64,000 nt of DNA from Nitrospinota bacterium (GTDB taxonomy: Bacteria; Nitrospinota_A; UBA7883). The notes below the pieces were generated by a model. That model searched no databases, was not told where the DNA came from, and worked only from the letters and a program-made list of their open reading frames with translations. Shown piece after piece: positions 1 through 64,000 of the stretch. Where the stretch lies: positions 156,689 to 220,688 of the forward strand of contig CBDCXE010000003.1 of the NCBI GenBank assembly GCA_965223725.1, written 5' to 3'. Made by a program: the position numbers and the translations under genes. Within the stretch, counting starts at the first letter, position 1. Every line of letters starts with the position of its first letter.

Positions 1-175
1 GAAATTTTTCTTCAGCATAGCGCTGGCCAACAGACCGGCCTTGCTGCTGGCGATAATGCTGATATTCATCGGCGTGCAGTTTGTGTCGATCGGGCTGCTG
101 GCGGAGATGCTGTCGCGCACATACCATGAATCGCAAGACAAGCCTGTGTATGTGATCAAGAACATTCTGCAGTAG
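1..175 (+). CDS. 3' end of a membrane glycosyltransferase-like protein (partial; C-terminal TM segment ...LLAEMLSRTYHESQDKPVYVIKNILQ)
   Basis: Open frame runs off the window start; C-terminus resembles the hydrophobic tail of GT2/dolichol-phosphate-mannosyltransferase-like proteins; stop TAG at 173-175. Confidence 0.35.
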   Translation, partial: KFFFSIALANRPALLLAIMLIFIGVQFVSIGLLAEMLSRTYHESQDKPVYVIKNILQ

Positions 176-208
176 CGCCCGAACCACCACAATGGAGCCT
201 GATGATAT

Positions 209-1111
209 ATGGCTGTAAAACTTCTGGTGAACGGTTTTTTCCGGAGCGGGACGACCATCATCTGGAAAATCCTAAAAAAGAGCAACCCGAACGCTCTGGT
301 CCTTTATGAACCATGCCACGAGCTGATCGTCCATCATCTGGAGGAGTACCAACGTAAGCCGTTCGTCGATGAAACCCACGGCATGGATATCTGGGAGGAT
401 TACACGAAAGCTCCCGGCCTGATCGATAAAATCAGGCAGACGCATCCGAACCTGGGCAAGGGAAGGCTGTTGCCGGAGAGCGCGGATGATCTGCTCCGCT
501 ACGTTACTATCTTCGACCAGCTGGATAAAGATATAGTATTGCAAACCAACCGCTGGAGTTTTCATCTGAAAGAAATTACCGAGTCCAGCGGTTGCAAGAC
601 AATCCAGGTTGTCCGCAACCCGATCGATGTGTACAGGTCCATCATGGGAATTTATTTCAAACAGGGCGCCGCGCCGAAGCGGGCCATCAAAAATTTGCTG
701 AAACCGCTGTTCATCAACAAGGCGTTCGGCCTTGGCCCCATGTATAAGCATACATGGAACAAGTTTGGCGGAGCGTCCCACGGGTGGGAGCCGCCCTCGA
801 AAACAGCGATTAACATGAGGCCGTTTAATACGTTTCTGATCACATGGACCATGGCCAATTACAGCGCGCTGAAGGCGACACAGGGCGCGGGTGGAACATT
901 CGTATCGTATGAAACGGTGATGAACAACCCAGACGAGCTGAAAACTATAACAAATGAAAGCACAGGACTGGAGTTCAACCATGTCGGCATTTTGACCGAG
1001 CCGAAACGCCGCTTATTCATAACCGATGCGGAGCGGTGTGTGTTGGTGGCAAAGGCGGAGCAGTTAAATATAAACGAGGAGTTTAACTGCATCCTGAAAA
1101 AACTGGCCTGA
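209..1111 (+). CDS. sulfotransferase family protein
   Basis: 300 aa ORF; N-terminal FFRSGTT motif matches the PAPS 5'-phosphosulfate-binding loop of sulfotransferases (Stf0-like). Confidence 0.55.
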   Translation: MAVKLLVNGFFRSGTTIIWKILKKSNPNALVLYEPCHELIVHHLEEYQRKPFVDETHGMDIWEDYTKAPGLIDKIRQTHPNLGKGRLLPESADDLLRYVTIFDQLDKDIVLQTNRWSFHLKEITESSGCKTIQVVRNPIDVYRSIMGIYFKQGAAPKRAIKNLLKPLFINKAFGLGPMYKHTWNKFGGASHGWEPPSKTAINMRPFNTFLITWTMANYSALKATQGAGGTFVSYETVMNNPDELKTITNESTGLEFNHVGILTEPKRRLFITDAERCVLVAKAEQLNINEEFNCILKKLA

Positions 1112-1121
1112 AGCCCAACCT

Positions 1122-1793
1122 CTATACAGAGTTTTGAGCGGAGCCGGTCATCGGTACGAACCGGACAGCAGTGATATGGCGATATTTAATTTCTCCGTCA
1201 TGCTTGTCCCCACGAACAAGCTCCTGATATACAGCGTCGCCCCTGGGTATGACGATTACCCCACCATCGGCCAACTGGTCTTCCAGAACAGCGGGTGTTG
1301 TCTTTGGCGCTGCGGCGGATATGATCTTGTCATACGGCGCGTGCTCGGCCAAGCCTTCCGATCCATCCCGGTTGATCACCGTTACATTGTTATAGCCGAG
1401 CTTTTTTAATCTCTGGCCAGCTCCGTCCGCCAGCTCCGGCACGATCTCCAGGGCATAGACATACATGGAAAGCAATGACAGCAACGCAGCCTGATAGCCG
1501 CATCCGGCGCCGATCTCCAGCACGGTGTCCGTCTCTTTTAGCTCCAGCCATTCGATCATAAGGGCGACGATATATGGCTGGCTTATGGTCTGGTCGAACC
1601 CGATGGAGAGAGGGTTATCATCATAAGCCGCGCGCTCGAGCTGTGGCGCGATGAATTTTTCTCTGGGGATGGAATCCATTGCCTGGAGCACCCTGGGGTC
1701 GCGGATGTTCCGGCCGATCAAATGCTTCTCCATCATCACAGACTTTGCATGTTTCAGCCGTTTCGCCGGAGATTTCTGTAATGATGAGAACAT
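1122..1793 (-). CDS. pcm: protein-L-isoaspartate O-methyltransferase
   Basis: TISQPYIVALM, LEIGAGCGYQAALL (SAM-binding), VRFVPM at the C-terminus; GGAGTGG RBS upstream of the first ATG. Confidence 0.85.
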   Translation of the reverse strand: MFSSLQKSPAKRLKHAKSVMMEKHLIGRNIRDPRVLQAMDSIPREKFIAPQLERAAYDDNPLSIGFDQTISQPYIVALMIEWLELKETDTVLEIGAGCGYQAALLSLLSMYVYALEIVPELADGAGQRLKKLGYNNVTVINRDGSEGLAEHAPYDKIISAAAPKTTPAVLEDQLADGGVIVIPRGDAVYQELVRGDKHDGEIKYRHITAVRFVPMTGSAQNSV

Positions 1794-1877
1794 AATGGTT
1801 TACACCACTCCTGTGTATATATGGCCACGTTAAACGGCGGCTTTAATTGGGCAGGCGCGTTTTAAACGGATCTGTGG

Positions 1878-2270
1878 CTATAATATGAGGCCGTTTTTCT
1901 TCAGCCACTCGTCCTGATCGAACCTGTCCGCAAGGAATTTTCTAAAAGCGGTTTCGCTGGAAGTTTCCCTGATTCCATCTACTATATTGCTGATATCGAT
2001 ATCATGGTTGCGGAGTTCTTCTTCGACTTTTGTGTTAAACTCCAGCCTTTTTTCGTGGGTAAATTCTGTTCCGTTTTCGCCCTCGGTCCCCAACGAGTCG
2101 GCCAGATTCTGCACCTTCAGCATCAGCACCATCAACGATTTGGCATAGCTTTCGTCCGCCTGGAACAGTTTGTTCATGGCGTTGCGGACATCCTTTGATT
2201 TTACGATCGCGTCGATGATGGCCCGGGATAAGAGCTCCATTTCTTCATCAGGCCGTTCTTCATCAGGCAT
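1878..2270 (-). CDS. hypothetical acidic alpha-helical protein
   Basis: 130 aa ORF with a GGAGG RBS 7 nt upstream of the ATG; no recognisable family. Confidence 0.45.
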   Translation of the reverse strand: MPDEERPDEEMELLSRAIIDAIVKSKDVRNAMNKLFQADESYAKSLMVLMLKVQNLADSLGTEGENGTEFTHEKRLEFNTKVEEELRNHDIDISNIVDGIRETSSETAFRKFLADRFDQDEWLKKNGLIL

Positions 2271-2363
2271 TATTCAATCCTCCGATAGGGGAAAACAAGT
2301 AACACCTAGATTCTACCACACGGCAACAATCAGTCAAGGCGAGGTTAGGGCGGGCCTGTCGGG

Positions 2364-2956
2364 TCAAGTGCAAAGCCAGCCAGAGCCTTGTGACTCCTTA
2401 TGCTCAATGCCTTCTGGTATAACTACATCATCACCCAGAGGAGGTATTATCGGTTTCCTATGTGGTGGCCGTTTCGAGTCGTCGATTTCTTTTATAACAT
2501 GAATGTTATCTGAAAAATACTGAACCTTGAAGGACCGTCCATTTCCAATAGTAACCCTCGCTACTGTATGTCCACCACTTCCGATTCCTATGGTTACATT
2601 GCTATACTCGTTACCTTCAAGATGCCCGAAATAAACAGTGGTCCCACCAGTACCGGATACACGCACTCTATCAATAACAACAACAAAGTTGGCGTCGGGA
2701 AACAGGTTAAGAGTGATTTTCGGCGCTTCATTTGCTTCAGTGTTATTATTCAACACTTTGCCAGCATTGATAAGAAGGGAGGTATTAACCGTAGCATAGG
2801 TTTGCCGTATCACCCATCGACGCATCTTGGCGGGCCCTGAGGTCGGCGCTTCCGCTGGCCCTACCACCGGGGTGAACAGCTCCGGCGGGGTTTGGGCATG
2901 GCCGGTGGTGGTGGTGAAGAGCAGCATCAACACCGCAATGGTGGCGGCGAGCATGC
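2364..2956 (-). CDS. hypothetical secreted protein
   Basis: GAGGAGG RBS immediately upstream of the internal Met (MLAATIAVLMLLFTTTTGHAQ signal peptide); the ORF-track start at 3059 is probably an upstream extension. Confidence 0.45.
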
Positions 2957-3325
2957 CGGGTCCTCCTCTGATCGACTGAAACAGCCGGGTGTGGAGATAA
3001 TCGTGCACGATTAATCGATTGTTATATTGCATAACGACCACCTTCGTTAAAGGTTGCAACTTGCCCGCCCCGGCGCTTCCTACCCGGGGCCAAATATCAC
3101 TACCATCAGTAGAGCAAGGTTATCTTACCGTATGGTATTAATAAATGCAACCAAATATTAATACTATTATTATCACAGGCAATTCAAGGCATTGCGCCAC
3201 CTGGAGGCGCCGGACATTGGGCAACTTGTGGAAGTATGAGGATAAACCAAAGGACAGGAATCCATCGTATGTATTGTTGTATGCAATTGCCAGCACAGAT
3301 ATCTGATTATTTATACCGCACCGGC

Positions 3326-4282
3326 CTACTGTTTATCTAAAGAGTTCCTGCGCTCCTCCAGCAGATCTTCCAGCGTTTTATCCAGCGCGATCACCGGCGC
3401 CCAACCGGTCAGTGTGTTTAGCCTGGAAGCGGAGCCATATACAACCGGATTCTCCGACGCCCGCGCCCTGTCCGGGTCCAATACATGCTCGATTTTGCCA
3501 GTATAATTGCTAAGGTTAACAAGCCGGTTATAGACCGATTCGATCTTCATAGGTATGCCAGAGCAGATATTGTATATGGCGCCCGACTCAGCTTTTTCCA
3601 ATATCGACGTGAACGCCCGGACCACATCCCGCACATCACAAAAATCGCGCATGGCCCCCAGGTTGCCTGTTTTGATAACCGGCTCCTGCAACCCCGCCTC
3701 GATCCGGGCGATCTGCGTGGCGAACGCGGGCGCCGCGAACAGCTGTGACTGGCCCGGCCCGGTGAAATTGAAAGGACGCGCTATCACCACATGCAGTTTG
3801 CCGCTGTGGGCATATTGACCGGCAATAATCTCAGCGCACAATTTCGATGCGGAATAATGGTTGGCCGGCGCGGGCTCTCTGGTCTCTGGAACCGGGTTTT
3901 CGTCTGGCTTGACTTTCCCGTAAACTTCGGCGCTGCTGACGACAAGGGTTTTGCAGCTCGAGGTGTTTCTGGCCAGCGCTTCCAGCAGGTTGCATGTGCC
4001 GACACTGTTTATCTGGTATGCGTATGGTGGATTTTTATTCGCCTCCGGTACGAACGAAAGGGCGGCCATGTGATAAACCTCGTCTGGCTTGACATCTTTA
4101 ATGACAGATTCCAGATCGCCGAGCTTATTTAGGTTCAACTCGACCCCTTTTCCCCTGAAACCACCTGGCAAAGGACTAGAGCTGTATGTGCCGAAAACTT
4201 CTGCGTCGGGCGCCACGGTGGAGATATGCTCCGCCAGATGCGCTCCGGCGAAGCCTGCGGCCCCGGTAATGAGAACTCTCAT
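3326..4282 (-). CDS. NAD-dependent epimerase/dehydratase (GDP-sugar reductase/4,6-dehydratase-like)
   Basis: N-terminal Rossmann motif ITGAAGFAGAHL, YSASK catalytic motif; 318 aa. Confidence 0.8.
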   Translation of the reverse strand: MRVLITGAAGFAGAHLAEHISTVAPDAEVFGTYSSSPLPGGFRGKGVELNLNKLGDLESVIKDVKPDEVYHMAALSFVPEANKNPPYAYQINSVGTCNLLEALARNTSSCKTLVVSSAEVYGKVKPDENPVPETREPAPANHYSASKLCAEIIAGQYAHSGKLHVVIARPFNFTGPGQSQLFAAPAFATQIARIEAGLQEPVIKTGNLGAMRDFCDVRDVVRAFTSILEKAESGAIYNICSGIPMKIESVYNRLVNLSNYTGKIEHVLDPDRARASENPVVYGSASRLNTLTGWAPVIALDKTLEDLLEERRNSLDKQ

Positions 4283-4287
4283 TTAAA

Positions 4288-5175
4288 TCATGGTTGTTGT
4301 GATTGCCCGGAGTTTACCGACAGGATCATGACAAAGCTCGATTTCGATTTTTCCTTGTCCACCCCCCGCAGGAAGTTGACACTGAAGGAATCGGAGACGC
4401 CTTCCGAGCTGGCGATGACAACGCTTCCCGGGTCGTCCATCAAAATTTCTGTCGCCGCGTTTTTAACAATGAATGTTTCCCTCTTCTTGTCGTAATAGCT
4501 GACTTCTGGAACGAGGGAGACCCGCATCTTACCCTTACCAGCGCTCCTTGCCGTCACAACAAAGCTGGTACCAGCGTCCTTGAACTTCACATTTCTGGAG
4601 ATATAGCCATAGCGATAGCCATAGCTGAAAAAGTACTCCGTCAACGGCACCGATTCACCAACGAATATCCTGCCCTCGTGCCCTTCCATGAGCAGCAGAA
4701 ACTGCTTCTTCTTGCTGTCGAGGGTGGAGGAGGTGACCGAGCCTGTTACATGGACACCTTCCATGTCGTGGGGAACATTGCCCACGGTCCATCCAGGCCC
4801 CGAAATTCGCCAGTCCACATTGATTCCCAGCTTGTCCAGTTGCTCCTTCTCGATGAAATCGACATCTATCCGGATATTCTTCGGCCTGCGGTCCAGCCGC
4901 GCGATAAGGTCACGCGCCCTGGCGATATAAGCGGGAGTATCTACAACAATTAGAGTATTGGAAGGTGAGTTGACCGTGACCTTGCCTTTGTCACTCAGCA
5001 CAGACGCAACAGATTCGATAAGCTCCTGCGCGTCGGAATAATGGATCTCGAATACTTCAACAACGGTGGATTGGGCATATGCCGGGCTAGCCATAAGCAG
5101 AAGCTTGCAAAACACCAACCCGGCAAATGTTACCTTCGCAGATCCATCCATACGAATAATTTTATGCCATGGCAT
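4288..5175 (-). CDS. secretin N-domain (NolW-like) containing protein, signal-peptide bearing, lacks recognisable secretin C-domain
   Basis: Signal peptide (LLLMASPAYAQ) followed by a secretin_N-like module (ELIESVASVLSDKGKVTVNSPSNTLIVVDTPAYIARARDLIARL); 5-nt gap to the downstream epimerase; overlaps the upstream gene by 14 nt. Confidence 0.5.
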   Translation of the reverse strand: MPWHKIIRMDGSAKVTFAGLVFCKLLLMASPAYAQSTVVEVFEIHYSDAQELIESVASVLSDKGKVTVNSPSNTLIVVDTPAYIARARDLIARLDRRPKNIRIDVDFIEKEQLDKLGINVDWRISGPGWTVGNVPHDMEGVHVTGSVTSSTLDSKKKQFLLLMEGHEGRIFVGESVPLTEYFFSYGYRYGYISRNVKFKDAGTSFVVTARSAGKGKMRVSLVPEVSYYDKKRETFIVKNAATEILMDDPGSVVIASSEGVSDSFSVNFLRGVDKEKSKSSFVMILSVNSGQSQQP

Positions 5176-5485
5176 GGCGCAGATCGATAACGCCTATAAC
5201 CGCCACACAATCGCCCTTGGAGTCCCGAATAGGCGCGGCCATGACAGGTATCCCTTTATAGGGGCCGGATGTTGGCTTCTCACGCACGATCTCGTTTGTT
5301 TCCAGAACCTTTTCCAGCACCGGGCCGGTAAAATCATCATTTAATATGCGGCCAGATTCAACACGAATACCGTTCTTGTTTTTGCTGCGCATTGTAACCG
5401 GAAACTGGTCAACTATCTGATAAACAGCCAGCGCTATCGGGGCCAACTCTTCGCCGGTAGTGTCGGCAGTAATTAAATCTTTCAT
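5162..5485 (-). CDS. hypothetical protein (first gene of secretin-N/epimerase operon)
   Basis: 107 aa ORF translationally coupled (14-nt overlap) to the secretin-N protein gene. Confidence 0.4.
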   Translation of the reverse strand: MKDLITADTTGEELAPIALAVYQIVDQFPVTMRSKNKNGIRVESGRILNDDFTGPVLEKVLETNEIVREKPTSGPYKGIPVMAAPIRDSKGDCVAVIGVIDLRHAMA

Positions 5486-5876
5486 AAGACGATCTCCTTC
5501 ATATTAGTTTTGTCACTATTCGTTTTGCAAGCTTTCACTAATTATTGCTACGAAGCATCATATGACAGCTAACAATGTTTTACAATAAAAGATAAATAAT
5601 CAAACCAGCAAATATAACAGACGGATTGAATGCAAAATTGACGATCCAAGCGCCAGTATCAGCCAAAATGCCTGATCACAAAATATCTTTGGTGATTGCT
5701 ACAGGTTGCTGTTCATGGATCTCCCTTATTGTCGAAAATATTATATCACAGGAAAAGGACCAGCCAAGCTTGATCAATGAATTGTACAAAAGTCGTTTTA
5801 CCTGGAATATATGTTATGCCAGGCAAGTTTTATTGGAACGTTTTGTTATAAATCAACCGATCTTTACCTACATTTT

Positions 5877-6113
5877 TCAGAATGCCACTTTTCTTTCGTA
5901 CGACTCTATAGAATCGCGGGATACGCGATAAACACCACGTATTTTCAAGCCAGTAAGTTGGCCTTCCTCAATAAGACGCACAACAGTCGGCGCGCTAACA
6001 CCCCACCGAACACTTAATTGAGAAACGCCAAAATACTTTTTTCTGGATGGTCCAAGAGGGCCAAGCTTAAGTCCTGGCAAAACCAGAGTTGTATCCTTTT
6101 TTTCCAACACCAC
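5877..6113 (-). CDS. helix-turn-helix DNA-binding protein, excisionase/AlpA(MerR-superfamily)-like
   Basis: HTH segment FGVSQLSVRWGVSAPTVVRLIEEGQLTGLKIRGVYRV; strong GAGGAGG RBS 6 nt upstream of the GTG at 6113. Confidence 0.55.
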   Translation of the reverse strand: MVLEKKDTTLVLPGLKLGPLGPSRKKYFGVSQLSVRWGVSAPTVVRLIEEGQLTGLKIRGVYRVSRDSIESYERKVAF

Positions 6114-6175
6114 TAAACACCTCCTCAAAGACAGATTAAATTTGCCAAATCCGTCGCACACATTTATAATGTTAA

Positions 6176-6191
6176 TTAACAGATCTGTTAA
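6176..6191. promoter_or_regulatory. perfect 16-bp palindrome TTAACAGATCTGTTAA (putative operator) in divergent promoter region, with TATAAT at 6165-6170
   Basis: Read directly; lies between the divergently transcribed Xis-like HTH gene and the cI/LexA-like repressor gene. Confidence 0.45.
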
Positions 6192-6213
6192 ATGTCAATA
6201 CAAAAATTTACTA

Positions 6214-6939
6214 ATGCATAAAACAAATATTGCAGACCCGGAAGCCATTGGAAAAAGAATCAGGGCTATCAGAGGAAAGCAGACTTTGAAGCAGTTTGGC
6301 GACATTATCGGTGTTTCCCATACATCTGTCAAAAGGTATGAAGAGGGAACATTACCAGATATAAACATACTTCTGAAAATCGCCAGCGCAGGCAAAATCG
6401 ACCTGGGGATGCTGATTTTGGGAGAGCTTCTTCCGGTCGATGTGCGGGAGGCCAGGCCATTGGAAATTAACATTATCGACGACAAAAAGCATAAGGCTGA
6501 TGGCCTTAAAGAGTATGATTATATACCTGTTCCGATAACCGAGGGCAAGGTCGCCGCGGGCGCGCCAAGGATCATGGAAGATGATACGATCGATTACCTG
6601 CTAATACATTTCTGGATGCTTAAAAAAAGTGAAGTGTCGAAAAATATCATCGCGTGCAGGCTGGAGGGAGAGTCGATGTACCCACACCTTTCATCGGGCG
6701 ACATTGTCATAATAGACCGTGGGATAGACAAGGATAAAATCGAGGAGCGGCGAATCTACGCCATTTTCGAAAGTGGCGGTATTACAGTCAAAATGCTACA
6801 AAAAGATGGGCCGCACCTTTATCTTGTTCCCTCCAATTCCGCCGAGAAAATCCGCCATGTCGATCTGCGGGAGGTGGAGCATCCGGTCGTCGGGCTGGTG
6901 GTGGGCGCCTGGAAAAATTTTGGAGGTAAACTGGATTAG
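6214..6939 (+). CDS. XRE-family HTH + S24 peptidase repressor (phage cI/LexA-like, autocleavable)
   Basis: N-terminal HTH (RIRAIRGKQTLKQFGDIIGVSHTSVKRYE); C-terminal S24 motifs GESMYP (Ser nucleophile) and ITVKML (Lys). Confidence 0.8.
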   Translation: MHKTNIADPEAIGKRIRAIRGKQTLKQFGDIIGVSHTSVKRYEEGTLPDINILLKIASAGKIDLGMLILGELLPVDVREARPLEINIIDDKKHKADGLKEYDYIPVPITEGKVAAGAPRIMEDDTIDYLLIHFWMLKKSEVSKNIIACRLEGESMYPHLSSGDIVIIDRGIDKDKIEERRIYAIFESGGITVKMLQKDGPHLYLVPSNSAEKIRHVDLREVEHPVVGLVVGAWKNFGGKLD

Positions 6940-6974
6940 CAACAGGCCGTAAAGGGCAAACTTGAGGCCCGGAA

Positions 6975-8072
6975 TCAGTCCCCCTTGATCTGTTCTATAG
7001 TTTTTTTCACCATATCCTCTGCGATGCCCAGGGTCAGCTCTCTGGTTATAGCGTTGATCTGTTCCAGGATCTCCGGCTGTAGGTTGTTTATGGCTCTGCC
7101 GACACCCTTTTCAATGGCTTCTTCAAAATCGCCACCTGCAAATTTATTATTTATCACATTCTTCACTTCATCTTCGATCAGCGTCTGGAAATAGCTGGTG
7201 GATATTACATCTTCCACAGCTTTCCTGGTAGCTTCTTCCCACATATGGGAGCCAGGCTCAATCTTGTCTGTAGAGGTGACAACATTGTCTGGCACATCGA
7301 TAGGCTCTGTTCCGATATCACTTTCTTCCAGGATGTCGTTAGAGTCGCTTTCCAGATAATCGTACAGCTCTTTTTCAAGATCCACCGGCGTGTCATCCCG
7401 GGCGGCCGCAAAGCTGGCGCCTCGATTGTGTCTGGGTGAATTATTCTGGTCAACCAGCTCAGGCGTCTCTTCTCCGGTTGAATCGAGCAATATATCGCTC
7501 GCAACCTCGATGTCAGCATCATTCGGCTCAACATCAGCCGGGCGATCTATTTCCGCTTCCAACAGTTCTATATTGTAATCAAAACCATCATCATCCTGTT
7601 TATTATCGGTTGCTACAGTCTCTAGCAAGCTATCGAGCTGGACATCGATATCTTCAAATGAATCATCATCGCCATCTTCCTGTTGGCCAGGGTCAGCAGA
7701 AATAATTTTATGAACCTCGCTCACCATGTTTTCTGACCGAAATGGCTTTTCGAACCTTCCAGCGGCTTTCACTTTGTCAGCTTGATCAAAATCAAAATCA
7801 TCCAGAGCGCTCGACATCAGATAGACAGGAATCTGCGCAGTGGAAGGGTTTCTCTTTAACGCGGCGCAAAGCTCGAACCCGTCAAGGCCAGGCATGCTCA
7901 CATCCGCAATAACCATGGATGGCTTGTATTGCACCGCCCGCTCCAGCGCTTCATCACCGTCGCGCGCAATTATCATATCTATCGCTTCATTCTCGAATGC
8001 AAGCTCAAACACTTTCTGTATAGTAACGCTATCGTCCGCTACCACTACTTTCGGATTGTTTCCTTCAGACAT
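6975..8072 (-). CDS. response regulator receiver protein with long acidic C-terminal region
   Basis: CheY-like REC (VVVADDS...MVIADVSMPGLDG...KPF) followed by a ~240 aa D/E-rich low-complexity tail. Confidence 0.75.
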   Translation of the reverse strand: MSEGNNPKVVVADDSVTIQKVFELAFENEAIDMIIARDGDEALERAVQYKPSMVIADVSMPGLDGFELCAALKRNPSTAQIPVYLMSSALDDFDFDQADKVKAAGRFEKPFRSENMVSEVHKIISADPGQQEDGDDDSFEDIDVQLDSLLETVATDNKQDDDGFDYNIELLEAEIDRPADVEPNDADIEVASDILLDSTGEETPELVDQNNSPRHNRGASFAAARDDTPVDLEKELYDYLESDSNDILEESDIGTEPIDVPDNVVTSTDKIEPGSHMWEEATRKAVEDVISTSYFQTLIEDEVKNVINNKFAGGDFEEAIEKGVGRAINNLQPEILEQINAITRELTLGIAEDMVKKTIEQIKGD

Positions 8073-8233
8073 AGTTATCGCTTCAATTGACAGTTGATTT
8101 GACCAGCTTACACATACTGCCGGGGTGTGTCAATCAACTGGTTGTAAACTTTAATATTTCGGCACTATTTTATCTAATAGAAACTAAAACTGCCGGCTGG
8201 TTTCTGCTATTATATTCGATAGTTTCATAATGT

Positions 8234-8327
8234 GGAAGATGAGCGCGCCCGGTGGCGCGGCTGGACTTCAAATCCAGACAGGGGCGAATACGTCCTGGGA
8301 GGGTTCGACTCCCTTCATCTTCCGCCA
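8234..8327 (+). tRNA. selC: tRNA-Sec (selenocysteine tRNA, anticodon UCA)
   Basis: 94 nt: 8-bp acceptor stem GGAAGATG/CATCTTCC, 6-bp D-stem with 4-nt loop, anticodon loop CTTCAAA (UCA), long variable arm, T-arm GGTTCGACTCC, discriminator G, encoded CCA; near-identical in all arms to E. coli selC. Confidence 0.9.
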
Positions 8328-8377
8328 TATCTTCAATGATAACTATGGAATTAAACGACAATGAACATTCCAGCAAT

Positions 8378-9355
8378 ATGAGCATGCAGGAAGGGGCCAC
8401 AACCATTCGACCGGGGCACAAGTTTGCCGCTATACTTTTCTGTTGCTCCATCACCTTGATGCTATCCACCACAGATGTGGCGCAAAGCGCCGGCAGGGAT
8501 TCCACATTGATAATAGGTCAGGTCTCCTCCAACCCGAAAGATGATTATCATAAGCTTAAACCTGTTGTTGATTACACAGTTTCGCATATGGCTGATCTGG
8601 GTATCACAGAAGGTAAAGTTGTGATGGCAAAGGATAACTTACAACTTGTTGAATATATACGTGAGGGGAAGGTGGACTGGGTGACGCAGCCGCCCTTCTC
8701 CGCCATGATCTGCATGGAAGAAACAGGCGCGGAGATCATTTTGCGCAGGTGGATAGAAGGCGCGCCCGATAACTATTCAATTATCTTTACCCATAAAGAT
8801 AACAAAGTAAAATCGCTCGATTTTCTGAAGGGTAGGACTATAGCTTATAAGGACCCAGGCTCCACAGCGTCATACCTGGCGCCCATGGCGGAGCTTCGTA
8901 TGAATGGAATTGAATCGGCGCCCCTTAAAAGCGTGAATAGTAAACCAATGCCCGAAAAGGCAGGATATGTTTTCGCCGGTTCTGATTTGAATATAGCGGC
9001 ATGGGTGCGCGACAAAAAAGTAAACGCAGGGGCCATGAGCAACGTAGATTATATCAACATGAAAAAAAGCCTGGGCCCATGGCAGAAGGATATGAAAATA
9101 GTGTATGAAACTGCTCCGTTCCCGGCGGCGTTGGAGATGGTAAGACGAGACCTGGACCCAAACATCAAGCGGAGGCTGACGCAAACCTTGCTGGGCGCCC
9201 ATCGAGACAAAGCCGCCGGCGCTGCCATTGCAGCCTATAATAGTACATCCAAATTTGAAAAAGTTGACCAGGGCCTGAAGCAAAAGCTGGATGATCTGGG
9301 TCAGTTTGTTAATCTGATCCGCCCAGAAATAAAAATCAGCCGGCAGAATCTATGA
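8378..9355 (+). CDS. periplasmic phosphonate-binding-like (PhnD/SsuA family) substrate-binding domain protein
   Basis: Signal peptide then PhnD-like fold (DLKGRTIAYKDPGSTASYLAP); the ORF-track start at 8252 lies inside the tRNA-Sec gene, so the true start is downstream (ATG 8345, 8378 or 8384). Confidence 0.65.
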   Translation: MSMQEGATTIRPGHKFAAILFCCSITLMLSTTDVAQSAGRDSTLIIGQVSSNPKDDYHKLKPVVDYTVSHMADLGITEGKVVMAKDNLQLVEYIREGKVDWVTQPPFSAMICMEETGAEIILRRWIEGAPDNYSIIFTHKDNKVKSLDFLKGRTIAYKDPGSTASYLAPMAELRMNGIESAPLKSVNSKPMPEKAGYVFAGSDLNIAAWVRDKKVNAGAMSNVDYINMKKSLGPWQKDMKIVYETAPFPAALEMVRRDLDPNIKRRLTQTLLGAHRDKAAGAAIAAYNSTSKFEKVDQGLKQKLDDLGQFVNLIRPEIKISRQNL

Positions 9356-11154
9356 AGTCACTAAAGGCGCAGTTTTCAATTGCATTGGCTATATTCATAG
9401 TCATTGCCATTACGCTATTGGTCATGTTAAACATGGTCAATCTGAAATCCACAATCAGCCAAGCAAACAAACTGACATCTGAGCAAACGCAAAACAGCCT
9501 GGCAGAGCAATTCAAATCGAAGGCGGACACAATGGCTGCATTGATTACCGATGATGTAGCAAACCACCTTTACCATACCGATTATAGCGGAATCGACCGA
9601 ACCATGACCCGCGCGCTGAATATAAAGGATATATCGGCAGTTCAGCTGTTCGATGGCAGCGGGAACCTGATCTATGACGGTGTAGAAAAATTTCTGGTCA
9701 AGGATAAAACCGCCAACCGTGAAACGAACCTGCGTGTCATTGAATCAAAAAAACGTGAATTGAGGGTGAAGGATAATCTTCTGGAAGTCACCAGTCCGGT
9801 ATTGATTGGCGAGGATGCCATCGGAGGAGTAAGAGCCACTTTTTCCATGGCTGACATGAACCACAATATCAAAAAATTAACCCGCAACATCAGTAGCATC
9901 AGCGACGAACAGTATAACAGCAGCCTGGCTGACATCGCCGCCATAGCGCTTGCTGCTTCGCTTCTGGTCATATTCGCGCTGGTGATACTACTCAATCGAT
10001 TACTGGACCCGATCGCCTCCCTTGCCGACGCGACAAACAGGATGGATAAGGGCGAGTATAGCGTGAACCTGCCTGTAGAGCGGCGCGATGAAGTTGGCCA
10101 ACTGGCAGAGACATATACGAAAATGCGCAAAGAGATATGGGATCATAAGATCAGCATGGGAAAACAAGAAGAGGAGCTTGAGCGAAAAGCAAGTCTACGA
10201 ATCGAGGAGCTGTTAAAAAAAACGACGGAACTGGAATCGACCCAGCAGACGCTGTTGCACGCTTCCCGGAAATATGAGGAGCTGTTTAATATCAGCAATA
10301 GCTTGCTGATGAATTGTCCTGTGGGGATACTTCGCATTAACAAGGAGCTGGAGGTGGTTTACCTGAACAATGAAATGGAAAGGTTATTGTGCGAGGAAAC
10401 CGGTGTGGGGTCAGACTTTACAGCGATGAAGATCATGAAGATTCCACAGTTCCAGTCTACGGCGTTCGCAAATGCGCTGATATCGATGGAAGATGGAAAC
10501 GAAACGGTGGTTGAGAACAAATTTCTCTCACGGTTTGGCAAAGAGATATACTTGTCACTGAAGTGTACCCCGGTAATGGAGAATGGCCGGTTTGACGGAG
10601 CGGTTATATTTGTAACCGACATAACGGAATCGAGGCGGGTTGAAGAAGGTTTGCGTCGGGCCAAAGAGGAAGCGGAAAAGAAAAGCATGATGAAAAGCGA
10701 GCTGTTGGTCAATATGGGTCACGACTCTCTTCAACCTCGAAAAAACAGTTTTGCTGGTATTGCTGATGACACAGATAGAATATTCAATATAATGCTGGTG
10801 GGCGATTTCCAGCTAAATGACCAATCACCAAAAACCGCTCTTGAAGAGCTGGGCCATAAAGTTGCGGAAGTCGATACCGGCATGGAAGCTGTGGAAAAAT
10901 GGGAAAATGGTGATTTCGACGCGTTGCTGATGGATGGGGATATGCCGTTTTCCAGCGGCATCGACGCGACCATGCTGATCCGGTTCAAGGAGAAGTCGCC
11001 CATCAACAGGACAGTAATTATTGGCGCCACTGTGGATAAAAGAGATACGCAAAAATATCTCAGCTCCGGTATGGACGATCATTTACAAAAGCCTGTCGAC
11101 ATCGACCTGCTTATCCAGACAATAGACCTCCATACGCGAGACCGCCAGAATTGA
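9352..11154 (+). CDS. membrane sensor protein with HAMP, PAS, HisKA-like and receiver domains (no HATPase domain)
   Basis: N-terminal TM plus extracytoplasmic region and a second TM followed by HAMP (DPIASLADATNRMDKGEY), a PAS-like region, HisKA-like SELLVNMGHDSL, then REC (ALLMDGDMP...GMDDHLQKPV); start overlaps the stop of the upstream SBP gene (ATGA). Confidence 0.7.
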   Translation: MKSLKAQFSIALAIFIVIAITLLVMLNMVNLKSTISQANKLTSEQTQNSLAEQFKSKADTMAALITDDVANHLYHTDYSGIDRTMTRALNIKDISAVQLFDGSGNLIYDGVEKFLVKDKTANRETNLRVIESKKRELRVKDNLLEVTSPVLIGEDAIGGVRATFSMADMNHNIKKLTRNISSISDEQYNSSLADIAAIALAASLLVIFALVILLNRLLDPIASLADATNRMDKGEYSVNLPVERRDEVGQLAETYTKMRKEIWDHKISMGKQEEELERKASLRIEELLKKTTELESTQQTLLHASRKYEELFNISNSLLMNCPVGILRINKELEVVYLNNEMERLLCEETGVGSDFTAMKIMKIPQFQSTAFANALISMEDGNETVVENKFLSRFGKEIYLSLKCTPVMENGRFDGAVIFVTDITESRRVEEGLRRAKEEAEKKSMMKSELLVNMGHDSLQPRKNSFAGIADDTDRIFNIMLVGDFQLNDQSPKTALEELGHKVAEVDTGMEAVEKWENGDFDALLMDGDMPFSSGIDATMLIRFKEKSPINRTVIIGATVDKRDTQKYLSSGMDDHLQKPVDIDLLIQTIDLHTRDRQN

Positions 11155-11300
11155 TCGACCGCTAAATTCTGTTTGACTGCATAATGCATGGTTTGTCGCC
11201 AGGCCAGGCAGGTTATCTTATTATACAATCCCGATTTGAAAAGATTGTTTCGAAAAGCGCAACTGCTTTATACTGATCTGGAAAGGAAAAATATTACGAC

Positions 11301-12608
11301 ATGAATCAAAAACAGAGACTTAAAGTAGGCATACTGGTGGGCGGTGGGCCAGCGCCAGGTATAAACAGTGTTATCAGGGCGGCCACGATCAAGCTGCAAA
11401 ACCATTGCATAGAGGTGGTGGGTATATACGACGGATTTACCAGCCTTATGCAAAAAGATATAACTAACGTAAAATATTTGACCATAGAAGATGTGAGCGC
11501 GATCCACTTTGAGGGTGGCTCTGTGTTGCGCACGGCGCGCGCCAACCCGACCAAACGTAGAGAAGATATGGAAAATGTTCTCGACAGCCTGGCTCGGCTC
11601 AAAATTAACTGTCTGATCACCATCGGCGGGGATGATACCTGTTTCACAGCACACACCATCGCCAAGGAGGCGGAGGGTAGTATCCAGGTGATCCATGTGC
11701 CTAAAACCATCGATAATGACATCAATCTTCCATTCGGCATACGCACATTTGGCTTCGCGTCGGCCCGCAGTTTTGGTGTGAACATTGTCAAAAGCATAAT
11801 GAATGACGCCAAAACCACAGGCCGATGGTATTTCATTATCGCCATGGGCCGGAAGGCGGGGCACCTCGCGCTCGGTATCGGCAGCCCTGCGGGCGCTACA
11901 ATTACTGTTATCCCGGAGGAGTGCAAATCGCCGAAGCTCGATTTCCAATGGCTCACTGATACGCTCATTGGGTCTGTCCTCAAACGTAAAGCGGCCGGGC
12001 GCAACTATGGGGTGGCTATCCTGGCGGAAGGTCTGGCGGAAAAGCTGACAACCGAGGAGCTGGCTGATATGGGCCAGCTGGAATATGACGAGCATGGCCA
12101 TCCCCGGCTGGCCGAGATTGATTTTGGCAAGGTTATTAAAACAAAGGTACGGGAAGAGCTGGCAGAGATGGGTGTGAAAATTACGATCGTTGACAAGGAT
12201 ATCGGCTATGAATTGCGTTGTGTGGATCCTGTGCCGTTCGATATGGAGTATACAAAAGAGCTGGGATTCGCCGCCGCCAAACATGCCATCCTGGGTGGAT
12301 CGGGCGACATGGTGTCGATCCAGGACGGAAAATTTGTCCCTATACCGTTTTACGCAATAATGGATCCTGGTACCGGAAAAACAAAGGTGCGTATGGTTGA
12401 TATCCGATCTGAAGCCTACGAAATGGCGCTGGAGTATATGATACGCCTGATACCTGCTGATTTTAAAGATCAGAAAAAAGTGGAGCAGCTGGCCCAGAGC
12501 GCAAATATGAATGTGGATGAGTTCCGGGAACGGTTCGAGCCGGTGGCGGCCAGGTTTGAAGGGCAGTCAACTTTGGAAAGCTACATGCAGCCGGTGGAGA
12601 TGGATTAA
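11301..12608 (+). CDS. pfp: 6-phosphofructokinase, probably pyrophosphate-dependent
   Basis: PFK family; GGDDT (Asp at the Gly104-equivalent) and PKTIDND (Lys at the Gly124-equivalent) are the diagnostic PPi-PFK residues. Confidence 0.8.
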   Translation: MNQKQRLKVGILVGGGPAPGINSVIRAATIKLQNHCIEVVGIYDGFTSLMQKDITNVKYLTIEDVSAIHFEGGSVLRTARANPTKRREDMENVLDSLARLKINCLITIGGDDTCFTAHTIAKEAEGSIQVIHVPKTIDNDINLPFGIRTFGFASARSFGVNIVKSIMNDAKTTGRWYFIIAMGRKAGHLALGIGSPAGATITVIPEECKSPKLDFQWLTDTLIGSVLKRKAAGRNYGVAILAEGLAEKLTTEELADMGQLEYDEHGHPRLAEIDFGKVIKTKVREELAEMGVKITIVDKDIGYELRCVDPVPFDMEYTKELGFAAAKHAILGGSGDMVSIQDGKFVPIPFYAIMDPGTGKTKVRMVDIRSEAYEMALEYMIRLIPADFKDQKKVEQLAQSANMNVDEFRERFEPVAARFEGQSTLESYMQPVEMD

Positions 12609-12663
12609 AGCCTGGGTTTGATTATCAGGTTGCCCCGGTTTTGTCCGTCATATACATATAGAT

Positions 12664-13818
12664 ATGAAACATAAGCAATTAGTATTATCCATAACCCTGC
12701 TTTTCGTAATGGCGAGCAGTGGCTGCTCCACCACCACAGGTGTGACCGGCGGCGGCCCGACCATGGCCCAGGCGATGAAGGCTGGTTATGACGGGCCGAA
12801 GGCGCGGGTGGCTGTGGTCAGGTTCCTGAACAAAACCGCCCATGGTGGTGGAGAGTTTGGCAGTGGGTTGTCTGATATGCTGATCAGCTCCATGTTTCAA
12901 TCGGATCGTTTTATCATGCTCGACCGGTCCGACCTGGGCGATGTTGTCACCGAGCAGGACTTCGCCGCGGCCGGGCGAATATCGGAAGAGACCGCCGCAG
13001 CCATCGGCCAGATAGAAGGCGCCGACCTGCTGGTCATGGGCTCTGTCACAGAATTTGAGAAGGACCAGATCGGCGTGGGTGGTATCCTCATTGGAATATT
13101 GAGTATAGTAGGGTCTGTGGTGATAGCTTCCAAAAATGACGACGCTCCGCTCGGCGCGGTTACCTATAAGCAATCCCATGTGGCTATGGACCTGAAGGTG
13201 GTGGACGCGCGCACAGGCCGGGTGGTGCACGCTAATAACGTAACAGGAACATATCAGGATTGGGGCGGCGGAATCATCGGCGGCGTGGGCGGCGGCCGGT
13301 CGAGGGTGCCGGTGGGCCTGGGCGGATTCGCCGGGACCGGCGCAGAACAGGCGATCAAAAAGCTGATCAAGGCTTCAGTCGGCGAAATAGTCAAAAACAC
13401 ACCCACCAAATATTATCGGGAAATAACAGAGCCGGTGATCAAGGCAGGTCGGCTGGCCGCCATCTATCCGGTGGCCCTGCCGGACGCCAAGTCGGTCAAC
13501 CTAACGAAGAAAGAAGCGTTGATTATTGATGACGAAGAGAGTTATGGAAAACTGCTGGGCGACCTGGGTGTCGCTCGGGAAGGCGCGCCCGACTTCGACT
13601 GGAAACAAGCCAGGCTGATTGCCACATTCGCCGGGTCAAAAAAGTATTCTGGACATCGCATCGCCGTTGATAAAGCCATCCATCACAAAGACCATCTGGA
13701 AATTCAAATCAGGGAAGTCGAACCGGAAGAGAAAACAGAATTAGCCCACCCGGAAACTCCCTTCGACATCGCCCGTATCCACAACCCCGGCAAACCGATC
13801 CGCATAGTTTGGAAATAA
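12664..13818 (+). CDS. CsgG-family lipoprotein (curli-type secretion channel homologue) with ~120 aa C-terminal extension
   Basis: Lipobox MASSGCS; CsgG core (ARVAVVRFLNKT...LSDMLISSMFQSDRFIMLDRS...LLVMGSVTEF). Confidence 0.7.
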   Translation: MKHKQLVLSITLLFVMASSGCSTTTGVTGGGPTMAQAMKAGYDGPKARVAVVRFLNKTAHGGGEFGSGLSDMLISSMFQSDRFIMLDRSDLGDVVTEQDFAAAGRISEETAAAIGQIEGADLLVMGSVTEFEKDQIGVGGILIGILSIVGSVVIASKNDDAPLGAVTYKQSHVAMDLKVVDARTGRVVHANNVTGTYQDWGGGIIGGVGGGRSRVPVGLGGFAGTGAEQAIKKLIKASVGEIVKNTPTKYYREITEPVIKAGRLAAIYPVALPDAKSVNLTKKEALIIDDEESYGKLLGDLGVAREGAPDFDWKQARLIATFAGSKKYSGHRIAVDKAIHHKDHLEIQIREVEPEEKTELAHPETPFDIARIHNPGKPIRIVWK

Positions 13819-13826
13819 ACTTTTTC

Positions 13827-15005
13827 CTACAACGGCTCTGTTCCTTGGGATAAGATGTTAAGATAGCTGCCGTACACAAATAGTCGGCCTCGTTGCCTTC
13901 CGGTTATTTCTTTTGCAATACCTAACTCAGCAAGATGTCCTAAGGATTTCTGGACTGTTGGCGTGGACAGTTTTAGTTGCTGGGCCGCTCTTGATGCCGA
14001 AGCAACAACTTTCGACTGCAAATAGTGATGCACCCGAAGCGCAGACGCCGCCGGGCGACCCAGCTTTTCTATCTGCCTCCTGTCCTTATCAAACAAATCA
14101 AGAATACTTTTTGCCGCCTCTGCAGCCTGTTCCGAGGTTTCCTTCACACCGATTAGAAAAAATTCCAGCCAGGCTTCCCAATCTCCATGCTCACGAACCC
14201 GTTGAAGCAGATTATAATATTGGCGCCGATTAGTTTTTAAATACAAGCTCAGATAAAGTATTGGCTCCTTTAGCACCCCTTCTGCACATAGCAGAAATGT
14301 GATGAGCAGCCGGCCCAGCCTGCCATTACCATCCAGGAATGGGTGAATACTCTCGAACTGAACATGGATAAGAGCGGCTTTGACCAGAGGCGGCAATCCT
14401 GAACTTTCCTCATATATAAATTTCTCAAGTTCTCCCATGCAATCCAATACCATGTCATCCGGTGGTGGGACAAATATAGCGTTACCTGGCCTTGTGCCAC
14501 CAATCCAGTTCTGGCTACGCCGAAACTTGCCAGGTTGCCTGGTAGCCCCCCTTCCTTTTGAAAGCAGCTTTTCATGGATTTCTTTTATCAAGCGAAGCGA
14601 CAACGGAAACCCACCACGTAACCGTTCCAGTCCATAATCCATTGCTGTGACATAGTTGGAAACTTCTCGCACATCTTCCAGTGGCGCACCAGTCGTTTCT
14701 TCGCTTTCAAACAGCAATAGATCAGACAAGGATGATTGTGTCCCTTCGATCTGGGATGACAATAACGCTTCTTTGCGCACGTAGGTGTATAGGAACAATT
14801 CGGTATCTGGCAGAACTGTGGTAACGCCATCCAGGCGGCCAAGCGCTTGATTGGCCTCTTCCATCAATATATAAAAGCGCTCCAACTTTATCGGTGGGTT
14901 TGGCGGTAATGGATTAGGAATAAATATACGTATAGACTCGCTAGCAACAATTGTTTCTCTGAATCTTCCGGCTCTACGCGAAATGTCGTTAATTCGTTTG
15001 TTCAC
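13827..15005 (-). CDS. Fic family protein (AMPylation/Fic-DOC) with C-terminal winged-helix domain
   Basis: Fic motif HPFLDGNGRLGR; 392 aa; GTG start. Confidence 0.85.
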   Translation of the reverse strand: MNKRINDISRRAGRFRETIVASESIRIFIPNPLPPNPPIKLERFYILMEEANQALGRLDGVTTVLPDTELFLYTYVRKEALLSSQIEGTQSSLSDLLLFESEETTGAPLEDVREVSNYVTAMDYGLERLRGGFPLSLRLIKEIHEKLLSKGRGATRQPGKFRRSQNWIGGTRPGNAIFVPPPDDMVLDCMGELEKFIYEESSGLPPLVKAALIHVQFESIHPFLDGNGRLGRLLITFLLCAEGVLKEPILYLSLYLKTNRRQYYNLLQRVREHGDWEAWLEFFLIGVKETSEQAAEAAKSILDLFDKDRRQIEKLGRPAASALRVHHYLQSKVVASASRAAQQLKLSTPTVQKSLGHLAELGIAKEITGRQRGRLFVYGSYLNILSQGTEPL

Positions 15006-15018
15006 TTATGAAACGATC

Positions 15019-15100
15019 CTTTAATAAGCAATTTCCTTATTAAAGGATAGGCTATTAAACTTTAATAAGCAAGCACCTTATTAAAGAATAGGCTATTAAA
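15019..15100. repeat. 2 x 41-bp tandem repeat, each unit containing a perfect 10-bp inverted repeat CTTTAATAAG-N7-CTTATTAAAG (operator-like), partial third unit follows
   Basis: Read directly from the sequence; units are 37/41 identical; located immediately upstream of the Fic gene start. Confidence 0.7.
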
Positions 15101-15117
15101 CTTTAGTAATCTTCCGC

Positions 15118-15357
15118 CTACGCCCGCGGCTTATATTTCATTTTCATATATCGATCACCCTTGCGCAGCTCGTCTAGCATCTGGTTCAGCCGTTTTTGCT
15201 TGGTCTCCTCCCGCTTGGCGCTGGTTATCCAGCCGATATAGTCGTTTTGCTGGTATGGCGGGCGCTGTCGATATTTTTCCATGAGGCTTTCCGTTTCCAG
15301 CGCGTTACGAACAAACCTGGGCATCGGGTGACGTGGCCGTTTCAACATAAGTGACAA
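15118..15357 (-). CDS. small hypothetical protein (YdeI-like C-terminal motif)
   Basis: 79 aa ORF; C-terminal IGWITSAKREETKQKRLNQMLDEL resembles the YdeI/OmpD-associated family; weak. Confidence 0.35.
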   Translation of the reverse strand: MSLMLKRPRHPMPRFVRNALETESLMEKYRQRPPYQQNDYIGWITSAKREETKQKRLNQMLDELRKGDRYMKMKYKPRA

Positions 15358-15360
15358 ACC

Positions 15361-15918
15361 TTAATAAAAATCGCCGGCGTTTTCCTTGTCGAGCTTGCTC
15401 CAGAACTGGCTGAAGTAGTCGGCGGCGGAGACCACCGACAGGATCATGGCGATCCAGATGCCGACCTGGCCCAGGTAGTGGAACACAATATTGAAATCGA
15501 GGATCAGAAACTCGATGGCGACTATCTCCGCGATCATCTTGTATTTGCCGGAGGCGCCCGCGGCTATGTGGATGCCCTGCGCCGACGCGATCATCCGCAG
15601 GCCGGACACCGCGAACTCCCGCCCGATGATCACCACCACGATCCACGCCGCCACCCTGTCCAGCTCCACCAACGGCACCAGCGCGGCGATGACCAGCAGT
15701 TTATCCGCCACCGGGTCCAACAGCTTGCCCAGCAAAGTCACCTGATTGGTGACCCGCGCCAGATGACCATCCAGCCAGTCGGTGGCGGCGGCCAAGCCGA
15801 ACACGATCGACGCGGCGATGCAAGAGATCAGCGAGGGTGATATGAGAACAAGCACCAGCAGCGGGACGAGGAAAATACGAAAAAGTGTAATTTTGTTAGG
15901 GAGGTTCAGGCCGTGCAT
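15361..15918 (-). CDS. pgsA: CDP-diacylglycerol--glycerol-3-phosphate 3-phosphatidyltransferase
   Basis: CDP-alcohol phosphatidyltransferase motif DWLDGHLARVTNQVTLLGKLLDPVADK; multiple TM helices. Confidence 0.85.
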   Translation of the reverse strand: MHGLNLPNKITLFRIFLVPLLVLVLISPSLISCIAASIVFGLAAATDWLDGHLARVTNQVTLLGKLLDPVADKLLVIAALVPLVELDRVAAWIVVVIIGREFAVSGLRMIASAQGIHIAAGASGKYKMIAEIVAIEFLILDFNIVFHYLGQVGIWIAMILSVVSAADYFSQFWSKLDKENAGDFY

Positions 15919-15976
15919 AGAGCCCTCTGGTTAATGAACCTGGTAAAAGTCGCTTCAAACAAGAGAAGTTTCGGAA

Positions 15977-16906
15977 CTACTCTTCCAGTATATATCGGTA
16001 TGGGTTGACCGGCACACCGTTCAACAGCACCTCGTAATGCAGGTGCGGGCCGGTCGATCGGCCGGTGTTGCCCACCAAGGCCACCTTTTCGCCCCGCTTA
16101 ACCCGTTGACCAACCTCTACAAGGCTCTTGGAACAATGCCCATAACGGGTGACAACACCATATCCATGGTCTACTTCCACCATCTTGCCGTATCCGCCAT
16201 GATACCCGACACGGATAACCACCCCATTGGCAGGGGCCAGTATAGGCGAGTTCATCTGTGTGGCGACGTCAAGACCTTCATGCATCTCCCGCAGACCGGT
16301 GAATGGCGATTTGCGATAGCCAAACGCCGAAGTCACCCAACCTCGGGCGGGCCAGATCGATGGAGTGTGCGACAGCAACGAGGACTGCTCCTTGAAAAAC
16401 TCGTCCAGCTCGAAAAAGCTGATCTCCTGATTTTCCGCCCTTTCATTCATCAGATCGACTTCCTGGTTCAAAGAGTCGATAAGCGACTGGGTATATTGCC
16501 TGGAAGCGGAGGAGAAATTGACCATAGTGTCTTTCTCTGGGCCGCCGGAGCCGAAATCTTTATCTTTTTCTGGTTGACTCTCCAGAGCGGTGATAACGCG
16601 CAGTTTCTTGTCAAACTGTTCCAACCGAATCAGCTGCGCTTCTAACTGTTTAAGTTTTTGTGTAAATTTCTGAAATTCTTTTTTGTGGGTGGATGATACG
16701 CCTTGTAACGACTTAAGCTCTTCCAGGCCCTGGCTTTTATCAAGGATATAATTGGAGAAATAGCCAAAACCAAAAATGGATACCAGCCCCACAAGGAGAA
16801 TACCTTTAACTACAATTTTTGAAACAGATATTCGCTTGAATTCGCCAGTAACGTCAGGAATAAAAATGAAAGTGTATTTATCTTTAGCGAACAAAACATC
16901 CCCCAA
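15977..16906 (-). CDS. M23 family metallopeptidase (murein endopeptidase, coiled-coil N-terminus)
   Basis: HEGLD...GNTGRSTGPHLHYEV LytM/M23 motifs; N-terminal TM plus coiled coil. Confidence 0.85.
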   Translation of the reverse strand: MGDVLFAKDKYTFIFIPDVTGEFKRISVSKIVVKGILLVGLVSIFGFGYFSNYILDKSQGLEELKSLQGVSSTHKKEFQKFTQKLKQLEAQLIRLEQFDKKLRVITALESQPEKDKDFGSGGPEKDTMVNFSSASRQYTQSLIDSLNQEVDLMNERAENQEISFFELDEFFKEQSSLLSHTPSIWPARGWVTSAFGYRKSPFTGLREMHEGLDVATQMNSPILAPANGVVIRVGYHGGYGKMVEVDHGYGVVTRYGHCSKSLVEVGQRVKRGEKVALVGNTGRSTGPHLHYEVLLNGVPVNPYRYILEE

Positions 16907-17100
16907 AATTAACGGTAGCAGATAGACAAACCGTTTGAACTAGCACGATTTAATTTCTTCCCCAATAAAACAACGGTCTACAGGTCATTGCCGGTCATAT
17001 GGTCAAAAATCGACTGCATGGGCAGTATTTTTCAATAGAATACGGGTAAATCAGCCTAAAAGTCATTAACGTTGATTTATATCTGTTTTCAAATGTCGCG

Positions 17101-17604
17101 TCAAGGTTTTTTTGTGGTTTTTGACGACCGCTTTTGCCTGGGCGCCGCCTTGTCTTTTAATATATAAGTCGAGTCGAGGGAAATGTACCTGTCAGCGGCG
17201 TCTTTCATCATATCCGCGCACGTTTCCGGGAACGACCAGACCTCCACTTTGCAGCCCCGGTTTTTCAGATACCAGACCAGCGGAAGATAATCCTTGTCGC
17301 CGGCCACTATTATCGCCACATCCAGCTTTTCAGACAGGGTGACCGCGTCTATGGTCAGCCAGGCGTCGGCGTTTTTGACCGGTTGCTTTATTTCTCCCCC
17401 CAGCCCTTGCCAGAATCTTTTGAAATCCTCGCTGATGTTCTTGTGGATCGGTTTGTAATAGATGATCCGGGTCACTTCCCGCTGGCCGATTTCATCGATC
17501 AGCATCGCATAGTTAAACCGGCCTCCATGCAGGTTATACCCCGCCAGCTCGATATTCTCCGCGTCGATCAGGACGCCCACCTTCTGATAAACCAAATGTG
17601 ACAT
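17101..17604 (-). CDS. NYN-domain (LabA-like, PIN-related) protein
   Basis: VGVLIDAENI ... VAIIVAGDKDYLPLVWYLKNRGCKVEVW, typical NYN/LabA. Confidence 0.65.
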   Translation of the reverse strand: MSHLVYQKVGVLIDAENIELAGYNLHGGRFNYAMLIDEIGQREVTRIIYYKPIHKNISEDFKRFWQGLGGEIKQPVKNADAWLTIDAVTLSEKLDVAIIVAGDKDYLPLVWYLKNRGCKVEVWSFPETCADMMKDAADRYISLDSTYILKDKAAPRQKRSSKTTKKP

Positions 17605-17889
17605 ATAAATTCTAATCCTTAAAATTCGGGGCTATAGAACCCCTAGGGTCGTAAACCCCCTGGGTCATGGACCCCATAAAATAACTTGCGGCATTCAGGC
17701 AACGGCTCATCTTACCAGCTTTTGTCATATAAACCTTCAAAAATATTGCTTGGTAAAGCGGCAACCAGGCATAATCAGATAGCCACTATCTATTTGCCAC
17801 CATAACGGTCGGGTGCTATATTGATTTGGATCGATGTACGTCGGATCACAGTTTTATAAATAATTCCAGGTTAACAAGGTAGCGTCGCT

Positions 17890-18948
17890 ATGGCTGGTTG
17901 TTTATTCAGGTTTGTTTTTCTACCCATCATCATAATCGCCGCATTATTAACGATTTTCTCCCTTCGCGAGCCATATCCAACGCTCGATTTCGAAGCGGAA
18001 GGCGCAGTGACAGCCGCTTTCGTTATCGGTTTTCTCATCTGGTGGGCCGTCATCTCCTGGCTCGATATGCGTGATTTGTCGTCGACCCTGACGCTTTCCA
18101 AAAAATATGATTTCAAGGATGGCCAACCGGCGGTGATCTCCGGCCGTATAGAAGCGAAAGAAGAAACGCTGAAGGCGCCCTTCAGTGGTCAGGATTGTGT
18201 GGGCTATTGCTATAGGGTGCTTTATTTCGACAGTCCGAAGCGTGATAAAGATATGGACAATGAAAATGAACATCTGTTAAAGGCAAAGGACTATGAGGGG
18301 TTCGCCTTTGCTCCATCGGCAGTGCGTGGTTCATTACGCACTGCCAACATATTGGCCGAACCAGACGAAGGCCTGTTCGATGAAGCGCCAGAACGGGTGA
18401 TAACCAGTAAGGATGATTGGAAACGAGCAGTAGAGTATTTTGATAAAACAGATTTTGGCATAATGGAACCAGGAGAGAAAGAGAAAAAACAAACACGACT
18501 GATCCATGAGAAGCCTGGCGTTTTCCGTGAGGATAAAAAGGTGAATGAGCCACCTGAAAACCTGATGGATCATAGGCCAGATTATGAATCGATGGAAATG
18601 GATAACCGATTAGCCGGAAAAATAGACGATCCAAACGTCGCCGAGTTTGTCAAAAAAAGCCTGTTCAAGGTCCAGGGAAAGTTTGATAAAAAGCGCACGT
18701 TGCTGGAGTCTGTTATCAAGGAGGGGGACGAGGTTATGATCTCCGGTGTTTTCTCCGCCGCGCAAAATGGTATCGCGCCAGATCCAGACACAATCATGAA
18801 TCCTTTTAAAGTCTCATACGGTGGAGCAGAGCTGATCAGAAAAAAAATACGCAACCGCGTTATAGGCATTACGATCTCTTCACTGCTCGCCATTATTGGC
18901 GTCGCCTATTATTACTTTATTTACATGACAGACAACCTTGTTAAATAG
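17890..18948 (+). CDS. hypothetical membrane protein (2 N-terminal + 1 C-terminal TM helices, large charged central domain)
   Basis: Hydrophobicity pattern only; no recognised family. Confidence 0.45.
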   Translation: MAGCLFRFVFLPIIIIAALLTIFSLREPYPTLDFEAEGAVTAAFVIGFLIWWAVISWLDMRDLSSTLTLSKKYDFKDGQPAVISGRIEAKEETLKAPFSGQDCVGYCYRVLYFDSPKRDKDMDNENEHLLKAKDYEGFAFAPSAVRGSLRTANILAEPDEGLFDEAPERVITSKDDWKRAVEYFDKTDFGIMEPGEKEKKQTRLIHEKPGVFREDKKVNEPPENLMDHRPDYESMEMDNRLAGKIDDPNVAEFVKKSLFKVQGKFDKKRTLLESVIKEGDEVMISGVFSAAQNGIAPDPDTIMNPFKVSYGGAELIRKKIRNRVIGITISSLLAIIGVAYYYFIYMTDNLVK

Positions 18949-18975
18949 TTATTACAATCAGCCAGGAGTAAGTAA

Positions 18976-19533
18976 ATGAAATCTTTTGTCATTCAGGTCT
19001 CGATTTTGACCGTCGCGATATTTGCAGGGCTCACTTTGTCTGTGCAAGCGTTTGAGATGAAAAGTGAAGATATATCAGAAGGCCATCACATGGATAAAAC
19101 CTTTGAATATAAAGGTTTTGGGTGCGATGGCGATAACCTGTCGCCGATGCTGGAGTGGAGTAATCCACCGGAAAGGACCAAGAGCTTTGCATTAACTGTA
19201 TATGATCCCGACGCGCCAACGGGCAGCGGCTGGTGGCACTGGATTGTCACTGATATTCCAAAGGATGTATCTGGCCTGCCGCAGGGAGCTGGGTCCAGAG
19301 GATCTCAACTGCCCAAGGGCAGTCAATCACACAGTAACGATTTTGGATCAAAACAGTTCGGTGGCGCCTGCCCTCCGGAAAATGATGGGATGCATCGCTA
19401 TCAATTTACCGTGTGGGCGCTACCTGATGAAAAGCTTTCGTTGGCTGATGACGCCACCCCTGCATTAATTGGGTATATGTTAAACGCCAAATCGCTCGGC
19501 AAGGCGACCATAACGGCAACATACGCGCGATAA
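18976..19533 (+). CDS. YbhB/YbcL family Raf-kinase-inhibitor-like (PEBP) protein
   Basis: Signal peptide; PEBP signature YDPDAPTGSGWWHWIV ... HRYQFTVWAL. Confidence 0.85.
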   Translation: MKSFVIQVSILTVAIFAGLTLSVQAFEMKSEDISEGHHMDKTFEYKGFGCDGDNLSPMLEWSNPPERTKSFALTVYDPDAPTGSGWWHWIVTDIPKDVSGLPQGAGSRGSQLPKGSQSHSNDFGSKQFGGACPPENDGMHRYQFTVWALPDEKLSLADDATPALIGYMLNAKSLGKATITATYAR

Positions 19534-19611
19534 ACAGTATAAATTATGATGTGCAAAGCAATTTATCCTAAACTGTGTTAATCGAAAATTTTGAAGTAGG
19601 ACGGAATATTT

Positions 19612-20613
19612 GTGATTCTAAAATATGATATTGATCAACTCACTGGATTAATAGGCGGACGTCTTTTTGGTGGCCAGCCAGGCCAAAACCCGCCTTTAAT
19701 GATTACCACCATGTTTGCCGCCGGCGATAAAATCGTGAAATCCCGCAAGCAGAACAGGTTTGATCAAAATGCCGCCCGTGCGCAAATAGAGCGAATCATG
19801 GAGCTGGAGATCATAACAGGTTTACCTTCCCTAATAGATTTTGTGGCCAATTCAACCGGGGAAATAATACGCTATATAGATCTGTTTCTGGAAGTGACCG
19901 GCAAAACCGGGATGCCGTTCGCTTCTGACATGTTTATGAAAAAGGATAAGCTGGAAACCGCCAGGTATGTGGCCTCGATCGGAGAGCTGGACCGATACTT
20001 ATATAATTCACTCTCATTTTATGAAACAGAAGATCTTCAGGATGAGATTGAAGCGATCGCTAAAATCGGTGTAAAACATCTGTTGCTGGCGCTATGGGAC
20101 AAAGATTCCGAGCTGTCTGAAGGGCGGATGAAATGTCTGGGGAAAATGGCGCCACTACTGGAGCCATACAACTTCGAAACCATCCTGTGTGATACCACAC
20201 CGCTCAGCCTGCCCGCCTCGATGATTGGTAACAGGGCTGCGGAACTGATAAAGGAGAAATATGGCTTGTTATCTGGCTGTGGCCGTAACAACGGAGTATT
20301 GAACTGGTGGCGGGCATCGGGAGAGATGGGCGGAGTTAACACCTACAAGTCTGTTGATACTTCCATGGAAGCGCTCGGCTCTATGGGCGCGGACTTTCTG
20401 TTATATGGGCCAGCCGACGCCGCAGGCCGGATATACCCGGCGGTGGCCATCGCCCAATGCAACCTGGCCACCCTGGTTATGGACAAATATAAGACCTTGC
20501 CAGAAAATATGGAGCATCCGATCTACAAGATGTTTCCGGACGCAGTGAAAATGTTCCAGGATATGATTGCCGGCGCGCAAACAAAAAGACGCTGGCTTAT
20601 GAAACCGGGGTAA
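19612..20613 (+). CDS. MtrH-like methyltransferase (tetrahydromethanopterin/tetrahydrofolate:corrinoid methyltransferase subunit H family)
   Basis: N-terminal GGRLFGGQPGQNPPLMITTMFAAGDKIV ... FDQNAARAQIERIMEL matches the conserved MtrH N-terminus. Confidence 0.65.
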   Translation: MILKYDIDQLTGLIGGRLFGGQPGQNPPLMITTMFAAGDKIVKSRKQNRFDQNAARAQIERIMELEIITGLPSLIDFVANSTGEIIRYIDLFLEVTGKTGMPFASDMFMKKDKLETARYVASIGELDRYLYNSLSFYETEDLQDEIEAIAKIGVKHLLLALWDKDSELSEGRMKCLGKMAPLLEPYNFETILCDTTPLSLPASMIGNRAAELIKEKYGLLSGCGRNNGVLNWWRASGEMGGVNTYKSVDTSMEALGSMGADFLLYGPADAAGRIYPAVAIAQCNLATLVMDKYKTLPENMEHPIYKMFPDAVKMFQDMIAGAQTKRRWLMKPG

Positions 20614-20689
20614 TGAACAGATACCAGCGACCTTCACCCAGAACCCCTTTATTCTATAACCGCCAGAAGTAATGTGCCAGGAGTATATA

Positions 20690-21136
20690 TCAGATGCACA
20701 AATAAACACACCTTGTCTTAGCGGCGCCTGGCGTGGGGCAAACATTGACACTGCACCCAATCAGAAAACAGAATTTCCCTGCGGGCGCGCCCGGTGGGTT
20801 AAAGGCTGGGCAACCCCGCAGCAGGCAAACCCATTGCCCCATCGGGATCCAGACATTGCAAAATCGTAACATTTCAAAAAGAGCGGCTTTTGGATCGTTA
20901 AGCTTATATGTGGTAACGACTGGTTTCGATTTTGGTTTATCGAGCAGATGCTCGACAATGCGTAACTCAGACCCCTCGTTTTCTGTCGCCATCTCATATA
21001 ACTTGGCGGCCAATTCCAACTGGGCCTCGGCGCCCTTTGTTTGGGATTCCAAAGCTTTTTCCCACTTTTTTCCGATGGAAGCCAGTTTGCGGTCCAGAGC
21101 GGTCCTGCTCGTTTTTGTCCCCTTTTTTTTCTTCAT
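20690..21136 (-). CDS. hypothetical protein, Lys-rich N-terminus and Cys-rich C-terminus
   Basis: Strong GGAGGAGG RBS 8 nt upstream of the ATG (MKKKKGTK...); TGA stop; competing + strand ORFs lack an RBS. Confidence 0.4.
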   Translation of the reverse strand: MKKKKGTKTSRTALDRKLASIGKKWEKALESQTKGAEAQLELAAKLYEMATENEGSELRIVEHLLDKPKSKPVVTTYKLNDPKAALFEMLRFCNVWIPMGQWVCLLRGCPAFNPPGAPAGKFCFLIGCSVNVCPTPGAAKTRCVYLCI

Positions 21137-21374
21137 TTTAAATCCTCCTCCATATAACGGTTAGCGGGCCAAGACATCTGGCGTCTCCATCCGCGCAAAA
21201 CCCCCTCCTGCCATAGGCTGGGGCGCCCTGGGTTATAAATATAAGATCATTAGCATATTATTGTCAAGCGGAATAATTAGAAATTTATCATTATTAATAT
21301 TTGTCGGATTATGGCGACCCAAACCGACCAGATAAAAACAGCGCCCGCGATAAACCCCTTGTTTTGGGCTGCCG

Positions 21375-22100
21375 TTGTCCGGTATATTTTCATGTATGTC
21401 TGATAACAGTGATGATGAGTTTTATATATCCCGCCCATTACGATGGGCAATGTCCGCGGCGCGGTTCGTTAGCTATCCATTTGTCGATTTCTTTTTCAAA
21501 GTACTCAACCGAGCAAAAGCTATTGGCCAGGAAAATATTCCCAAAAAGGGTGGCGTAATAATTGCTTCGAACCATATATCCGGCATCGATACCCTCCTTA
21601 TCCCGTTAATGTCGGCCCAGCGGCTCTCCACAATGCCATACGTAGCCCCAGGCAAGGAGGAGCTGTTCAAAATACCGCTCATTGGCCAGATAATAAAATT
21701 GTGGGGCAGCTTCCCGGTGAAGCGCAGAGCGCACGACTATCAGTCGATGAACAGGATGATCTATTATGGCAAACATTATAATATGATGCTCTTTCCGGAA
21801 GGCACCCGCAGTAAAACCGGTGAGCTTTTAAAAGGCAGATCCGGCGCAGGGCGGGTGATCTATATGTCCAAGCCGACTGTGATCCCAACGCTGGTGATCA
21901 ATACACAGCAATTCTTCTGGCCCGGGCGTAAGCGCCCATGGTTTTTTGTACCATACCGGGTAGTGTTCGGGGAGCCGTTGAACCTGGAAAAATATTACGA
22001 AATGGAAGACTCTAAAAAAACATCGCAAGCTTTGATTAACGAGGTGATGAAAGCCATAGCCGATTTGAGGGAAAAACATAAAGACCTGTACCTGGACTGA
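21375..22100 (+). CDS. plsC: 1-acyl-sn-glycerol-3-phosphate acyltransferase
   Basis: HXXXXD motif NHISGID and PEGTRS motif. Confidence 0.8.
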   Translation: MSGIFSCMSDNSDDEFYISRPLRWAMSAARFVSYPFVDFFFKVLNRAKAIGQENIPKKGGVIIASNHISGIDTLLIPLMSAQRLSTMPYVAPGKEELFKIPLIGQIIKLWGSFPVKRRAHDYQSMNRMIYYGKHYNMMLFPEGTRSKTGELLKGRSGAGRVIYMSKPTVIPTLVINTQQFFWPGRKRPWFFVPYRVVFGEPLNLEKYYEMEDSKKTSQALINEVMKAIADLREKHKDLYLD

Positions 22101-22756
22101 TGCTGACCTTTGAAATAGAAGCGAAGCAAGCTGGCCACTCGGTTATAGCCGGGATAGATGAAGCGGGCAGGGGGCCGTTGGCCGGGCCGGTGGTGGCGGC
22201 GGCTGTTTACTTGCCGGATAATTGCGAAATGGACGGGCTCACCGATTCAAAAAAGCTGACGGAGAAGAAGCGGGACCGGTTTTATGACCAGATCCTGGAG
22301 CATGCTGTATGCGTCGGGGTGGGCATAGTGGACCATGAAACCATCGACGCCATCAACATCCTGCAGGCGACAAAGCTGGCGATGATCCGCGCCGTGCAAC
22401 AGATGAAGCAAACGCCGGACATATTACTGATAGATGGCAACCAAACAATTGAGTGGGACGGGCCGCAAAAAGCCATAGTAAAAGGCGACAGCCTCTCCCT
22501 CTCCATAGCCGCCGCGTCGGTGATCGCGAAAGTAACAAGGGACAGGATAATGGTGGAAAACGCGAGCCACTATACAAACTATGGCTTCGAGAAAAACAAA
22601 GGCTATGGATCGAAAACTCACCTGAAAGCCATCGAAAAATATGGCCCGTGCTGTATACACCGTAAAAGTTTTAAGGGCGTCCGCGAATTTGTCGAGGCCG
22701 CAAACAGCAATCATGACATCTCTGCTTCGCCCACTCAACTGGACCTGCTACCGTGA
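22100..22756 (+). CDS. rnhB: ribonuclease HII
   Basis: IAGIDEAGRGPLAGPVV ... DSKKL ... classic RNase HII motifs. Confidence 0.9.
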   Translation: MLTFEIEAKQAGHSVIAGIDEAGRGPLAGPVVAAAVYLPDNCEMDGLTDSKKLTEKKRDRFYDQILEHAVCVGVGIVDHETIDAINILQATKLAMIRAVQQMKQTPDILLIDGNQTIEWDGPQKAIVKGDSLSLSIAAASVIAKVTRDRIMVENASHYTNYGFEKNKGYGSKTHLKAIEKYGPCCIHRKSFKGVREFVEAANSNHDISASPTQLDLLP

Positions 22757-23178
22757 TCAAAGGCGGCTTGATACAATCGGCTTTCGACGCTATCGCCAGG
22801 CTGAAGGATCGATACCGCCAAGGTCCCGCCCATATAAAAACCGGCAAACTGGGCGAAGATCTGGCCGTCAACGCTTTGCGCGCCGACGGCTATAAAATTG
22901 TGGAACGCAATGCAAGGGTATACAAACGAGAGATCGATATCATAGCCGTCGATGGATCCTTGCTGGTGTTCGTCGAAGTCAAGGCCCGGGCGGATCACTC
23001 CCTCGGCAAGCCGATAGAAGCAGTCAACAGAAAGCGTCAGGCGCGGATACGCAAAGCGGCCGATCTATATATGATAGGCAAGAAACTGAGAAACAGTTCG
23101 GTCCGGTTCGATGTGGTCACCGTCGATTTTACAGATGACCCGAAAGGGAATGTGGAGATAGTGAAAAACGCGTTTTAG
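22753..23178 (+). CDS. yraN: YraN family (UPF0102) endonuclease
   Basis: GEDLAVNALRADGYKIVERN ... EIDIIA ... LVFVEVKAR; overlaps the rnhB stop. Confidence 0.85.
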   Translation: MIKGGLIQSAFDAIARLKDRYRQGPAHIKTGKLGEDLAVNALRADGYKIVERNARVYKREIDIIAVDGSLLVFVEVKARADHSLGKPIEAVNRKRQARIRKAADLYMIGKKLRNSSVRFDVVTVDFTDDPKGNVEIVKNAF

Positions 23179-23743
23179 TGAAGAAAGGTCGATTAGCTGG
23201 GCAGGTTATGTCGCGACCTGTTGAGTCTACATTCATCAAGCGATGAACACCGCCCAGGCAGACAACAGCATCACAGCATGTGAACTGACGCGTGGAGCCA
23301 TTACTCCGCAGCGCCAGGAAGCGGGTTACGCTGTTTTCTGCAAAGTTTCTTCGTTACAGTGGTGGCATACATGGCTCTGGTCCCGGCCGCACATCAGGCA
23401 GGAGACGGAGCCTCTGTAGTAGCGGATTATTCCACCACAATGCTTGCACTTGTTTTCTTGTTTGACGATTGTTTTAGCTCTAATCATTTTTCTGTTCTAA
23501 AAAAATTAATATTTGCAATTAGTAAAACGCAAATTGCATGCCTGAATGCTATAAGTATGCTAAATAATTGTAACATCTATAAATACAATCTATTGAGACC
23601 ATAGATTGCAAGTTGTGTTTTCTTATTGGCTTAAAGAATTTATTATTGCGACAATTTTTGTAGCGTTTGCCAAAAATAGTCACCACCAAAATGCTATATT
23701 TGTATAGTAAAAGTGTACAAAAATCGCTTAATGAACTAAAAAA

Positions 23744-24247
23744 TTGAAGATTATCACTTATCCCGATCCGATCCTTCTCAAAAGCTCTGAGCCGGTGGAG
23801 AGGATAACCGATGAAATTCGTCATTTTTGTGAAGAGCTGATTTCAACCACCACAGCTATACCAGCCTACGGCATAGCCGCGGTCCAGGTAGGCATGCCTT
23901 TGCGTTTGTTCACAATCTACCCGGACGCAGGCGGCGATGTGAGTGGGATCGACCCTTTTGTTGTGATCAACCCGGAAATAAAAGGCGTCGATGGGTCGAT
24001 TACAAAAAGCGAAGGTTGCCTCAGCGCCCCCGGTGTGTATATTAACATTGCCCGGCCAGAGCATATAGACCTGGCGTATACGAACATAGATGGCGTCGCC
24101 TCCCGGTTCGACGCAACCGGTATCATGGCGCGCTGCGTGGCCCATGAGATGGATCATCTGAACGGGATTATGTTTTGGGACGCGTTGAGTAAAACAAAAA
24201 GGTTTCGATATAAAACCAAATTTTATTATATAAACGGATTTAAATAA
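23744..24247 (+). CDS. def: peptide deformylase
   Basis: GIAAVQVG, EGCLS, HEMDHLNG motifs. Confidence 0.9.
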   Translation: MKIITYPDPILLKSSEPVERITDEIRHFCEELISTTTAIPAYGIAAVQVGMPLRLFTIYPDAGGDVSGIDPFVVINPEIKGVDGSITKSEGCLSAPGVYINIARPEHIDLAYTNIDGVASRFDATGIMARCVAHEMDHLNGIMFWDALSKTKRFRYKTKFYYINGFK

Positions 24248-25182
24248 TGAACCCTGTTAAAGTTGTGTTTATGGGAACGCCAGATTTTGCCGTACCCACA
24301 TTATTATCTTTGAATTATGACATTCGGTTTGATGTTCTGGCGGTGATGACCCAGCCGGACCGACCGAAGGGCAGAGGTAGAAAGCTAACCCCTTCACCGG
24401 TGAAAGTTGTGGCCACTGAATTTGATATCCAGACCCTGCAGCCAGCAAAAGCTTCCGCCCCCGAATCTCTGGATATACTGCGCAAACTGGCGCCAGATTT
24501 TCTGGTCGTGGTCGCTTATGGGCAGATCCTTTCCCCGGAGGCGCTGAATGTACCAAAATACGCCCCTGTGAACCTGCATGCGTCGCTGCTGCCCAAATGG
24601 CGCGGCGCGGCGCCTATACACAGGGCATTTTTAAGTGGGGATACACTCACCGGGGTATGTACCATGATAATGGAGGAAGGGCTCGACACCGGCGATGTTC
24701 TGCTTTCCAGAAAAACTGAAATAACAGATGAGGATACCACTGGTAAAGTACACGACAGGCTGGCGCTGACTGGGTCGACATTGATGATAGACACATTGAT
24801 CGATTACAAAGCCGGCAAAATAGAACCAGTGAAACAAAATGACGCGGAAGCCACATATGCAAAAAAACTGACCCGGGAAGATTTCGATATAGACTGGAGC
24901 CAGCCGGCGGAAATCGTCAGCAGGCAAATCCGAGGATTGTCGCCATTCCCTGGGGCGGTCACAAAATTAAACGGCAAAATTATCAAGCCGCTCTTTGCCA
25001 CCGTAAGTAAAAACAGTGAAGGAACTCCAGGAGATGTGATATCATTAGAAGACGGGATAACAGTGGCTTGTGGAGACAGTTCTGTAACTATCACAGAACT
25101 GAAACCAGAAGGAAAAGGTAGCATGACAGCAAAATCGTTTTCTTTGGGACGTAATATAAATGTTGGCTCCAGGTTTGAGTAA
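24247..25182 (+). CDS. fmt: methionyl-tRNA formyltransferase
   Basis: Formyltransferase N-terminal and C-terminal domains; start overlaps the def stop. Confidence 0.9.
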   Translation: MNPVKVVFMGTPDFAVPTLLSLNYDIRFDVLAVMTQPDRPKGRGRKLTPSPVKVVATEFDIQTLQPAKASAPESLDILRKLAPDFLVVVAYGQILSPEALNVPKYAPVNLHASLLPKWRGAAPIHRAFLSGDTLTGVCTMIMEEGLDTGDVLLSRKTEITDEDTTGKVHDRLALTGSTLMIDTLIDYKAGKIEPVKQNDAEATYAKKLTREDFDIDWSQPAEIVSRQIRGLSPFPGAVTKLNGKIIKPLFATVSKNSEGTPGDVISLEDGITVACGDSSVTITELKPEGKGSMTAKSFSLGRNINVGSRFE

Positions 25183-25220
25183 GGGAAGCAATATTTATAT
25201 TTTTGAATAAATAGAAACAG

Positions 25221-26465
25221 ATGAATAACCGCGACAGAACCGGGATGAAACAAAGCTTTACCACCGGCGAGGTGGATCAGGGTCTGGTTCAGTTCCTTCT
25301 TGATCTCGGCATATCCCTCTCCTCCGAGTTGTATATCGACAAGCTGCTGGAAAAAATAGTCGATGAAGCGCTGAGAATAACCAACGCGGATGGTTGCTCG
25401 CTATACCTGGTGCACGAAGACGGCATGCTCCACTTCACCATTAGTAAAAACAAATCGCTGAAGATGAATATCGGCGGCTATTCCGGCACACCGGTGCAGT
25501 ACGCCCCGGTCCCGCTGGATCCTGCGTTTGTTTCCGCCTATGCGGCCATCCACAACAAAATTGTCAATATACGGGATGTCTATAAATCATCCGAGTTCGA
25601 TTTTACCGGGCCCAAAAAATATGATCTTCTGAACGAATACCACAGCGAGTCGATGCTGGTCTCTCCGCTCACCAACCATGAGGGCGAAGTGATCGGCGTC
25701 ATGCAGCTGCTAAACGCCATCGACCCTGCCAACGGCGGCGTCATACCGTTCGACAAAAAGTTCGAGGTGCTGATAAAATCGTTGTCCAGTTTCGCGGCTA
25801 TGGCGATAACCAATGTCCGCCTGGTGGATGAAACCCGGGAGCGGGCGCGGCTGCTCAAAGACGCCAATCTGGACGCCATATACAGCCTGGCCATGGCGGC
25901 GGAGGAAAAGGACGACACCACCGGCGAGCATGTGCGCAGGATACAGATGTACTCCACGGTGCTCTCCAGCAAGCTGGGGCAGTCGGATCGCTATTCCGAC
26001 GAAATCGGGTATTCATCGATCATGCATGATGTGGGCAAGCTGTCCATTCCGGACAGCATTATAAAAAAGCCGGCCAAGCTCTCCTCGGAGGAGTTTGATA
26101 TTATGAAAACCCACACAACCGCGGGGGAACGAATATTGCCCTCAAGCACATTTTTCGAGATAGCCCGGCAGATAGCCAAATGCCACCATGAAAAGTGGGA
26201 TGGCTCTGGCTATCCGGATGGCCTGGTGGGTGAGGATATTCCGTTGCCCGCCCGGATAGTGGCGGTGGCGGATGTGTTCGACGCGTTGACCAACGCCCGG
26301 CCGTATAAAGAGTCGTGGCCTGTCGAAAAAGCGTTGGAAGAACTGAAGAGAAACTCCGGCTCCCATTTCGATCCATATCTCATCGGTGTTTGGGAGAAGC
26401 TGTGCAAACAAGGCACCCCCCAGCAAATTGCGGAAAAAATGAAGCAGAGAGAAAGCCTGCCGTAA
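25221..26465 (+). CDS. GAF domain + HD-GYP domain protein (probable c-di-GMP phosphodiesterase)
   Basis: HD motif MHDVGKL; HHEKWDGSGYPDGL (GYP). Confidence 0.85.
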   Translation: MNNRDRTGMKQSFTTGEVDQGLVQFLLDLGISLSSELYIDKLLEKIVDEALRITNADGCSLYLVHEDGMLHFTISKNKSLKMNIGGYSGTPVQYAPVPLDPAFVSAYAAIHNKIVNIRDVYKSSEFDFTGPKKYDLLNEYHSESMLVSPLTNHEGEVIGVMQLLNAIDPANGGVIPFDKKFEVLIKSLSSFAAMAITNVRLVDETRERARLLKDANLDAIYSLAMAAEEKDDTTGEHVRRIQMYSTVLSSKLGQSDRYSDEIGYSSIMHDVGKLSIPDSIIKKPAKLSSEEFDIMKTHTTAGERILPSSTFFEIARQIAKCHHEKWDGSGYPDGLVGEDIPLPARIVAVADVFDALTNARPYKESWPVEKALEELKRNSGSHFDPYLIGVWEKLCKQGTPQQIAEKMKQRESLP

Positions 26466-26527
26466 TCTTGCCGTTTCATTTTGATTCCACGTCAACCTGC
26501 TATTAACTAACCTGAAGGTATAAATAA

Positions 26528-28183
26528 TTGAAAAGTGATCTGATTAAAAAAGGAATCGAGCGGGCGCCCAGCCGTTCGTTGTTATACGCCACCGGCGTGA
26601 CGGAAAAATCGATGGACCGGCCGTTCGTGGCGCTGATATCCTCCTTCACCGACATCATCCCCGGGCATATCGGGTTTCGCGACCTGGAGCGGGCCATAGA
26701 GAAAGGCATACACTCCGGCGGCGGCCAGGCGTTCATGTCATCGGTGCCAGGCGTGTGCGACGGGATAGCCATGGGCCACAAAGGGATGCACTACTCCTTG
26801 CCGACGCGCGACCTGATCGCGGATATGATCGAATGCGTGGTCGAGGCCCACGCCTTCGACGGGATGGTGATGCTGACCAACTGCGACAAGATAACCCCCG
26901 GCATGCTGCAGGCCGCGGCGCGGCTCGATATACCAACCGTTGTGGTGACCGCTGGGCCGATGATGGCCGGTGTGCACAGACAACAGCGCAGATCGCTGGT
27001 GCGCGACACGTTTGAGGCGGTGGGGCAGGTGCAGGCAGGCAGCATGTCTTGCGACGAGATGACCGCCCTGGAGAAGGAAGCATGCCCCGGGCCCGGCTCC
27101 TGTTCCGGGATGTACACGGCCAACACCATGGCCTGCGTCACAGAAGCGATCGGCATGAGCATCACCGGTTGCGCCACGGCGCTGGCCGTCAGCGGCAAGA
27201 AAAGGCGCATCGCCTTCGACTCCGGGTTACAGGTGATGGAGCTGATAAAGAAAGGGGTCACCGCCCGGTCGATCATGACCCGCAAAGCGTTCGAGAACGC
27301 CATATGCGTGGACCTGGCCCTGGGTGGCTCGACCAATACTGTGCTGCATATCCCCGCCATCGCCCACGATGCCGACGTCAACCTTCCGCTGGAGACGTTC
27401 GACAAGCTGGCCAGAAAAGTTCCACAATTATGCAGTGTGCGCCCCGGCGGCGAAGACTTTATCGAGGATGTGGAGTATGCAGGCGGCATCCCGGCGGTGA
27501 TGAAAGAGCTGAGAAAATCGATCCACGACCTGCCGACGGTAAATGGCATCTCTACAAAAAAGATAATCGGCAAAGCGATCAACGCCAACCCGGAAGTGAT
27601 CCGGCCCGTGTCCAAGGCTTACAAAAAAGAGGGCGGGCTGGTGATACTAAAGGGAAACCTTGCTCCGGACGGTTCTGTGGTCAAACAATCGGCCATCGTG
27701 CCGGAGATGATGAAGTTTTCCGGCAAGGCGGTCTGTTTCGATTCTGAAGAGGCGGCCATGGAGCGGATCATGGCGGGCAAAGTGAAAGCAGGGCAGGTCG
27801 TCATCGTCCGCTATGAAGGTCCGAAAGGCGGACCCGGCATGCGGGAAATGCTGGCGCCCACCGCCGCCATCGCCGGCATGGGTCTGCAAAACAGCGTGGC
27901 GTTGATCACCGACGGCCGCTTTTCCGGCGGCACCCGTGGGCCATGCATCGGCCATGTATCGCCGGAGGCCATGGAAGGTGGCGTGATAGCACTGGTGAAG
28001 AACGGCGACGTGATAGACATCGATATCCCGAAACGGAAGATGCATCTGAATGTATCCCAGGCGGAACTGAAAAAACGGCTCAAAAAATGGAAAAAACCGA
28101 AGCCGAAAATCGATAAAGGTTACCTGGTGCGCTATGCCGAAACCGTGTCCAGCGCCGCGCAGGGAGCGATATTAAAAAAGTAG
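26528..28183 (+). CDS. ilvD: dihydroxy-acid dehydratase
   Basis: ILVD/EDD family: CDKITPGML, Cys ligands of the Fe-S cluster, [13 protein letters not shown]; TTG start. Confidence 0.9.
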
Positions 28184-28201
28184 TGTCGGCCACTCTGTGC
28201 C

Positions 28202-28765
28202 ATGGGGAAGGGTATAAAACCAAGGATCAGCAGATCGACGGAAGCAGATATAACCGAGGCGCTGAATGTCGAAGTGGAAGCGTTCGGCGCCGATGAAGGC
28301 CCGGTCATCGCCGACCTTGTCACCCGGTTGTTGAATGACCCCACAGCGATGCCGCTGCTATCGCTGCTAGCCAGATACAATGATCAAGCCGTCGGGCACA
28401 TCCTGTTTACAAAAGTACATATCAACTCCACCGACGATTCAACATCGGCTGCCATCCTTGCGCCCCTCGCGGTTCTCCCCTCCGCACAATCGCAAGGCAT
28501 CGGTCGTGCGCTTATTGAAGAGGGGCTGCGGCGATTGTCCAACTCCGGGGTTGACCTGGTCTTTGTGCTGGGGTATCCGGATTATTATTCCCGCCATGGG
28601 TTCCGTCCGGCGGGCGCGCTGGGGTTCCAGGCCCCCTATTCAATAGCGGAAAAAAACGCTGACGCCTGGATGGTCCAGGAGCTTCGTCCTGGTGTGATTG
28701 GGCGTGCAAGTGGAACAGTCATATGCGCCGATGCGTTGGATCGACCTGAATATTGGCGTGAATAG
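28202..28765 (+). CDS. GNAT family N-acetyltransferase
   Basis: Acetyl-CoA-binding motif QSQGIGRALIEEGLRRL. Confidence 0.7.
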   Translation: MGKGIKPRISRSTEADITEALNVEVEAFGADEGPVIADLVTRLLNDPTAMPLLSLLARYNDQAVGHILFTKVHINSTDDSTSAAILAPLAVLPSAQSQGIGRALIEEGLRRLSNSGVDLVFVLGYPDYYSRHGFRPAGALGFQAPYSIAEKNADAWMVQELRPGVIGRASGTVICADALDRPEYWRE

Positions 28766-28869
28766 AAACCGGTAGATCAAAGATAAAATATGTGAATGGA
28801 GTGCAAATTGTAGTATCCTGAATACGAAACAATAATCGTCCCCAAAATACTCGAAAGGGTTATAGAAAC

Positions 28870-30516
28870 ATGAGCGATTACGACTATTCAGACCTGCCCA
28901 GCAAGCTGGATTATCCTGAAACTCCAATAACTTCACTGCTTTACGACGCTGTATCAAAATATCCTGACAATATTGCCATAGATTTTTTCGGCCACACCTT
29001 GACGTATCGTGAGTTTGACCGGCAGGTCCAAATATTCATGAGTGTATTAAAAGGACTGAATATAGCCCAGGGTGACGTGGTGGCGATCATGGCGCCCAAC
29101 TGCCCCCAAGGGATGATAGCATATCAGGCGATCCTGCGGCTGGGCGGGATCGTGGTGCAGACCAATCCGCTGTATGTGGAGCGGGAGATCGAGCATCAGT
29201 TCAACGACGCCGGTGTCAAGGTCGCGGTTGTCCTGGACCTGATGGCGCCCAAGGTGGATGAAGCGCTGGATAAAACATCGGTGGAGAAGGTGGTCGTTTT
29301 CAAACTGCAGGATTATATGCCGTGGCCCATATCGTGGCTGTTTCCGATCAAGCTTATGGTCCAAAGGCAAAGCCCGAAAAAAGTCAGCGGGCCGAAATAT
29401 TTCAGGTGGACCGACCTGATGGCAGGCGCAAAAGAGGGCGCGGAGACTGTGGATGTGTCGGTGGATGATATTGCGCTGTACCAGTACACCGGCGGCACCA
29501 CCGGCGTGGCCAAAGGTGTGGAGCTGACCCACCGGAACCTGATAGCCAACGCCATGCAGGCGAAAACATGGTTTGTGGGCGCGGAGGAGGCGAAGGAAGT
29601 GTTTTTGCTGACATTGCCGACTTTCCACGCGTTCGGCATGACCGTGGGGATGAACCTGGGTATATCACTGGCGGCGAAAATTGTTGTTGTACCAAAGTTC
29701 GATCCGTCAATGATCCTCAAGCTGATAGAGAAGCATCGGGTCACAATGTTCCCGGGCGTGCCTGCGATGTATACCGCCATCAACAACAACCCGAAAGCGG
29801 CCACCACTGATATCTCGTCGATCAAATACTGCATATCCGGCGCGGCGCCCTTGCCGGGGGAGACCCGCGACAAATTCGAAGAGATCACCGGCGGGACATT
29901 GGTGGAAGGTTACGGCCTGACCGAGGCCAGCCCGGTCACCCATTGCAACCCATTAACCGGGGGCGCCAAGCTGGGGTCCATCGGCCACAACCTGCCCGGT
30001 ACAGAGCATAAAATTGTGGGCGAAGAGTCTGGCGAGGAGTTGCCGAAAGGTGAGGTGGGCGAGCTGCTGATCAAAGGGCCGCAGGTGATGAAAGGCTATC
30101 GCAACAACCCGGAGGAGACCGCCAATGTGCTCAAGGATGGCTGGTTGCTGACCGGCGACATGGGTTATGAAGATGAGGACGGGTTCATATTCCTCATGGA
30201 CCGGAAGAAGGAGATGGTGATATCTGGCGGCTATAACGTATACCCAAAAGAAGTGGAAGAGATCCTGTACAAAATCGATGGTGTAAAAGAAGCGGCGGTC
30301 ATTGGCGAGCCGGACGAACGGTTTGGTGAAATGGTTGTGGCGGCTTTGGTGAAACAGGAAGGGGCGGAGATCACCGAGGAGAGCATTATAGAAGAATGTA
30401 AAGAGGAGCTGGCCAGCTATAAAGTCCCCAAAAAGGTTGTGTTCCTCGATAGTTTGCCAAGGACTATCATAGGCAAGGTTTTAAAACGGGAGCTGAAGAA
30501 ACAGCTTCAAGGCTGA
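28870..30516 (+). CDS. fadD: long-chain-fatty-acid--CoA ligase (AMP-binding enzyme)
   Basis: AMP-binding motif YTGGTTGVAKGV, GYGLTE, and C-terminal lysine region. Confidence 0.85.
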   Translation: MSDYDYSDLPSKLDYPETPITSLLYDAVSKYPDNIAIDFFGHTLTYREFDRQVQIFMSVLKGLNIAQGDVVAIMAPNCPQGMIAYQAILRLGGIVVQTNPLYVEREIEHQFNDAGVKVAVVLDLMAPKVDEALDKTSVEKVVVFKLQDYMPWPISWLFPIKLMVQRQSPKKVSGPKYFRWTDLMAGAKEGAETVDVSVDDIALYQYTGGTTGVAKGVELTHRNLIANAMQAKTWFVGAEEAKEVFLLTLPTFHAFGMTVGMNLGISLAAKIVVVPKFDPSMILKLIEKHRVTMFPGVPAMYTAINNNPKAATTDISSIKYCISGAAPLPGETRDKFEEITGGTLVEGYGLTEASPVTHCNPLTGGAKLGSIGHNLPGTEHKIVGEESGEELPKGEVGELLIKGPQVMKGYRNNPEETANVLKDGWLLTGDMGYEDEDGFIFLMDRKKEMVISGGYNVYPKEVEEILYKIDGVKEAAVIGEPDERFGEMVVAALVKQEGAEITEESIIEECKEELASYKVPKKVVFLDSLPRTIIGKVLKRELKKQLQG

Positions 30517-30680
30517 CTGGCCCGCGTACGAGATATGGACCCTGGGGCCTGCATATAAGCCGACTGTAAAACGGGGAATAAAAACAACCTGTTGTAAAAT
30601 TAGTGCTAAACAGATAAAATATCACAGGTAGCTGAATTGCTTCAGTTTAACTTAATTGAAAAAGAGATTGGAATAGTGGT

Positions 30681-30965
30681 ATGACAAAAATAGACATTAT
30701 TAATCGTGTAGCCGATCAGACTGGACTTCCAAAACAGGACGCAGACCTGTCCATCGAAACCATCATAGCTTTGATTAAGGAATCACTTTCGCACGATGAA
30801 CCGGTCATACTACGCAGGTTCGGCTCGTTCCAGACCCGCGAAAAAAGTCCCCGCATCGGCAGAAACCCGAAAACGGGTGAAGAAGCAAATATTTCGGCGC
30901 GCAAGGTTGTTCGCTTCAAGGCGGGCAAACATTTCAAGCAGGCAGTAAACAACGAAATCGACTGA
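30681..30965 (+). CDS. HU/IHF family DNA-binding protein
   Basis: [38 protein letters not shown], the HU/IHF arm signature. Confidence 0.85.
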
Positions 30966-31030
30966 TCCGGCCAACCTGGTCAAGCAGTTGTAATAAATCC
31001 ACACCATATAGAAAATCAGAGGTCCCACCC

Positions 31031-31570
31031 ATGGAAGAATCTGTAAGATCAATATTGACATCAATTGGCGAGGACCCGGACCGTGAAGGTTTGCTGGATA
31101 CCCCCGCCAGAGTGAATAAATCCTTAAGGTTCCTGACCAGCGGATACAAGATGAACGCCGCTGATGTCATAAAAAACGCGCTGTATACTGAAAAATGCGA
31201 CGATATGGTCATTGTCAAGGATATCGACCTGTTCTCGCTGTGCGAGCATCATATGCTCCCGTTTTACGGCAAGGTCCATGTGGCCTACCTGCCCCGCGGC
31301 AAGGTTGTGGGGCTATCGAAGATCCCCCGGGTTGTCGATGTGTTCGCCAAGCGGCTCCAGGTACAGGAGAGGCTCACGAACCAGATTGCCAACGCCCTGG
31401 AAGAAAATCTGAAACCGGGAGGCGTGGCCGTGGTGATAGAAGCGTTGCATCTGTGTATGGCCATGCGCGGCGTAGAGAAGCAAAACTCCACCACCATCAC
31501 ATCAGCCATGCTGGGCGGCTTCAAAGAGGACCCCAGGACCAGACAGGAATTCTTATCGTTGATAAGATGA
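31031..31570 (+). CDS. folE: GTP cyclohydrolase I
   Basis: [18 protein letters not shown] signature. Confidence 0.9.
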
Positions 31571-31586
31571 CGGCTGTGTCGCCTTG

Positions 31587-32777
31587 TCAGGCGCGTTTGT
31601 CAACGGTCAGCCATTTATTGCCGGCAACTGATATCCCGATGGCGCCCAGCGGCGCGGTCAGTATGATCGATAACACTGCCACCGCTAGGATAATTTCGCC
31701 GCCTTGTATTCCCATCTCCAGCGGTATCGCGCCGATGGCGGCCTGAACAGTGGCTTTTGGAATGTATGAGATCACGCAGAACATTTTTTCGTTCCTGTTG
31801 AAATCGGTTCCATACAACGAAAGATAGGTTCCCACACTCCTCGCTATCAGACCAATCGCTATCAATAATGTACCGATCAAACCGGCGCCGAGCGCAACTT
31901 CAATATTCACCTGCGCGCCTACCAGCACAAACAGCAGTATCTCGGCAAATATCCAGACCTTGGAAAGTTTGTGCGATATTTTGTGGGCCCTGTTCTCCGC
32001 CTTTTCCAGCAGAACAAACCCGATCGTCATAGCACCCAACAGCGCCGACATGCTCAGCTTTGTTTTCAGCTCTTCCTCAAGCCATGTCAGGATCACCGCC
32101 ACTGATATAAGAACTATGGTCATTTTCGTCGCCCGCGGGTGGTATCGCTCGAACAGATGAAGGAGAACATAGCCGGCCAATGCGCCAACAGCGATGCCCA
32201 GTATGATCGCCTCCGGCACTTCCAACAGTTTCCAATATAGCCCTTCGACATTACCGCCATACATCCCCAGCAAAATAGTGAAGATCACAATGACGAAAAC
32301 ATCATCCACCGATGACGCGCCCAACAGCAAGGTTGGGATCCCTTTCTTAACGCCTCTTCGTTTGTCTATAAACCCGATCATAAGCGGGACAACCACAGCA
32401 GGCGAGACAGCAGCCAGAATCGAACCGAGGATCGCGGCCTCCAGATAGCTGATCCCCAACAGCGGGGGCGCGGCCAGGGTGACGATCGCCCCTTCTAATA
32501 TGGCCGGCGCCGTGGCCATGACCAACGCGGTTTTGCCGACACGGTTCAATGTGTCCTTCCGAAGCTCCAGCCCGGCCCGCAACAGGATGACGATCAGCGC
32601 GACCATACGAAGATCAGCGGAGACCACCAGCAACTCCGGCTGGATAATGTTGAACACATGCGGTCCGCAAAGCACGCCAAAGAGCAGCATCCCAACAAGC
32701 CCTGGCAGGTTGAGTTTACTGAAAAGGTATTCCGACAGCAGCCCAAGCAGGATGATCAATGCAATGCTTATGGCCAC
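31587..32777 (-). CDS. cation:proton antiporter (CPA1/NhaP-type Na+/H+ exchanger)
   Basis: About 12 TM helices; Na+/H+ exchanger family N-terminal pattern. Confidence 0.75.
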   Translation of the reverse strand: MAISIALIILLGLLSEYLFSKLNLPGLVGMLLFGVLCGPHVFNIIQPELLVVSADLRMVALIVILLRAGLELRKDTLNRVGKTALVMATAPAILEGAIVTLAAPPLLGISYLEAAILGSILAAVSPAVVVPLMIGFIDKRRGVKKGIPTLLLGASSVDDVFVIVIFTILLGMYGGNVEGLYWKLLEVPEAIILGIAVGALAGYVLLHLFERYHPRATKMTIVLISVAVILTWLEEELKTKLSMSALLGAMTIGFVLLEKAENRAHKISHKLSKVWIFAEILLFVLVGAQVNIEVALGAGLIGTLLIAIGLIARSVGTYLSLYGTDFNRNEKMFCVISYIPKATVQAAIGAIPLEMGIQGGEIILAVAVLSIILTAPLGAIGISVAGNKWLTVDKRA

Positions 32778-32802
32778 AACAGGTTATTGCCGATAAGGTT
32801 AA

Positions 32803-33675
32803 TCAGCCATCGCCCAGCAGTGGGTAGCCCATCTGTTCCCGAAGCGCCATATATCCCTCCGACACCCGTTTCGCGATGGCCCGGACCCGACCGATATAGC
32901 CGGTGCGGGCGGTGACCGATATGGCGTTGCGCGCGTCGAGCATGTTGAAGGTGTGACTGCATTTCAGGCAATAATCATACGCTGGCAATACCAGGCCTTC
33001 ATCCAGCAGTCGATGGCTCTCTTTCTCATACTCGTCGAACCATTTCAAATGCAGCTCGATATCCGCCTGATTGAAGTTGTAGTCAGAGAACTCAACCTCC
33101 GTCCGATGATGAACATCGCCGTATGTGATGTCATCGTTCCATTTCAGGTCGTATATATTGTCGCAATTCTGCAGGTACATGGCGATCCGCTCCAGCCCGT
33201 AGGTCAGCTCCGCGGTGACCGGCTTCAGGTCGATGCCGCCGCACTGCTGAAAATAAGTGAACTGGGTGATCTCCATCCCGTCGAGCCACACCTCCCAACC
33301 AAGGCCCCAGGCGCCGAGGGTGGGCGACTCCCAATCGTCTTCCACGAACCGGATATCATGCTGTTCCGGCCGGATACCAAGGTCCATCATCGATTCGAGA
33401 TACAGATCCTGAGTGTTCTCCGGGTTCGGCTTGATGACCACCTGATACTGATAATAATGTTGCAGGCGGTTCGGGTTCTCGCCATACCGGCCGTCGGTGG
33501 GGCGGCGGGAAGGCTCCACATAGGCCGCCTTCCACGGCTCCGGACCGAGAGCTCGCAGAAAAGTATGCGGGCTGAAGGTCCCGGCGCCGACTTCGATATC
33601 ATACGGCTGGACGATCAGAAAACCTCTGCTCGACCAGAATTGCTCCAACCTTAAAATAACATCCTGAAAATTCAA
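32803..33675 (-). CDS. glyQ: glycine--tRNA ligase alpha subunit
   Basis: Near-collinear with E. coli GlyQ ([32 protein letters not shown]); probable TTG start near 33675; the ORF-track start at 33834 is a non-homologous N-terminal extension. Confidence 0.85.
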
Positions 33676-34088
33676 ATTTACTCCGAAAGATAAGTGTAAA
33701 GATAAATTGGAAGGATACCCCGCCCGCGCTCCATTTGCAAGGGGCGAAGGGCGAAGAGGGCTGAACAGTCCAGGCGCGCCAGACGAGTCGAAAGTCCGCC
33801 GGGCCGGATGGCCGCAGGCTCGATCAATCAACAATGTAAAACCAAATTCATATCCACGTCATAACAGACACTCCACAGTAAACAGTTACCACGCACACAT
33901 TAATATAATAATAAATTTATGAATAAAGTCAAGAAGGAAATGAAAAGTTGGTAGGGTGGGTGATTGGTAGGGGAAGGTAAAAATAAAAATCTGTAAAAAG
34001 CGACTAGACCGGTGGAGTGAAAAGTTGAATTAGTGAAATAAATTGTGCTACCCTTTATTTATAAACAAACAAGGGTTCAATTATTACA

Positions 34089-34529
34089 ATGCTTAATTCA
34101 TCAATTACAACATTACCTAATACAGATGTGCTTCAGGATATTTCGGACACTATTAAGTTTCTAAAAAAAGAAGCACATAAAAAGTTTTCATTTTTGAAAG
34201 TTATATGGAAAGTATTTAAAATACAGGCGAAATTTAGAATTTTATTGAATAATATCGAACTAATTGAAAAAAAATCATTTGGAATAGCAAAGCCAGACCA
34301 TCAAATTTGGCAAGAAATAAAAGATCAACTTTCGGTAGCTTGTTCTGATAGTAATGAATTTATTGCCATACTGAAAGATTACAACTATTTAAAGCTTTTT
34401 ATTAAATCTCAAGAAGAAATTTCAGATAGATTTGAAGAAAAACTCGAAGCCTATCAATTTGTAGGGGATAGCGAAGCCAATGACTTAATGAATGAAATAG
34501 CTGAACTGGCAACGCGTGACAGTGGATGA
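34089..34529 (+). CDS. hypothetical alpha-helical protein (first gene of AT-rich cassette)
   Basis: 146 aa ORF in the AT-rich island; 14-nt overlap with the downstream RelE/HigB-like ORF; no recognised family. Confidence 0.4.
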   Translation: MLNSSITTLPNTDVLQDISDTIKFLKKEAHKKFSFLKVIWKVFKIQAKFRILLNNIELIEKKSFGIAKPDHQIWQEIKDQLSVACSDSNEFIAILKDYNYLKLFIKSQEEISDRFEEKLEAYQFVGDSEANDLMNEIAELATRDSG

Positions 34530-34866
34530 TTTACTACCCTTCTTTGCTCGACAGATAGACAAGATATTAAAAAGCTATCCTAACTCAAATAGCTCCCTCA
34601 ATAACCTACTTTTAAAGATATCAGATAATCCATTATCATTCGGCAATCGAATGCCAGGTTTCGATCAACATATTAGGAAAATAAGAGCAGGTTTTCCAGA
34701 GTATAAGATTTCTAAAAGAGATGGAGCGCGTATTATTATATTGGTTACAGAGCAGCAAAAACCAATATTTATATCTATTTATTTAAAATCTAAGTCCAAA
34801 GGCGAGCAGGCTGAAATAAAATACATAAAAGATAAACTTAAGGAAATAAAATCTGAGTTGGAATAG
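34516..34866 (+). CDS. RelE/ParE/HigB(Gp49)-superfamily toxin-like protein
   Basis: C-terminal core IRKIRAGFPEYKISKRDGARIIILVTEQQKPIFISIYLKSK fits the RelE/HigB pattern (G..R.iy...g..i.i..i..K). Confidence 0.45.
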   Translation: MTVDDLLPFFARQIDKILKSYPNSNSSLNNLLLKISDNPLSFGNRMPGFDQHIRKIRAGFPEYKISKRDGARIIILVTEQQKPIFISIYLKSKSKGEQAEIKYIKDKLKEIKSELE

Positions 34867-34955
34867 TGGGGTCAGGTCTTTGATTTTGATATTCCATGAA
34901 ACGATTTCTGCGGCGCAGTAGCTGAGCGTTCCAATTCATAACAGCAATCCGTGTG

Positions 34956-35273
34956 CTATTGCGCAGTAAGCACTTCCAGTTGAACACCTTCTTTCTTTTG
35001 CAGATAATTAATCATTTCAAAAAGATTTTGCGCCTGGGGGTTGCCGCGGGCGCCGAGCATGCGCATCAGGCTTTTGGGTGATTTGTTCATGGCGCGGGCC
35101 AGCTCCTCGAAACCTATGGTGGCGTTAATATAATCGCGAAGCGCCGCCTTGCCGGTCTCCATATCGTTGGCAAGCATGAGCTGGACAGCTTCCGTCAGTA
35201 ACGCGTTGCGGAACCCTTTATCATGCAGCGCGCGCTCCTGAATTGTCTCTTTAAAATCCCGTGTCAATACCAT
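34956..35273 (-). CDS. higA: HigA-family addiction-module antidote protein
   Basis: Antidote-protein pattern (TIQERALHDKGFRNALLTEAVQLMLAND ... MNKSPKSLMRMLGARGNP); overlaps the upstream toxin gene. Confidence 0.75.
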   Translation of the reverse strand: MVLTRDFKETIQERALHDKGFRNALLTEAVQLMLANDMETGKAALRDYINATIGFEELARAMNKSPKSLMRMLGARGNPQAQNLFEMINYLQKKEGVQLEVLTAQ

Positions 35274-35619
35274 CCTGTTTTTCCTCTCTTTTCCTCTTCT
35301 TATAATCCAGCCATAAAAGTTTGGCGCTCTCTATATCCTTCTGTTGCCGTTTTTTCGTGCCGCCGCCCAGCAAAATAATTAGCCGGTCTCCATCTTTACC
35401 AAAGTAAATTCGGTAGCCGGGACCAAAATCGAGCCGCAATTCCCAGACACCGGCTCCAACGCTTTTATGGTCGGACAAGTTGCCCAGTTCGACCCGTGTC
35501 AGAGCTATGGTTACCCGCACGGCGGTAGTTGCATTCAGACGATTGAACCATTTTGCGAATGGACTTTTGCCATGTGTGTCCAAATACTCTCTGACTTCAA
35601 CCATGTTAAATGGTAACAT
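35251..35619 (-). CDS. higB: addiction-module killer protein (HigB/RelE-like toxin)
   Basis: VGAGVWELRLDFGPGYRIYFGKDGDRLIILLGGGTKKRQQKDIESAK matches the killer-protein family; likely start at internal Met (AAGGT 6 nt upstream); the ORF-track start at 35706 is an extension. Confidence 0.7.
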   Translation of the reverse strand: MLPFNMVEVREYLDTHGKSPFAKWFNRLNATTAVRVTIALTRVELGNLSDHKSVGAGVWELRLDFGPGYRIYFGKDGDRLIILLGGGTKKRQQKDIESAKLLWLDYKKRKREEKQDGIDTGF

Positions 35620-35731
35620 ATACGTTACCTTTGTTAACCATAAACCTGATTGCGCCCCGGCCCCCGCGATAGTAGACTTCTTGTACGGCTTGATGCGTGG
35701 GTTCAACTGGTTACAGGAGTGATGCTGTCGA

Positions 35732-36424
35732 ATGAAAAATTTTCTCTATCTGCTTTTCAAATCGTTTGTGGATGTGGTCCCTCTGATCGTGGTGATCTTC
35801 TTCTTCCAGGTGATCGTCATGGGCAAAACTTTTGAGAACCCGATCCAGATCGGCGGCGGGCTGGTCCTGGTGATCTTCGGGCTGTTCCTGTTCATGCGCG
35901 GGCTGGAGGTCGGCCTCTTCCCGCTGGGCGAGAGCATGGCATACTCCTTCGCCGAACGGGGCAACATATGGCTGCTGCTATCGTTCGCCGCCGCCATCGG
36001 CTATACAACCACCATCGCCGAACCTGCGCTAATCGCCATCGCCGACAAAGCGGAGATCATCACCGACGGCAAGCTGACCGCCTTCTCATTGCGTAACGCT
36101 GTGGCCATCGGTGTGGCGGCCGGCATCGCCATCGGCACGTTGCGGATCATCCTGGGCCACCCGATCCACTACTACATAATCACCGGCTACATGATCGTGA
36201 TGGTGGTCACCATTTTTGCGCCGCAGGAGATCATCGGCCTGGCCTACGACAGCGGCGGCGTCACCACATCCACCGTCACCGTCCCGCTGGTGACTGCGCT
36301 GGGGGTAGGGTTAGCGAACTCCATCGCCGGGCGCAACCCGATGATCGACGGGTTCGGGTTAATCGCCTTCGCGTCGCTGACACCGATGATCACCGTCATG
36401 GGATACGGGTTGATCATGCTATGA
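35732..36424 (+). CDS. DUF1538 family membrane protein
   Basis: Polytopic; internal duplication typical of DUF1538; paralogous to the next gene. Confidence 0.7.
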   Translation: MKNFLYLLFKSFVDVVPLIVVIFFFQVIVMGKTFENPIQIGGGLVLVIFGLFLFMRGLEVGLFPLGESMAYSFAERGNIWLLLSFAAAIGYTTTIAEPALIAIADKAEIITDGKLTAFSLRNAVAIGVAAGIAIGTLRIILGHPIHYYIITGYMIVMVVTIFAPQEIIGLAYDSGGVTTSTVTVPLVTALGVGLANSIAGRNPMIDGFGLIAFASLTPMITVMGYGLIML

Positions 36425-37143
36425 GAGCCGCACTCGAAACCATAGCGTTCGACTTCCTGTCGGTCATCCGCGATGTAGGGCCGATGCTGGCGGTGATCCT
36501 GTTTTACCAGCTTGCCATCCTGCGGAAAAAACTGCCGAACGTGAAGATGATCATCCTCGGCTTCCTTGCGGTGATGGGCGGGTTGTACCTGTTTTTGATC
36601 GGTCTGGACATCAGCATCTTCCCCATCGGCGAGGCATTGGCAGAGCAGTTCGCCGTGGGCGAAAACCGGTGGTGGCTTTACGCCTTCGCGTTCGCCATGG
36701 GCTATTCCACCACCATGGCGGAACCGGCGCTGCTGGCCATCGCCATCAAGGCCGAAGAGATATCCGCCGGCGGCCTGCCCAGCCTCTACCTGCGAAACGC
36801 CGTGGCCACCGGTGTGGCGCTCGGTTTGACGCTGGGTGTGTATCGGCTGATCTCGGGCGACCCTTTGTGGATATATATACTGATTGGATATATCGTCACC
36901 ATAGCGCTGACCTACGCCGCGCCGAAGGAGATAGTGCCGCTGGCGTACGACAGCGGCGGTGTGACCACATCTACCATCACGGTGCCGTTGGTGGCGGCGC
37001 TGGGCCTAGGGTTGGCGACACATATCCCGGGCCGCAACCCGCTGATCGACGGGTTCGGGCTGATCGCCTTCGCGTCGGTGTTCCCTATGATTTCGGTATT
37101 GGGCTACGCAACCATAATAAAATTAAAAAATCGAAGTGTATAA
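36421..37143 (+). CDS. DUF1538 family membrane protein (paralogue)
   Basis: Clear paralogy with the upstream gene (…AYDSGGVTTSTxTVPLV…GRNPxIDGFGLIAFAS…); start overlaps the upstream stop. Confidence 0.7.
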   Translation: MRAALETIAFDFLSVIRDVGPMLAVILFYQLAILRKKLPNVKMIILGFLAVMGGLYLFLIGLDISIFPIGEALAEQFAVGENRWWLYAFAFAMGYSTTMAEPALLAIAIKAEEISAGGLPSLYLRNAVATGVALGLTLGVYRLISGDPLWIYILIGYIVTIALTYAAPKEIVPLAYDSGGVTTSTITVPLVAALGLGLATHIPGRNPLIDGFGLIAFASVFPMISVLGYATIIKLKNRSV

Positions 37144-37159
37144 TCAGGAGGTATGAACA

Positions 37160-37507
37160 ATGTTTAACCTTATATTTACAATCTGCCCGGCGGATAACCA
37201 GACAGAGGTCATGGAAGCGGCGAAGGCCACCGGCGCGCGGGGCGCCACCATACTATCCGCCAGGGGCACAGGGCATAAGGAGGCGACCACCTTTTTCGGG
37301 CTGAGCCTCGACCGGCCGCAGGAGGCGATGGTAATGCTGGTGGAGAAGGGCCATAGCGCGGATATCATGCAGGCGATCTACGACGCTGGTAATATGAAAG
37401 AGCCGGGCAATGGCATATGCTTTTCGCTGCCGGTGGACCATGCCATGGGGCTGGAGAGCCAGCTGTGCGTGCTGCCGGATGATGATAACGATGATGATGA
37501 CCAGTGA
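37160..37507 (+). CDS. P-II (GlnB)-like signal-transduction protein with acidic C-terminal tail
   Basis: PII-like fold pattern (TGARGATILSARGTGHKE ... T-loop-like region) and the conserved DUF1538/PII-like genomic association; tail LPDDDNDDDDQ. Confidence 0.55.
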   Translation: MFNLIFTICPADNQTEVMEAAKATGARGATILSARGTGHKEATTFFGLSLDRPQEAMVMLVEKGHSADIMQAIYDAGNMKEPGNGICFSLPVDHAMGLESQLCVLPDDDNDDDDQ

Positions 37508-37551
37508 CGGTCTGTTTGATACAATATAGTATTGGAACAAGGAGAGGTTTG

Positions 37552-37767
37552 ATGACGAAGAAGACGATAAATATTGATGGCATGAGCTGCGGCCATTGCA
37601 TAAACTGGATATCTGAAGCGCTGGAGAAGATCGATGGGGTGGAGACTGCGAAGGTGAGCCTAGAAGCGCAAAACGCCAACGTGGAATACGACGAAAATAT
37701 AGTGACCGAGCAGATGATGCAAGGCGCCATAGAAAAAGCTGGATATACGGTCAAATCATTTACATAA
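37552..37767 (+). CDS. heavy-metal-associated (HMA) domain protein, CopZ-like
   Basis: GMSCGHC metal-binding motif; AAGGAGAGG RBS before the ATG at 37552. Confidence 0.8.
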   Translation: MTKKTINIDGMSCGHCINWISEALEKIDGVETAKVSLEAQNANVEYDENIVTEQMMQGAIEKAGYTVKSFT

Positions 37768-37802
37768 GCCGGCATACCCCATAACTTCCTCGGATATATA
37801 AC

Positions 37803-39032
37803 ATGAGCCGTACGGCTTCGGTAATTACAATAGTTGCGACCATTTTTGCGTTGTCGCTGGCGTTCGCTTTTACTGGACCAGGCAAAGGAATTTATAAGCC
37901 GGGCCCTTTACTGTCGGGGCATGAAAGGTTTGGGACCGCTTGCCAGGCTTGTCACGAAAGATGGAGCGACCCATCGGAAGAAAAATGTATAGTTTGCCAC
38001 CAGCATCTTAAGAAAGACGACACCCACTCGGCCAAAGCAATGGCGAATCCGGTCAAGGCCGTTATCCCGGCCGAACTGGAGAAGCTAGGCTGTGTGTCAT
38101 GCCATATGGAGCATATGGCTGACATCATTTCATCCGGATATACCGGCCCGCTCGACTTTTGTATCGGTTGCCATCCGGTGGATAAGCTGAACCTGGGGCA
38201 CAAAAAATTTGGCAATAAATCGTGCGCCGAATCGTCGTGCCATAACTATCATTACAACCTGCCCGTAGAAGAATTTAAAACTTCCAGTAATGTCCGGCTA
38301 TTGCCATCTACCATAAAGGTAGTAAAGCCAGAGCCGAAAGAGCGCTTTAAAGCGACCGATGAAGTGATGGAGGCCATGCGCGGCTCCAAATTTTATAAAT
38401 CGAACAAGATAATATCCGCCCAGTATAACCTGAGCGATCACAACGGCACTGAGGCCACATGCGACAAGTGCCATAAAACGAAACTCGGTTTGCGAACCCT
38501 TCAGCCATCGATTAATGTTTGCATGTCTTGCCATGAGTATCAGACCAGGACGTTTGGGTTTGGCAGGCATGGCGCCCCGTCGCGGCTGAAGGTCGCGCCG
38601 GCGGAAGATGAAAGCGCGCAGGTCGGATGCGGGTCGTGCCACGATGTGCACAGCCTGAGGCAGGAAAACTCCAGATATCAGGCATGCGTCCGGTGCCATG
38701 AAAATGACCATGAATTAAATTACAGTAAATCCGGGCATTCGCGGTACCTGACCGACCCTGTGTTTAATCTGAAGCCGATGAAAGGCGCCGACTGCGCCAC
38801 CTGCCATATGCCATTGATGGAAAACGCCCAGGGGGCCACCATGCATAATGAAAGCTATACATCATCATCCAGATGGAAAATGGCTGAAACCGTATGCGTG
38901 CGGTGCCACGGCCTGGAGTTTGCGCTGCGTGGCCTGTATGACAATGGTATGGTCAAGCATGGCTTCACATTCTCGCCAGACTCCACCCCGGTGGGGATTG
39001 AATACGGATTCCGTAAAACGGATGTAAAATAG
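37803..39032 (+). CDS. multiheme (deca-heme) cytochrome c, secreted
   Basis: Signal peptide; 10 CXXCH motifs (CQACH, CIVCH, CVSCH, CIGCH, CDKCH, CMSCH, CGSCH, CVRCH, CATCH, CVRCH) plus one CX4CH. Confidence 0.85.
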   Translation: MSRTASVITIVATIFALSLAFAFTGPGKGIYKPGPLLSGHERFGTACQACHERWSDPSEEKCIVCHQHLKKDDTHSAKAMANPVKAVIPAELEKLGCVSCHMEHMADIISSGYTGPLDFCIGCHPVDKLNLGHKKFGNKSCAESSCHNYHYNLPVEEFKTSSNVRLLPSTIKVVKPEPKERFKATDEVMEAMRGSKFYKSNKIISAQYNLSDHNGTEATCDKCHKTKLGLRTLQPSINVCMSCHEYQTRTFGFGRHGAPSRLKVAPAEDESAQVGCGSCHDVHSLRQENSRYQACVRCHENDHELNYSKSGHSRYLTDPVFNLKPMKGADCATCHMPLMENAQGATMHNESYTSSSRWKMAETVCVRCHGLEFALRGLYDNGMVKHGFTFSPDSTPVGIEYGFRKTDVK

Positions 39033-39065
39033 TAGATATAGACTGTTAGGCTGGTAATTAAGAAA

Positions 39066-40520
39066 ATGTATTCACAATCACAAACATTAAAATCTCTGGT
39101 CAATTCACCGCAATTGGCGGGCGCCCCGGTGGAAGCGGTGGAAAACCTGATCGAACATGGAGATTTGACCCACATCCCCGCCGGGGAAGTGATCATCGAA
39201 GAGGGCGAGTTCGAGATGATCAGTTACTATGTCCTGGAAGGGAAGTTCCAGATCCGGGTCACCGACAGAGAGACAGGCGAAAAACGCCTGGCATGGGAAG
39301 TGGGCCCCGGTAAAATTCTGGGCGCCATGGCTATATTGGGCGGCACACCCCGCATCGCCGAGGTGAAATGCGTCAAGAACGCCACAATGTTAAGGATAGA
39401 GCGGAAGCACCTGCTCGACTTCCTGGCGGCGGCCCCCACTGTAAAAGCGCGCTTGGATAATACGTATAAGGAAAAGGCGCTTTTGCACGTCTTGATGAAG
39501 GTCGACTTTTTCTCTCATATAGAAGGGCCGGTGATGCAGGCGCTGGCCAAGAAGGTCGAACTGAAGTTCTATAAAAAGGGTGACGTGATCTTCTATCACG
39601 GGGACCGGGCCGAAGAGTTTTTCATGATCCGGGACGGATTCGTGAAGGTTTCCCGCGCCATCAGCGAGGCGGACGCCGCGTTTTTCGATTCCCGGTTCGA
39701 CAAGACCCAGATAAACCCGATGAAAGAGCAGAAAGATGAAGAGTTCATTATGGGCTATATTGGCCCGGGCCAATATTTCGGCGAGCTGGCGCTGTTCGAT
39801 AACCGAAGACGCTCCGCCACGGTCACGGCGTTGACCCGGCTGGAACTGGTGGTTATCACAAGAAATGATTTCCAGGCCCTGATACTGCGCTATCCGGAGA
39901 TAGGGCAGAGGATGCGGGAAGTGGCGGATTATCGATATGCAAGTGACAAACAGCTGGCCCAGTCGAAGCAGGATATGCTCAAATGGGTGGCCAGCCATGA
40001 CATACTGGCGGCGGAGTCGCTGTTGATCCTGGATCTGAACCAATGCATGCGCTGCCTCAACTGCATCAGCGCCTGCGCCAAGCTCCATGACGGCGTCACC
40101 CGCATCACCCATAACGGTGTGCGCTATAAAAATATATTGATACCCACATCGTGCCGCCACTGCCGCGAACCGACCTGCATGATAGGCTGCCCCACCGGCG
40201 CGATACAGCGCGACATCCATGGCGAAGTGTTCCACACCGATTCATGTATCGGGTGCGGCAATTGCGCGTCTCGGTGCCCCTTTGGCAATATCAGCATTGT
40301 GGAGCTGAGCAGCGGTAAAAAGTGGTGGGCGCGTCCGGGCCGTGGCAACGGTGGATCCCCGAAGGCGCGGATCCCCGCCAAGATAGACAAGCGTGCCGTT
40401 AAATGCGATATGTGTATGGATTACGATTACATGGGTTGCGAGCATAACTGCCCCACGGGCGCCATCAAATCGGTCAAGCCATCCGAATATTTCGCCAAAT
40501 ATTCACAGGAAGACAAATGA
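39066..40520 (+). CDS. protein with two cyclic-nucleotide-binding domains fused to 4Fe-4S ferredoxin (polyferredoxin) domains
   Basis: Two cNMP-binding beta-roll segments (GEVIIEEGE...RIAEVKC; GDVIFYHGD...RRSATVTA) and four Cys clusters (CMRCLNCISAC, CRHCREPTCMIGCP, CIGCGNCASRCP, CDMCMDYDYMGCEHNCP). Confidence 0.8.
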   Translation: MYSQSQTLKSLVNSPQLAGAPVEAVENLIEHGDLTHIPAGEVIIEEGEFEMISYYVLEGKFQIRVTDRETGEKRLAWEVGPGKILGAMAILGGTPRIAEVKCVKNATMLRIERKHLLDFLAAAPTVKARLDNTYKEKALLHVLMKVDFFSHIEGPVMQALAKKVELKFYKKGDVIFYHGDRAEEFFMIRDGFVKVSRAISEADAAFFDSRFDKTQINPMKEQKDEEFIMGYIGPGQYFGELALFDNRRRSATVTALTRLELVVITRNDFQALILRYPEIGQRMREVADYRYASDKQLAQSKQDMLKWVASHDILAAESLLILDLNQCMRCLNCISACAKLHDGVTRITHNGVRYKNILIPTSCRHCREPTCMIGCPTGAIQRDIHGEVFHTDSCIGCGNCASRCPFGNISIVELSSGKKWWARPGRGNGGSPKARIPAKIDKRAVKCDMCMDYDYMGCEHNCPTGAIKSVKPSEYFAKYSQEDK

Positions 40521-41329
40521 CCGACGAAGCTTATCGTTTATTGGCCCTTAGCGCGGCCACGGTATTGATCGCATTCGGTATTGGTTTCGTAGAGCCGTTC
40601 GCCTATGAGAGGTCGTTTGGATCATTTTCCATCAAGCCGTATTTCGGTTGGCTAACCTTGCTTTTTGCCATCGTCTCTGCGTTATACAGCCTCCGCAAAA
40701 GGGTTGTCATACAGCTCCCGGGCAGACTAATTGTCTGGAAACTGGCGCACATAATCCTTGGCCTTACCGTGCTGGTCCTGATGTATCTGCATTCTGGCGG
40801 GGCCATGGGGCAAGGAGCTTCGCTGGCGGTAAATTTACTGGTGGTCGGGCTGCTGCTGACTGGGGTCTGGGGCATAATTAACCAGGGATTGATACCCAGG
40901 ATAATGACCGAATCGTTGGAGGATCCGGTCTATAAAAGCGAATTGCAAGATGATGTGAACGAAATGCTAAAAGAAATCTCTGATGATCTGGACGAGCAGT
41001 CACCCGAGTTTAACCGGATCTACCAGCGCCATATATTACCGGCGATCACTCTGGAACATCCCACGGAAGGTAACCAGAAAGCGCTCTATCAACGTTACGA
41101 CCCATCCTCCAACGATCCCACCGCCGCCATCCAAGACCTGAACGCCATGAGCCTGGGTGAAATTGAAGATTTCTACCAAATGGCCGAGAAGGTGATGGAC
41201 ATTGTGGAAATCCGCCGAAGCCAGACTTATCAGCGTAACATGAACCATTGGCTTGTTTGGCACGTGGGTATGACCGCGGCGTTGGGTGTGGCCCTTTTTT
41301 TCCATGTGCTCGCTTCGCTATATTTTTAA
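40517..41329 (+). CDS. hypothetical integral membrane protein (4-5 TM), last gene of cytochrome operon
   Basis: Hydrophobicity; start overlaps the stop of the upstream gene. Confidence 0.5.
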   Translation: MTDEAYRLLALSAATVLIAFGIGFVEPFAYERSFGSFSIKPYFGWLTLLFAIVSALYSLRKRVVIQLPGRLIVWKLAHIILGLTVLVLMYLHSGGAMGQGASLAVNLLVVGLLLTGVWGIINQGLIPRIMTESLEDPVYKSELQDDVNEMLKEISDDLDEQSPEFNRIYQRHILPAITLEHPTEGNQKALYQRYDPSSNDPTAAIQDLNAMSLGEIEDFYQMAEKVMDIVEIRRSQTYQRNMNHWLVWHVGMTAALGVALFFHVLASLYF

Positions 41330-41386
41330 TGGAACTCTGGAATGGTTTGTTATAGTATTGAAAAAGTTTAATTTGGGAGATTGTTA

Positions 41387-41758
41387 ATGAGTGATACATT
41401 GAAAAAAGTTTTATTGATAGTGACCACCAGCGATGAAGAGACCTTCCGCGCAGGGATGCTCAACGCCGCCAACCTGCTGGCGTCTGATGTAGAGGTGCAG
41501 TTTTTCATCAGCCAGCAAGCGTGCAATTTTTTTACCAAAAGCAGTTTTGACAGCGCGCCGGATGGGACAACGACTGTGAAGGGCCGGGTCACCGATGCGA
41601 TGAAACTTGGGGCCAGTATAATTATCTGCCGAACAGCCATCGCCAACTATGGCCTGGGGCCGGAGGATTTCATCGACGGTGTGGACGCCACAAAAGGCTG
41701 GATGGATATCGTTGATGACCAGATCGATCCTAACGTACAGGTTGTGTGGGTTGGATAG
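41387..41758 (+). CDS. DsrE/DsrF-like family protein
   Basis: KKVLLIVTTSDEET...QFFISQQA pattern of the DsrE/YchN-like fold; GGGAGA RBS before the ATG at 41387. Confidence 0.55.
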   Translation: MSDTLKKVLLIVTTSDEETFRAGMLNAANLLASDVEVQFFISQQACNFFTKSSFDSAPDGTTTVKGRVTDAMKLGASIIICRTAIANYGLGPEDFIDGVDATKGWMDIVDDQIDPNVQVVWVG

Positions 41759-41773
41759 AAGCCTGTCAGGCTG

Positions 41774-43378
41774 TCAATCTATTATAGTGTCATTCAGATA
41801 ACGGTCATCCTTGTCCGGATGGTCCAGATTATAGTGCAAACCGCGGGATTCTTTTCTGGCAATGGCGCAATCGATTATCAGCTCTGCGCATAACGCCAGG
41901 TTGCGCAGCTCCAGCAGATCCGGGGTGACCACAAAGTCCCAGTAATATTCGTTTATCTCTTGCCGGATAAACTCTATCCGGCTTTTTGCCCGGGCCAGCC
42001 GCTTGTCGGTCCGCACGATACCCACATAGTTCCACATCAGGCGGCGGATCTCGTCCCACAGATGGCTGATCACCACCAGCTCGTCGGCGTCCACCGCGGC
42101 GCCCTTGTTCCATGGCGGAGTTTCAGGCGCCGGGCTGTGCTTTACAGATTCCAGCCATTCGCGGCATGCGTCGGCCACACCGTTGGCGAATACCACCGCC
42201 TCCAGTAAGGAGTTGCTCGCTAACCGGTTGGCGCCATGCACACCGGTGCAGGATACTTCGCCTATGGCGAACAGGCCTGGTATGGTCGTCCTTGCTTTGA
42301 TATCGGTGACCACACCGCCACACATATAATGCGCCGCCGGCACCACCGGAATTGGCTCTTTGGTCGGGTCGAACCCGTATTGCATGCAGGTTTCATAAAT
42401 ATTCGGGAACCGGTCGATGGACCGCTCGGAGCCGATCACGGTGGCATCGAGGAAAACAGAGTCCGCGCCGCTTTTTTTCATTTCGTGGTCGATGGCCCTG
42501 GCCACAATGTCCCGGGGCGCCAGGCAACCCATGTCGTGATATTTTTCCATGAATTCAGAGCCGTCCTCCAGCTTCAGGATGGCCCCTTCGCCACGGACCG
42601 CCTCCGAGATCAGGAACGATTTGGCCTGGGGATGGTAAAGGCAGGTGGGGTGGAACTGCATAAACTCCATATTGGCGATTGAAGCGCCAATTCTCCGGGC
42701 CATGGCCACACCATCACCGCTGGCGATATCCGGGTTGGAAGTATACAGATATACTTTGCCCGCTCCGCCGGTGGCCAGCAATGTGGCGTCCGCCTGAAAC
42801 GTGATGATGTCTCCGGAGGCCCTGTCCTGCACATAGGCGCCCAGGCATCGGTCCTGTTTGGAGCCAGGCGCCACGCTTTGATCGATTTTCGCCATAGAGA
42901 TCAGATTCACACACATATGGTTTTCGAAAATTTTGATCTGCGGGTTTTGCCTGGCCTGGCTGATCAACGCGCGCTCTATCTCCGCGCCGGTGGTGTCCTT
43001 CGCATGGGCGATCCGCCGGAATGAATGGCCGCCCTCTTTGCCAAGCTCCAGCTCGTCGTCATCTTCACTTCTGCTGAACTGCACGCCGAAATCGATCAGC
43101 TCCTGGATCATACTTGGCCCATTCTCCACCAGGAACCGAACCACACTCTCCTTGCAGAGCCCCTGGCCGGCGTATAAAGTATCCTTGATATGAGATTCGA
43201 ACGAATCACCCTCGCCCAGCACGGCGGCGATACCCCCTTGCGCATAATTGGTGTTCGATTCCGCCAGTTCCTTTTTGGTGACCAGGGCCACTTCGCCCAT
43301 GTCCGCCAGCTTCAAGGCGCAGGATAATCCGGCGATGCCAGACCCTATTACCAGGAAACGGGAAGTTACATTAGTCAC
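41774..43378 (-). CDS. nadB: L-aspartate oxidase
   Basis: FAD-binding GSGIAGLSCA, YAQGGIAA, succinate dehydrogenase/fumarate reductase flavoprotein family; ~534 aa. Confidence 0.9.
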   Translation of the reverse strand: MTNVTSRFLVIGSGIAGLSCALKLADMGEVALVTKKELAESNTNYAQGGIAAVLGEGDSFESHIKDTLYAGQGLCKESVVRFLVENGPSMIQELIDFGVQFSRSEDDDELELGKEGGHSFRRIAHAKDTTGAEIERALISQARQNPQIKIFENHMCVNLISMAKIDQSVAPGSKQDRCLGAYVQDRASGDIITFQADATLLATGGAGKVYLYTSNPDIASGDGVAMARRIGASIANMEFMQFHPTCLYHPQAKSFLISEAVRGEGAILKLEDGSEFMEKYHDMGCLAPRDIVARAIDHEMKKSGADSVFLDATVIGSERSIDRFPNIYETCMQYGFDPTKEPIPVVPAAHYMCGGVVTDIKARTTIPGLFAIGEVSCTGVHGANRLASNSLLEAVVFANGVADACREWLESVKHSPAPETPPWNKGAAVDADELVVISHLWDEIRRLMWNYVGIVRTDKRLARAKSRIEFIRQEINEYYWDFVVTPDLLELRNLALCAELIIDCAIARKESRGLHYNLDHPDKDDRYLNDTIID

Positions 43379-43408
43379 AGTGTCAGCCAGCTTTACTGCT
43401 TATCGAAG

Positions 43409-44107
43409 CTAGGCGCGAAACTCGAAAGTGTAGGAGCCGATGCTGAATTGATCTTCATCAGCAAGCTTATGATTTGTGATCTTGTTGCCGTTCATCTTCA
43501 GCTTGGAATACCCGCCCTGATAGGCGATAAAATAACCGTCGGCAGATTTGGTGACGCTGGCGGCTACTTTGCCGATGAAAAAGCCGCTGATCTTTATATC
43601 AGAATTGGGGCCAGAGCCGATCAATGTGGTTTCCTTTTCCAGCCTGAAGGCCTTTGGAGGGCCGGATGATTGATGGATCAATATTTTCGAAGGTTTTTCT
43701 TCCGCTTCCTTTTTCGCCAGGGTTGATTCACTTATTATATTTCTGATTTGCCCTGTATCCACCATAACGGTCATCCCTCCGATATCATCTTCGCGATCGA
43801 AAGCGTCAACCGGGCTCGATTCCTCATCCGGGTTGCGATATTTCAGGTGGAACCGCCCTATGGTAATCACATCGCCGGAGCGCAGCTCCTGCACCGCCAC
43901 TTGCTTGGAATTAATAAAGGTGCCGTTGGTACTGTCCAAATCGTGGACTATGAACCTGTTCCCCACTTTTTCGATCTTTACATGGGCGGCGGATACTGTA
44001 GGGTTTTTCAGGATGATATCCCCCTTTTCGCGCCCCACAGCAATGGTCTTTATAAGATTAATCTCTTTAAAGACTTTATCCTTACTGGATATAGTTAACG
44101 TAGCCAT
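43409..44107 (-). CDS. protein with two FHA domains
   Basis: N-terminal FHA (TIAVGREKGDIILKNPTVSAAHVKIE...LDSTNGTFIN) and a second FHA-like C-terminal half. Confidence 0.75.
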   Translation of the reverse strand: MATLTISSKDKVFKEINLIKTIAVGREKGDIILKNPTVSAAHVKIEKVGNRFIVHDLDSTNGTFINSKQVAVQELRSGDVITIGRFHLKYRNPDEESSPVDAFDREDDIGGMTVMVDTGQIRNIISESTLAKKEAEEKPSKILIHQSSGPPKAFRLEKETTLIGSGPNSDIKISGFFIGKVAASVTKSADGYFIAYQGGYSKLKMNGNKITNHKLADEDQFSIGSYTFEFRA

Positions 44108-44400
44108 TCACAACTCAAAGATTTATATGACTATGTGTTATTGCACAGATCAATATACAATTATATATTATAACTTGCGGTCCTTGTAAAGTACAGTTTT
44201 TAATCTGGTTTTCCCGCCAGCCGGGGTGGGTCGTTTTATTTCCCGGAACGCCGCGCTGTTCAACGGTTCAGCCTGGCTTGCCCGCCGGAAGCATATCACC
44301 GATTGAAATCTTATAGGATTATAGTAGAATACACACAACATACGAGTGTGGCTGGTTACGATAGCCGGTCAGTTGTCAGTAGTATTTTATTAAAATAGTA

Positions 44401-46116
44401 ATGTTATCAAGCAGATTCAATAAAACCTGGTTCTTCTATAGTTTTCCAATTACGCTTCTGATAGCGCTGGTAACGCTGGACGCAGGGGTCGGCCATGCCT
44501 TTTCGCTGGGCAAAATCCGGGTCACCGGCGCCTTCGAAAGCCCGTTCCGGGCGGAAATCCCTGTGCGCTCCAACGGTATGGAAGGTCTGCAGGCGTGGCT
44601 GGGGGACGAAAACGATTACCGGAAAATGGGGCTGGAGCGGCCAGCGATCATAGACACCCTGTCGCTGGAGGTGGCCGACCATCCAATCCATAGCGACCAG
44701 AAAATTATCTATATCACCGGCACAGAGCCGATATCACAGCCCTCATTCAACCTGGCCATCAAAGCCGCGTTGGGCAGCGGCGTGATCCTGGAGAATTATT
44801 TTCTGGCGCTTGACTTCCAGAAAAACCTCAGCCTGGAAGCGCCCACCACCAAAGAGGAACGCGAAGAGATGAAAAAGGTCGCCAGCGAGCTTGAAGCGCT
44901 GCGCCCCGGGGCGGATAAAAAAATCGTAGACCAGGAACAGGCCGCCGTGGTGGAAGGGGCGGAGCTGATGTCGGAGCTGGACAAAATCCGCGCCGAGGAA
45001 GAGATAGCGGAAGCGAAGAGAAATAACAGAAACGCCGATAAACCGGCGGCGGTGGTGAAAAAGAAAAGCGTGACCATGAAAGAGCCTGCCGTTGTGGAGC
45101 GGGAAATAACATCTGTAGATATAGAAACAGCATATATAGACCCAAAGCCTGCAGCTCAAACAGCTAAACAGGAGACAGCGCCACAGAAAAAAGCGTCCGA
45201 TGTGATGGCGATAGCCTTATCTTCCGACCCGGCGAAGAACCGGTATGATGTGGTGGGCGGCGACACCTTGTACCAGGTCGCCAAAAAACTGGGCGCCACC
45301 GACAAGGACCTGGATCGCGTGGTGGTAGCGTTGTGGAAAGATAATAAAGAGCATTTCATCGATGGCAACATTCATGGGCTGCTGAAAGGGCGGACCCTCG
45401 ATTTTTCCAGCGTAAACGAAACCTTTCACAATACAACGCATGAAGAAGCGAACAAAGTGATCATGGGACAGTGGCCCGAATGGCAAGCGTTCAGAAGATC
45501 GTTAAAACCGGCGCCGGTGATGAAAGCGAAAGCCGCGCCTGCGGATCGACCGGCAAAAAAAGCTGCTGGTGGCGACCTTACCGTGGAGCCGGTCGGCCTG
45601 GAGATGTCCGCCGAGGAACAGGCATCGCTGGCGGACGAGTCGGCGCCGGAGGAAACGCAAAGCCATCCCTATGTGTTGCATGTGGCGTCGTTCAAAAAGC
45701 GGGACGACGCGCGGGAGCTGGTGTCGCTGTTGCGGAGCAAGGGTGTGAGCGCGTTTGAAGTGTTAAGCTCCATCGCTAATAAAGGTGAATGGTACCGGGT
45801 TGTGACGAACCGGTTCGATTCTCCGGCGGAGGCGGAGGAATTTTCCGAGAAGATCGGCAAGCTGGGCGTCTCCCGATACACCCGCATCCTCAACCTGCCG
45901 TACGCCATACAGATAGGCGCCGATATCGGGCAGGCGGAAGCGAAGACCAAGCTGGACGAATTATACAAAGCCGGAATTTCCGCATACAGCATGGACAGCG
46001 GCAGGGAAGGCTATGTGCGGCTCTACTCCGGCGCGTTCGAGTCGGCGGCGAGCGCGGACCTGGCGATGGACTCTCTTCCTCAAATCGGCATACGTTATAG
46101 CGTGGTCCAGCCTTGA
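44401..46116 (+). CDS. FimV-like protein with LysM-like and C-terminal SPOR domains
   Basis: Signal/TM then FimV-N motif (FSLGKIRVTGAFESPFRAEIPV), LysM-like segment (DVVGGDTLYQVAKKLG), coiled-coil/low-complexity region, two SPOR-like repeats at the C-terminus. Confidence 0.65.
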   Translation: MLSSRFNKTWFFYSFPITLLIALVTLDAGVGHAFSLGKIRVTGAFESPFRAEIPVRSNGMEGLQAWLGDENDYRKMGLERPAIIDTLSLEVADHPIHSDQKIIYITGTEPISQPSFNLAIKAALGSGVILENYFLALDFQKNLSLEAPTTKEEREEMKKVASELEALRPGADKKIVDQEQAAVVEGAELMSELDKIRAEEEIAEAKRNNRNADKPAAVVKKKSVTMKEPAVVEREITSVDIETAYIDPKPAAQTAKQETAPQKKASDVMAIALSSDPAKNRYDVVGGDTLYQVAKKLGATDKDLDRVVVALWKDNKEHFIDGNIHGLLKGRTLDFSSVNETFHNTTHEEANKVIMGQWPEWQAFRRSLKPAPVMKAKAAPADRPAKKAAGGDLTVEPVGLEMSAEEQASLADESAPEETQSHPYVLHVASFKKRDDARELVSLLRSKGVSAFEVLSSIANKGEWYRVVTNRFDSPAEAEEFSEKIGKLGVSRYTRILNLPYAIQIGADIGQAEAKTKLDELYKAGISAYSMDSGREGYVRLYSGAFESAASADLAMDSLPQIGIRYSVVQP

Positions 46117-46135
46117 TCGGGCACGGCTTCATTTT

Positions 46136-46354
46136 ATGGCAAGTGAAATAAAACTTTTAATCAAGGGTATGTCTTGCGGTCGGTGTGTAAAGGAGGCCAA
46201 GGACGCGCTGGAGGGCGTGTATGGTGTGGAGCAGGTGGCGCTGAGCATGGTGAAAGGCACGGCCCGGATAACATACGATGAGAATATCGTGGGCAAGGAA
46301 CGATTTATCCAGACAATAAACGACATCGGCTTTGAGTCTGATAGTGATCAATAG
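46136..46354 (+). CDS. heavy-metal-associated (HMA) domain protein
   Basis: GMSCGRC motif; 72 aa from the ATG at 46136. Confidence 0.7.
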   Translation: MASEIKLLIKGMSCGRCVKEAKDALEGVYGVEQVALSMVKGTARITYDENIVGKERFIQTINDIGFESDSDQ

Positions 46355-46393
46355 CATATGGTAAACAATTAAATTCGAGGATTTTCAGAATAG

Positions 46394-47683
46394 ATGGTAA
46401 CAGCAGCGCCTTTTAAAGGCATCACCTATAACCCGGACATAATAACAAACCTCAGCGATGTCCTGGCGCCACCCTATGATGTGATATCGCCGACCATGCA
46501 GGACCAGTTGCACCAACTGCATGATCATAATGTTATCCGGCTTATTCTGGGCAAGACCGGCAGTGAAGATAATGATGAAAACAACCGCTATACCAGGGCG
46601 GCGGAATACCTCGGACAATGGCTTGAAGATGGCTCTTTAACCAGAAGTGACGAGCCTGCCATCTATCTCTATTCGCAGGAATATAACATTGGCGATACAA
46701 AATCACACCGGCTGGGCTTTATCTGCCGCGTCCGGCTGGAGCCGTTTGGCGCCTCTATATACCCGCATGAGCGGACCATGTCCGGGCCAAAGGAGGATCG
46801 GCTGAAGCTTATGAAAGCGTGCGAAACCAACTTTTCGCAGGTATTTGGCTTGTATGCGGACAAGGAGCTGACCCTCGATACAGTATGGGAAAATGTTATG
46901 CGGCAACCAGCCGACATGTCCGCCACTGTGGAAGGGATCGAACATGAGGTATGGGTTATCTCAAACAAAAACGTCATCAATCAGATAACCAGCTTCTTGA
47001 CCGATGTTACCGTCGTTATTGCCGATGGCCATCATCGATATGAAACCGCGCTGAACTATAGCCAGTGGCGCAGGGAGCGGGATAACGAAAACCGAAACGA
47101 CGCCGATTACGATTATGTGATGATGTATTTGTCGAATATCCACTCGCAAGGGTTCACTGTGTTGCCGACCCACCGCATTGTGACCGATAAATGTGAAGCC
47201 AACCTCGAAGCGCTGCTTGAGCGGCTGAAAACCGATTTTGACATAGTGGAACGGCAAGTCACACCAGACATGGCGGGAGAGTTTGAAAAGGAACTAAAGG
47301 CGGCGGGGGCGAATGCGCCCAGCTTCGGGATGTATCTGGGGAACGGGGCCATGAGCCTTTTGACCATGAAGGGCGAAGTGTTGTCAACTTTGAACAGCAC
47401 ATTGCAGCGGCTGGATGTGACGATCCTGCAGGAGAGGATATTGGAAAACGCGCTGGGCATTTCCAAGGAGCAGGTGGCCAGCAAATCCGCCGTTTGTTAT
47501 ATGGTGGACGCCGGCGGCGCCATGGAGCTGGTGGACAACGGTGTGGCGCAGGCGGCCTTTCTGATGAACAATACAGAGGTGGATCAGGTAATGGATGTGG
47601 CGACCTCTTGCGGGGTAATGCCGCAGAAATCGACCTATTTTTATCCGAAACTGATTTCGGGGCTGGTGTTCAATCCGTTGTGA
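46394..47683 (+). CDS. DUF1015 domain-containing protein
   Basis: Conserved N-terminus PFKGITYNP ... LAPPYDVIS and overall length typical of DUF1015. Confidence 0.75.
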   Translation: MVTAAPFKGITYNPDIITNLSDVLAPPYDVISPTMQDQLHQLHDHNVIRLILGKTGSEDNDENNRYTRAAEYLGQWLEDGSLTRSDEPAIYLYSQEYNIGDTKSHRLGFICRVRLEPFGASIYPHERTMSGPKEDRLKLMKACETNFSQVFGLYADKELTLDTVWENVMRQPADMSATVEGIEHEVWVISNKNVINQITSFLTDVTVVIADGHHRYETALNYSQWRRERDNENRNDADYDYVMMYLSNIHSQGFTVLPTHRIVTDKCEANLEALLERLKTDFDIVERQVTPDMAGEFEKELKAAGANAPSFGMYLGNGAMSLLTMKGEVLSTLNSTLQRLDVTILQERILENALGISKEQVASKSAVCYMVDAGGAMELVDNGVAQAAFLMNNTEVDQVMDVATSCGVMPQKSTYFYPKLISGLVFNPL

Positions 47684-48279
47684 AAGTCAACTCCGCCACA
47701 TTTATCAAATCTGCGGTAAAACCGGAACAATACCCCGATCTGCCCTTACCGGAGATAGCGTTCGCTGGCCGATCAAATGTGGGTAAATCGTCGCTGATCA
47801 ATTCGCTGACCGGCCGCAAGGGCCTGGTCAAGGTCAGCAAAACCCCGGGCAAAACCCAGCTGCTGAACTTCTTTTCGATAAACGAAAAGCTGGCCTTTGT
47901 GGATATGCCCGGTTACGGCTTCGCCAACGTGCCGTTACAGGCGAAAAAGAGCTGGGGACGGATGGTGGAGACTTATCTGGAGACCAGCGGCAACCTGCAG
48001 GCGGTCGCCATGTTGCTCGACTGCCGGCGGGATCCTAATGAAGACGACCGGTTGCTGCTATCGTGGCTGGATGAAATGGAGATCCCGCTGATCCTGGTCT
48101 TCACGAAGATCGACAAGATCCCGAAAACCCGCAGGGCGAAGCGGATCAGATCTGTCATGTCGAATATTAACGATATCGTTGATAGCGATGTGCGCGCTGT
48201 CTGCTATTCTGCCCACACTGGCGAAGGCAAACGAGAGCTGTGGACGGCGATAACCGAGAGCGCCGGCTTGAAAAGATGA
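47680..48279 (+). CDS. engB: ribosome biogenesis GTP-binding protein YihA/YsxC
   Basis: G1 GRSNVGKSSLIN, G3 DMPGYG, G4 TKIDK; probable GTG start overlapping the upstream stop; the ORF-track start at 47494 is an extension. Confidence 0.85.
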   Translation: MKVNSATFIKSAVKPEQYPDLPLPEIAFAGRSNVGKSSLINSLTGRKGLVKVSKTPGKTQLLNFFSINEKLAFVDMPGYGFANVPLQAKKSWGRMVETYLETSGNLQAVAMLLDCRRDPNEDDRLLLSWLDEMEIPLILVFTKIDKIPKTRRAKRIRSVMSNINDIVDSDVRAVCYSAHTGEGKRELWTAITESAGLKR

Positions 48280-48282
48280 ATA

Positions 48283-49086
48283 TCACCCCGGACGTGAGAG
48301 CATGAATCTGCGGCAACGCCGAACGAACATTTTAAACATGGCGCCGCTGGCGCTATTGTCATTGAGCTGCTCCGGGTGCCACTGCACACCTAATATGAAC
48401 CGCCCGCTGTCCACGCCCTCCACCGCCTCTATCACACCGTCCGGCGCCACAGCGCAAACTGTTAATCCTTTGCCGATATCCTTGATCGCCTGATGGTGTG
48501 TAGAGTTGACATCCAGCGATGTCGATTTCACAGCTTTTGCCAGAACAGAGCCACGGACCAGATCAACCGGATGGCTGGATTCGCTTGCCGGCAGCGGCTT
48601 CTGCTCATGTTGTAAGCAGTTATCCATCTGGGTGTTCAGGTCTTGATACAGTGACCCTTTGAAGGCGATGTTGATCGCCTGGAGCCCGCCGCAAATACCG
48701 AATATCGGGATGCCCCGGTCCACCGCTTTTTTGATCAGGTATATCTCCGAGTCGGTTCTGTCTGGCTTGATTTCATCGATTCTGAATAAAGGCTCTTCGC
48801 CGTACAGCCGCGGGTCTATATCGAAATATCCGCCGGTGACCAGAAGCCCGTCCACTATAGCGAGGTATGAGTCATTCCTGCGGGCAGGGACCAGGGCCGG
48901 GAGGATCAGCGGGGCGGCGCCAGCTTCGGAGACAGCTTCCACATAACGTCTTTTCATGGAAAAGAGAGGGTCATCGCTTTCATCAATATCAGCGGTCAAC
49001 CCAATAAGCGGTCGTTTACCAGTACCCATCATGATAAAATAGCTGACAGCGGCAAGCTGGTCAAACAGCTTTTGCAAATTAATCAT
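48283..49086 (-). CDS. class I glutamine amidotransferase-like / gamma-glutamyl-GABA hydrolase (peptidase C26) family protein
   Basis: GICGGLQ nucleophile elbow and HHQ/H-E region. Confidence 0.75.
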   Translation of the reverse strand: MINLQKLFDQLAAVSYFIMMGTGKRPLIGLTADIDESDDPLFSMKRRYVEAVSEAGAAPLILPALVPARRNDSYLAIVDGLLVTGGYFDIDPRLYGEEPLFRIDEIKPDRTDSEIYLIKKAVDRGIPIFGICGGLQAINIAFKGSLYQDLNTQMDNCLQHEQKPLPASESSHPVDLVRGSVLAKAVKSTSLDVNSTHHQAIKDIGKGLTVCAVAPDGVIEAVEGVDSGRFILGVQWHPEQLNDNSASGAMFKMFVRRCRRFMLSRPG

Positions 49087-49209
49087 GGGTTAGTATAAAT
49101 GCGTTTGAATTTTTGGATGCCCAGGTCATAGCTGCGGATCTATTTTGTAAGCGCGCGTTTTGAGGGAGCTGAACAGTTGAATCGGTATAAGTGATTGGAA
49201 AGAAAACGA

Positions 49210-49239
49210 TTGACAACTCAATAAATATTGAATTATACT
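49210..49239 (+). promoter_or_regulatory. sigma70-like promoter (TTGACA-N17-TTATAC) for the GTPase/Roadblock operon
   Basis: Read directly from sequence; ~125 nt upstream of the first operon gene. Confidence 0.35.
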
Positions 49240-49362
49240 TATAGCAACCAAGCCGGAAATTTAGCCGCACAATGCAGATCTTAGTGGTGGGGAATCCGTT
49301 TTAGTCAAATTGAGAGGAAAGTTGGTCAACCTTGGTTGTATTGGGTATAGTTCCATAATTAA

Positions 49363-50424
49363 ATGAATAAAACAGTATCGACAGGACAGAAACCGACTCC
49401 AGAAGTGGAGTCGTACAAGAAAGTTGCCAGAGATTTACTGAAATTAAGCGAGTTTTCTTTAGCGCTGGGTGTATGTAACCAAGGTTTGAATAAAAACCCT
49501 GATAGTAGCGCGATGTTTATTACCAAGTCAGAAGTTTTCATCGCCCAATACAAAGGCGAAAGCAACCCGGACTTGCTGAAAAAAGCTTTATCAAACCTGA
49601 ATAATGCCATAAAGCTGGACCCGAACAACTATATAGCCAAAATCCTTGCCAGTCAGATATACCTTAAGGGCAGCGCATTCAGCAAGGCCACAACCTTGTT
49701 GGAAAGTATTTTGAGCGCGTTTCCCAACGACGCCCGGGCATTGGCGTTGATGGACGCGGTCACCGCCAAAATGGCCAAACAGGTGACGCAGACTGCCAAG
49801 GTTCAGGACGTGGAAAAAAAGGCCAGGGCGGAAGCGAAGCCGTCTGCGGCGCCAGCGTCCGACATCATGCAAGGCATGTCCGCCGCCGCCGACAGGGGCG
49901 AAAGGGCCAAGCCGACTGATCCAGAGGTCGTCGAGGATGAAGTGATAATTGCCAGCGACGCCGAACGCCCGGTCGAGGTTCCGGGTGGACTGGTGGAGAC
50001 CAGCCCGGGTGACACCGGTTGGTTTACCGATGACCAGGAGGTCATATTAATCGGTGATGACAAGGACGACACCAAGCATATTGAAATACTGAAATCCAAT
50101 TTCACCATGTTCAGCCGGCTGGATGGTCTGAGCGCGATTTTCCTTGTCAGCGAAAATGGAGAGCCGCTGAAGATCATAAACAAATCCAAAATCGATGAAA
50201 AAGTTTTGCCGTCGCTGATATCAGACCTGTACAGGGCTTCGTTTGTGGGTGTTCAGAAAACACGCTTCGGCAGTTTTCAACGGGGTAAGCTGGTGACACC
50301 TTTGGGCACCATATTCATTGCCAATGCGTTCTATGCGATTCTGGCGCTGGTGGTGAAGAATGACGCCAACTTCAAAACTGTCAACGCCCGGATAAACAGA
50401 TATCTCGAAGAGGTGTCACGATGA
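49363..50424 (+). CDS. TPR-like N-terminal domain + C-terminal Roadblock/LC7 (MglB-like) domain protein
   Basis: TPR-like helical N-terminus; C-terminal ~110 aa has the Roadblock pattern (LSAIFLVSENGEPL ... FIANAFYAILALVV). Confidence 0.55.
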   Translation: MNKTVSTGQKPTPEVESYKKVARDLLKLSEFSLALGVCNQGLNKNPDSSAMFITKSEVFIAQYKGESNPDLLKKALSNLNNAIKLDPNNYIAKILASQIYLKGSAFSKATTLLESILSAFPNDARALALMDAVTAKMAKQVTQTAKVQDVEKKARAEAKPSAAPASDIMQGMSAAADRGERAKPTDPEVVEDEVIIASDAERPVEVPGGLVETSPGDTGWFTDDQEVILIGDDKDDTKHIEILKSNFTMFSRLDGLSAIFLVSENGEPLKIINKSKIDEKVLPSLISDLYRASFVGVQKTRFGSFQRGKLVTPLGTIFIANAFYAILALVVKNDANFKTVNARINRYLEEVSR

Positions 50425-50783
50425 ACGCGCTTAAATCCGCGCTGAATATTTTACGTAATGATCATCACGTGCGAGACAGCCTGGTTGTCACGAAGGACGG
50501 TATGATAATAGAGTCGAGTTTGGATGATATACGCAGGGCGGAGAAGTTAAGCGCTTATTCGTCGCAGATTGCGCTAACAATCAAGGCATCTATGAAAGAT
50601 TTGGGGTTTGATAATTTTATCCGGTATGTAATAAGCTCCAACGAGGGCAAGATATATATTGTCGACCTGGGCCAATCGCTGCTGGTCACGCTGACCGACC
50701 TGGATATTGATTCTGAAAGAATAAATGTGGCGCTATTTCAAGCGGCGAACCTCATTAAAAAATCGGGCAGACTGGATATATAG
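50421..50783 (+). CDS. Roadblock/LC7 domain protein (MglB-like)
   Basis: DSLVVTKDGMIIESS ... KIYIVDLGQSLLVTLT; start overlaps the upstream stop (ATGA). Confidence 0.7.
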   Translation: MNALKSALNILRNDHHVRDSLVVTKDGMIIESSLDDIRRAEKLSAYSSQIALTIKASMKDLGFDNFIRYVISSNEGKIYIVDLGQSLLVTLTDLDIDSERINVALFQAANLIKKSGRLDI

Positions 50784-50803
50784 GGTGTAAATAAAATATA
50801 ACC

Positions 50804-52033
50804 ATGCAAATAAACTATGCAAAGCAGGAGGTGTCTTGCAAGATCGTCTATTATGGGCCGGGGATGAGCGGCAAGACAACCAACCTGGAGATAATACACC
50901 AAAAGGTTCCTGAAGATAACAAAGGGCAAATGACATCTATCGCCACAGAAGGCGATCGCACCCTGTTTTTCGATTTTCTGCCTTTGGACCTGGGCAACGT
51001 GAGGGGTATGACGACCAAGTTCCAGCTTTATACCGTGCCGGGGCAGGTCTACTACGCTTCCACAAGGAAGTTGGTGTTGCAAGGCGCCGATGGCGTTATA
51101 TTTGTCGCCGACTCTCAGGCGGACAAGCTGGCCGAGAATATCGAGTCGTTTGAAGATCTTAAGGAGAACCTGAGTGAATCGAGGATCGATATTGAGGAAA
51201 TACCGTTTGTGATGCAGTGGAACAAGCGTGACCTTCCGGGCGCCATGCCGATAGAAGAGCTGGAAGAAAAAGTAAACCTGATCAACGCGCCGTCCGTATC
51301 GGCGGTGGCGGCGACTGGTGAGGGAGTGCTGGAGACATTGAAAATGATAGCGTCCCTGGTATTGGAGAGGCTCAATAGCAGTGATAAAGCAGAACAACCC
51401 GCCGCCAAGCCGGCGCCAGCGCAAGCGCCCAAAAAAACGGATCATGGCGCCGATGAGTATATCGCCAAGGTCAACAACGATTCGATCTCGAAGGCGTATT
51501 TCAACCAGTATTGTCAGGTTCAGTACAGGCTGGGTGTTAAAAACGATGCAGTGAGTGATTTTAAAAAGTTTACACTGGAAGAGAAAAAGAGACTGCTCGA
51601 TTCCTTGATCAACTATGTCCTGCTGCTACAAGACGCTAAAAGCCGTGGTTTAAAAGCGGACAGGAGTGAGGTGTCTGCCCAGTTAAGTTCGTTCAGTAAT
51701 AAGTTTCGCGCCAGGGAAGAGCTCGATAAATTCCTGGAAACGCGTAACCTCACCATGGACAATCTGCGCAATGAGGCCATTAAAAACATCATCATCGGAA
51801 AAATCATCCATGATGTTATTCCCGATGTACAGCAGAGGGTTCGAATATCAGAAAATGAGATGCGCGATCACTATAATGAAAACAAGAATAAATACGGTGA
51901 TAAGCCGTTGGATCAGGTGAAAAGGGATGTAGCTTCCTATTTAAAGGCCATCAAAAAACGCGCTTTACTCAACGAGTTTTACAGTAAACTACGATCCCGG
52001 GCCTCTATTGAAGTGAGGGAAGATAAATTATAA
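50804..52033 (+). CDS. mglA: MglA-family Ras-like small GTPase fused to a C-terminal SurA-N-like chaperone domain
   Basis: N-terminal ~190 aa near-collinear with MglA (KIVYYGPGMSGKTTNL, DRTLFFDFLPL, YTVPGQVYY, NKRD); Ala/Pro-rich linker; C-terminal ~200 aa matches the SurA/PpiD N-terminal domain pattern (LLDSLINYVLLLQDAKSRGLKADRSEV ...). Confidence 0.8.
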   Translation: MQINYAKQEVSCKIVYYGPGMSGKTTNLEIIHQKVPEDNKGQMTSIATEGDRTLFFDFLPLDLGNVRGMTTKFQLYTVPGQVYYASTRKLVLQGADGVIFVADSQADKLAENIESFEDLKENLSESRIDIEEIPFVMQWNKRDLPGAMPIEELEEKVNLINAPSVSAVAATGEGVLETLKMIASLVLERLNSSDKAEQPAAKPAPAQAPKKTDHGADEYIAKVNNDSISKAYFNQYCQVQYRLGVKNDAVSDFKKFTLEEKKRLLDSLINYVLLLQDAKSRGLKADRSEVSAQLSSFSNKFRAREELDKFLETRNLTMDNLRNEAIKNIIIGKIIHDVIPDVQQRVRISENEMRDHYNENKNKYGDKPLDQVKRDVASYLKAIKKRALLNEFYSKLRSRASIEVREDKL

Positions 52034-52051
52034 CAGTTTTGAGGTGAGCCG

Positions 52052-52552
52052 ATGAAAGATAACAAACTGCGGGACCAACGGCTTGTGTATTACAAAGAGG
52101 ATCTCGACCAGATTGATAAGCTAGTTTCAGAGTTTCTTAAACTATCCAATGCAAGATGTCTTTTTCTTATAGACAAGGAAGGGCACTCCATCACCAGCTC
52201 TGGCTCCACCCAGGAGATAGACCCGGAGACTATTTCCGCCCTTGTGGCTGGCTCCTTCGCCGCCACCAAAGAGTTGGCCAGAACATTGGGCGAGAGTGAA
52301 TTTTCCGTCATGTTTCATCAAGGCAAGACTGATAATATCCATGTGTCACTGATCGGGGACAGGGCCATAACCGCCATAGTATTCGACGAGAAAACCACTG
52401 TTGGCATGATAAATCTGTATTCGAAGGAGCTGACCAGCAAACTGGAAAAAATATTTGATATAGCGTCACGACGGGTAGCCCAACAAAGCGTGATAGAAAC
52501 CAATTATTCAGAGTCTGTAAAAGATAAACTGGACGATATGTTTAAAGACTGA
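52052..52552 (+). CDS. Roadblock/LC7 domain protein (MglB-like, third copy)
   Basis: CLFLIDKEGHSITSSGS ... AITAIVFD pattern. Confidence 0.65.
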   Translation: MKDNKLRDQRLVYYKEDLDQIDKLVSEFLKLSNARCLFLIDKEGHSITSSGSTQEIDPETISALVAGSFAATKELARTLGESEFSVMFHQGKTDNIHVSLIGDRAITAIVFDEKTTVGMINLYSKELTSKLEKIFDIASRRVAQQSVIETNYSESVKDKLDDMFKD

Positions 52553-52583
52553 GCCATTTCACTAGGCTGAATAAAGCTTCGTC

Positions 52584-54503
52584 TTGCAAAGGCATATGAA
52601 AAAAACAAGCTGGATGGTATGTTGCCTGATAATCGCGCTTTTTTATATTTCAAATGAAGGCGCTTTTGCCTATGGCGCGGATGAGCAGGGGACCTATCTG
52701 CCGTTAAACCGTTTTAATGAAGGCTCCCTTGTTTCCCACAGCGAGCTGTCGGACGCCCTTTGGTCCTGGAAAGAATCGATAGACTCCGCCGATCGTGTGG
52801 AAGCGCTGGAGGCCACCAGCAGGGTCCAGAGCTCCGTCGATCATTTTGGGCCACGCAATTTTATATCCCTCGCCGATTTTTTTATTTCTGCAGGCAGAAC
52901 AGCCATAAAGAATAATAACTATGAAGGCGCCGTTCTGGCCGGTAAAAACGCCGCCATGTTCGCGCCAGATTATCCTGCGGCAAACTTTTTTCTGGCTGAC
53001 GCTTTGTTTAAACAAGACAAGTTAAATATCAGCAGCGTAGTTTATTCCATGGTGGCGGGAATAAAATCGAAGTTAACAAATCGTTTGGAGCGCAACAGGC
53101 TGGTCTCATTCCATATGCTATATTTTCTGTTGTCTTTAGCCGTGGCGTTTGTCGCGTGTTTCCTGGTTATGCTCTATACCAACATTCACACATTGTTTGC
53201 CGATATAGCGCTCCGTTTGCCGTTCAAGCCGGGTCGGTACGTCAAGCTCGCTATTATAGCCTTGTTAATTATTTTGCCCTTCGCCCTAGGTGGTTGTTTG
53301 TTGTTCGCCATGGCTCTGCCATTGCTGACCTGGCCATACCTGCGGCCAGCGGGCCGGATGATTGTTCTGCTGTTCGCTATATTTATTCTGATCGTTCCAC
53401 CAAGTTTCAAACTGTTGGCCACAGCCGAAGTGATACAGAAAGAAGATACTTACAAGACGCTGTTATCGCTGACTGATCAAACGTGGGACCATGAGATGAT
53501 CGCGGCGCTGGAACGGGAATACGACAGCCACCCTGATAACGATCTGACCACATTTGCATTGGGTAATTTATATCATCTGGCCGGCATGGATGAAAAAGCC
53601 ATCGCCGTGTATGACGCGTTGCTGGCCATGGACCCAGGGAACGTACAGGTTATGGTGAACAAGGCGAATATATACTTCGAACTGAAAGATTATGAAAGCG
53701 CCAGAAAGCTTTATAACGAAGCGCTGGTGGTGGACCCAAAGTCTGTGGAAGCGCACTATAACCTGGCAAATACTTACACTGCGCTGTTTCGCACCAAGGA
53801 TTCCGACATTGCATACCAGAAAGCTCGCAGTATTAATCCGGAAAAAACCGACAGTTTCAGGGTCGCCCTTGAAAGTAATCCGGATAAAAAAGTATTTGGC
53901 TTTCCAATCACGAAAAAACATTTGAAACAATACAGAAAAACCATGAGCCCGAAAGTTGAATCGTTGGCTTCGGCGTTCTGGGTAACTTATTTTGGCGCCA
54001 CATCGCGCAATGCTTACTACTTGCTGGCGGTGTTGTTTTTATTGGTTGTCTGCCTGCTCTATTTAGTGTGGCATCGTGTTATCGCCCACCAGACCTGCTC
54101 TTCATGCGGCAAGCCGTTTCTTCCCCCTATCCATGTCAAATCACCAGACCCTAGGTGTAACCAGTGTGTGGCGACACAAAGCACAAAAAAAGTTGTGTCG
54201 ACAGCTAAAAAAGAGAGCAAGCGCAAGAAGATAAGGATATATCAATCACGCCGCGCTACCATCGCCAGGATCATGGACAGGGTATTGCCCGGCATGGGGC
54301 GGACCTTTTTTCAACCTACGATCACAGGGTTTGTATTAACATTTGTCACATTCTGGCTCCTGATCTATGTGGGTGTATACCTGTATGACGCCGCAGTTTT
54401 GCAATTGGGCGTTTTGGCAAGTTACTGGAAGCTTTCTATTATCGTGGTGGCGGCGCTTTACTGGCTGAGTATGAACACATTTCTTAAACGGGAATTTTAT
54501 TGA
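52584..54503 (+). CDS. polytopic membrane protein with TPR repeats and a Cys4 zinc-ribbon
   Basis: Signal/TM, TPR repeats (e.g. AIAVYDALLAMDPGNVQVMVNKANIYFELKDYESARKLYNEALVVDP), multiple TM helices, CSSCGKPF...CNQC zinc-ribbon, basic stretch. Confidence 0.6.
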   Translation: MQRHMKKTSWMVCCLIIALFYISNEGAFAYGADEQGTYLPLNRFNEGSLVSHSELSDALWSWKESIDSADRVEALEATSRVQSSVDHFGPRNFISLADFFISAGRTAIKNNNYEGAVLAGKNAAMFAPDYPAANFFLADALFKQDKLNISSVVYSMVAGIKSKLTNRLERNRLVSFHMLYFLLSLAVAFVACFLVMLYTNIHTLFADIALRLPFKPGRYVKLAIIALLIILPFALGGCLLFAMALPLLTWPYLRPAGRMIVLLFAIFILIVPPSFKLLATAEVIQKEDTYKTLLSLTDQTWDHEMIAALEREYDSHPDNDLTTFALGNLYHLAGMDEKAIAVYDALLAMDPGNVQVMVNKANIYFELKDYESARKLYNEALVVDPKSVEAHYNLANTYTALFRTKDSDIAYQKARSINPEKTDSFRVALESNPDKKVFGFPITKKHLKQYRKTMSPKVESLASAFWVTYFGATSRNAYYLLAVLFLLVVCLLYLVWHRVIAHQTCSSCGKPFLPPIHVKSPDPRCNQCVATQSTKKVVSTAKKESKRKKIRIYQSRRATIARIMDRVLPGMGRTFFQPTITGFVLTFVTFWLLIYVGVYLYDAAVLQLGVLASYWKLSIIVVAALYWLSMNTFLKREFY

Positions 54504-54504
54504 T

Positions 54505-55704
54505 ATGGCCCTTAGAGGAAGCCTGGACGATTTTAATATCGTAAACATCCTGCAGATGATAAAGCTGGAGAACAAAACCGGCAAGCTGTCCCTGAACGAA
54601 CTGGATGACCAGGTGAACATTACCTTCGATGATGGCAAAATAGTCTATGCGGAGGGCACAATCGAAAGTGATGAGAAACGTCTTCAATCAACACTGCTCA
54701 GCAACTATATGATCCGGCCCGAAGACTGGAAAGCGATTGAAACAGAACATGAAAACAGGCTCACGTCTTACTGGGATATCCTTCCGAGATATGTGAACCA
54801 TCAGGCGCTTTCGGAGCTGATCAGCCGCCAGGTGGTCGATAACGTTTACTATGCGTTGAGATGGTCCAAAGGGACATACGAATTCACGCCAATGAAAAGC
54901 GTCACGTACAACAAAAGCACAATGCCCCACCGGGATGTGGATGGGATGCTGATGGATGGTGTTCATGTGGCCGACTTATGGGTCAAGACCAGCGCTTATA
55001 TGCCCCCCATGGGCACTTACGTTGAAAAAAATATCATGGGCGAAGTGGAAGCTGGTGGAGCCCTGGATAATACAGATAGCGCGGAGAGCAGGGAGGATTT
55101 CATAGGATCGCTGGAGCATGAGATCCTGACAGCCCGCGGCGTCTCCCTTACCGATCAGGAAACAAAAGTCCTCGCTGTACTGGTTGAAAGCAAGACGATA
55201 GATGGTATTTTAAATTCCGCCCGTCAAAATAAATATGACTCATTACAGGCGTGCCAGTCGTTACTAAAGGCCGGGATCATTAAAGAGGTGAGACCAGGTG
55301 ATCAAACCGCAGCCAGGAAAGGCAACAGTAAATATTCAATAGGTGGGCTGGCCACGGTCCTGATTATAGCGGCGGTGGTAGTGGCGGGGGTGATCTACCA
55401 GCTGATAGCATGGCCCGACGGGCGGGCGGCCAGCGATAGCGGCTCTACAAAAGTTATGATTCATAACTCTGAGAAAGGGCTGAAAAAAATAGAGCATGCA
55501 ATTAAAATATATATTGCATTGAGCAGGGAATACCCCGACGATTTAAATAACCTGGTAAACTCTGGAGTATTGCAAAGCTCTGATATAGTGGATCCATGGG
55601 GCAGGGATTATGAACTGGTCATTACAGAAGATCGTTTTTCACTTTTTTCCCATGGTCCGGATGATATGACAACATCTGATAATATATATCTGCCTGCTAA
55701 TTAA
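54505..55704 (+). CDS. DUF4388 domain - TM helix - type II secretion pseudopilin (GspG)-like C-terminal domain protein
   Basis: N-terminal DUF4388 hallmark (GSLDDFNIVNILQMI); TM helix (LATVLIIAAVVVAGVIYQLI); C-terminus matches the GspG/T2SS_G domain (IKIYIALSREYPDDLNNLVNSGVL...DPWGRDYELVI...FSLFSHGPD); no prepilin cleavage motif. Confidence 0.7.
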   Translation: MALRGSLDDFNIVNILQMIKLENKTGKLSLNELDDQVNITFDDGKIVYAEGTIESDEKRLQSTLLSNYMIRPEDWKAIETEHENRLTSYWDILPRYVNHQALSELISRQVVDNVYYALRWSKGTYEFTPMKSVTYNKSTMPHRDVDGMLMDGVHVADLWVKTSAYMPPMGTYVEKNIMGEVEAGGALDNTDSAESREDFIGSLEHEILTARGVSLTDQETKVLAVLVESKTIDGILNSARQNKYDSLQACQSLLKAGIIKEVRPGDQTAARKGNSKYSIGGLATVLIIAAVVVAGVIYQLIAWPDGRAASDSGSTKVMIHNSEKGLKKIEHAIKIYIALSREYPDDLNNLVNSGVLQSSDIVDPWGRDYELVITEDRFSLFSHGPDDMTTSDNIYLPAN

Positions 55705-55784
55705 AATAATTAAACCACGATTTTATTTATTGAATTTATTATATACAGCCTGGCCAAATATCAGGCGGTTTCATTACTAAGGGG

Positions 55785-57290
55785 ATGAAGATGGATTTCT
55801 TTACTACTAAAAAAAGATTTGAATCATACAAGACAGAGGGCCTTCTTATAGGCGTCACCCATAAAAATTTTTCCGACCCTGTCCTGGCAGCGATAGACAA
55901 ACGTCTGGGCGGCGCGATGAAAAAATCGATGAGGAGCGCCCGGTTCGAGGGCTCTCCGGGGCAAACGTTCAGCATCGACACCTTGGGCAGACATCCCGCC
56001 GCAAAGGTGGTTATCGTGGGGCTGGGCAAGAAAAATGAATTCACCCTGGATGTCATCCGACGAGCCTCCGCCGGAGGCGCCAAAGCGATGAAATCGGCCG
56101 GAGTTAAAAAATACGCCACCACCCTGGCGTTGGAGCCGCTTAATAAAATCACCATTAAAGAGCTGGCCCAGGCGGTATGTGAAGGCGCCAACCTGGCCAT
56201 GTACAGCTTTGACCAGCTGAAGGCGGAGAAAACAAAAAGGAAAGTGGAAAGCCTGACCCTGTTCGCCGCAAACAGCAAATGCATGGCATCCATATCCGAG
56301 GGTATGAACCGGGGCAAGGCGACCTCCGACGGCGCATGTTTCGCCCGTGACCTCATCAACCTGCCGGGCAATGTGGTCACCCCATCCTACATGGCCAACC
56401 AGGCCAAAAAATTCTCCGCCGAAACCGGGATCAAGTGCAAGGTTCTGTTGCCGAAGGATATCAAGCGTCTGAAAATGGGCGGCCTGGCCGGTGTGGCCCG
56501 TGGCAGTGACGAGCCGGCGCGGTTTATCGTGATGGAGTGGATGAAAGGGCCGAAATCGCAAAAACCGATCGTGCTGGTCGGTAAAGGGCTGACCTTCGAC
56601 ACCGGCGGCATCTCCCTCAAACCATCGGGCGACATGCACGAAATGAAGGCGGACATGTCTGGCGGGGCCGCGGTGCTGGCCACCCTGCGCACAGCCGCGC
56701 AGCTGAAGCTCAAGGTCAACCTGGTGGGGCTGGTGCCATCCACCGAAAATATGCCGGGCGGGTCGGCCACCAAGCCGGGCGACGTGCTGACCGGGATGTC
56801 TGGCGTCACCATGGAGGTGCTGAACACAGACGCGGAGGGTCGGCTGATCCTGGCGGACGGCCTGGCCTATGCGGAGCGGTACAACCCGGATTGCGTAATA
56901 GATATCGCCACCCTCACCGGAGCCTGCATGGTGGCGCTCGGCTCCTATGCTTCCGGCTTGTTTGGCAACGACGACAAACTGAAAGAGCAGATCCGGCAGG
57001 CGGGCGAGCGCACGGGCGAGCGGATGTGGCCGATGCCGCTATGGCCAGAGTATGAGGATGATATAAAAAGCGATGTGGCCGACGTGCAAAACATCGGGCC
57101 GCGCTGGGGCGGCGCCATCACCGCCGCCGCGTTTCTGAAAAAACATGTGACCGGCGCCTGGGCCCATCTGGATATCGCCGGAACCGCGTATAGTAAAGCC
57201 GCGCGGCACTATATCAGCCCCGGCGGTGTCGGGCTGGGTGTTCGCCTGATGATAGAGTTTATCGAAAACCGCGCAAAACTTAAAAAGTAG
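55785..57290 (+). CDS. pepA: leucyl aminopeptidase (M17)
   Basis: NTDAEGRL and the cytosol aminopeptidase metal-binding region. Confidence 0.9.
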   Translation: MKMDFFTTKKRFESYKTEGLLIGVTHKNFSDPVLAAIDKRLGGAMKKSMRSARFEGSPGQTFSIDTLGRHPAAKVVIVGLGKKNEFTLDVIRRASAGGAKAMKSAGVKKYATTLALEPLNKITIKELAQAVCEGANLAMYSFDQLKAEKTKRKVESLTLFAANSKCMASISEGMNRGKATSDGACFARDLINLPGNVVTPSYMANQAKKFSAETGIKCKVLLPKDIKRLKMGGLAGVARGSDEPARFIVMEWMKGPKSQKPIVLVGKGLTFDTGGISLKPSGDMHEMKADMSGGAAVLATLRTAAQLKLKVNLVGLVPSTENMPGGSATKPGDVLTGMSGVTMEVLNTDAEGRLILADGLAYAERYNPDCVIDIATLTGACMVALGSYASGLFGNDDKLKEQIRQAGERTGERMWPMPLWPEYEDDIKSDVADVQNIGPRWGGAITAAAFLKKHVTGAWAHLDIAGTAYSKAARHYISPGGVGLGVRLMIEFIENRAKLKK

Positions 57291-57294
57291 AATC

Positions 57295-57810
57295 ATGAAA
57301 TCAAAAAGAGAACTTAAAGATATTTTAGAGAGCAGGAAAGCCCTGTTTAAACGTAAACCGGAAGCTGCTATTTACAAGCCGAAGGTGACCACGCAATGGA
57401 AAGGGGGCCTGCTGCATGAAAACAGTATAAGGGATCATATTGTAGAGTCGGACTATCCGGTTCCATCTGGCGGGTCCGATAAGGCGGCCAACCCTATGGA
57501 GTTGGTGCTTGCGTCGCTCGGCTCTTGTGTATCCGCTGTGTATATCGAATACGCCGTATTGATGGGTGTTACCCTAGACAGCGTGACCGTGGAGACGGAA
57601 GGGGTGATAGACCTGCGTGGATTGTTTAGCGTAGCCGATGATGTGCCTTCCGGGTTCGAGTCGATCACTTATAATGTAACCATCAAATCTGGCGAGGGTA
57701 AGGATGCGATCGATAAACTGATCGCCGTGGCGGAGAGCCACTGCCCGGTATCAGATTCGCTGAAAAGAAGCGTAACCGTAAAATCGAATGTCGAGGTAGT
57801 TTCCGGCTAA
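57295..57810 (+). CDS. OsmC/Ohr family protein
   Basis: Conserved Cys pair (LGSCVS ... ESHCPVSDSL). Confidence 0.8.
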   Translation: MKSKRELKDILESRKALFKRKPEAAIYKPKVTTQWKGGLLHENSIRDHIVESDYPVPSGGSDKAANPMELVLASLGSCVSAVYIEYAVLMGVTLDSVTVETEGVIDLRGLFSVADDVPSGFESITYNVTIKSGEGKDAIDKLIAVAESHCPVSDSLKRSVTVKSNVEVVSG

Positions 57811-60092
57811 CGGTTGACACCGCCCAAAAACGCTGGCCATATGGCGGCGTTTGGCTCTGTTTTACGATTGAACGAGTAGACGCTGATTTTACCATTCTGG
57901 CTTGCTGTGGCTATATCTACAGTTCCATCGCCGTTTATATCACCGACAGTTGGCGAGGCGACAAAGCTGTTGGCGCCTTCGACAGGGATGTTCAAAACCA
58001 CCTGTCGCCCAGCGACATCGACCACCGATATAGCGCCCTCCTGATCCAGCGCGATAATATTCAAAACGCCGTTATTATCGAAATCGACCAGCGCCAAAGA
58101 CGCTTTCACTTTTGCGCCCAGCGGCGCGCGCCAATCTTCTTCACCACTGGCCAGGTCCAGAATATGAATATCACCCTTCGTCGATACAATTGCGATCTCA
58201 GAAACATTGTCTCCATCCATATCGGCGATGACAGGGCTGGAAAAAAATTCACTTTTTACATCGTATTTCCATACTACCTTTCCATCCATCGATGAAAGGG
58301 CGATCAGTCCGCTCTCTTTTGTGGCGAATACTACCAGGCCCTTTTTACCCGCTTTACCATAAGCAGGCGAAGAGTATTGCACCGGCGGTATATTAGCGGA
58401 CCAGAGCAGGGCCGGTTTGTCACGACGGCCTGTCACGGCGGCGACTTTGCCGGAGCTGGAAACAGTGATAAATTCAGGAGGGCCATCCCGATTCAAATCA
58501 GCTAGCAAAGGAACGGCCACCAGCGCGCCGGTATCCAGGTGGGCGGTATCCCACAGCTTGGCGCCATTGCTACCGTCCAGCGCCACCAGTCCTTTTTTAA
58601 TGGTAGGAACAATTATGTCCGGAATGTTGTCGCCTGTGATATCCCGGATGGTCGGCATGTTGATGACACTGCCAAGCTGGAGGCCAGAGCCAGCTTTCCA
58701 TAAAGTTTTTCCTTTACCATCCAGAGCGGTCACACCCCCGGAATTATCGGCGATAATGATATCCTCTGATCCATCACCATCCAGGTCGGCGGTAGCTGGC
58801 GCCGCAAAAACAGGCGCCGAGTTGTCGACTTTAAACAACTGTTTGCCATCTTGCCCGTTGAAGGCGAGCGCCATACCGGTGGCAGACGCAATAATAACAT
58901 CCAGCGAACCATCACCATTGATATCAGCCAGGGCAGGGGTGGCCGGGTTGCTGGCGCTGTGGGTCATGCTTTGCTCCCACATTAGTTTGCTGTCGAGCCT
59001 TTGCAAACTATCTCCGCCCTGCCGCGCCAGGTTTCCCCCAGGCTCACCTTTCGATCTGCTCTCCCACAGCTCCAGGCCTTTAATTTTTTCGATCAATGGG
59101 TTCAAAGTTGTCGTATCTATCAGGCCGGGGCTGAACGCGGAGTTAACAATGAAACCGGCTATAATAAGGCTCAGCAACGCTAGTAACCAGCCAAACATCG
59201 GATAATGGGTTGAACGTTTGACCGATGTTGAATCAAAATCGATCTCTTCTTCATCAATATCTTTGAAATCGGGGAAATTATCTTTTGGACCGCCAACACT
59301 GGCGACAATATCCTCCGGGACAGAGAGGTCTTCGATATCATGCACCACCGTCTCCCCCGCAGTTGATTCAACCTTATCGTCCGATATGTCCAAATCAGTG
59401 GCAGGTATCCTGATGACTGTCAGGTCAGGGTCAGCCTTGCTTTTCCCTACCATAAACCGGACCAGATCAAATCCGACCTTGTCACCTTCATTCAGTTCTG
59501 ATTCCCTGGTTTCCACCCCATTCACAAAAGTTCCGTTGATAGACGCCAGATCCTCGACCATTAACTTGCCACCTTTTATATAGAGCTGCGCATGCTTCCG
59601 GGAAACTCCGTCTGATTTGATAACAATATCGTTCGACTCGTCACGGCCGACCGTCTGGGTCGACGTGATAAAAAATTTCATTTTTTGAAAGTCTTTACTT
59701 TGGCCCTCGATATACCATTTTGTATTCTCTTTTGTGGGTGACCCGATTTCTATTTCTGGTTCCGCTGGCGCTTGCGCGTCCAGTTCCATCCTGGCGAATT
59801 CATCTGGATCAATATCCATAACCTTGATGGTTGAATTGCCCAGCTTGATGATATCCTGTGGCTCTAACTTATGCTTTTCGTCGATGCATTCATCATTCAC
59901 AACAGTGCCGGAGGCGCTATCGAGGTCCAAAACATAGATTTCGTCCTCTTCGGTAATTATTTCAGCATGAAAATCATCGATCCAACGATCTTTCAGGATA
60001 ATATCGTTCTTTGGATCGGCGCCAATACGCAACCGGGGTGTGTCGAGAACCATCCGCTCCTGATCAATTCCACTGATATTTAAAACTATCAT
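57807..60092 (-). CDS. transmembrane protein with two N-terminal FHA domains and a C-terminal FG-GAP-type beta-propeller
   Basis: Two FHA modules; a TM helix (MFGWLLALLSLIIAGFIV); seven D-x-[DN]-G-D-G repeats (INGDGSLDVII, DLDGDGSEDIII, ITGDNIPDII, DLNRDGPPEFI, DMDGDNVSEIAI, DFDNNGVLNIIA, DINGDGTVDIA). Confidence 0.75.
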   Translation of the reverse strand: MIVLNISGIDQERMVLDTPRLRIGADPKNDIILKDRWIDDFHAEIITEEDEIYVLDLDSASGTVVNDECIDEKHKLEPQDIIKLGNSTIKVMDIDPDEFARMELDAQAPAEPEIEIGSPTKENTKWYIEGQSKDFQKMKFFITSTQTVGRDESNDIVIKSDGVSRKHAQLYIKGGKLMVEDLASINGTFVNGVETRESELNEGDKVGFDLVRFMVGKSKADPDLTVIRIPATDLDISDDKVESTAGETVVHDIEDLSVPEDIVASVGGPKDNFPDFKDIDEEEIDFDSTSVKRSTHYPMFGWLLALLSLIIAGFIVNSAFSPGLIDTTTLNPLIEKIKGLELWESRSKGEPGGNLARQGGDSLQRLDSKLMWEQSMTHSASNPATPALADINGDGSLDVIIASATGMALAFNGQDGKQLFKVDNSAPVFAAPATADLDGDGSEDIIIADNSGGVTALDGKGKTLWKAGSGLQLGSVINMPTIRDITGDNIPDIIVPTIKKGLVALDGSNGAKLWDTAHLDTGALVAVPLLADLNRDGPPEFITVSSSGKVAAVTGRRDKPALLWSANIPPVQYSSPAYGKAGKKGLVVFATKESGLIALSSMDGKVVWKYDVKSEFFSSPVIADMDGDNVSEIAIVSTKGDIHILDLASGEEDWRAPLGAKVKASLALVDFDNNGVLNIIALDQEGAISVVDVAGRQVVLNIPVEGANSFVASPTVGDINGDGTVDIATASQNGKISVYSFNRKTEPNAAIWPAFLGGVNR

Positions 60093-60123
60093 CTCTACTT
60101 ATAAATTGTGCTGGTACTTAAAT

Positions 60124-61767
60124 CTATATTTTATTAATAGTCTGGTCAACAATCTCTTTTGCGTTTTCCTGAATATTACGCAGATGGTCAGCGCCCAAAA
60201 AGCTTTCCGCATAGATTTTATAGATATCCTCGGTGCCGGAGGGCCGGGCGGCAAACCATCCGTTTTCCGTGACCACTTTCAGCCCGCCGATCGGGGCGTT
60301 GTTGCCCGGCGCGCTGGTCAGCCTCGCCGTTATTTTTTCGCCCGCCAGCTCTTCCTCGGTCACCATATCGGCCGACAGTTTTGATAACGCCGATTTCTGG
60401 TCCGATGTCGCCGGCGCGTCGATCCGCTCGTATACCGGCTCGCCATATTTTTGTTCCAACTCCTTGTACAGCTCGCCCGGATCTCTCCCGGTCACCGCCG
60501 TTATCTCCGCCGCCAACAGGTTTAAAATTATCCCATCCTTGTCGGTGGTCCAGACGGAGCCGTCCCTGCGCAGGAACGATGCGCCAGAGCTCTCCTCGCC
60601 GCCGAACCCGACAGAGCCATCCATCAGCCCATCCACAAACCATTTGAACCCGACAGGAACCTCCGACAATCGCTTGTCCAACCCCGCCGTCACCCGGTCG
60701 ATCATCGAGCTGGAGACCAACGTCTTGCCCACCGCCACATCGGCGCCCCAGCCGGGCCGGTTGGCGAACAGATAGTTAACAGCCACCGAAAGATAGTGGT
60801 TCGGGTTGAGGATCCCGCTGCTTCTGGTCACGATCCCGTGCCGGTCATAATCGGGGTCGTTGCCAAAGGCGATATCGAATTTATCTTTCATATCGATGAG
60901 GCCGGCCATGGCAAAAGGGGATGAACAATCCATCCTGATTTTCCCATCCTTATCAACCGTCATGAAAGAGAATGTCGGATCGATTTGATCATTTACGATT
61001 TCGATATCGAGCTTGTACTTTTCCGCGATCGGTGTCCAGTACGCAATGCCGGAGCCGCCCATCGGGTCCACCCCGATTTTCAGACCCGCCGATGATATAG
61101 CCTCCATATCCAGCACATTCGCCAGGTCGTCCACATAAGGAGTTATGAAATCGTACTGCTCCACATAGCTGCTGTTAACAGCATTGGCGTAAACGGTACG
61201 GTACAACATTTCGTCGCCGGCCATGATTTCGTTGGCTCGATCCTGGATCCATTTAGTGACAGAAGTATCCGCCGGGCCGCCATTGGTGGGGTTGTATTTT
61301 ATGCCGCCATCGGCCGGGGGGTTGTGGGATGGCGTGATTACCACACCGTCCGCCAGCCCGGAATTTTTTCCTTTGTTATAAGTCAATATGGCGTGGGAAA
61401 TGACCGGGGTCGGCGTGTATCCCCGTCCCTGCTGGATCTTTAGATAGACATCGTTGGCCGCGAACACCTCCACCGCCGTGGTGAACGCCGGCTCCGAAAG
61501 CGCATGGGTGTCCATACCCAGAAACAGCGGACCCGACGTGCCTTGCGCCTTTCTGTATTCACATATAGCTTTGCAGATAGCCACGATGTGCGCTTCGTTA
61601 AAGCTCGACTCGAGCGACGAGCCGCGGTGACCCGATGTGCCGAACGCGACTTTATGCCTGGCGTCGAATACGTCAGGAATGTTGCTGTAATAGGCGCTGA
61701 CCAGATGTGGAACATTAACGAGGATCGACCGGGGCGCAGGCTTGCCCGCCAGTTTACTAATTACCAT
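60124..61767 (-). CDS. pgm: phosphoglucomutase (alpha-D-glucose phosphate-specific)
   Basis: TSGHRG and TPSHNPP active-site motifs; ~547 aa like E. coli Pgm. Confidence 0.9.
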
Positions 61768-61784
61768 TTTAATGTTCAGTCCGA

Positions 61785-63701
61785 TTACGAAGTATTTATT
61801 TTCTGATTTTTGTGGCTGCTTTCGATCCAGCTGATCACATGTTCCGCCGCCAGCTCCGGGTCAATCCTGCTTTGTTCCAACGCGCTCTCCATCAGTTGTT
61901 CGACCCCGATCCAGGGTTGATCGTCACAGATAACCTTGTTCACCTTCGGGTGTTCCGTCGGGTACAGTTTTTCCCTCTCGCTGGAGAGCTCTTCCGTCAC
62001 TTTTTCACCCTCCCGAAGGCCGGTATATACCAGGCTGATATCCCGCTCCGGCTCGAACCCGGCCATTTTAATCATTTTCTCCGCCAGATCTTTTATTTTC
62101 ACCGCCTCGCCCATTTCCAACAGGAATATATCGCCCTGGCCCCCCAGTGCGCCAGCCTGCAGAATCAGCCCCACCGCCTCCGGGATCGTCATAAAATAGC
62201 GCTCGATATCAGGATGGGTGATGGTCACCGGCCCGCGGCGCTCTATCTGGCTCATAAATGTGGGGACGACGCTGCCGTTGCTGCCCAGCACATTGCCGAA
62301 CCGTACGGCCATATATTCGGTCCCGCCCTTGTCGGCCATATATTGCATATACAGCTCACACACCCGTTTCGACGCGCCCATGACGCTGACCGGATTGACA
62401 GCCTTGTCTGTGGAGATCAGTATAAACTTCAGAGTGTTATACCGCAGCGCCAGGTCGGCCATGGTCTGCGTGCCGCCGATGTTGTTTCGGATGCCTTCAT
62501 CCTTGTTCTTCTCCATCATCGGCACATGCTTGTAGGCGGCGGCGTGGAACACCAGCTCCGGCTTATGCTCGGCGAATACCCGCTCCATTTTTTCCTTGTC
62601 GGTAACGTCGGCGCATATATACCGGGTTAAAACATTATCAGGCCCGCCAATGTCCAGCTCCAGTTGGTGCAGATTGTTTTCCGATATATCCACAAATGTC
62701 AGGCGCGAAGGCGAGAATCCGGCTATCTGCTTCGACAGCTCCGCGCCAATGGAGCCACCGGCGCCGGTTATCATCACCCTGCGCTCATTTAGAGCGCTCT
62801 CAATTTTCGTATAATCGACGCAGACAGGCTCGCGATAAAGCAGATCTTCGATCTGGATATTTCGGAGCGATGACGCGCTTATTTTATGGTGATGCTCATC
62901 AAAATAGCCCGGTATCACACGGCAGGCGATATGCTGTTCGTTGCACATGTTGTAAATATGCTCCAGCTTATCCCCCTCCAGCCTGGTGGCCACCAGCATC
63001 TCCTGCACACCAAACCGCGCCACCAGGTCTTCCAGAGTATCCAACGAGCTGAACACCGGATAGCCATGGATGCTTGTTCCTGCGTATACCGGGGCCTCAT
63101 CGATAAACCCGGCCACATTGTAATGTATGTTCGACTCGGCCGGATTGCTCTCCAACGAGCGCAACAGGTGCTCGCCCCTGTCGTTGGCGCCATATATAAC
63201 CACCGAAATTCCGCTGTCGCTAACGAAGTTGCCAACGCCTTGCTGGCTGGTAAACAGAGACTTGACAAATGAAGCAGGGTCATGATTTTTTGAATAATAG
63301 AGCCGGATCGAAAGCCGAAACAACGATATTAGCCCAACTGTTATTATCATATCGATAATCATCACCGACCGGCTGAACTTGCCGGCAAAATCGGGGAAAT
63401 AGTAGAAAAACATCCCTATCATGATAATGGCGGAGCTGATAACAGAAGCTTTGATTATGTTTATAAAATCGGTTACTCCGGTGTATCTCCACATGCCAGA
63501 TTGCAAACCGAACAGGGCGAATATAACAAGCTTGATGAGTACCACAGGCAGAACCGTTTGCTGGAAAAGTTCAAATGGAGCGCCCGCCAACGTTTCATAT
63601 CTCAGCCAGAAAGCCATCCAATAGGAGATACAAAGCAGCAGCGCGTCGGAAAAAATGACTATATAAGTATTCGGGTTGCCAAAGGCAATTCTAAATTTCA
63701 T
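61785..63701 (-). CDS. polysaccharide biosynthesis protein, membrane-bound NDP-sugar 4,6-dehydratase/epimerase (CapD/WbpM/PglF family)
   Basis: N-terminal 4 TM helices; Rossmann [14 protein letters not shown]; YxxxK region; ~638 aa. Confidence 0.9.
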
Positions 63702-63852
63702 TCCGGAATTCTATCATTTTTAGCGAAATGACACCCCTTGTATTGCGCAATCGAGAGCACACCGAGCGCGTTTGATCGTAAATCATTCGGTAGTGGGTCA
63801 GTTTGAATCGTAGCACACTACCACTCACCACTTCAGTATTGTATAATGATCG

Positions 63853-64000
63853 CATGAAAAAGAAAGTTAAACGTCCACGGGATTTAAACCAGCGGGCCGC
63901 TTCAATCGTTAAAGCCGCCACCGAGGGTGAAACAGTTGAGGATGACGGCAAAAACCCAGCCGCTGTGGAGCTAGGCAGGTTGGGTGGACTGAAAGGCGGT
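63853..64000 (+). CDS. 5' end of small conserved basic protein (…KNPAAVELGRLGGLKGG…), partial
   Basis: ORF runs off the window end; N-terminal MKKKVKRPRDLNQRAASIV and the GRLGGLKGG motif resemble a widespread small DUF-type protein. Confidence 0.45.

Follow-up and report, generated by a model that had tools for sequence, protein, structure and literature searches.

MglB is the GTPase-activating partner of the small G-protein MglA, a cytoplasmic switch for cell polarity. Type IV pili (T4P) are under MglA control in myxobacteria, and PATAN genes are known neighbours of mglA and mglB. [quoted passage not shown] The domain as characterised by Makarova et al. (2006) has an alpha-helical insertion in a beta-rich core, and earlier work noted that this insert resembles the repeats at the N-terminus of type II secretion system (T2SS) and T4P ATPases. 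A PATAN protein has also been placed at the divisome, as full-length PatA of Anabaena interacts with the divisome protein ZipN (PMC7380572).

Here we describe a protein family that is a concrete candidate for how the MglA switch and PATAN regulators connect physically to envelope-spanning machines. The candidate link is one polypeptide, with PATAN in the cytoplasm and a pilin-shaped domain beyond the inner membrane, accompanied by a membrane TPR partner in three phyla, by an MglA–MglB operon in one lineage and by a PilB-like c-di-GMP module in the others. The PATAN–pseudopilin fusion is built from known domains and is undescribed in the literature searched: queries on PATAN/DUF4388 together with pseudopilins, on SgnC/MXAN_4965 and on Nitrospina pili returned nothing usable, and we found no paper linking the PATAN–GspG family, or a PATAN–pseudopilin fusion, to c-di-GMP or pili. 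The analysis starts from a 64,000-nucleotide stretch of Nitrospinota DNA (hereafter the window), the features of which are collected in Table 1.

Table 1 Features of the six-gene operon and of the PATAN–GspG protein (window coordinates)
Feature	Position	Strand	Basis or detail
Best sigma-70-like promoter match, upstream of first module gene	49210..49239	+	TTGACA-18-TATACT, 11/12, consensus match only
First module gene, TPR_19 N-terminus and C-terminal ~120 aa	49363..50424	+	Pfam TPR_19
Second Roadblock/LC7 protein, 120 aa	50421..50783	+	Pfam Robl_LC7, E = 4.6e-10; weak PDB Roadblock match
MglA ortholog (residues 3–192) with C-terminal SurA_N_3-like domain	50804..52033	+	Pfam Arf and SurA_N_3
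MglB ortholog, Roadblock/LC7	52052..52552	+	Pfam Robl_LC7; M. xanthus MglB, E = 3e-29, full length
TPR/Cys4 polytopic membrane protein, 639 aa	52584..54503	+	Pfam TPR
PATAN – winged-helix-like – TM – GspG-like gene	54505..55704	+	ORF, 399 aa
PATAN/DUF4388 domain, residues 4–159	54514..54981	+	Pfam PF14332, AlphaFold
PATAN helical insert, residues 59–109, degenerate MshEN-type remnant (two 24-residue motifs)	54679..54831	+	
Winged-helix-like domain, residues 200–262	55102..55290	+	AlphaFold2 model
Single TM helix, residues 279–303	55339..55413	+	Kyte-Doolittle maximum 2.73; collinear with pilin alpha1N, without Phe1/Glu5
GspG-type pseudopilin body, residues 305–399	55417..55701	+	alpha1C-like helix, DPWG..Y 363–369, FSLFSHGPD 378–386
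Weak terminator-like hairpin between PATAN gene and pepA	55748..55766	+	consensus match only

Architecture and topology of the PATAN–GspG protein

The PATAN–GspG protein is a conserved inner-membrane protein which joins a PATAN domain to a pseudopilin fold via one transmembrane (TM) helix. Full-length orthologs (n = 34, 36–76% identity) share the N-terminal sequence MAL(K/Q/R)G(S/N)L, which confirms the start codon of the gene. A search with PF14332 confirmed the DUF4388 domain proposed in the initial annotation (E = 7.9e-23; 81.2 bits, above the gathering cut-off of 25), and the same match is present in all 34 orthologs. The alignment covers 156 residues against 121 HMM positions, and the AlphaFold model (pLDDT 85–92 in this region) shows beta-strands either side of a helical insert, with helices 53–118 placed between strands 45–50 and 124–129, the insertion typical of PATAN. 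No receiver domain (Response_reg) was matched in the window protein by Pfam, its C-terminal half consisting of the TM helix and the T2SSG-like domain.

Over the whole chain the AlphaFold2 model has a mean pLDDT of 78.8. Residues 1–175 form the PATAN core with its insert, residues 180–195 are disordered, and the winged-helix-like unit is followed by a low-confidence linker. A long helix (281–340) comprises the TM segment and an alpha1C-like part and leads into a small beta head; its pLDDT dips at residues 302–310, around a conserved Pro.

The window protein has one hydrophobic segment and no signal peptide, and exactly one TM helix was counted in all 81 orthologs drawn from genome loci, at approximately residues 250–280, therefore the two halves lie on opposite sides of the membrane. 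PATAN domains are cytoplasmic and GspG-type domains periplasmic, and with only one TM helix between them we infer an N-in/C-out orientation. Applied to the 81 orthologs, the positive-inside rule favours neither orientation (K+R 3.8 versus 3.7). The architecture read from the sequence at the outset is borne out: PATAN on the cytoplasmic side, a single TM helix, then a GspG-like body in the periplasm with no prepilin site. On topology, the separation of the two domains by a single helix stood, and the N-in/C-out assignment rests on domain identity and that helix.

The periplasmic domain has a pseudopilin fold

Taken as a single sequence, the window protein matches the Pfam T2SSG model over residues 321–390 with 19.7 bits, slightly below the 21-bit gathering score, and the NCBIfam GspG equivalog model TIGR01710 with 13.3 bits against a cut-off of 88.85, hence the equivalog level is not reached. 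The pseudopilin assignment nevertheless holds at family level, because T2SSG is matched at E ≤ 0.01 by 27 of 34 orthologs (best 7.7e-8), because the top eight PDB matches of a profile of the last 95 residues are GspG structures (best 2kep, E = 5e-5, over nearly the whole domain), and because classic prepilins (E ~1e-9 to 1e-11) are among the 1970 proteins matched by the C-terminal profile at E ≤ 1e-3 in an exhaustive representative search of 1.8 billion. The T2SS_G match anticipated in the initial annotation was therefore upheld for the family, but not for the lone sequence against the Pfam threshold. The window protein shows the globular fold and signature of GspG (alpha1C, DPWG..Y and beta-sheet), and DPW is retained in 65 of 81 orthologs. 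GspG has a calcium-binding loop that steadies its head; in the window protein the tail S.GPD...D.DNI (residues 382–394) aligns with the GspG region past the last strand.

It could be argued that this likeness is due to chance, or to convergence of a short motif (DPWG..Y) on an unrelated small domain. Such a reading would account for the sub-threshold Pfam score of this one protein and for the whole-chain Foldseek E-values, which are non-significant (0.6–0.9). We rejected it on the family-level T2SSG matches, the eight GspG structures in the PDB and the prepilins recovered by the profile search, and regard it as extremely unlikely.

Most of the nearest relatives of the periplasmic domain are periplasmic proteins other than pilins, for example tandem arrays behind signal peptides. 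Approximately nine-tenths of the 149 closest GspG-like representatives lack a prepilin signal, with the prepilin motif found in only around one-tenth, so that a pilin-like domain lacking that signal is less exceptional than first assumed. T2SSG domains are widespread outside prepilins (P0037, P0043, P0113 and others), for instance as two to five tandem copies behind ordinary signal peptides or lipoboxes. One T2SSG-like copy lies inside a 1986-aa zf-HC2/alpha-2-macroglobulin protein (zf-HC2–TM–A2M, anti-sigma-like), and a Zn-ribbon–TM–T2SSG protein is another non-prepilin carrier of a GspG-like domain.

A rival reading is a genuine pseudopilin or minor pilin, cut at a cryptic internal site and polymerised through its C-terminal part into a T2SS or T4P filament. 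In its favour, in MAFFT alignments with mature prepilins the TM helix and head are collinear over the full length, from the hydrophobic helix through to the C-terminus, and the alignment with PulG spans 108 residues, the helix included. However, the prepilin-peptidase motif G↓(F/M)(T/S)L(I/L)E is absent from anywhere in the sequence in 81 of 81 orthologs, the Phe1 and Glu5 positions are not conserved in the aligned family sequences, and the Glu5-equivalent is non-acidic. The TM sequence is not conserved in the family and the best-conserved part of the protein is its N-terminal 278 aa; the TIGR01710 score is far under its cut-off (13 bits versus 89) and no gsp or pil genes were seen nearby. Judged from its sequence, the PATAN–GspG protein lacks a class III signal peptide, Glu5 and a free N-terminus, and so can be neither processed by prepilin peptidase nor polymerised. 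The processed pseudopilin was rejected as largely refuted by the missing cleavage motif, the missing Glu5 and the low TIGR01710 score, and is very improbable.

The MglA–MglB–Roadblock operon

Window genes were annotated by direct Pfam scans of 36 ORFs. The six genes of the operon are separated, in order, by −4, 20, 18, 31 and 1 nt, and the placement of the PATAN–GspG gene as the last gene of an MglA/Roadblock operon, already noted in the initial annotation, is real and conserved across Nitrospinota loci. The MglA ortholog matches M. xanthus MglA at E = 7e-70 over residues 3–192 and contains LYTVPGQ; the operon thus has the two hallmarks of an MglA/MglB module, TxxGQ in place of DxxGQ and an adjacent cognate Roadblock MglB.

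The first module gene (TPR_19 plus a weakly Roadblock-like part) is kept in the module of Nitrospinota loci. Its C-terminal part has only four PDB matches, all Roadblock and all weak (E 0.3–0.6), and BLASTP of this C-terminus found nothing; going by that weak similarity, it may be a third Roadblock-type domain of the operon. The SurA_N_3-like domain on MglA (~210 aa, chaperone-type) is a fold that is normally periplasmic and is cytoplasmic here, because the protein has neither signal peptide nor TM helix. This MglA–SurA_N_3 fusion is kept in all Nitrospinota loci having the module.

A TPR membrane protein is the usual partner

The stop codon of the TPR gene lies 1 nt before the start of the PATAN–GspG gene in the window, and the TPR gene adjoins the PATAN gene upstream in 67 of 81 loci from three phyla. 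Their spacing is mostly −10 nt (35 loci) or +1 nt (12 loci) and does not exceed 28 nt in 65 of the 67; the PATAN–GspG gene is translationally coupled to the TPR gene. The TPR partner has two TPR-like blocks and a zinc-ribbon-like CxxC...CxxC loop rich in Lys/Arg, in which C505, C508, C525 and C528 are invariant across the three phyla; Pfam assigned it to no known family beyond generic TPR. Charge bias would put the Cys4/K-R loop on the cytoplasmic side and the TPR block 279–476 outside, with TM parity ambiguous by hydropathy and charge.

Distribution and genomic neighbourhoods

The family was scanned using one genome per species, giving 124 relatives from which 80 loci were kept, and neighbours were counted with local phmmer and hmmsearch on these loci. 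Members occur in Nitrospinota, in many Nitrospirota (Thermodesulfovibrionales) and in a few Myxococcota. Cultured Stigmatella, Archangium, Hyalangium and Vitiosangium carry family members, annotated merely as DUF4388 protein and occasionally as “ComGC”. With orthologs in cultured myxobacteria (Stigmatella, Archangium), the hypotheses set out below are testable by established motility genetics.

MglA–MglB–Roadblock genes were found beside the pair only in Nitrospinota loci, where the six-gene module is kept in the MglA-linked loci and the flanking genes vary; in at least one locus labelled Nitrospinota (L024), MglA is absent from the neighbourhood and the MshEN motif from the protein. The usual neighbour of the family is the upstream TPR membrane protein, and MglA is not a constant neighbour. 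The Nitrospirota genes lie in an array of HAD hydrolase, pgsA, plsY, TPR protein, PATAN–GspG and queC (49–51 of 55 loci), which sets the pair beside phospholipid-synthesis genes; in one such locus (L082:4692-9931) plsY overlaps the TPR gene by 4 nt. The Myxococcota pair lies between lptE/mazG and phoH–ybeY (leuS–lptE...pair–phoH–ybeY); in Stigmatella (CP002271) the TPR gene ahead of the PATAN–GspG gene encodes 722 aa. Both contexts are housekeeping, without motility genes, and no neighbour except the pair itself is common to all three phyla.

These neighbourhoods bear on a reading in which the two genes form a housekeeping pair independent of type IV filaments, the Nitrospinota MglA operon being a secondary recruitment. 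We rate this reading as rather unlikely, and its two suggested settings, membrane/envelope biogenesis or the divisome/cell pole, likewise. It is favoured by the conserved Nitrospirota synteny with its 4-nt plsY overlap, by the leuS–lptE and phoH–ybeY context of the Myxococcota genes and by the interaction of PatA with ZipN. On the other hand, synteny within one order may be plain inheritance, the three phyla share only the pair, and the closest characterised homologs of both end domains are parts of type IV filament machines.

Genes for the T4P or T2SS machine (including gspD/E/F) were found neither among the 36 window ORFs scanned with Pfam nor among the neighbouring genes identified in five further loci (L002, L003, L082, L079 and L084). 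The interpretation suggested from the operon when the sequence was first read is only partly supported. The operon itself is real; the proposed coupling of a pilus or pseudopilus to the GTPase is conjectural, as the usual partner is a TPR protein (67/81), the MglA link is confined to Nitrospinota and no T4P/T2SS genes lie nearby in the ORFs and loci scanned.

The sole pilus-related item in the scanned ORFs, a FimV_N plus SPOR protein (44401-46116), is encoded 3 kb upstream of the module; in other bacteria, proteins of the FimV type are polar, peptidoglycan-binding and pilus-associated. A 232-aa FHA protein (43409-44107, minus strand) lies further upstream, and a 761-aa protein with two FHA domains, a TM helix and an FG-GAP/PQQ-type beta-propeller is encoded at 57807-60092 (minus strand). 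Elsewhere in the window are a CsgG-like lipoprotein (12664-13818), an MtrH-like methyltransferase (19612-20613) and a multihaem cytochrome c3/c7-like protein (37803-39032).

An MshEN-type module within the PATAN insert

The homology of the PATAN insert to filament ATPases was established by phmmer against the PDB together with the published MshEN motif. The Nitrospirota insert fits that motif almost perfectly at residues 59–82 and 88–111 (RLGKVLVKKGLLSEEDLQAVLDEQ and RLGNLLVRKGISKKEDVEEVLTGQ in L082), with 10–11 of 11 key positions typical and both motifs at 9/11 or higher in 51 of 55 orthologs. In Nitrospirota and Myxococcota orthologs the unit is near-canonical, two 24-mers with a five-residue spacer (L082:8163-8345). 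Against the PDB, the L082 insert matched PilF, PilB and MshE (best PilF, E = 7e-16), whereas the window protein insert showed no similarity to PilB or MshE; with the Pfam T2SSE_N model, no match to the PATAN insert appeared up to an E-value of 10.

In the window protein, 6/11 and 5/11 of the key MshEN positions survive, and the published relaxed motif is not matched. This protein and all 24 Nitrospinota orthologs have lost the key Gly and Gln residues (5–6/11 left), therefore binding of c-di-GMP by the window protein would not be expected. The relaxed motif was found in 0 of 18 MglA-linked orthologs, and among the 63 orthologs without MglA nearby it occurred at least once in 47 and twice at the exact 29-residue spacing in 24, the latter being Nitrospirota orthologs. 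This anti-correlation of motif and MglA essentially sets clade against clade and not independent events, and is no statistical association. The intact MshEN-type site in the sister lineages, in place of the MglA link, suggests that the regulatory input may have been exchanged.

Proposed function of the family

Our working proposal, a tentative one with slightly less than even confidence, is that the PATAN–GspG protein is a bitopic adaptor working with the TPR protein and, in Nitrospinota, the envelope arm of the MglA–MglB–Roadblock module. The N-terminal ~265 residues (PATAN plus winged-helix-like unit) would face the cytoplasm, one helix would cross the inner membrane, and the C-terminal ~95 residues would form a periplasmic body of the GspG type, a pilin-shaped ectodomain that stays tethered for good. 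The most likely arrangement is a membrane complex with the polytopic TPR/zinc-ribbon product of the upstream coupled gene. In Nitrospinota this pair would be the envelope-embedded arm of the GTPase module, an interaction with MglA or MglB to which operon co-conservation points in Nitrospinota only. Through the pair, the MglA switch could gain a defined place at the membrane together with a point of contact in the periplasm, or state could be relayed across the membrane.

For the adaptor, the most likely target would be the assembly platform of a type IV filament machine, because the protein shows homology to such machines at either end, to the N-terminal module of the extension ATPase at one and to the major pseudopilin at the other. 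Three published lines make a function there the most attractive specific hypothesis: PATAN binds PilB and PilC, PATAN genes occur near mglA/mglB, and MglA controls T4P. The protein may thus dock on a type IV filament machine. The hypothesis is weakened by the lack of pil/gsp genes in the neighbourhoods examined and by the mostly non-pilin relatives of the periplasmic domain; with such relatives, that domain may have a role unrelated to pili.

A bolder version, which we consider quite unlikely, has the protein as a membrane-locked pilin mimic that engages the base of a type IV filament machine on either side of the membrane, with c-di-GMP control swapped for MglA control. The pseudopilin body would occupy the pilin docking site or cap the last-added subunit, and the PATAN/MshEN-like domain would occupy the docking site of the extension ATPase N-terminus. 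In Nitrospirota and Myxococcota, c-di-GMP would thereby control the gating of filament assembly or the anchoring of the filament; in Nitrospinota, with its decayed nucleotide site, the MglA GTPase switch would take over. If true, one and the same trans-envelope device would have exchanged a second-messenger input for that of a small G-protein.

The opposite direction of signalling is also conceivable. The GspG-like head, possibly with the TPR protein, would sense a periplasmic ligand or the state of the envelope with no pilus machine involved, an unlikely role in our estimation; its signal would pass via the TM helix to PATAN and on to MglA/MglB control or, in other phyla, c-di-GMP integration, a route we judge no less doubtful. 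The bitopic layout fits an output module in the cytoplasm linked to a domain in the periplasm, GspG-like domains are found in many non-pilin periplasmic proteins (such as the zf-HC2–TM–A2M and Zn-ribbon–TM–T2SSG proteins), and pilus genes were not found nearby. However, GspG-type domains have no known ligand-binding function, PATAN is known as an output/interaction domain and not as a receiver, and a lone TM helix, its linker containing Pro and modelled with low confidence, would conduct signals poorly unless the protein oligomerises.

Comparison with known systems

The bitopic adaptor with its TPR partner, our preferred reading, can be set against five kinds of described system. With PatA-type regulators (PixE, PixG, PilG and PatA) it shares an N-terminal PATAN domain with a helical insert, and its cytoplasmic region of ~260 aa is about as long as the PixE 1–258 construct. 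It differs in having no REC domain and in possessing its own TM anchor and periplasmic domain; where PatA-type proteins take phosphorylation as input, the candidate input here is the operon-linked MglA/MglB pair or, in other phyla, the MshEN motif. In MshE, PilB and PilF the MshEN-type module stands at the N-terminus of the ATPase, whereas here it lies inside the PATAN domain, and, on motif comparison, the Nitrospirota orthologs would qualify as MshEN receptors and the window protein would not.

Compared with M. xanthus MglA/MglB/SgmX and with Bdellovibrio MglA and its TPR protein, the operon likewise has true MglA and MglB orthologs and TPR proteins, plus extra Roadblock proteins. RomR/RomX and Frz genes were not seen here; MglA carries a C-terminal SurA_N-like domain and two integral membrane proteins are wired into the module.

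In the bitopic assembly-platform proteins of type IV filament machines (GspL; PilM–PilN), a single TM helix connects a cytoplasmic domain, which contacts the N-terminus of the ATPase, to a periplasmic one contacting (pseudo)pilins, the GspL domains being actin-like on the cytoplasmic side and ferredoxin-like on the periplasmic side. If the type IV filament hypothesis is right, the PATAN–GspG protein would have the same functional layout; this would be analogy and not membership, as no sequence or fold relationship was found.

Finally, in comparison with GspG itself (PulG/EpsG/XcpT), a cytoplasmic region of 278 aa precedes the hydrophobic helix, which is internal. A class III signal peptide and Phe1/Glu5 are missing, the alpha–beta loop is shorter, the scores fall below the TIGR01710 and Pfam thresholds, and the gene stands outside any gsp operon. 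The family therefore presents the pseudopilin fold in use as a tethered, non-polymerising periplasmic module.
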